A DNA stretch of 60,082 bases, filler included, from Dugesia japonica (taxonomy: Eukaryota): the NCBI GenBank assembly GCA_001938525.1. It is 6 parts of 6 records of this genome, joined end to end, with 100 filler letters (N's around TTAATTAATTAA, not from the genome) between each part and the next. Parts side by side here need not be neighbours in the genome. Positions count along the whole stretch, not along the records: positions 18,695 to 28,182 come from MQRL01597211.1; 5 more parts are not named here. The stretch is one strand, 5' to 3'. The notes beneath the pieces are model-generated. The model searched no databases. It was not told where the DNA came from and saw only the letters and a program-made list of their open reading frames with translations. The position numbers and the translations under genes are program-made. Positions 1 through 60,082 of this stretch are shown in pieces (position 1 is the first letter of the stretch; each line of letters starts with the position of its first letter).

Positions 1-13500: not shown

Positions 13501-16500
13501 AGTAGTTAAAGTTATTTTTTCCTTTTCCATTTTAATGTTAACAAATACGCTTATTAATTTGAATAACGCTGTATCTTACTATTGCAGTCATCATATTAAT
13601 CGATACTCAAATTTATTTTTGTAAGGAGCTATAATGTTTAAAACCATAAGTTATAATTCATGGTATTTATTTTTGCAAAACAAGAATAGAATAATCTTTC
13701 ACAGTATTGTAACTTTCAAACAATTTGCCTTATTATGCAACATAGCAAATAAATGCGATATTGTTAATCCGAATTTTTCTTTAATGTGATTATTACAAAA
13801 AATTTTCAAAATATATATTATTACCTTAGGTCACCATGCAATTTTCACCCCAGGCCTTCTACTGACAGCTTGAAAACATGTACTTAAAAACTCGTACATC
13901 ATTGATATGTAGAAAATGTAATTTTAGATGATATGTTAACAGTCTGTTAAATAAGGTGATTTATTATATTTTTACAATACTTAAAAAAGTAGATTTTTGA
14001 TCATTTTAAAAAACATGAAATTACAAGTTAAATTTTAAGTTGAAATACATAAAATAATGATAACATAACTTCAATTTCTCATTTTCATTATTATTTAAAA
14101 GTTAATTAAATTTACCTTGCAAAATTTTAAATATAAATATAACTGAATAAATAAAGAAGTCATACTTTTTGTATTAATTCACTTTCAATTTTTTCATTTT
14201 CTAGTGTTTTTTCATTAAGCAAATCTTTCCATCTTAATTCTTCTTCTTCGACAGATATTTGCAATTTAGTAAGAACTTCTTCTGTTTTTCTTAATGCTTC
14301 ACATTTATCATCTAATTCTAACTTCATTTCATCAATATTATTTTCGGATGTTTTAGAAAGATCTGATTGTAGCTTTTCAATACAAGTTCTAAGATTGACA
14401 ATTTCATTTAAATGTTCTTCTAAATCTTTATTTAATTTAAAATAATTTCTCTCTAAAATCGAATTTTGTTCCAATAATGATGACTCCTTTTCGGTTTTTT
14501 CATTTAATAATAAATTATATTGTTCGTGTTTTTCTTGTAATTTTCGATTACCTTCTGTTATTCGTGATGTTAACTGTTTAAGTTGATCGATTTCAATAAG
14601 TTCAAATCCATTAGGGATTGCGGAATATGAAGTTTCATGTTTATCTGCCAATTCTTGATACAAAGCCTTTAATTTCTAAATTAATATCTTTATAAAAAAA
14701 ATGAAAATATCAAATAAAATAATATGATTTTTCGAAAACTTAAAATATGATACTATAAAAGAAATGTAAAAACATGTTACATNNNNNNNNNNNNNNNNNN
14801 NNNNNNNNNNNNNNNNNNNNNNNNNNNNNNNNNNNNNNNNNNNNNNNNNNNNNNNNNNNNNNNNNNNNNNNNNNNNNNNNNNNNNNNNNNNNNNNNNNNN
14901 NNNNNNNNNNNNNNNNNNNNNNNNNNNNNNNNNNNNAAACTATTAAAATTGTAATTTAATGATTTACTAAGTTGGAATTTAATATGCCACGTAAAAATTA
15001 AAACCTAAAAAAGATTAATACATAATTCATATTCTATCAGGAATTTAAATATGTAGAAAAAGTCGATTTCCAAACTAAATAATAATTAAATTGTATAAAA
15101 TGTAAAAATTATTGTTTCATCTGCTTTCAAACACTGATCATAAATAATAACTAAACAACCTTAAAAATAACAATACTACCTATAAGTTCTTACATGAAAC
15201 CAGATGAAACAATGAAACCTGATAAGCGATACAAATACCATCTTCAATAATATTGATCTTACAAGAATAAACAAGATATATTAAAAACTAACTAATGATA
15301 TCAGTGAAGTAGAAGGACATGATAGTGTCATCTGATAGAATATAAATAACAGCACTAACTTTTACAGAATACAAGTTATCGTTAGGTTAAACTGACAGTC
15401 CAACTTGTTTTTTCTGCGGACTTTTTTACGCGATTTGTTTTAGGTAGTATATGAAAAAAAATCGCATAAAACAATCGCACAAAAAAATCACATAAAAAAG
15501 AGTTCACAAAAACCGGTTTGACTGTATCAAACTACTTTTCAACTCACTTTTCGTCATAGACCATTAAAATGGAGATATTTTTTCTTCTGGCCAAAACTAA
15601 AACTATTATTGATTGAACTCACATTTTAAGAGTGCAAAAATAGCTTTTAAAAAATAAACTTTCAATTAACATTACAAAACAAGAAAATAAACAATATTAT
15701 AAGAATCAAAGTAAACGTTTCTGAAGTAAAATATAGAATAATAAAATCGATCGTCAAAGCAAAGCGTATTTCTATTGTTTTATTGATTAATTTTGAGTCA
15801 GCAGTTTCGGATGGTAACATTGTTCTAACAAGACCATTTTTTACAAAAGATAAAAATATATTTTGATTCCATTTTCCTTTCGAAATAAAGAGAAATTTCT
15901 AGAAACTTCGCTAAGTTTTCATTTTAAGATAAAAAGTTTTTCTGTAGCTCATTTTACAATGAAAAATAGACAACGAACATTTTTTTAAAGTAAATTAGTG
16001 TTTTATTGGTGAAATTAGTTATTTGCAAGGTGTGTATTAAGTTTGTAATTAATAATAATAGTAGCAGTAGATATAGTANNNNNNNNNNNNNNNNNNNNNN
16101 NNNNNNNNNNNNNNNNNNNNNNNNNNNNNNNNNNNNNNNNNNNNNNNNNNNNNNNNNNNNNNNNNNNNNNNNNATAATAATATTATTATTAATAATAATA
16201 ATAAACAAATAAATAACTTTATTTTCGTCTCTGATTTCTTCTAGATCAGAATTAAGCATAGATGATTGTTTCTCTTTCTGAAATTCCTATACTTAAAGTC
16301 AAAACAAATTATAATGAAAATAAGTTACATCAATTTGATATTGCAAGCATGTTATTAAGGAATTCTGATCTTTTTCTTTGTTTTGCATTTGTATTTTAAA
16401 CTTTTCAAGTTCTTTCTAATGATAAAATGTATAGTGACTAAATGGGTATAAATAAGTCTTACATGGCTTTCCTTTTTAGTTAAATCCATTTGAAATTTCA

Positions 16501-17280
16501 TTTTTTGATTTTCCTCGATTAATTTTCTAAAAGAATTATTTAATTATTCAAAAATAATTTTGAAAACAGAAACTANNTTGAAAATTGATGCTATTTTAAG
16601 ATTTAAAAAATTTACTTTTTAGTAAGAAATAGCAAAAATCCGTATTGATTTACAAAAAATTTACGAAATTGAAGAAAATTGCTTTCAAAGAAATAATGCT
16701 TATTTAACACTAAATGAATCTAGAAGTCAGTTTACTAAGATCGAAATAATGTTATACAATTATAGTAATGTTAAAATAGAAGGAAATACATTTATTTTTT
16801 ATTTACTTTTTGTATAATTATATTATTTTGATTATATATTAATTTAATTTTTCTTTCATTTAATATAAAAGCTTTGATCAAAATTTTGGTTTTTTATTGA
16901 TAACAGAAGATAACAATTCTGTCCAACAATTATTCTCGCAAAAATTGCAATTGTAAAATTAATTTTTCTAAATTTTAAATAATTAGAAATACATAATAAA
17001 TATAATCTGTAACAAAAATGTATTTATTTCAAATTTGATTTTTTTCTCGTTAAAGCTGAGTATTAAGAAATCCTTAAACTACAGTGTCTTTGGATTAAAA
17101 CATTGTATTGGTATTCGTTTGCTGATTATTCATTGGTAGCTTTTACCATGGAATTCCACTCGACTCTAATATTCTCATCAAAATCGCTTGCTATATTGCT
17201 ATTGAGATTCAGTTCTCTTTCATTTTCTAGTGCTTCGTTTATTTGTATTAATTTTGAGATGTTTGAATGATCATCTGCAG
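10559..17280 (-). CDS. Ribosome-binding protein 1 / kinectin family coiled-coil protein (partial, multi-exon)
   Basis: GT-AG exons 17147-17280, 16463-16526, 16329-16415, 16218-16286, 14166-14675, 10559-10672 (stop TAA); introns of 47 and 42 nt. Phases agree from 16526 downward; the phase between the first two exons is unresolved. TEEVLTKLQISVEEEELRWK matches the RRBP1/KTN1 motif ETEGxLxxLQxSVEEEExxW. Confidence 0.7.
11100..11660 (-). mobile_element. Possible decayed non-LTR retrotransposon fragment (intronic)
   Basis: GC-richer coding-like stretch with LQPSKC (cf. RT LNPxKC); many stops. Confidence 0.25.
12811..12875 (-). repeat. Possible decayed tRNA-derived SINE head
   Basis: Minus strand has A-box-like TGGTCGCATAGT and B-box-like GGTTTGAACCC at tRNA-like spacing; no cloverleaf. 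Confidence 0.25.
13050..13500 (-). mobile_element. Decayed CR1/Jockey-like LINE ORF2 C-terminal fragment (intronic)
   Basis: LVKP.., DVQR and LLGFPTL echo the LVRPxLEY / ExVQRR / LxLPTL motifs. Confidence 0.35.
14166..14675 (-). CDS. Largest exon (170 codons) of the RRBP1/kinectin-like gene
   Basis: tttag|AAATTAAAGGCTTTGTAT ... ATACAAAAA|gtatga, phase 0/0, heptad-rich. Confidence 0.85.
15396..15524. mobile_element. Tc1/pogo-type MITE
   Basis: CAGTCCAACTTGTTTTT / AAAAACCGGTTTGACTG(TA) inverted ends with internal AAAATCGCA repeats. Confidence 0.55.
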
Positions 17281-18179
17281 CTACAAATGTATTGTTGTTT
17301 CTCTATGTTATTGTGCTAAATCTTAGTATAGGAGAGAATTACATATAACGCACATATATAATGAAATATAGCACCAGATTAGCTTTTTGTAGGCCTCGCG
17401 CAAACAACAACGAAGTAAAACTAAAGAAGATCCTCTATGGCTCTGTAACCGATGCATGAATAATAACACAATTTAATTATGCCTAAAAACAAAAGCAAAT
17501 AAACGGCACACTGTGTTAGTAAATCAAACTACTAATAGATAATGGACCTACAAACATAATCAATAATAAAAACAAATAATAAAATAATGACGTTAAATAA
17601 TATAAATAAAATAATGACGCATTTAGCTCAATTCCTTAAATTTCCAGAGACAACAAAAATAAAATTAAACAAAATAATAATAGCCAGTAAAAAACAAATA
17701 GTAGGCCTACAAAATAATCTTACAAAAAGTAGGCTTGGTGCAAATGCGAGGCTGCGCCATAGTTAATTTGGCATTGAGTGTACTTATAATTTAATTGAAA
17801 CTAAAATATTAAAAAGTTTTCTATGTTGATAAATTACTTTATGTAATAAATTGATAAAATTGAAGAAAATTGCTTACAAAGCAATAATATTTATAGGGTT
17901 TTTCAAATTATTTTCAAACGAATTTCAATATATATTTGGAAATGGTTTAAAATAATTATAATGTAAAAAACTATAAAATTACAATTTAAAAACCGTGCTT
18001 AAATAAACCAATTAATAGATTTTTAAAAATAAAATATATAAATATAAAATATAAATATAAAAACAACAATTTTTATTAGAAATATTCACGTGAAATCACT
18101 TTTATCAAAAAACTATTCATATGCCCAAGTTTTACAATTACAATTATTACGAGAATAATTGTTGAACTGATCGCATTTG

Positions 18180-18405
18180 AGATTTCATTAAATTAAAAGC
18201 TTCGATAAGAATGTTTTTTTTATTTTTATTATTTTTTTAATTTTTATTAGTAATTCGACTTTTCGACTGTTGTCTTCTTCAGGAATGAAATTTTTAACAA
18301 AAACGTTAATTCCTGAAGAAGGCAAAAGTCGAATTACTAATAACAACTAAAAAAATATTAAAAATAAAAAAACATTTTTGTCGAAGCGTTTAATTAATTG
18401 AATCA
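18180..18405. repeat. ~110 bp-arm inverted repeat resembling paired Penelope-like pseudo-LTRs
   Basis: The left arm (GCTTCGATAAGAATGTTTT..CTTCTTCAGGAAT) mirrors the right arm (ATTCCTGAAGAAG..AAACATTTTTGTCGAAGC). Confidence 0.75.
18251..18286 (-). ncRNA. Degenerate minimal type I hammerhead ribozyme (Penelope-type)
   Basis: ATTC-CTGAAGAA-GAC AACA GTC-GAAA-A-GTC-GAAT: stem I, core, stem II, GAAA and GUC cleavage triplet. One base away from GAAACGTC. Confidence 0.45.
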
Positions 18406-18409
18406 TGCC

Positions 18410-18590
18410 TAAAAATGCTTTGAATTGATCCCTACAAATATACTCAGAACGTCTATTTATCGCGTCAAGAAGTTCGTTTTGATTTTGGCAATACAATCTT
18501 CTAATATTTTCTTTCCAAGCACTGAAAACTACTTCGATTGAATTAAGTTGTAGTGTATAAGGTAAAAAAAACTAATGAATGTTCGACATT
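18410..18590 (-). mobile_element. Tc1/IS630-like DDE transposase C-terminal fragment
   Basis: VFL-PYTLQLNSIEVVFSAWKENIRR (cf. FLPPYSPQLNPIExxFSxWK). Confidence 0.65.
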
Positions 18591-18594
18591 ATTG

Positions 18595-18694
18595 NNNNNN
18601 NNNNNNNNNNNNNNNNNNNNNNNNNNNNNNNNNNNNNNTTAATTAATTAANNNNNNNNNNNNNNNNNNNNNNNNNNNNNNNNNNNNNNNNNNNN
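18595..18694. other. Synthetic contig spacer
   Basis: 44N-TTAATTAATTAA-44N. Confidence 0.95.
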
Positions 18695-20647
18695 TTTTTA
18701 AAATTAATTCCGTTTGTTGATCATTTAATATTGTTGTATTACTTTCATTATTCAAATTACAAATTATTAAAACGTATTTATATTTATCAACCTCTCGATA
18801 TATTTTTATTGAGTTAGAATTTCTTTCCAGCAGACCTTTGTTAATTTCCATAACTAGTCATATTAGTAAAAAAACGCTATTCTCATCAAACATTTATTTA
18901 TGACAAAGTTTCTATGAATTGAAAAAACGGAATTAGAATAGTTTTAATATTCAAACAAATATGCGCAATAATTATTTTAATTATTTTTNAGAAATATTTT
19001 AAATTTCGAGAACTTTATAAATATTTTAATTGCGTATACAAATTTGAAATCAAACAATTCAAATATCATTCTCACCACCCCCTTCTTTAAGAAATCTTCT
19101 GATCTTTTCAACATTTCTTTTCATTGCTCGATCCAGATCATCTCGAATCAGATATCTTCGGTCATGTATCTTTTTTACTATTCTGAATGGACCTAAAAAA
19201 CAATACTGATCCTTATTTCTTGTTTCCTCCTTGATAAGCATTGCATTTCCAATAGCAAATGTTCTCGTTTTCAATCATCTCGTTTTTAATTTGCCCCCTA
19301 TAAGATCTTCGCGTGACACCATGCATTGTAAACATGCGCCATATGCCTGCCTTGAAAGAAAATCCGCATTGCCATGTTTTTCGCCTTTCTGATACTGTAA
19401 ATCAAATGTCTAATTCACTTAGGTAATTGATCCAATTTTGATACTGTGCCATTATAGGTTTCTTCGTTGTTAACATACACGTAATCGCTTTATGGTCTGT
19501 TCGTAGAGTAAATCTTCGTCCATATAAGTAGTGACTGAAATGGTTGCAAAAAGAAAATATCGCCAGCAGCTCCTTTTTGTTATATAATACCCCCAATTTG
19601 TGGTTAATCATTGCGTGTGATACATACGCTGTCACTTTATCTTGTCCATTGTTGTCAATTGGTGATAATACGGTACCAATTGTATTGTAGCTTGCATCCG
19701 TATTCAGTATGAATTCTCTTCTGACATCCGGAAACACTAAAATTGGTGGCTTCGTTAACGCTTCTTTCATANCTCTGAATGATTGTTCGCAGGTCTCTGT
19801 TCATATTAACTTCTTATTATTTACGCTACACAGTTTTTCTAATTCTCTAGCCTTCTTTGCGTAATCCTTTATGAATTTTCAGAATATCCCCATGAAATTC
19901 CTTAACCCTTTCACGCATTTTGGCCTTTCGTATGTTTGTTTAGCAACCAATTTTGCTGGATAAGTTTGAGCTTGACGTGGTTGCCATATTAGCAAGAAAA
20001 ACGCTATCTTCACCAAACATTTATTTATGACAAAGTTTCTATGAAATGAAAAAACTGAATAAGAATAGTTTTAATATTCAATTAAATATATCGCAATAAT
20101 TATTTTAATTATTTTCTTAAAATATTTTGAATTTCAAAAACTTTATAAATATTTTAATTGCGCATATAAATTTGAAATCAAAAAAATTCAAATATCATTC
20201 TCACAAGTCGTACAGTATATTTTTTATTATCAATTCTACCTACCTTTTTGAAGATATAATGAAGTCATTATTGATATACTTCTCTAGATAAGTCATTGTT
20301 ATAGGATAAGTCACTTCTCGTTCCAAGTTTTTGTATTTAACAAATTGTTTATTATAATTTAATGTATCAACTATTATTATCCATGAAATTTTATATTAAC
20401 TTTTATATATTTAAGTGAGTTTCAAAAGATATGAATTTCGTCACTCAATGATTCTATTTCAACGAGAGTTTTAGTTGCACTAGTTCAAACTCTTATATTT
20501 GTTTGATTTCTCCAAGTTTCATTACTTTCCGCCACAAAATAATGAATATTAAATTCATAATTATTATTTGGCTTCAAATTTCGAATAACCACTTTTTAAT
20601 TTTTATTATTTAGTTCCAAAATTGTATTACTTGTATCATTTAAATTT
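18695..20647 (-). pseudogene. Fibronectin type III-like pseudogene exon split by an LTR element
   Basis: After an acceptor ttttcag: NLNDTSNTILELNNKN*KVVIRNLKPNNNYEFNI (FN3-like LxPxxxYxF). Removing 18861-20205 and one TSD restores the frame KKYTVR-LVMEINKG.. Stops and a frameshift are present. Confidence 0.45.
18861..20205 (-). mobile_element. Internally deleted Ty3/Gypsy LTR retrotransposon
   Basis: LTRs 19987-20205 and 18861-~19077; PBS TGGCAACCACG 19976-19986; PPT AAAGAAGGGGG; TSD AGTCA/AGTCG. Internal RT connection/RNase H (TDAS, KELLAI, RTDHKA) and integrase GPF tail. Confidence 0.9.
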
Positions 20648-20714
20648 CTGAAAATACACATTTCATTTGAAAAACCATTAAAATCTTACAAGATTGTCCT
20701 ACGCATAGTATAAA

Positions 20715-21070
20715 TCTTTCCACTAACCCATCGGTTTGCGGATGATAAGATGACGTTGTTAATTTTATAATATTATACAAATCTGCAATTGCTTTAAATA
20801 AATCACTTATAAAATTAGTTTCAAAATCCGTTAATAATTGTTTTGGCGTTCCATAACAAAATACAATATTTTCTATAAATATTTGAGCTATAGTCTCTGC
20901 TTTTTGATTAGGAAGCGCAAATACTTCCGGCCATTTAATTAAATAATCACAAAATACTAATATATATTTATTCTCGTTTTCTGTTTCTGGTAAAGGTCGA
21001 ATAATATCCATTGCTGTCATCTCCATAAGTGCTAATAGCACATTCACAGGTTTAAATGGAGCAAGACGGG
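20715..21070 (-). mobile_element. Gypsy/Ginger-type integrase core fragment
   Basis: AMDIIRPLP, KYILVFCDYLIKWPE, GTPKQLLTD, YHPQTDGLVERF (DDE core). Confidence 0.85.
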
Positions 21071-21485
21071 TTGATGTAGGTTCAAACAAACCATTAAAAA
21101 TATGGTTATCACGTGATCAAAGTAAAGCAATTAAAAAACCAAAATATAAAGTCAGTGACCATGTTAGAATCTCAAAAATAAGTGTATATCCATTCATTAA
21201 AAACTTTGATAGTAATTGGAGCGATGAAGTGTTTTGAATAGCGAAAATCATTACTAAAAACATCTGGTCATGTATGTAATTAACGATTATGAGAATAATA
21301 TCATACAAGGAAAATTTTATGAGCAGGAATTACAAGTCATTCCAATTCCTACTATATATAAAATCGAGAAAATAATAAAATCAAAAGGAACAAAAAAGAA
21401 TAAACAATATTACGTAAAATGAAATCGATATCAGAAACCTACTTGGATATTAGCATCACAGTTAGATAATAATGACATTGAATAA
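21070..21485 (+). pseudogene. Polinton integrase C-terminus with chromodomain
   Basis: PKYKVSDHVRISK..F.KNFDSNWSDEVF*, frameshift, then YVINDYENNIIQGKFYEQELQV..IYKIEKIIKSKG..QYYVK*NRYQKPTWI. Confidence 0.85.
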
Positions 21486-22513
21486 TTTCTATACACTTTT
21501 ACCTAGTAATAGATGTCTTCTTATTCATCCGAATAATAATGCTAATAAATTCATTGTTAAGCTACAAAATCCGATTTATATGAATGATAGTTGGGAATTA
21601 TCATTGTCGGATTTTACCTTTGTATATCAAACATTGCCATTATATAGCAAGTCTAAAATTTAATACATGTCTGCAAGAAATATATCAAATAAAATAACTG
21701 TTACAATTAATCACAAAAAAGAATCCTTGAATGTAAGTAAAAATGAAAATAATAATGTTTATATATCGTATAATGGTTATTTAGCTATTCATTGTGAATA
21801 TCCATATGTTGTCATATTTTAAAATGAAACAAAACAAATCACAACAAAACAAAAATGAAAAGATTTGGATTCCCATATAAGACTAAGAAAATGGGTCCTG
21901 AATATTATAATAATATTTTTTCAAATTTAAAAGAAGATTCTCCAATAAAATTTGTAAAATTTAAAATAGAATATACTCAAGTAAAGTATCATACTAAACA
22001 GTTGAAAGATGAATTATACATAACAGAAATTGAAAAATTAAGTTCATATTTTACAGAAAGCGCTTCTGAATTATTTAATACGATTAGTCTTAAAGCAAAT
22101 AATCTGTTTCAAATATCACTAAAAATGATATCAAAACTGTTACATTCGATAAAGTCATTGGGATTAGAAAAAAAACAATATTCACAATAAGAATTGAAGG
22201 ATGGTATATTGCAAGGTATTGAAATCCTAAAATAATTAAGTTGCATCAACAAATGCTTATCTATAGTAGTATTGTGGAACCTATAATTGTAGGAGATGTT
22301 AAAGTTCCTCTTTTAAAATCAGGATGGATAGAAAAACATGAAACTGATGAAGCAGTACAAATAATTGTTGATCATTCAATGTATTTACCGATTGCAACAA
22401 CATGTATAACCAATATAGAAATTAATATTCGTGATGATAACGGAAAATTAATCAGGTTTCCAAAAGATTCAAGAACACATTTAACTTTACATTTTCGAAA
22501 AACAGATGTCTAA
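21472..22513 (+). pseudogene. Polinton/adintovirus minor capsid (penton) protein, disrupted
   Basis: N-terminus FYTLLPSN..HPNNNANKFIVKLQNPIYMNDSWELSLSDF; C-terminus IYSSIVEPIIVGDVKVPLLK..YLPI..IEINIRDDNGKLI.F..HLTLHFRK. Broken into track ORFs 21472, 21855 and 22241. Confidence 0.75.
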
Positions 22514-22961
22514 TCTGGATATTATAACATTGTATAGTAACAGCCAAGCAAGCGGAAAATTACCTTACTTTGTAGGAAAACAGTATGGTTCTGGCTGGTT
22601 ACAAACAATAGGTAGGTTTGCGCTTCTTATTCTTAAGCGTATTGGTAATTTTGGTAAGAAAACTGCTCAAGATGTAATATATAATAATGAAAAAATATTA
22701 CCAATATTGAAATCTAATGCATTGGCAGAACTTAGTGATGTAGTGTCTTTGTTACCTAGTGGAGTAACTAATATGATTTCAAAAGTAGCAAACATTTTAC
22801 CATCCAGTATAACCAATAGAATTCAATCGGAAATAAGTAATATGATAACAAACCAACTGCAAACAATTAATAAAAAGCGTAAAAAATCCAATGCATCACG
22901 TATAAACAAACGAATGAGAGGACATGGAAAAAAGTTTGAAAATGAGTTATTTGAATCTTGA
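22506..22961 (+). CDS. Polinton/adintovirus small virion protein with QxGxG motif and amphipathic helix
   Basis: YSNSQASGKLPYFVGKQYGSGWLQTIGRFALLILKRIG plus a basic tail KKRKK..RMRGHG. Overlaps the penton stop; the last codons derive from the adjacent mariner. Confidence 0.65.
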   Translation: MSNLDIITLYSNSQASGKLPYFVGKQYGSGWLQTIGRFALLILKRIGNFGKKTAQDVIYNNEKILPILKSNALAELSDVVSLLPSGVTNMISKVANILPSSITNRIQSEISNMITNQLQTINKKRKKSNASRINKRMRGHGKKFENELFES

Positions 22962-23400
22962 ATGCCTTAAAATAAAGATCCTCATGCAAAAGTCTTAATA
23001 ACGTCGTTCTTGGAATGGATAGTTGTTGTGGATAGTTGGTTTCTCACTCAAACTACAGCTTACAGCTGCAATATTTGTTTTCGAGCGGCCACCTTTATGA
23101 TATTCTTGACGTTTTTCATCTTTTATCGATCCACTTTTTATAAATTGTTTGATAACTTTTTGAATTGTCACATGTGACGAATAACTTTCGTTTCCATATT
23201 AAAACTTAAATTAAATCGGCATAACTTTCGCCATACTTAAATAATTATTTACCATAAATGCTCTTTGTTCTATGGTATAACGATTCATTTTAGAAGCCGC
23301 ATGAATTACTTTTGCTTATTTAACAATTATTGATTTAATAAAACAAAACATAAATAAATGGAATTAAATTTAAAATGTAACCTTAAATTAGAACACCCTG
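22945..23400 (-). mobile_element. Tc1/mariner transposon 5' fragment
   Basis: TA|CAGGGTGTTC terminus at 23400; peptides MNRYTIEQRAFMV, GSIKDEKR, GRSKTNIAAV, LHEDLYFKAFKIQ. Confidence 0.8.
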
Positions 23401-23419
23401 TACATCCTAGCAGTAGGGG

Positions 23420-24170
23420 ATTATTTATCAAAATTTCCGAAGCATTTGCATTAAAAGATCAAAAAGCAGCGACAATCGCTACAGTGTTAGTAGACAAAGT
23501 ATTCAGCAATTATGGACCTCCAAAGAAAATTTTAATTGATCAAGGAAAGAATTTTATGAGTGAATTAATGAAAGAAGTTACGAGTTTCTTTAATATTTAC
23601 AAACTACGGACTTTAGCATATCATTTGTGAACGAACGGAATCAAAGAAAAATTCAATCAAACTTTAAAAAGAATGCTATCGAGTTATGCTTCATAAGATC
23701 AAAGAGAATGGGACAAATATTTAAATTTATGTCTTTTTGCATATAGGGTGGGAGTACATCCGACAACCAGAGAAACACCGTTCAGTTTAATGTATGGCAG
23801 AGAATGTATTGTGCCTATTGATATGGAATATCAACCACCAATTTCACAATACATGGATGAAGATTATTATGTGACAGGCATGAAGGAACGAATGAAAGAG
23901 ATGTGGGAATTGGCAGAAGTAAATGCAAAATTTAGTCAGGAAAGTTACAAGGAATTATATAATGGTAAAGCAGAAGCTCATACGTTCAAAAAGGGAGATC
24001 TAGTGTTAGTAAACAAACCAACAATCGATATTGGAAAAACGGAGAAATTAAAGAGACCAAACAAAGATCCATTTATGGTAATCGAAATAACCGCATCAAA
24101 TCTGAAGTTTAATTAGGAAAACCGTTAAAGAAACCAAGTATCTTACATGTATCAAGATTTAAATTAGTAG
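23420..24170 (+). mobile_element. Ty3/Gypsy integrase (core to GPY/F tail), disrupted
   Basis: YGPPKKILIDQGKNF, AYHL*TNGIKEKFNQTLKRML, EWDKYLNLCLFAYR, TPFSLMYGR, FKKGDLVLV, LHVSRFK. Confidence 0.9.
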
Positions 24171-27100
24171 CCAAGGAGACCAAGACAAATAAAGAAAATC
24201 TAGAAGACGCAGAACCAGAAACGAGTAAAATAAAATGAGTTCGATTTAAATTAGACAAGCTTGATGATGAACAGAAATATTCCATCAGATCAAGACATCG
24301 TGCCATGACAATAACAACAAAACCAGTAACAGACATTACTACTAAAGAAGCGAACAAAGAAAGTAACTAGTGTAAAAAATGTAAAAAGATGCGACCAGAA
24401 ACAGTATCATTGATAAAACGTCAATTGCTAAAGATGTGTTATCAATGTTTACGAACGACACAAGATAAAATTGTAAATGGCGATACCGAGATTAATCGAG
24501 TATCATTATAAGTATGGAGAGAGAAAACCGATATCAAAAGATGGGCTTGTCTACAGTCCATGGAAACAATCATAAAATTGGATATTTCGAAGGAAAAGTA
24601 TAAACAGTGGTGTAATAATTGTATAACAAATGCGAGACAAATAATGAATAGTGAAATCAGATGTGTCTACAATCATTTAACAGGCTTATCAGCAGCAAAA
24701 GCACTAAGAGTAAATATTTAATTACAACAAAACAGATTATGAGACATTTTCAGCTAAATAATGATTGAAAAAACTATAATAATTGATTAAAATAACTATA
24801 ATTGAAAAATGACGAAATATACTTAATAAATATTATCATTCAGTGTAAATTGGAATAATTCAAGAGGATCGGAAATGCAAAAATCCAAGATGCAGACGAT
24901 ATGGTATGAAAAGACACAGATCGGCAGACAATTGAAAACTACTGTGTAAACCATGCTTACAAATTTCACAGAGAATTACAATGAGACAACAAGAGAAATA
25001 TTTAATAAACCGAATCGACTCGAGATTGAGTGAAACAAGGAAGCGCATTTGCCATGGAACTTAGTGGGAAATTGAAAAATTTTCAAACATACGAAATGTC
25101 TAATTGACATGATAAATGCCAGGAAATTATATGGAAGCTGTCAAATTAACTTGTGAAAAGAGATTTAGGTATCGTGGATAAAAGTGGAACAAAAGAAAAG
25201 AGAGCTATAAAATAACAAATCCAACTAGAAGTTAGATGCAATAAAGAGCGAATAGAAACTAAGATTGTATTAACCGAAAACCAATTAAAAGAAGGATGTC
25301 TGAAATGTAAGATAAAAATGGGACTACAATCAAAAGAAGCTGAAGAGAAAATATGGAATATTATTAATATGAATCAAGAACATCCAGAAGCCAAGAAGTG
25401 TAATCGATGTGTATCAAAGAAACCAACTAAATGCATCGTTAGTGGCAGAAGACTTAGAGAATTTATGTAATAAATGATTTCAAAAGACATAAATCAAGGT
25501 TAAAGACTCAATAATAATAATATCATGAAAGAGAAGTTGTTTAAAAAACCACTCGGTACAAGATAATCAAGAATATCTCAGATGAAAAACGAAAGATGAA
25601 GTAATCGAATTACCAATACCAAAAACAGTGTTTCGGAAGTTATGTTTGACACGTACAGAAATAAGGCGACATCAATTAGAGAAAACCATGTACGAAGTAT
25701 ATAAAGTAATGGCTCAACGGAAAATGGATGAGCAACCTTATCGTATCCAGTGACAGCCTCGAATCAACGAGGACGTCAATTTTCATAAAAAAAGGGCGAT
25801 TTGGAGAAACAAAACGAAGCACTAATAAATCAAGTACAACGGGAAGTAGAAAATGTAGTAAATAAGAATCATAAGATGAAACAGACAAAGTAAGCACATC
25901 CGCTCGATACAGAGACTTTACGAGATCGTTTATAAAAGATAATTAACGAAACACAAAAATTAATGATCTACCAAGATTAATTAAGAAAGAATTACAAACA
26001 AATATCGACGAGGACATCGAATTTTTTAAATCAGGAGATGATGTGATGAATTTCAGAGAAGACACAGATACAAATTTTAAGGAGCTGAGCATGTCACAAG
26101 AAGATGGACGGAAAATCAGAACAATGTGGAGACAATTTGAGACATTTACGGAAGTTGAAAATCGAGACCGTCACTACTTTTCTTATAAACATTAAAAGTG
26201 CAATGTCAGAAGTTATTGGAGAAATTAAAAATTGAACAGATTAAAGAGAAAAGCGATTAAAAAGAGTGTATTAAAGAGCCGAGACAAAAACAAAGAGCAA
26301 GGAGACAAAAAAGAAAACGTTAAACAGAAAAAAAGGCGACATACACAGAATCAGTGTGATACAGGCACAGAAATAAAATATGAGGACGACGACAGTGATA
26401 ATGATTATGAAAAACTGATATTAACAAAACAACCAGAAACGACAGACTGGCTCGAAACAATTCAAATGGATAGAGCAAATCTAATGAAAACGCGGAACGA
26501 CAGATCAAACTGGTTTGGGACGACATGGAGTGACAGAGAAAATGATTACGATACGGAAAAGGAAAGAAACATTATCATGAGTTGTGAAGAGGACTCCGAA
26601 GGAGTGTGACTTCAATGGTAGAGAATTTACCAGGATTAAAAACAGAAAGTGCAAAATGAAAAGAAATATTAAAAGTGGAAACAAAAGAAAATCGACGAAG
26701 CAATTAGAAAGATAGAGGGGACTTCAAATATGATACAGAAGATCAGTAAGATATAACAAAATGATGCGAAGAGTATCCCGAGGGCTTACCACAACAATGG
26801 TTAGAAATTCAACAGAAATGGCAACACGACTAGAGCTATCAAACATGGAAGCAAAAAAGAAATTAAAATAAAGCGTGAGGAACTCGAGAAAATAGAACCA
26901 AAGGAAGAAATGAGACAAAATATTCCATTATCAGAAACACCGGCAAAATATGACAGTGGAATTTACGAGAAAATAACAGCGGATATAATTGAGGCAATTT
27001 ATGTGAATGAGAAAAAGGAGGTATTAGTAACTAAAAAGCCATTACTCGGAAGACAATGGCAGAGAATTGTGTGGACATGTATTGCATCGGTACCGATAAT

Positions 27101-28182
27101 AATATTCATAGTGTGTATAATAGCAATAGTGGCAATGGCATGACCCACAAAGATTTTAATTCAAGCGAAAAAATAATATGAAATAAACGAGACTATAACC
27201 GCAAAAAGTGGAACGAACAAAACGATTAAAATGATGGATAAATGGTTATATGTATTACTAGCATTAATAAGGATAAAGGTAATTAGAGGTAAAAATACGT
27301 GGACAACGGGACCGGCAATAATAACAAATCAGAGTAAAAATAAGAATAACAAGTATTGGACATTAATACTAGCAGCAGCTATAATGACGTCAATAAAAAT
27401 GTCATTAATCTTNATAACGACAGCCTTAAAAGGAGAAAAAGCGAATAAACAAAGAGACATCGAAATGGGAACACCAAGAGAAGCAAGCCAAATACTGTTT
27501 TCAGGAAATCTGTGGATATATATGATAATAAATGTGATAACAATACACACAGTTAATGGTGAAGAATGCTATGACTACGAAGACGTACATACGGAACATC
27601 GAGTATATATAACAATATTAGAGGCGGAATTTCAAAGCAAAACAAGGCGATATACCTTACAGCAGAAGAAGTGCATTTGGAATCCAGATAAATTGGGCAG
27701 AAAAGTTTGTAGACTTATCAGTGTTGCAAGGAAGAAAACAAAACGTGAGAATCGGACATTATTTATCACTTCAAGATTGGAAAAATGGTGACTTATTACT
27801 CAATTATAATTGGAGCGGCAATCAGCAAGAATTAAAATATGGAATATGGTTTAAAGTGAAGGTTATGATAGTGTGGGAGCTACTACCAGATAAAACGACA
27901 AAACAAGTCATCAAAACAAGAATTACAACAAGGATAACAAGTACAAGAGAAACGTCAATAAGGCCAATCAGTAAACCGAAAACGACACGAGGTTGAGAGG
28001 CGACAAAACCAGAAACAATAAAAAAGAGTAATGTAAACAATATCACAAAAATCAATACGACAAGTAAAAGAGAAATAGTCGAAGTGAATCAACACAAAAC
28101 TGGAATGAAAACAATTGAAAAATTAAAAGTGCCAATAAGAGTGCTGAATCAGGCAGAAAACGATATTTTCGAAAGACTAATG
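24170..28182 (+). pseudogene. Long post-integrase coding extension of the Gypsy element (CxxC-rich region, TM cluster, env-like tail), truncated by contig end
   Basis: Continues in the frame of LHVSRFK/KYSIRSR into CKKC, CYQC, WCNNC. Later CKNPRC, CKPC, CLKC, CNRC; hydrophobic segments at 27060-27560; Thr-rich stretch near 27890-28060. Uniformly A-rich plus strand, no splice signals noted. Confidence 0.55.
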
Positions 28183-28282
28183 NNNNNNNNNNNNNNNNNN
28201 NNNNNNNNNNNNNNNNNNNNNNNNNNTTAATTAATTAANNNNNNNNNNNNNNNNNNNNNNNNNNNNNNNNNNNNNNNNNNNN
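28183..28282. other. Synthetic contig spacer
   Basis: 44N-TTAATTAATTAA-44N. Confidence 0.95.
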
Positions 28283-29971
28283 GTGTGTGTGTGTGTGTGT
28301 GTCTGTTAAGTAAGTTTATTTTTTATTTTTAAAATTTAAATAAGAATAAATAATAAGGAAAAATTTCACTTTCCTACTTCAAAAAAACAATAGCTGCGAA
28401 TGAAATTAGAAATCATGATTAATTTGTAAGAAAAAAATCACCCTTAAAGTATATTTTTCCGAAAGATTTAGGCGATATTAGATTCACAATTATTCTGTGT
28501 GCGATTTTTCTATTCTATACTATTCTATCTACCCAATATAGCTAAGACAATCATTTTATCAAATGTCAAAAATATTTTAATATACTTAATTAGGGTTTGC
28601 AAACCGGTTAAAACCGGTTTTTAAAAACCGGGGTTTTCTGGAAAAATAAAGCATTTAAAAAAACGGATTAACATAAATTTTACACAAGAAGACAAATAAT
28701 GTTAAAGATAAAGTTATATGTTAATTTTAGATTCATATGTAATAATGCTGCACAAAATATTAAAGATTTATTACAGCGATTTTTTATTTTTAGAGATAAA
28801 TCAAGATAAATATAGTTCGAATAAATGAAAAAATATACTTGGATATAATTGTTTTACACTTAAAGATCTGCTTAAAAATTTGTTTGATTCGAAACCAAAT
28901 CAATTCATTGGTAATTTCAGATAATAAATAATTGCGATGATAAATTAATTAAATATTGAAAATTAAATAAAAGTACCATTTTAATATTTAAAATGAACAT
29001 TAAAATTATTTTTNNNNNNNNNNNNNNNNNNNNNNNNNNNNNNNNNNNNNNNNNNNNNNNNNNNNNNNNNNNNNNNNNNNNNNNNNNNNNNNNNNNNNNN
29101 NNNNNNNNNNNNNNNNNNNNNNNNNNNNNNNNNNNNNNNNNNNNAAATTAATTACATAAAAAAATTAGTTTTATTATTAAATATACTTTAAAATTTAGAC
29201 CCTAAATGCTTTCGAATAAACTAAAAATAATAAAACTAAGAATAAATTTCGAATAAATTAAGAATCATAGTGATAAATAAATATTTACACTGAATTTCTA
29301 TGTAAATGCTTTCGTTTGACCTACAAGTAGCACTTGTAAGCGTATTAAAGAATCGAAAATATTAAAATTGACAAATATCAATAAAGAATTTTATTATAAA
29401 TAACGGGTATAATATTCAATTAATTTTTAATTAATATTAAAAATTCTTTTAGAATAAATTGAAAGAAAATATCTGATATTAGAAAGTAAGAAATTAAATA
29501 AATGTAATATTTTCCGGTGACACCATCAATATTTTATCAATATTACCAATTGACATAATTTGGAAATTGTTTCAGGAAATACCATTATATTTTCTACGTT
29601 CAATCTCAACTAAAAGAAATTTCAAAATGAATAAATTGTTTTATAATAAATTCTCAATAGATTTATATATACATCAATAAAATTAACTGTTACGAATCGA
29701 AACTAAGTTTTGTTAGTTCCGACAATTGAAACGGAAAATTTTTAGATTTAGCTTTGCGGTTTTTCGCACATATAATAATTGTGAATTAATGATTGCCTAA
29801 ATCTTTCGGAAAAATATGCTTTATGGGTGATTTATTCCAAATTTATCACGATTTTTAATTGAAGCAATTATTTTTATGAAGTAGGAAAATGAAATTTTTC
29901 CTTATTATTTATTCTTATTTAGATTTTAAAAATAAAAAATAAACTTACTTAACAGACACACACACACACAC
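28283..29971. repeat. Diverged ~220 bp inverted repeats ending in (GT)n/(AC)n
   Basis: 28283-28505 is the reverse complement of ~29763-29971 (e.g. CTGTTAAGTAAGTTTATT / AATAAACTTACTTAACAG; TTTTCCGAAAGATTTAGGC / GCCTAAATCTTTCGGAAAA). Confidence 0.85.
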
Positions 29972-30399
29972 NNNNNNNNNNNNNNNNNNNNNNNNNNNNN
30001 NNNNNNNNNNNNNNNNNNNNNNNNNNNNNNNNNNNNNNNNNNNNNNNNNNNNNNNNNNNNNNNNNNNNNNNNNNNNNNNNNNNNNNNNNNNNNNNNNNNN
30101 NACTTCTTTTTTACAATTTTTATTTTTAAAATAATACATACACACTTTACAAACTTTTTTACTTTGTACATTGGGGTTGAATAAACCATAGTTGTGTAGT
30201 TTTTGCACCAAATAAATATATCAGAAAGCTATGATTGCCTTATCTTAGGTTTTTTTTACATAAATTACAAAAAGATATTATATGACGTAGTTACGACTAT
30301 CTTAAACCAATCAAGCATATTTTGGTGCCTGTCGCCAATTTTTCTTTTCAAATTTGGANNNNNNNNNNNNNNNNAAAAACCAAAAATAATTGAAACATT

Positions 30400-31010
30400 T
30401 TGATCAAATAACCAGATTTACCGAAAGAATTTACAGAAAAGGTAGAATTCTTGAAAATTTTGTTTCGACAAACACAAACCAAGCAAAAATGTACTATTAT
30501 TGTCAACTCTACATGAATATGATACTGATGACCTCGCTTCAAATAAACTCAACATCATATTAGACTATAAAAACAAAAAGAATGGCTTTACACACCTGAC
30601 AAACTAGTTCGAACTTATACTTGCAAAATAAAGGTTAAGNNATTNCNAGTGGTTTTATNNTNNAATATAATAGATATTACAATTTTAACTCGTGCAAATG
30701 TGTAAATCTACAACTATTCAAAAAGTAGAAAAGGTCCCATCGTAAAATGTTTTGAAGGAGATGGCTATGCAATTTATAAGATATCATAATTTGAACCGAT
30801 TATTGAACCATCATGCAAAGAACAAATATAAAAATCGCTATTCATCAAATAAGACATGTAATAAACATAGAAAGATTTCAACAACCGAAGAAACTATGGT
30901 GAATAGATCTGTCAGTAAGTGACCAAGACGTTGTATTTACTCTCGATCCGCTGATAAAAAACAAGAACTATATTGTATGTATGTAATCAGTCATTTTGTG
31001 CAATATATTT
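30400..31010 (+). mobile_element. piggyBac transposase C-terminal remnant
   Basis: IPDLPKEF, NIILDYKNKK, DKLVRTYTCK and a decayed Cys-rich tail RRC..ADKK..C. Confidence 0.65.
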
Positions 31011-32808
31011 AAAAACAATCTGTATGAACTGAATCAACAAGGAAGTAATGAATATAAAAAGAAAACAAACAATGAGGTGCAAAATTGTATCTTCATCCGA
31101 TTTATTCGATTATATATATTAACTATAATATATATATTAACTATATCATCAAATATTTTATTCTAATATTAAATTAAAGTAAATACGAATGTTATAAGTA
31201 ACTATAAATAAATAAAAAATATGCATATTTCATTAACTAATATTTTGTTATGAATTTAATGGTGCAATATTATAATCTCATTTCATAATAATTAATTTTT
31301 TGTTTGAAATTAGTAATTATTTAACAATATTATTTTTTAATTATATATATATATATATAATTATATATATATATTTAATTTATTTAATATATATATATAT
31401 ATAAAAGGAATTAATGAAAATCAAATTAGGTTATTATCTTTTCATTATTGAATACATATTTTTTAAGAATTAATAAAAATAAAATGAGTATTTTTCATAA
31501 AATTTTTTTATGAATATTTCAAAATATATATGAGATCAGTAAATCAATAAATAAATAAATAAGAATATTTGATTTCGTGTTTTTATTGGATAAATTTATT
31601 AAACAATTTAATACTAATTTATCAATTTATATCATGTTATCGAACGTATCATTTTACATTTAAATGGTAGGCGCGAATTATTTAAATCTCATTTTAAATC
31701 GCAAAATTTTGATGCTAGTTGTGAGATGAAAGTTCATAATTGAAAAATAGAAATTTAATAAATCATGTTTCTGAAAATAGATTGTATTATTCTCTATGAC
31801 AAATAATTCTTTTATTAATGTTAAATATCAAAAAGAAAATTACATTGAGTGTTCACCATTTTCATACTAAAGTACTTATAAAATAATGTTTACGAAATTT
31901 TCAAATCAAATAGAAGAATGTTTTCTAATTCACTTCAACATCAGGATATCAATGAAAATGATTTGGAATAAGCCATATAAAATATGATCAGATATCGATG
32001 AACAATTATTTAGTAAATCATAAATGGATGCGGAAAAATGGATAGTTTAAATTGGAAAGATGAAAAAATTATCATTAGTACGAAGATNNNNNNNNNNNNN
32101 NNNNNNNNNNNNNNNNNNNNNNNNNCAAAGCACTTCTTCAAAGTTATTAATTGAAGATTACAAAGAACTGTTCATGAATTGATTTTATAAAATATTTTAC
32201 TTCCAAATTAATTGAGAATTGCTTCAACTAAATATCGATAATAGAAAATTTTCCGAATTATTAAAATGAATCATATCACTAAACAATAAATATCACGAGA
32301 GTTTCATTATATTTCCACTTATAAATGAAGTGGTGATAAACTTCAAAAACTTATGCGAAATGAATGAGAAAAATAATAATTCAGATTAACGATGAATAAA
32401 AAATAATAAAAATATAAATGAAATCTAATTTTGTCATGTGTTAAATAAATGAATTTCTTTTAAAAACAATTCAATATATTTGAATTTTATTAAATATCAA
32501 TTAATTAGATTTTTGATGGATTAATGATAAACATGCGTTGAAAAGATGCATCTTAAATCAGAATTCACGACATTAAACATTTGAAATTAATTAGTTTCAC
32601 TAAATTGATTACATCGAAGAATTACACATTGACAAATATATATATAAAATTGCAATTCGTGCAAAGCGTACAAAGTTACAAAGCATTTTAAACAAAAAAA
32701 CGTTATTTATTTTGTGAAATTTTAGATGTGTTTTTTAAAACAGTTTAATAAAGTAAATAAAAGATCAAAGAGAAACTTTATCAATCTTCATTGTACAATT
32801 TTAAATAG

Positions 32809-32873
<65 letters not shown>

Positions 32874-32969
32874 NNNNNNNNNNNNNNNNNNNNNNNNNNN
32901 NNNNNNNNNNNNNNNNNNNNNNNNNNNNNNNNNNNNNNNNNNNNNNATGATAATGATAATGATAATAAT
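32809..32969. repeat. (AAT)n/(ATGATA)n microsatellite spanning a gap
   Basis: Direct read. Similar (AAT)n tracts at 35763-35957, 38140-38208 and 47243-47289. Confidence 0.95.
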
Positions 32970-33003
32970 ATAAACTTTGAAACGCCATAAAAATATATAT
33001 TTT

Positions 33004-33046
33004 TGTATAACATGTTTCGACAGAATAACTGTCATCTTCGGATGCA
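33004..33046 (-). ncRNA. Degenerate minimal hammerhead ribozyme (Penelope-type)
   Basis: TGCAT-CCGAAGA-T-GACAG TTATT CTGTC-GAAA-CATG-TT-ATACA: perfect 5-bp stem II and palindromic ACATGT stem III; core U->C and GUC->GUU changes. Confidence 0.45.
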
Positions 33047-33636
33047 ATAATTTAATTCTTTTTTAAAAATTCTTTATTGTTTCAATAAAGAATTTTCAAT
33101 ACTGTGTTTTTCACTTTGTTAATCTTGATATTTTGATATTATTTATCACATTTAAAAAAATATTATTATTATTATTATATTTATTATTATTATTATCATC
33201 ATCTCTAATATCAAAAAATATTCTTCGAAACGGTAATATAGAATAAAATTTCAATAACACAACTTTTGATATTCAAATCAGACTTCTGTTTTAAATATTT
33301 TAGTATTTTATTCATTTTAATAGTCTTTCTAACTATAAACGGATGACAAATTGCGCAGATTCGCAGGTGAATTTTGAAACTTTTACACGTAAGTGTAACG
33401 ATTTTTTTGCCGAAAAAAATAATTTGGAATAGAGTTAAATTCAATTATTGTCACGTAGTTTAATTACTCGACAAAAGAACTCAATCGAAATCAAACAATT
33501 ATATAATCAAATATACAGCTAATGGTAGCATATTTTTTGTTTGACTTAATTTTAAATTTAAAAAAAGTTATCCAACAAAATCCAATACATGCTAACTTTG
33601 ACTAACACATACAATACAATACATTACATTACATAC

Positions 33637-35463
33637 CAATCATTGACCAGCGATAAGGTCTAAGTTTCAGCAGGCCCGGTCTGTCTAATAACAGAAAAAA
33701 TATCACACATAAATGGTTGGTGGAAAATATTATTTTTAAAAAACTTATTGGTTAAATTAACATAATTACATAAAAGGAAAATAAACAAAAAATATATACT
33801 TAGCAAATTTTTTGGTGGTTGAGGTCGTTTCGGAATAAGCGGAGATTTGATTGATACATTTGGTAAGTTATTATTGTTATTATTACTGTTGATAATTGCA
33901 TCATCAGATAGTTTTGATAAATTAGATATACTTCCCGATTTAACGCTCTATACATATAAAGTATGAAAATCATTATCATTAATTGATAGCTTTCTACTTC
34001 GTAATTCATTTCCTCTTGGTCTTTCGTAGGAAATTTTGATTCACTGGAAACAGGACTGTATACTGATGCCTTTAAGTTAGTCAAGGAACTTGATCTATAC
34101 ATCTGAAAAATCAAGAAATGATTAACAGACCAGAACTAATTGGTTAATAGTTTTCAGAAGAAATGTGAAAAACAAAAATAATATTAAATAAAATAAAAAT
34201 AAGCAATATTTGGTTGAACACAATATGTGAGAAAGTAAAGGTATTAGTTCCAATTAAGATGTAATGATAAGAGATTTCAAATCTTACGTAGTACTTGAAA
34301 GAAAAATTATTTTCAAATAGCTTTCTCCTTGCAAAGTTCTCTCGTGACCAGAATCAAAATAAATTAAAANCCTATCCAATCAAGGAGGAAGCCATCAAAT
34401 TCGAGTATATAAACAAAAATTACATAATTGATACAGCACATGTTATGTATTCAAGACATTTTCATTTTCAATTTTGTTTTCTCCATCTGAAAAATTACCA
34501 AACTATTGCACGAATAGATTAATTGCAGAATTAAATTTTTATGAAATTTCAAATTCGACTTTCAAAATAAATTAACTTAAATTATTAAAACCATTATGAT
34601 AAGAATTTATTGTTTGTCAAAAAATAAATAAAAAATTCAAATTTTATAGAAATATTTGTTTTTAAAATTAAATCAGAAATTTTTAATTTGGTAATTATAA
34701 TTACCCAAAAATTTGAAGTTGAATATCAGAAAATTTGTCTATTTAATTTGTTTGAAAAATAAAATTTAATTCTCACCTTTATTTTGATAATAATAAATTT
34801 ATGGATACTAAGTCTTTTAAATTCAGACTTATCCAACAACTAAATAGTATCCAAATTACAAATACAAACGTTACATTGATAATATTTTATAAATAATAAA
34901 TTTAAACAAAAAAATATTTTACAAAACAAAAAAATCTTACACCCTGAAAATCTGGAACGCTAATATACTTCTTAAGACCAGCACTGTCACCATTGAGTAA
35001 AACATTATTATATGTAGTGATTGACGATGGAATGGCATTAGGGTTTCCAATAATAGGACCTCTCCGTAAAGGATCAGGTTGGGTGGGAACTTGGACAATT
35101 GAACGGCGTTGTTTTCTCATAAGAGTAATAATTTCCTGACATGCAACCTAAAATTGAAACAAATATACAAATGAAATAAAACTTAAACACTATACCTCTT
35201 GTCGAATACGATCGACTTGTAGTAAACTTTCTACAGCTGACACACTACGAATGTATTTTTCTATATAAGACTCTTGATCTCCTGAACTTACCGATTTTTC
35301 AGTCTGACTGGCTGCTAACTGTGCTAAAGATTCTCTGTCTTCAATGTCTAAAGAATTCTAAATATTCACAAGAACATCAATAGAAAAATTTAAATTTAGC
35401 TATTCAAACCTGAGGTATTCCGGAAACTATTTGATAAGTGACTCCATTCCAAACTGATCGCAG
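33637..35463 (-). CDS. Unidentified multi-exon protein-coding gene (internal exons)
   Basis: Phase-consistent GT-AG exons 35410-35463, 35196-35357, 34941-35147, 33998-34102, 33800-33947, 33637-33684; introns of 52, 48 and 50 nt. LRSVWNGVTYQIVSGIPQNSLDIEDRESLAQLA..SYIEKYIRSVSAVESLLQVDRIRQEVACQEIITLMRKQRRSIVQVP..RPYRWSMI. Confidence 0.8.
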
Positions 35464-35780
35464 CTAAATTAAATGAATCTATTATTTTTTTAAAAAAAAA
35501 CTTTTTATTTATAATCTGAAATTATAAAATTGAAATAAAATCCTCTTTTTAATATCAAAATCACTAATAAATAACGTTAAAATTGAAATTATTAAAACAG
35601 ATCGAATTGATTAAAAGTTTCAGAGTCTTTATTGACAATTATTTTCAAAAACAAAAACATAAAATATATAAAATTACACTTAACAAAAAAACAATACGAA
35701 TTAAAATAATTTCTGGATATAATTTGTTGCATTCAATTTATTTAATTATTTTATCTTTTGCCAATAATAATAATAATAAC

Positions 35781-35834
<54 letters not shown>

Positions 35835-35890
35835 NNNNNNNNNNNNNNNNNNNNNNNNNNNNNNNNNNNNNNNNNNNNNNNNNNNNNNNN

Positions 35891-35961
<71 letters not shown>

Positions 35962-36080
35962 TCTCTATAAATAAAATTGTAAATGTAATTGATCGTTTGT
36001 TCCAAATCGATAAACTCCGAAAATTTATCACCGATGTCCTTGAAATTTTGACACAACGTTGCATTCGAATCCATACATGT
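35962..36080 (+). mobile_element. Helitron 5' terminal fragment
   Basis: A|TCTCTATAAATAAAATT..GTTTGTTCCAAATCGA resembles the 5' end at 37768. Confidence 0.45.
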
Positions 36081-36488
36081 TCATATATACCTCTTATATT
36101 TTAATAAGCCTATGGAAAATTTTTTAAATGAACTAAATTAATTGTAAAATTTGATTTGTTTGAATATTATTTAATACTTTTTAATCTAATTTAAATAAAG
36201 TATTTATTAAGAAGTTTTGTGATTAATTCGGTAAGTATTTTATTATTTAGAAATTTTTAATATTTTTTATGTTTATTTTATATTTATATTTATTGTTAAT
36301 GCGATTATTTATTATTAAGTTAAAATCTTTCTGTTAAAGTATCTTTATATGCAGAATTTTAGATATAATTATATCAGAAAAGAAAAAGTAGAAGTAATAT
36401 TTATATTTTTAACAATAAACATCTTAAATAATAAGTTTTTATGTTATTAATATAGTATTTCAAACTGATATTTTTTGCAACATATCTC

Positions 36489-36526
<38 letters not shown>

Positions 36527-36529
36527 CTT

Positions 36530-36975
36530 TGACTACATTGCGCCTTTTACATAATCTTTTTCTAAAGTTTTGACGCGATCTGAATTTTTTTCATCGAAAT
36601 AATAGTGTAAAATCTATTCTTCAAAAAGGTGGATATTGTTATGATGGAGTTTTCAAACCTTTTTTCGCTGTAAAATATTTTAATTTCATCTCAAGTTATA
36701 TGGGATTTTCTACCTATTTCTTCTAATGATTGATCGCCCAATTCTTTATAAATAATTTTCTTTCTGTATCCATCGATTTTCCCGTGGAAATTGGGCCCAT
36801 TATGATATATCTCAGAAACGAATGTTGATTTTTAAAAATAAAATAATTTAAAGTTTACCTATAAATTATAGTTTTTAAAGAGCCGAAATTCACTTTTAGA
36901 ATTTCGCTGACAGATTTAAAATCTCTGCCATCTTCATGTGCTTTAATTATGCATTTTTGTCTACAGCATAAATCC
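36530..36975 (-). mobile_element. Possible Tc1-like transposase N-terminal (HTH) remnant
   Basis: RQKCIIKAHEDGRDFKSVSEILKVNFGSLKTIIYR followed by decayed sequence. It could instead be a host exon (36859-36974 has AG/GT borders). Confidence 0.3.
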
Positions 36976-37767
36976 TGTTAAGATGTAATAAATATCAAGT
37001 AAAAATAGAAAAAATCCTTTGAACGAATATTTGGCAGTCTGTAGAGTTATGTTGAATCAGAACTCTTGCTTGAAATATTTTCTAAGTTCAATTTTTCAAT
37101 TTTTTAAAAATTTTAATATAACTTCTAAAACTTTTATAAACTAAGTTTTTAATAAAAATGTGTGTATGTTTGTGTCTGCTTGATGTGCATTGGTTTATTT
37201 TTTCTTACCTTTTCATTTTTCATTTCTTCTTAAACTTTTAGTAAGTTTTTTATGTAAATAAATTTATTTTCCTTATAGACAGCCAATCAGATTCCAACAA
37301 ATTATTATCAGGTTGTAATATTTCACTTCTCAAAATTTTAACAGTGTAATGTAAGTTAATATAATTTCATTTTTTGTTTCATTTTTATTATTATAATATA
37401 CATTTTATTATTTTTAATTATTAATATCTGAATTGAAATATCTGAACATTACAAATGTTGGCCCGAAATAAATATTTAAGATCGCGATTTCACTGTTGCC
37501 CGTTGCCAACTTAATAATATCAATCAAATATTTTGTTTATATTTATGCTCATTAGAAAAATTGGTTTCTCATTTGTCTTTCTCTGCTTACTACATTCTAC
37601 ATAGTACAAGATTTGATAGTCCAAATAATCTTAAAAACCCGATATACCCCTCATTCCTATTACAATTTCAACATGTAATCTCATCAATTTATTATTTTTT
37701 AAATAATAAATAACAAGAAATTATCATCGCATTGTATCACTTCAAACATGATTTTTACCCTTCACAA

Positions 37768-50004: not shown

Positions 50005-51273
50005 CTTAAAAATTCGATTTTTCTGTAGCTNTTATTACTCGACTAAACCGAACTTTTAAGTAGCATCTACATTATCAGCAGAAAAGCTAAAATATAAACG
50101 GAAATCAAAGAAGTAAATTTTTTAATTTACTTATAATATTATTATGTCAAATTTATAAAATGGAAAACTGAAGTGATGGTCGTCATAGCAAGCCTTGTTG
50201 TATTGACGATCATCACAGCTTAGATATCCACTGCACCAGATCACCCACAATGATTTTATATATTGTGTATGTAGAATATTGTTAAGATGATTATGATAAA
50301 TTTAGACTCTGTATTATGAGATAATGCTCTGAACGTGAGGGATACAAATATCGTTAAAATGAATGAAACATATCTTGTTGGGAGAAGTGAAATTTGGCGA
50401 TGTTTTAAGAGATGAATAGTGTTGAAAGATCTTGAGCAGAGAACGAGAAGTGATATTATGAGAGATANNNNNNNNNNNNNNNNNNNNNNNNNNNNNNNNN
50501 NNNNNNNNNNNNNNNNNNNNNNNNNNNNNNNNNNNNNNNNNNNNNNNNNNNNNNNNNNNNNNNNNNNNNNNNNNNNNNNNNNNNNNNNNNNNNNNNNNNN
50601 NTGTAAAGTTTTATGACTATAGTATGATTATATGAGAAATATTTACGGTTTTCAATAAAAATATCAAGTTGAGTTTATTAGTTGTTCAATACATGATTAA
50701 ATTATGCCATTTTAATATCATAATTATTTATATTTTCTTTTGATTATTCATGATTATTATTGTTTTATGTATTATAAATTTTTAATTGATAATAAATTAT
50801 CATTAACATTATTTTAGGTATTATAGTTAATATTAACTGTTTATTTGGTAGAAAAGATACCATGTGAGATCGACGGGAAACGGCAGGAGGATCATTCATG
50901 ATGGCGAACGAACCTAGAGTGAATTAGAGTGACTAAATAAAACTGAAAATTAACGATTTTGCTTCACGATATCAAACTGTTAAATTGGGAATACGGTTAT
51001 CTACTCTCGGTTCAGTCAAGTATGATGAGTGGTCATGTATCTGCTCAAGAATTAACGACCCTGATAGTAAGGATTTTTTATTAACTAGAAAAGATTTTTT
51101 TTAACTATCACGCTGTTCAAGTTGAAAACTATAATTCACTAATTTGATAATCATGATTGAAATTTTGTTATGCAGATGTCACGCCCGATCAAGNNNNNNN
51201 NNNNNNNNNNNNNNNNNNNNNNNNNNNNNNNNNNNNNNNNNNNGATAATCATGATTGAAATTTTGTTATGCAG

Positions 51274-51807
51274 ATGTCACGCCCGATCAAGCTAAAAGAA
51301 GCCGAAGCGAGTTTCAGTGATAACAGTTGGAGGTTCCGGACCAATGCAGCAAATGACATACCGAATTCATGGGACGCACTAGGGCTGGAAGGTACCGATA
51401 CCGAGCCCTTGTGAATGATACAAGACAGAATAAATAAGAGAGAGGGTCGAATTCAAATCCTGGAGAAGGAAATGGCTAGTCAGAAACAACAACATTTTGA
51501 GAAATTGAATCGATTGGAGGAGCAAATCAAGGAACAAGAGCAACAGTACAAACATCAAATAATCAAAGTCATCATGAATCAGTAGGAGAGAGAGAAAAGA
51601 CTAGTACGACTGCTGACAGATACGGTCGGGCAAAATAACCAGCAACATAGATTGATCGCCACAATGAGGGCCACGCAGTTGGAGGCGGAGGAGTTTACAA
51701 AGCAAACAACTCAACTAGCTAAACGAATTGAGACCGAACTCAGCTCCATATTGATGCCGTTAGAAGAAAGTGATTGTATTGAAAATCAAGATTTGTGTCA
51801 GTATTAA
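51274..51807 (+). pseudogene. 177-codon coiled-coil ORF with two in-frame stops
   Basis: A single frame MSRPIKLKE..RIQILEKEMASQKQQHFEKLNRLEEQIKEQEQQ..QDLCQY*. The internal TGA and TAG could arise by single C->T changes. GC-richer than host genes. Confidence 0.5.
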
Positions 51808-52070
51808 TATAGCTTTCTATTTTGATTCATTTATTCATTTCAATGTTATTTTAAAAGAAAATGTTTGTTTTAAGTATTGGCTGAAACTGTCAGTAGTATA
51901 CTAAGGTCAAATAAAGAAACTTATGATTTTCACAGTAGTTAACGCCATCAATATTTTAAAAAATTTCTTTATTACTTAACCTATTTGAATTCTAAATTTC
52001 ATTCAGTGCCAAATATAAGAAAATTAACATTGGATACTTCAAGAGCAGATCTTCAAAAAAATGGTGCTCA

Positions 52071-52325
52071 ATGTACAAAATGTTGCAGAGCGAGAACACA
52101 GTTTTGCAACAGAAGAACAACCAATTAAGAGATCGGAACGCGAAATTTAAAGAAAGAGATTTGGCGTTGTCTCAAACATGTCGCGCAATGGCCGACATGA
52201 TAAAATCTTATGCTTATCGGGAAAGGGTACTCATTGTCATCATTCGTACCCTCAGTCAGGTTTCGAAAGTAGACAAGGAAGTTGGGAAAGTGGCTGTCGA
52301 GAAAGTGATCGATTTGGATGGTTGA
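52071..52325 (+). CDS. Small coiled-coil hypothetical protein (84 aa)
   Basis: Intact ORF with heptad-like LQSENTVLQQKNNQL; AATAAA at 52341. Confidence 0.4.
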   Translation: MYKMLQSENTVLQQKNNQLRDRNAKFKERDLALSQTCRAMADMIKSYAYRERVLIVIIRTLSQVSKVDKEVGKVAVEKVIDLDG

Positions 52326-54905
52326 ATGACATGTTCTAACAATAAATATTTTCTTTATCACACATCTTACAAATTGTTANNNNNNNNNNNNNNNNNNNNN
52401 NNNNNNNNNNNNNNNNNNNNNNNNNNNNNNNAAAACACAAGACGGGATACCGCATAGTCCCGCATGGACTCGGGGTGGATGTAGCAACACAAGGAGTGTT
52501 GCCAAATTTCTGCCGGCTTCAAGGTATCTGCCCCTAGAAGATAACGAGATAAAAGGAATGTCAAGAAAGAATTATCAAGAGTCACAAGAGAGGAAATAAA
52601 ACATCAAAACCTCGGAGCTCAACAATAATAATTTTTTTAAAAATTTTTATAACTTTTATAAAGCAGTGGCATTTTGTCTGACAGAATCAAATTCAATATC
52701 TATACACGTGGACAGTGAAGCTGCACATTTTGGTGAGTTGAGTCTTTTGAACGACATTAACAAAGGACAATTTTTAAACTTAAAATTCCTGTTCAATTAA
52801 TCATTTTCACTTTTCTGAAAAATGATGGCATAACTAATATGAAACGTGCAAACTAACCAAACATTGCCTAAAGAACTATTTCATAAAATTATTCGTTCCC
52901 AAGATAAAGTTTATGGCGTATGACACCACCCCCATTTAAAAAGATGCAATATATCCGTAAATACTTATGATAATTAAACAAACTTGGTATCATAGAAAAG
53001 AAAATTAAAAATTACCTATGCATTACCTAAAGGATTAGTAGTTTTAAATGCTTAGTTCTCAAGATAATGTAATTATATTAAAATAATAATAATAAAATAT
53101 AAATAACAATATATTTTCAAAGATTTTTATAACATTAGATGGAGAATTTAAAGTGTCTTATACATTGTCTGAAAAACTTCTATTGGAAAATGCTTCCATA
53201 AGATCAAATAATTTTTTACATAGGTCAAATCCTAGTTAAAACAATTTATGACTGTTAGAGTGATTCATAGATTTTAAATATCTGGAAAAGTTTTTATTTT
53301 TATATATATTATATTAAAATTTTTTTTTTGAAACATTCAACTATTATTGTAAAAAATCTACTTAACAGATTTTAAAAAAATATAAAATATTTTTAAAACG
53401 AAATTAATTTAAATAATTTCTATATATAATATTGGCCAAAATTATAAAAGCATAATTATTTTAAAAAAATGATGTAGAAAAATAATTTAAAATGTATGTA
53501 AAATATTAACTATTTGGTAGAATTACAATCGATAGTTTTAAAATATTTTATCAAAAAATTCTCAAATAATTAGTTTGAATACTATGGATTATTCTTCATT
53601 TTTTTACTTTATTCATAGAACTTGTGATAATAAATAAAAAGTTATGGAGAGTTGAGAGGGTTTGAATTTTACTAAAAATTACAACAAACTTGATTTCGTT
53701 GCATGTGTACACAGATGACGAACATGACGGTGTAGTTTAAAATTTAATCTATCTCCTATAAAACGTTATTGAATATTTAAAATTTTAAAAATATTTTAAA
53801 AATTAAATTATATTTTTCAACATACAGTTTTAAATTTTTGAGGAATCAACAGGGAATTAAAAATAAAATATATATCACTTAAAATACTTCATTAGCAAGT
53901 GTTTTCTTCACTTCAAAAATCAATAAAACCAGAAATTCAATTCTACAGTAGACTAATCAAATCCAAAAGAATTGAAAACTGACTACATTATTTAAAGGAT
54001 TAATTTCGAAATTGCTTCCTTTATGATGAAGGGATATTTCTACTGTAGATAAATAGCAGTGAACGGGAACAATGACAGTTAAAAATTTTAAAACTTACAT
54101 TTAAAGCAAATAGATACATGTTTTAAAATCATATTTGATATCGTTGAACGCCTAATTAGGTGAGGAACATTGTTATTTTAATCGAGACTTCTTTTTTAAA
54201 ACCTTGTACTTCTTTTAAAATCTAGACTCAAATTTGATACGCCATAAGATTCACCATGTAATTATGTATCTAACGATACCACTGTTTTGCCATTGAATTT
54301 ACAAAAATTTTTAAAAATTTAAAAATTAAAAAAATTTAAGTCTTTAAAACTCTCAAAATACTGTCGGCAGCGGAATCTGTTTTCTTATACGCCCATATCT
54401 ACTTATTCGTGGATTTTCCATGGAACGGATGCATCGTAAATATTTGAAAGAAATCAAGACTTTTAATTGCATATTGTAAAAATTTAATGTTAAGTTGCGA
54501 CCATAAACACAAATTTGCCAGTATTAGTAAATAATCCGACTACAATGAAAGACTTGCAATATTATGCGTTTTCTAAAACGGATCTCGCTAGCCATCGTCT
54601 CTATCTTTTTATTCAATAAAGCTCTTTGACGGTATTTTTAATTAGCTTTCGCGATACAGATAATTGTGTTTGTAGGGTACTAAATGGGTCTCATTCCTTC
54701 GAACTATTTTATCCACTTCTTTAGGTCTGTTAAAAGAGCGGTTTAATTCACAAAAAGACTTGGAATCATATTGTAACATAAACTTAATTTATTTTACTAT
54801 GTGATGTTAATTGTAAGAAAGATTCCACGCTATTTCTATGAAATTTTGTTTTCACATATAAAAATGTGTAATAGTTTTCGTATCAATGGAAGTAAAGAAT
54901 AAATA

Positions 54906-55560
54906 CCGTGGATACTCGAGTATAACCCGAGACTTTTGTGACAAAACAATAACTTGAAAATTAGCGCGTCCCGTTATACTTGAGACATTTTAGATAAAAA
55001 ACAATAAGTAAACAATAATTATGACAACCATGCCATTTTTGCAGTAATGATACAGAATTCCTTTCTTAAATGTGGTATAAGTAATGCGATGGATGGGACA
55101 AAAGATGAAAATTCTGAAGAGGAGACAAGTGATGATGCTACTGATCCTTATCTGGACATGGGAGAATACACTCAAGCTAACATTGATGAACAGTTTGTGG
55201 GAGATGATGTGGATTGAGATTTTGAAGGATTTTAATAGCTTAGGCGTAACTCGATCAATCAACTGATAACAGTAATTTTAGCTCTCAGTAGTAGTTATTT
55301 TAAATAAATTTAATAAGTTTTAAATAAATTTGATTAAAAATTCTTTGGTAATTGATTACTTTGAAATTTTATTTTTCGAAATGAATTTACTTGGTGTTTT
55401 ATATGAAAACGATGAGAATATTTTAGCTAAAAAATGCATTATAATTTATTGCAATGTGTTCGTTGTTTGAAATCGGCTATCAAATCATATTCGCGTTTTG
55501 AAGTTTTCGTTAATTTCTATAGTAAATTTTTTCCATCGCGTTATACTCGAGTAACTACAG
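54906..55560 (+). mobile_element. Internally deleted pogo-family transposon
   Basis: TA|CCGTGGATACTCGAGTATAAC ... GTTATACTCGAGTAACTACAG|TA; internal NSFLKCGISNAMDGTKD..DFEGF* C-terminus. Confidence 0.85.
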
Positions 55561-56363
55561 TATATCATTTATGGCGAACTAAGTACATAATAAAATAGAA
55601 TAATTAGTTCAAAAGATTGCAATCGAGTCTGTTTATTATTAATTAATACTCCACGATATTGCATATAAATTAAAGATTAGAGATAAAGTAGAAAATTAAT
55701 ATCCAATCATTTATATGTTAAAGATGTTTTTATTTTCACCGCATTTATATTGAGTTATATCTGGTAGACGCGTATTTGGCAATTTGTCTTGTCACTATAC
55801 ATTATTCAACTACGCTAATTAATGCTGTAAGTTTTCATTATTTAATAATTCTTTATTTTAAATTTTTTATATGTAAATTAAATTTAAATGGTTTTTAATA
55901 ATTAGTAAGTTAAAATTTTTGTAATAAATTATCAAATTCTATTTATTATTGTTTAATTATTATTTTANNNNNNNNNNNNNNNNNNNNNNNNNNNTGTAAA
56001 CTGTATAACTTTAATTTATATTTTTAATTAGTTTTTAGATTTAAATTTAATTATATTGGATTATAATTACTTCAACATTAGCTTGTCGGAAGTATTTCTT
56101 TAATAAATGATTTCAACTCCAGTACAGCACGATATTAAAAAAATAAAAGCTAATTTCTCAAACATGAATGAGAGAAAGACCCTAATTGCACGCATGCAAA
56201 AAAACGCTAAGAAAATAAAGCTCTTTTCAAAAAAAAATATACATTTTTTAAATATATACGAAAAAAATATCAAAAGAAATACAATGTAAAAAGTAAGAAT
56301 TTAATGAAAATAAATAAAATACATCAAAAATATTTCAACTTCAAATTTTATTAAATTGTCATT

Positions 56364-58010
56364 TTATAAAAAAAAAAGCTCACAATATAATGGTAAATGA
56401 TCACTTGGATGAAATTTGTTGGGGAGAGCTATATTTTCCAAAATATCAGTTCGACTAGGTGTTGGACAAGCATGCTCAACTTTGATTCGACAATTTTCAA
56501 TTATAATATGATCCAACAAACCGACATAATCAGGTGTAAAATTTGTAAATTCAACTACATCTTTATGGACACTTTGCAAATTAGAAATAGAATGCTTCAA
56601 TTTAAACATTTCATTTTTATATTTAAAATCGATTTCATTATCGAAAATAAATTTAATCGATTCATCTTCAAATGATGCATTAAAATCTCCACCGATTAAA
56701 CAGCAAGCATCAACAAATTCCTGTTTTATTTCTTCAATATGGTATAAAATAATTGCAATTTGAAATAAACGAAATATTTCGTATTCTGGATGAAAGAATA
56801 AATGACTATTTGATAAAATCAATTGTTTTCTATCAGACAAATCCACAGTTTCCAGAACACAACCGGTCATGCATTGGCCCATCGATTGCCATTTTTCCAA
56901 TAAATCAATCCTCTGTAAAAATGTAAGCATTTTATTATATTTTTCTTTATTTGACTCAATCTCAATTGATAAATTTTGAATGGAAATATTTTTAATTAAT
57001 TTAAATTTATTTGTTCTCCAAAATATAGCTTGGCCTTCAAAATTATTTTTCGATTTTATTTGATAAATTCCATCGTAATCGTGCAATTTTAAAATTGGAA
57101 ATAAAGTTCGTAAATAGAATGATTTATCGACTTCTTGCAGGAATATTAAATCTGATTTTTGTTGGATTAATTCATTGAGAATTAAACATTGCCGATAATC
57201 GTGTAACAAAAATTTTGAATCACAATGGCGATATAATTTATTTTTCGCTTGCGGCGTATCTCCATAAATATACGACAAAATATTATATGTACACATTCTA
57301 AATGTTTTCCCAGAATCAGCAATATTAATATTTATACTATTCAACTGCATAGCCAATTGATATGAAGTTTGAGGAAGTTTTTCAACTGGGTGTGTCGAAA
57401 TAACTTTGAACACTTGCTGAGAAATATTAATGCAGGAAATAACTTCCAATTTAATAAAGAAATTTTCATATTCATGTGAAGGAGTGAAAAGTAATCCAGA
57501 ATGGCATTTAATCCATTCATTAGATGTTTTCGATTTAGCTTTATACCAGTTAAAAGTAAACATTTCATTTTCGGCATTTACACTGTCAATAAGAGGATAA
57601 ATAGGACAATTAACCATACAAATCTTAGGAAGTTGACAATGTTTGATCCATGGTGGATTGATATAAGCAGTATATAATGTTTCATTAACTTTCATTGATA
57701 TACTAGTTGATAACAAATTTTTAACTGTTAATTTAGAAGTTTCTAATTGACAATTGGTGATGCTATCCACTACTTTAATTTCACAACTATCAATAATAGG
57801 ATGATTTTTATTTTTCTTGGTACACTTCCTATATTTTATTTTGGAAATTTTTGCAGTTATTTTTTTAAATACTGCATCCAAAGATTCATCTATTGGTCGA
57901 AGAAAACTATAAAAATAGGTAACTGAATCTGAATATGTATATTCAAATTCCAAAAGAACTTCATTAGATGAATAATCTGAATAGTGCAAATATAAAGCTT
58001 TGTTATTCAT
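56364..58010 (-). CDS. PDE12: 2',5'-phosphodiesterase 12 (CCR4/EEP-family deadenylase)
   Basis: 548 aa single-exon ORF; EEP motifs TYNIL, LQEVD, NSHLFFHP, GDFN, FTNFT..LDHI, ALPN..PSDHLPL, plus a PDE12-type N-terminal region (PIYP, FNWYK, FTPS..IKLE). Confidence 0.9.
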   Translation of the reverse strand: MNNKALYLHYSDYSSNEVLLEFEYTYSDSVTYFYSFLRPIDESLDAVFKKITAKISKIKYRKCTKKNKNHPIIDSCEIKVVDSITNCQLETSKLTVKNLLSTSISMKVNETLYTAYINPPWIKHCQLPKICMVNCPIYPLIDSVNAENEMFTFNWYKAKSKTSNEWIKCHSGLLFTPSHEYENFFIKLEVISCINISQQVFKVISTHPVEKLPQTSYQLAMQLNSININIADSGKTFRMCTYNILSYIYGDTPQAKNKLYRHCDSKFLLHDYRQCLILNELIQQKSDLIFLQEVDKSFYLRTLFPILKLHDYDGIYQIKSKNNFEGQAIFWRTNKFKLIKNISIQNLSIEIESNKEKYNKMLTFLQRIDLLEKWQSMGQCMTGCVLETVDLSDRKQLILSNSHLFFHPEYEIFRLFQIAIILYHIEEIKQEFVDACCLIGGDFNASFEDESIKFIFDNEIDFKYKNEMFKLKHSISNLQSVHKDVVEFTNFTPDYVGLLDHIIIENCRIKVEHACPTPSRTDILENIALPNKFHPSDHLPLYCELFFL

Positions 58011-59557
58011 CCCTATTTTACGAGAAAACTTTTTAAGAAAATATTACTTTACTTTCAAAAATAATTATTTTTTTGAAATCGATGACAAAAATTGATGTTA
58101 CTTTACAAATTAAATTTAGAGCAACTAATATTAAATGACCTTTAAATATACAAACAATTTTAAATTATTTTAAAAATTTAAATTATGTCCAATATTTCTT
58201 ATTTCTGTAATATTTTAAAACAAAATTTCTCAAATATTTAAACTGACTTAAATTGAATAATAAAGACTTTTACTTTTAACTCATGTTGAGTAATTGGGTG
58301 TATTGAGATATCATAAATAAGATAATTTATGACAATACACATTTTATCAAATGTTTATCATATATAAGATATTTTTTGAATGAATAATATAATAAATAAA
58401 ACTTTCAAATATTTAAGTTTTGAAAAACATAAAGTCTTGTAGGTTTTGCCATAGTAAAGGAGATTTTTATTTTGTTAGTAACATTTTTAAAAATGTTTTG
58501 GAAAGTTTTAATTGTATGGGCTGTTGTTTTGGATATAATCAATGATTTGGTTTAAAGTAGCTTATATTTTATTAATGCTTTTTTATAATGTACAATTTCG
58601 ATAGAGCTTATCCTCTTAAAATAATTTTAAATGTTTAATGACTAAATTAAATTTGCTCATAAATTATTACCAAAAAAGCTTTAGTGATAAATAGTGCTAA
58701 TATTGTTTTACAAAAACCTTTATCGTGACAATACTTATACAAAATAGTGAATCTGAAACATGGAAGAATTAAAAAGTTAAATAATAAAAAAGAAGTTTTT
58801 ACTAAATTATAAAATATTATTTATTTATCTATTTAATTAAATTAAAATATAAAGTAAATCGAATTCTATTATATTTAAGTTTTATAAGTAAATTATTTTA
58901 CTCAAAAAAATCTTATATGAATAGTATAGGTACCTTAAATTCAGTTTTCAAATTGAACTAGAGTATAAGCCGTCAAAATAGCGATTCTTAGTTGTCGAAA
59001 AATTTTAATTGCCTAAAAATTCCACAATGGTCTAAAAAAATATACTAAATTTTATGAATTAAAAAAATGTAATAAAATGTTGGATCGAATTATATAAATT
59101 TTTTAGCTTTTTTTTAACTTAGTGTTTAATTTAAATTGGTTCAAGTATAGATTTTCTAAATTTTGAAATTTTTCTGGATTAAAATTATTGAACTTCAAAG
59201 CCAAAGCGTTATTTCATTATTAAAATTTATAAAATTTTTTTCGAAATTTAATATTTATTTTCAAAATTTGCTGAATTTGTAATATTTTCAAAGAAGTTTA
59301 TATTCTTAATATTGTCACACATATATATCTCGGAATTAACTAAGTCTTCATTAAACTTAGTAAAAAGAATAAATTATCAAAATACATATTAAACAATAAT
59401 CAAAATTTACAAAAAAGAAATTTTACAATTAAATAAATATTATAATTAGGGCAATTTTTGTCAATAAAGTCAATTGAATCTTAAATTGCTCAAAACTTAT
59501 TATTAATATGTAAAAACATCTTTGACTACATAAAAGTATTTTATTTTAAAATTTATA

Positions 59558-59625
59558 AAGTCAAAATTGTCAAAAATTTGATCAAAAAGTTAAAATTGTC
59601 AAAAATTTGGTCAAAAAGTCAATAA
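59558..59625. repeat. 29 bp minisatellite, about 2.3 copies
   Basis: AAGTCAAAATTGTCAAAAATTTGATCAAA repeated. Confidence 0.75.
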
Positions 59626-59711
59626 TTATTTCAAAAGGTTTGTTGGGCTGAAACAGCCTTTTGTGAAATATAAAAAACCGTGAAAGAAATAAATTAAAGG
59701 TTAATAAAAAA

Positions 59712-59930
59712 AATGAATAAGAAAATAATAAGAAATAAAAGAAATATTAATCTATGAAATGATCAGAAATGATTATAAAATAATAATAACTGAAGTTAAA
59801 AGTGTAAGAAATATCGAACAAAATCTAGGATAAAACCATAAAAAGAAAATAAAGTTGTAAAAGCTGTCGAGAAAACGAAGAATTGATTAAACATTAAAAT
59901 ATTCAATAATTGAAGATAATCAAGAATTAG
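59712..59930 (+). repeat. ~200 bp direct repeat, copy 2
   Basis: Matches 48857-49067 apart from a ~25 bp insertion. Confidence 0.85.
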
Positions 59931-60082
59931 AAAAGAAAGATGAAATGAAAAATGTTTATTAAAGAGTGAGAGTTGAAAGTCAATTGAAAGTTATTGTTGA
60001 TAATGGCAAGGGTTGAAAGTGTTGCTAATACTTAAGAGAAATGAAAGTGGGTATATCGGATTTGTGGTGGTTGAATCCTAAC

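Follow-up and report, generated by a model that had tools for sequence, protein, structure and literature searches.

A decayed Gypsy-type element of Dugesia japonica with coding sequence far past integrase and unfamiliar Cys-rich and membrane domains

Surface proteins and cargo in large retroelements

The route by which env-bearing invertebrate retroelements enter new cells is, in the available part of PMC13524379, unexplained outside Drosophila. Among the closest described systems, taken here as the available parts of their reports present them, are the GAG-ENV-POL errantiviruses of Platyhelminthes, large elements with a Ty3/Gypsy pol and an HSV/gB-type env between gag and pol; ectodomains of this type may have two flanking TM domains and no furin site (PMC13524379). 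The planarian giant Gypsy element Burro / GYPSM1 encodes a giant polyprotein with AIR1, Smc, MATH, BIR, BCL2 and ankyrin domains and places its env between gag and pol, before the protease; decayed fragments of it are described in Dugesia japonica (PMC6431247). Bdelloid rotifer LTR elements carry varied cargo behind pol, including TM proteins formerly labelled env, as separate ORF3s of 210-600 aa, and the same report cautions against calling TM ORF3 products env on weak features (PMC5408684). In Oikopleura Tor elements a membrane glycoprotein of no clear viral source lies behind pol; that of Tor3b/4b combines a conserved set of seven Cys with an F-X-G peptide and is cleaved by furin ahead of its C-terminal TM (PMC4402516). 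The sORF2/FAST-like fusogens are ORFs of 60-210 aa with one TM, an N-myristoylation motif and an ectodomain of 10-50 aa (bioRxiv 10.1101/2025.03.14.642691).

The locus described here resembles the flatworm errantiviruses in its Ty3/Gypsy pol, large size and membrane proteins, but those elements carry env before pol and, in the available text, only chromodomains behind integrase, whereas here some 1,100 extra codons—Cys-rich, charged and multi-span—lie between integrase and the surface module, a comparison by description rather than by sequence. The word "fibronectin" occurs 0 times in that same text. The locus recalls Burro / GYPSM1 in its overall plan, a giant polyprotein of many domains, zinc-finger, coiled-coil-like and env-like ones among them; Burro, again by description only, has its env before pol, and a profile search of 11+8 broken pieces detected no AIR1, Smc, BIR, MATH, BCL2, ankyrin or RING domain here. 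Its extension of at least 1,300 codons contrasts with the separate rotifer ORF3s, and none of the Tor3b/4b features appears in the visible part. In the literature searched the layout is undescribed, within a scope that lacks Repbase, the ORF set and figure supplements of PMC13524379, and Grohme 2018, which may bear on novelty.

Layout and coding origin of the extension

The window, that is, the whole 60,082-nucleotide stretch of D. japonica DNA that was analysed, holds the visible part of the element at 23401-28182 (Table 1). Gag, RT and LTRs would fall beyond either end, and no gag, RT, env or LTR lies on this contig, MQRL01597211.1, where the 5' part is replaced and the 3' end cut. An earlier note on this DNA saw no PPT or LTR after integrase; this holds for the visible sequence and reaches no further, as the contig stops at 28182 at an assembly linker and the 3' end of the element is outside the window. 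At the other side a transposon end, whose TIR we take to be Tc1/mariner-like, adjoins integrase at a TA and takes the place of the 5' part of the element; the first integrase codons at 23401 read YILAVGDYLSKFP. The contig upstream of the element is a mosaic of other elements.

Table 1. Features of the element and its borders (positions in the window)
Feature	Position	Strand	Basis or remark
Tc1/mariner-like transposon end, not part of the element	22962..23400	-	CACCCTG/TA junction; DUF4817 HTH E=0.1, weak
Gypsy-type integrase, catalytic core to C-terminal domain; 5'-truncated, broken	23401..24200	+	rve, P0004 alignment
Linker with KYSIRSR	24201..24370	+	by eye; matches RYPLRS / KYNLRPR motif before in-frame extensions of P0004 and L001
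Cys-rich block I: Cx2C-x18-Cx2C, then WCNNC	24371..24730	+	same frame as integrase end; CxxC excess
Cys-rich block II: CKNPRC, CKPC, CLKC, CNRC	24840..25460	+	spread over at least 2 frames
Long charged region	25460..27065	+	33-44% K/R/D/E in stretches measured; several frameshifts
H1, strong predicted transmembrane helix	27066..27140	+	KD19 3.13; 4 K/R and no D/E upstream
Loop (three sequons for N-glycosylation), H2 (hydrophobic, short), H3 (moderate), charged loop	27141..27509	+	
H4, signal-peptide-like segment ending V-N-G	27510..27560	+	by eye; KD15 1.75
Cys-poor predicted extracellular domain of ~105 residues, broken near 27600-27640	27561..27900	+	
Thr-rich stalk-like stretch with two sequons, cut by contig end	27901..28182	+	
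Assembly linker: 44 N, TTAATTAATTAA, 44 N	28183..28282	.	five such in the window

The integrase is 45% identical over 229 aa to that of its best relative, P0004 (E=5e-56), itself ordered RNase H-IN, and has a Pfam rve match (E=6e-4) below cut-off; together with dispersed, diverged copies, these features mark the element as Ty3/Gypsy, and its lineage is probably that of flatworms. A frameshift-tolerant alignment reaches 24193, and the damage comprises frameshifts near 23440 and 24110 and two stops.

The ~4 kb behind integrase derive from coding sequence. Counted in the best frame of each 300-nt block, the + strand holds 32 stops versus 69.2±5.0 in 500 dinucleotide shuffles, none of which was as low; the - strand shows no depletion (36 versus 33.1±4.0). 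The A-rich strand bias that the earlier note had reported is borne out: the skew rises from 0.04-0.09 upstream and 0.21 over the core of integrase to 0.24-0.43 over 24000-28000. Likewise, every peptide it had quoted is present—LHVSRFK and KYSIRSR (24275-24295), CKKC (24371), CYQC (24437), WCNNC (24608), CKNPRC (24876), CKPC (24945), CLKC (25297) and CNRC (25399)—as are the four hydrophobic stretches, at 27066, 27243, 27354 and 27510, and a Thr-rich stretch from ~27900. What does not stand is the claim that one frame carries on throughout: besides the shift within integrase, the stretch from LHVSRFK through WCNNC keeps to one frame with stops at 24236, 24368 and 24509, CKNPRC/CKPC fall in another and CLKC/CNRC in yet another, more shifts follow, a patch at ~24720-24840 is stop-dense in all three frames, and the longest stop-free stretch is 204 codons. 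This copy is dead, being split over several frames and carrying, in its membrane region, two stops that most other copies lack. Variant sites are spread flatly over codon positions (8/9/8 and 6/5/4, in 40 of 236 rows), which fits neutral decay of this copy and is uninformative on frame. Nowhere else in the window does any part of the extension recur.

Block I, with three CxxC in 206 residues (p=0.0014 by shuffling) and sub-cut-off matches to zinc-ribbon families (best E=0.0045), likely binds zinc. For block II the CxxC values are p=0.20 and 0.028. The charged region has no family match, that of PF24926 on 25556-25800 (E=6e-4) being below cut-off; Pfam likewise gives no support to a SAM-like segment at 25950-26130 or to retropepsin-like DSG/DTG words.

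No homologue of the extension emerged from 1.84 billion proteins, Pfam, the PDB or 82 related loci. Specifically, phmmer with one frame of 24840-28181 gave 0 matches at E<=0.001 against 1.84 billion representatives, the query being the stretches coding in that frame, which exclude block I, CLKC/CNRC and the last domain. A word-index protein search gave 0 of 2,158 candidates for query P0002 (longer proteins) and 0 of 224 for query P0001; viral contigs gave 0 matches, Pfam and NCBIfam none above cut-off, PDB sequences a best E=0.82, and a three-frame tblastn against the full set of 82 loci a best E=0.082. The best ESM Atlas values, 0.86 and 0.80, are at lead level or below, the 0.86 query being probably partly off-frame. 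These blank searches do not prove novelty, because the collections are poor in animal transposon proteins.

Other copies and relatives of the element

The extension belongs to a diverged repeat family that is joined to integrase in other copies, and is not a host gene. All 15 depth bins over 24095-28182 are repeated, with a summed contig depth—which is not a copy number—of 1,393-10,886 in run X2 and 533-4,972 in run X6, while near-identical single contigs at the extension have depths of 6-22. Three DNA runs place 242, 305 and 292 contigs on 26850-28182, of which 141, 177 and 164 are <90% alike. Diverged copies cross from the integrase end into block I gap-free at ~82% identity (24121-24479; 55 differences in 298 nt and 64 in 359 nt), align across block II with 6 gaps, and cross the membrane region gap-free (60/313, 57/293, 37/197 and 52/261 nt differences); divergence among copies is transition-biased and gap-poor. 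Two stops, one at 27141 right behind H1 and the other at 27174, disagree with 68-98% and 95-99% of the depth, respectively, and are therefore mostly private; those between integrase and block I are not among the 40 of 1,106 variant rows listed. Raw RNA reads cover the extension at a depth of 0-0.14 in run X8 (6% of the run) and 0-2.2 in run X9 (25% of the run), the latter mostly partial and <90% alike. The earlier reading is supported in that this is a decayed copy of a repeated Gypsy-type element with coding sequence that goes on well beyond integrase and includes unfamiliar Cys-rich and membrane domains; neither a spliced host gene nor copies ending after integrase were seen for this element family.

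A quick integrase tree of 78 rows, from which 8 of the 82 loci were dropped because their matches are short, places the window in one group with L001, L002 and P0004 at an SH-aLRT of 92, below the starred threshold. In P0004 integrase continues in frame into two retropepsin domains; in L001 it continues, again in frame, into a signal peptide followed by two domains of ~90 residues, a stretch rich in T/S/N and a TM helix, a layout of signal peptide, T-rich stalk and TM that resembles the one predicted here, where the anchor would lie beyond 28182. The extensions of the window and L001 score 48 in a frameshift-tolerant comparison (46.2±6.5 shuffled) and 48 in another (37.5±6.0, with 7 of 100 shuffles as high), and hhalign gives 3%. 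Because there is no sequence similarity between the extensions, the link to L001 is by position and layout only.

Of 17 loci read for cargo, chosen from the 82 for long downstream ORFs, six have a membrane-type ORF behind integrase. Separate cargo ORFs behind pol encode a RING protein in L001 (E=3.5e-7), two dNK and a RING in L010 and ankyrin in L029, and together with the diverse separate ORF3s of rotifer elements (PMC5408684) they lend some credit to a different reading, in which the extension is a row of accessory ORFs—zinc-finger, charged and membrane—expressed from spliced or internal transcripts, and the stop-dense patch could be an intergenic gap. Yet diverged copies span the junction of integrase and Cys block gap-free, the strand bias is uniform, the membrane-region stops are private, and the two nearest relatives with sequence behind integrase continue in frame; we consider this strongest of the rivals rather unlikely.

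A membrane region and its possible roles

The four hydrophobic segments of the earlier note are all present but unequal: the 19-residue Kyte-Doolittle maxima of H1-H4 are 3.13, 1.09, 1.91 and 1.54, H2 has a hydrophobic core of 9 residues only, and H1 alone is predicted as a strong transmembrane helix. The signal peptide that the note placed before a Cys-containing, Thr-rich domain likewise survives in part, in that H4 is signal-like by eye and the Thr-rich stretch is there, but the Cys is probably off-frame past ~27635. At that position 10-12 contigs cease to match; an alternative frame, free of Cys past it, is open over 27622-27993 and then to the contig end with one stop, and a ~81%-identical copy covers 27628-27824 gap-free. 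The predicted extracellular domain contains a strand motif, LKYGIWFKVKV, which is fibronectin-III-like by a pattern picked after the motif was seen and is only a hint of that fold; Pfam, PDB, Atlas and hhalign were negative for it in both window and L001, their folds being of low pLDDT. Single-sequence models are unusable for both (pLDDT 37.6 and 37.5), and Foldseek with the L001 model gave no match at E<=0.001. Sequons number 6 in 272 predicted luminal residues versus 1 in 690 predicted cytosolic ones (Fisher p=0.003, for stretches drawn after the sequons were seen), and the luminal count is barely above that expected from composition (6 versus 2.9, p=0.045). The H2-H3 loop is basic, having 6 K/R but no D/E, and this agrees with a cytosolic position and a different topology.

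Our preferred reading, which we hold tentatively and just short of even confidence, is that a repeated Gypsy-type element, here in a dead copy, has a Pol-linked extension of at least 4 kb ending in a signal-cleaved surface glycoprotein for attachment, not fusion. Zinc-binding domains, charged domains, a region that spans the membrane and, last, the glycoprotein likely formed the end of the Pol polyprotein; in active copies the extension was, slightly more plausibly than otherwise, one ORF with Pol, cut off by the element protease near the KYSIRSR linker. With rather more confidence, H1 would enter the ER membrane, the sequon loop would be luminal, H3 would return and H4 would act as an internal signal, upon which host signal peptidase would free a type I glycoprotein, one beta-sandwich-sized domain on a Thr-rich stalk with its anchor beyond the contig end. 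This surface protein may, by a modest balance of plausibility, tether particles or producer cells to neighbours, any fusion being left to a distinct gB-type env ahead of pol, on the pattern of flatworm GAG-ENV-POL elements. A second effect of the membrane spans would be to keep Pol at the membrane where particles bud. A further possibility, which we regard as unlikely, is a Pol tail of >1,300 residues processed flavivirus-like into zinc-binding domains, a multi-span block and a signal-peptidase-released glycoprotein of unknown family for cell-to-cell spread; the glycoprotein would then, taken jointly with such a tail and with equal reserve, be either the attachment partner of a gB-type fusogen or a new-type entry protein.

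The earlier note had called the 3' region env-like, and the start of a true envelope fusogen, diverged known or new in type, with its ectodomain mostly past the contig end, would suit its position after pol, its signal-like segment, its sequons and the mere ~200 residues visible, the more so as gB-type ectodomains may lack the furin site (PMC13524379). Taken as a fusogen, however, the claim is unsupported and the case distinctly unlikely: one Cys occurs in those ~200 residues, the Thr-rich stretch comes early, and the coding frames of 26850-28182 contain no R-x-[KR]-R. The visible residues show neither the furin site, fusion peptide and Cys set of F-type (class I) env nor the conserved Cys bridges of the large, five-domain HSV/gB-type (class III) ectodomain, and the membrane region is unlike sORF2/FAST-like fusogens in having several hydrophobic spans and in being part of far longer coding sequence. 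Frameshift-tolerant comparison with post-integrase env-like ORFs of relatives gave shuffle-level scores for L010 and L012 and for L029, L041 and L043 (class III typed by eye only), and Pfam, PDB and library searches gave no match. A better likeness for the 3' part is a beta-rich domain of small size carried by a Thr-rich stalk.

Less probable again is a foreign origin of the 3' part, from ~25700 or ~26850, as another repeat or as a fragment captured from a virus or host that sits inside the Gypsy copy or next to it. Among the contigs listed none spans the whole stretch, some junctions only are bridged, depth drops to 13-60 at 26850-26984 and the upstream contig is a mosaic; against this, strand, A-rich skew and stop depletion are the same throughout, every bin is repeated, and no terminal repeat, poly(A) or splice pattern is seen. 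It is barely credible that the extension is A-rich, non-coding 3' DNA or a host gene that is spliced and single-copy: A-rich DNA yields long pseudo-ORFs and no homologue was found, but local-dinucleotide shuffles fail to give the stop depletion (0 of 500), divergence is that of a repeat, transition-biased and gap-poor, and at 45% A one would hardly expect a TM helix of 25 residues.

Elements with giant polyproteins or with cargo behind pol are, as kinds, nothing new, and the copy described here is a dead one that lacks both of its ends. On the preferred reading of a Pol-linked surface glycoprotein, a conserved membrane cassette behind integrase, with no homologue in the collections searched, becomes an added candidate attachment component, and the post-integrase slot a cargo bay, holding a protease pair in P0004, a surface protein and RING in L001, and env and kinases in L010. 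The element family is abundant and the organism has many public RNA runs, so study from natural copies is possible. Finally, H1-H2 resembles H3-H4 (p=0.004 by full shuffle and 0.022 by class-preserving shuffle, not significant at the DNA level), a likeness that may possibly reflect an old internal duplication.

The integrase and its coding-derived extension

The post-integrase extension is a real feature of the window, lying at the end of one contig (18695-28182) of several joined by 100-base linkers. The integrase ahead of it, which an earlier note had assigned to Gypsy, holds up as such: it matches Pfam rve below the cut-off (E=6e-4) and shares 45% identity across 229 residues with its best relative, the protein P0004, and on this similarity we take its identity to be real. 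The integrase begins at 23401, immediately behind a Tc1/mariner-like end, so the contig lacks the element's gag, protease, RT and RNase H. The extension is coding-derived on the plus strand: from 24170 to the contig end (4,012 bases), best-frame stops per 300-base blocks amount to 32 against 69.2±5.0 in shuffled sequence, with 0/500 shuffles as low and no effect on the minus strand. All the peptides quoted in the note are present, and it is the "same frame" claim that fails, through shifts near 24110, several at 24730-26800 and one at ~27600-27640, together with scattered stops.

The extension belongs to a repeat family joined to integrase. In two DNA runs its bins all carry summed contig depths of 1,393-10,886 and 533-4,972, compared with 6-22 for near-identical single contigs, summed depth not being copy number. 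Over 26850-28182, 242-305 contigs align per run, more than half of them less than 90% alike. Copies ~82% alike run gap-free from the integrase end through CKKC to CYQC (24121-24418, 24121-24479), which shows the link to Cys block I, and similarly diverged gap-free copies occur over the membrane region (27228-27540, 27253-27545, 27628-27824, 27854-28114). Decay of the window copy was rightly called: besides the shifts and scattered stops, those at 27141 and 27174 are missing from most of the contig depth and are mostly private to this copy. With the even spread of the listed variant sites across codon positions, this is as expected of a neutrally decaying copy.

Layout and relatives

Within 206 residues, Cys block I carries three CxxC motifs (p=0.0014), its zinc-ribbon matches in a domain-family search all falling below the cut-off; Cys block II adds four further pairs split over two frames, followed by the charged region. 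All four proposed hydrophobic segments are present, yet only H1 is a clear transmembrane helix (score 3.13); H3 (1.91) is moderate, H2 (1.09) short and H4 (1.54) signal-like. H1-H2 aligns to H3-H4 (p=0.004; p=0.022 when hydrophobic positions are kept), a likeness that hints at an ancient duplication within the region. If the chain spans the membrane three times (H1 out, H3 in, H4 out), sequons, or N-glycosylation sites, would fall at 6/272 luminal against 1/690 cytosolic residues (p=0.003, post hoc), although the basic H2-H3 loop counsels caution. Behind H4, the likely frame reads ~105 Cys-poor residues and a Thr-rich stretch with two sequons before the contig ends; the cysteines earlier ascribed to this last domain sit in a frame closing at 27789.

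The extension has no match in protein collections, viral contigs, Pfam, PDB sequences or the 82 loci compared. In a quick tree the integrase groups with P0004 and loci L001 and L002 (SH-aLRT 92, moderate support). L001 (2-5876), an intact-looking Gypsy 3' half, continues in frame past KYNLRPR with a signal peptide, a pair of ~90-residue domains, a stretch rich in T, S and N, and a transmembrane helix; a 445-aa RING ORF (3 cluster members) and a 717-residue ORF lacking a Pfam match come next. P0004 continues in frame past RYPLRS into two retropepsin-like domains (residues 575-1003) with a C2H2-like motif between. Because these tails differ, the post-integrase slot of this group carries varied in-frame cargo; L002, with a stop 27 codons on and only 297 bases remaining, says nothing on cargo. 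By eye, the last domain shares its layout and a fibronectin-III-like strand motif with L001, while sequence comparisons gave no support for homology or a fibronectin-III fold and single-sequence folds were uninformative.

Elsewhere among the loci, a 2,276-aa ORF in L010 (2324-11410) runs on in frame from integrase into an env-like membrane protein; downstream lie two ORFs for deoxynucleoside kinases and one for a RING protein. L029 (5551-9089) has an env-like and then an ankyrin-repeat ORF behind pol. In L037 (3529-5364) a 612-aa Cys-rich charged ORF with five CxxC follows pol, matching neither Pfam nor the extension.

Published accounts describe large invertebrate Gypsy elements with cargo after pol (PMC6431247; PMC5408684; PMC13524379), which the window element resembles, with a tail of >1,300 codons. 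In a literature search that covered neither Repbase nor Grohme 2018, nor the ORF set on GitHub, no zinc-finger, multi-span, surface-protein tail of >1,300 codons behind integrase came up.

A possible membrane-anchored product

We tentatively favor, at a little under even confidence, a chain in which the tail would be made fused to Pol and cut off by the element's own protease. The zinc-binding and charged domains would stay cytosolic, perhaps as regulators, while H1, H3 and H4 insert the tail into a membrane and signal peptidase frees a stalked surface glycoprotein, which may aid attachment or cell-to-cell passage. No listed contig covers the complete extension, and none of the 40 variant sites listed (of 1,106) falls at the stop codons of 24236, 24368 or 24509, so that Pol fusion in active copies is something we only infer; that the extension comprises separate ORFs is the less probable reading, though one to be taken seriously.

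It is rather improbable that the membrane part is a fusogen whose remainder lies past the contig end. One published account warns that transmembrane, sequon and cleavage features by themselves do not suffice for calling env (PMC5408684), and another gives as hallmarks a furin site, fusion peptide and Cys set for F-type env and cysteine bridges for gB-type (PMC13524379). The ~200 visible residues have none of these, and the extension scores at shuffle level against five env-like ORFs of related loci (integrase control, 563), so the env-like label is not borne out. Flatworm elements are reported to place env before pol (PMC13524379), a region missing from this contig.

That the 3' part is a different, nested element is less probable again. 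Beside the plus-strand coding signal, a non-coding sequence or host gene is very improbable.

Surroundings of the element

The window DNA is AT-rich, animal-like and densely filled with decayed mobile elements; AAT microsatellites and very abundant Maverick-like DNA are also present, a combination that would suit a planarian flatworm.

Features of the extension and of the surrounding window
Feature	Position	Strand	Remark
Gypsy RT/RNase H fragment, decayed	19070-19960	-	RT_RNaseH_2 E=2e-25
Second Gypsy integrase fragment	20712-21062	-	57% identity to P0004 over 116 aa
Polinton/Maverick-like fragment, decayed	21042-22961	+	integrase C-terminus, weak chromodomain match E=0.017
Tc1/mariner-like terminus, transposase N-terminal helix-turn-helix	22962-23400	-	inserted at TA where integrase starts
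Cys block I	24371-24730	+	CKKC, CYQC, WCNNC
Cys block II	24840-25460	+	CKNPRC, CKPC, CLKC, CNRC
H1, H2, H3, H4	27066, 27243, 27354, 27510	+	hydrophobic stretches
Short decayed Gypsy element	38500-42620	+	gag zinc knuckles, RT, integrase
Host exon, SH2 domain	46088-46300	+	Pfam SH2 E=1e-13
559-codon ORF	56364-58043	-	endonuclease/exonuclease/phosphatase domain

By its similarity, the second integrase fragment adds a further family of this integrase group to the D. japonica genome. A ~200-nt repeat (18870-19057, 19997-20185) lies either side of the RT/RNase H fragment, and the short Gypsy element is bounded by a direct repeat of ~71 nt, its two copies separated by 3,996 bases, possibly as LTRs. 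The 559-codon ORF probably derives from a non-LTR element, and the SH2 exon is presumably SHC-like. In the fragment that we take to be Polinton/Maverick, the ORFs behind the integrase C-terminus are presumably small-capsid-like and then GSGWL-type; its summed depth reaches at most ~600,000, and reads of the raw RNA run X9 cover it at depth 20-30 on both strands.
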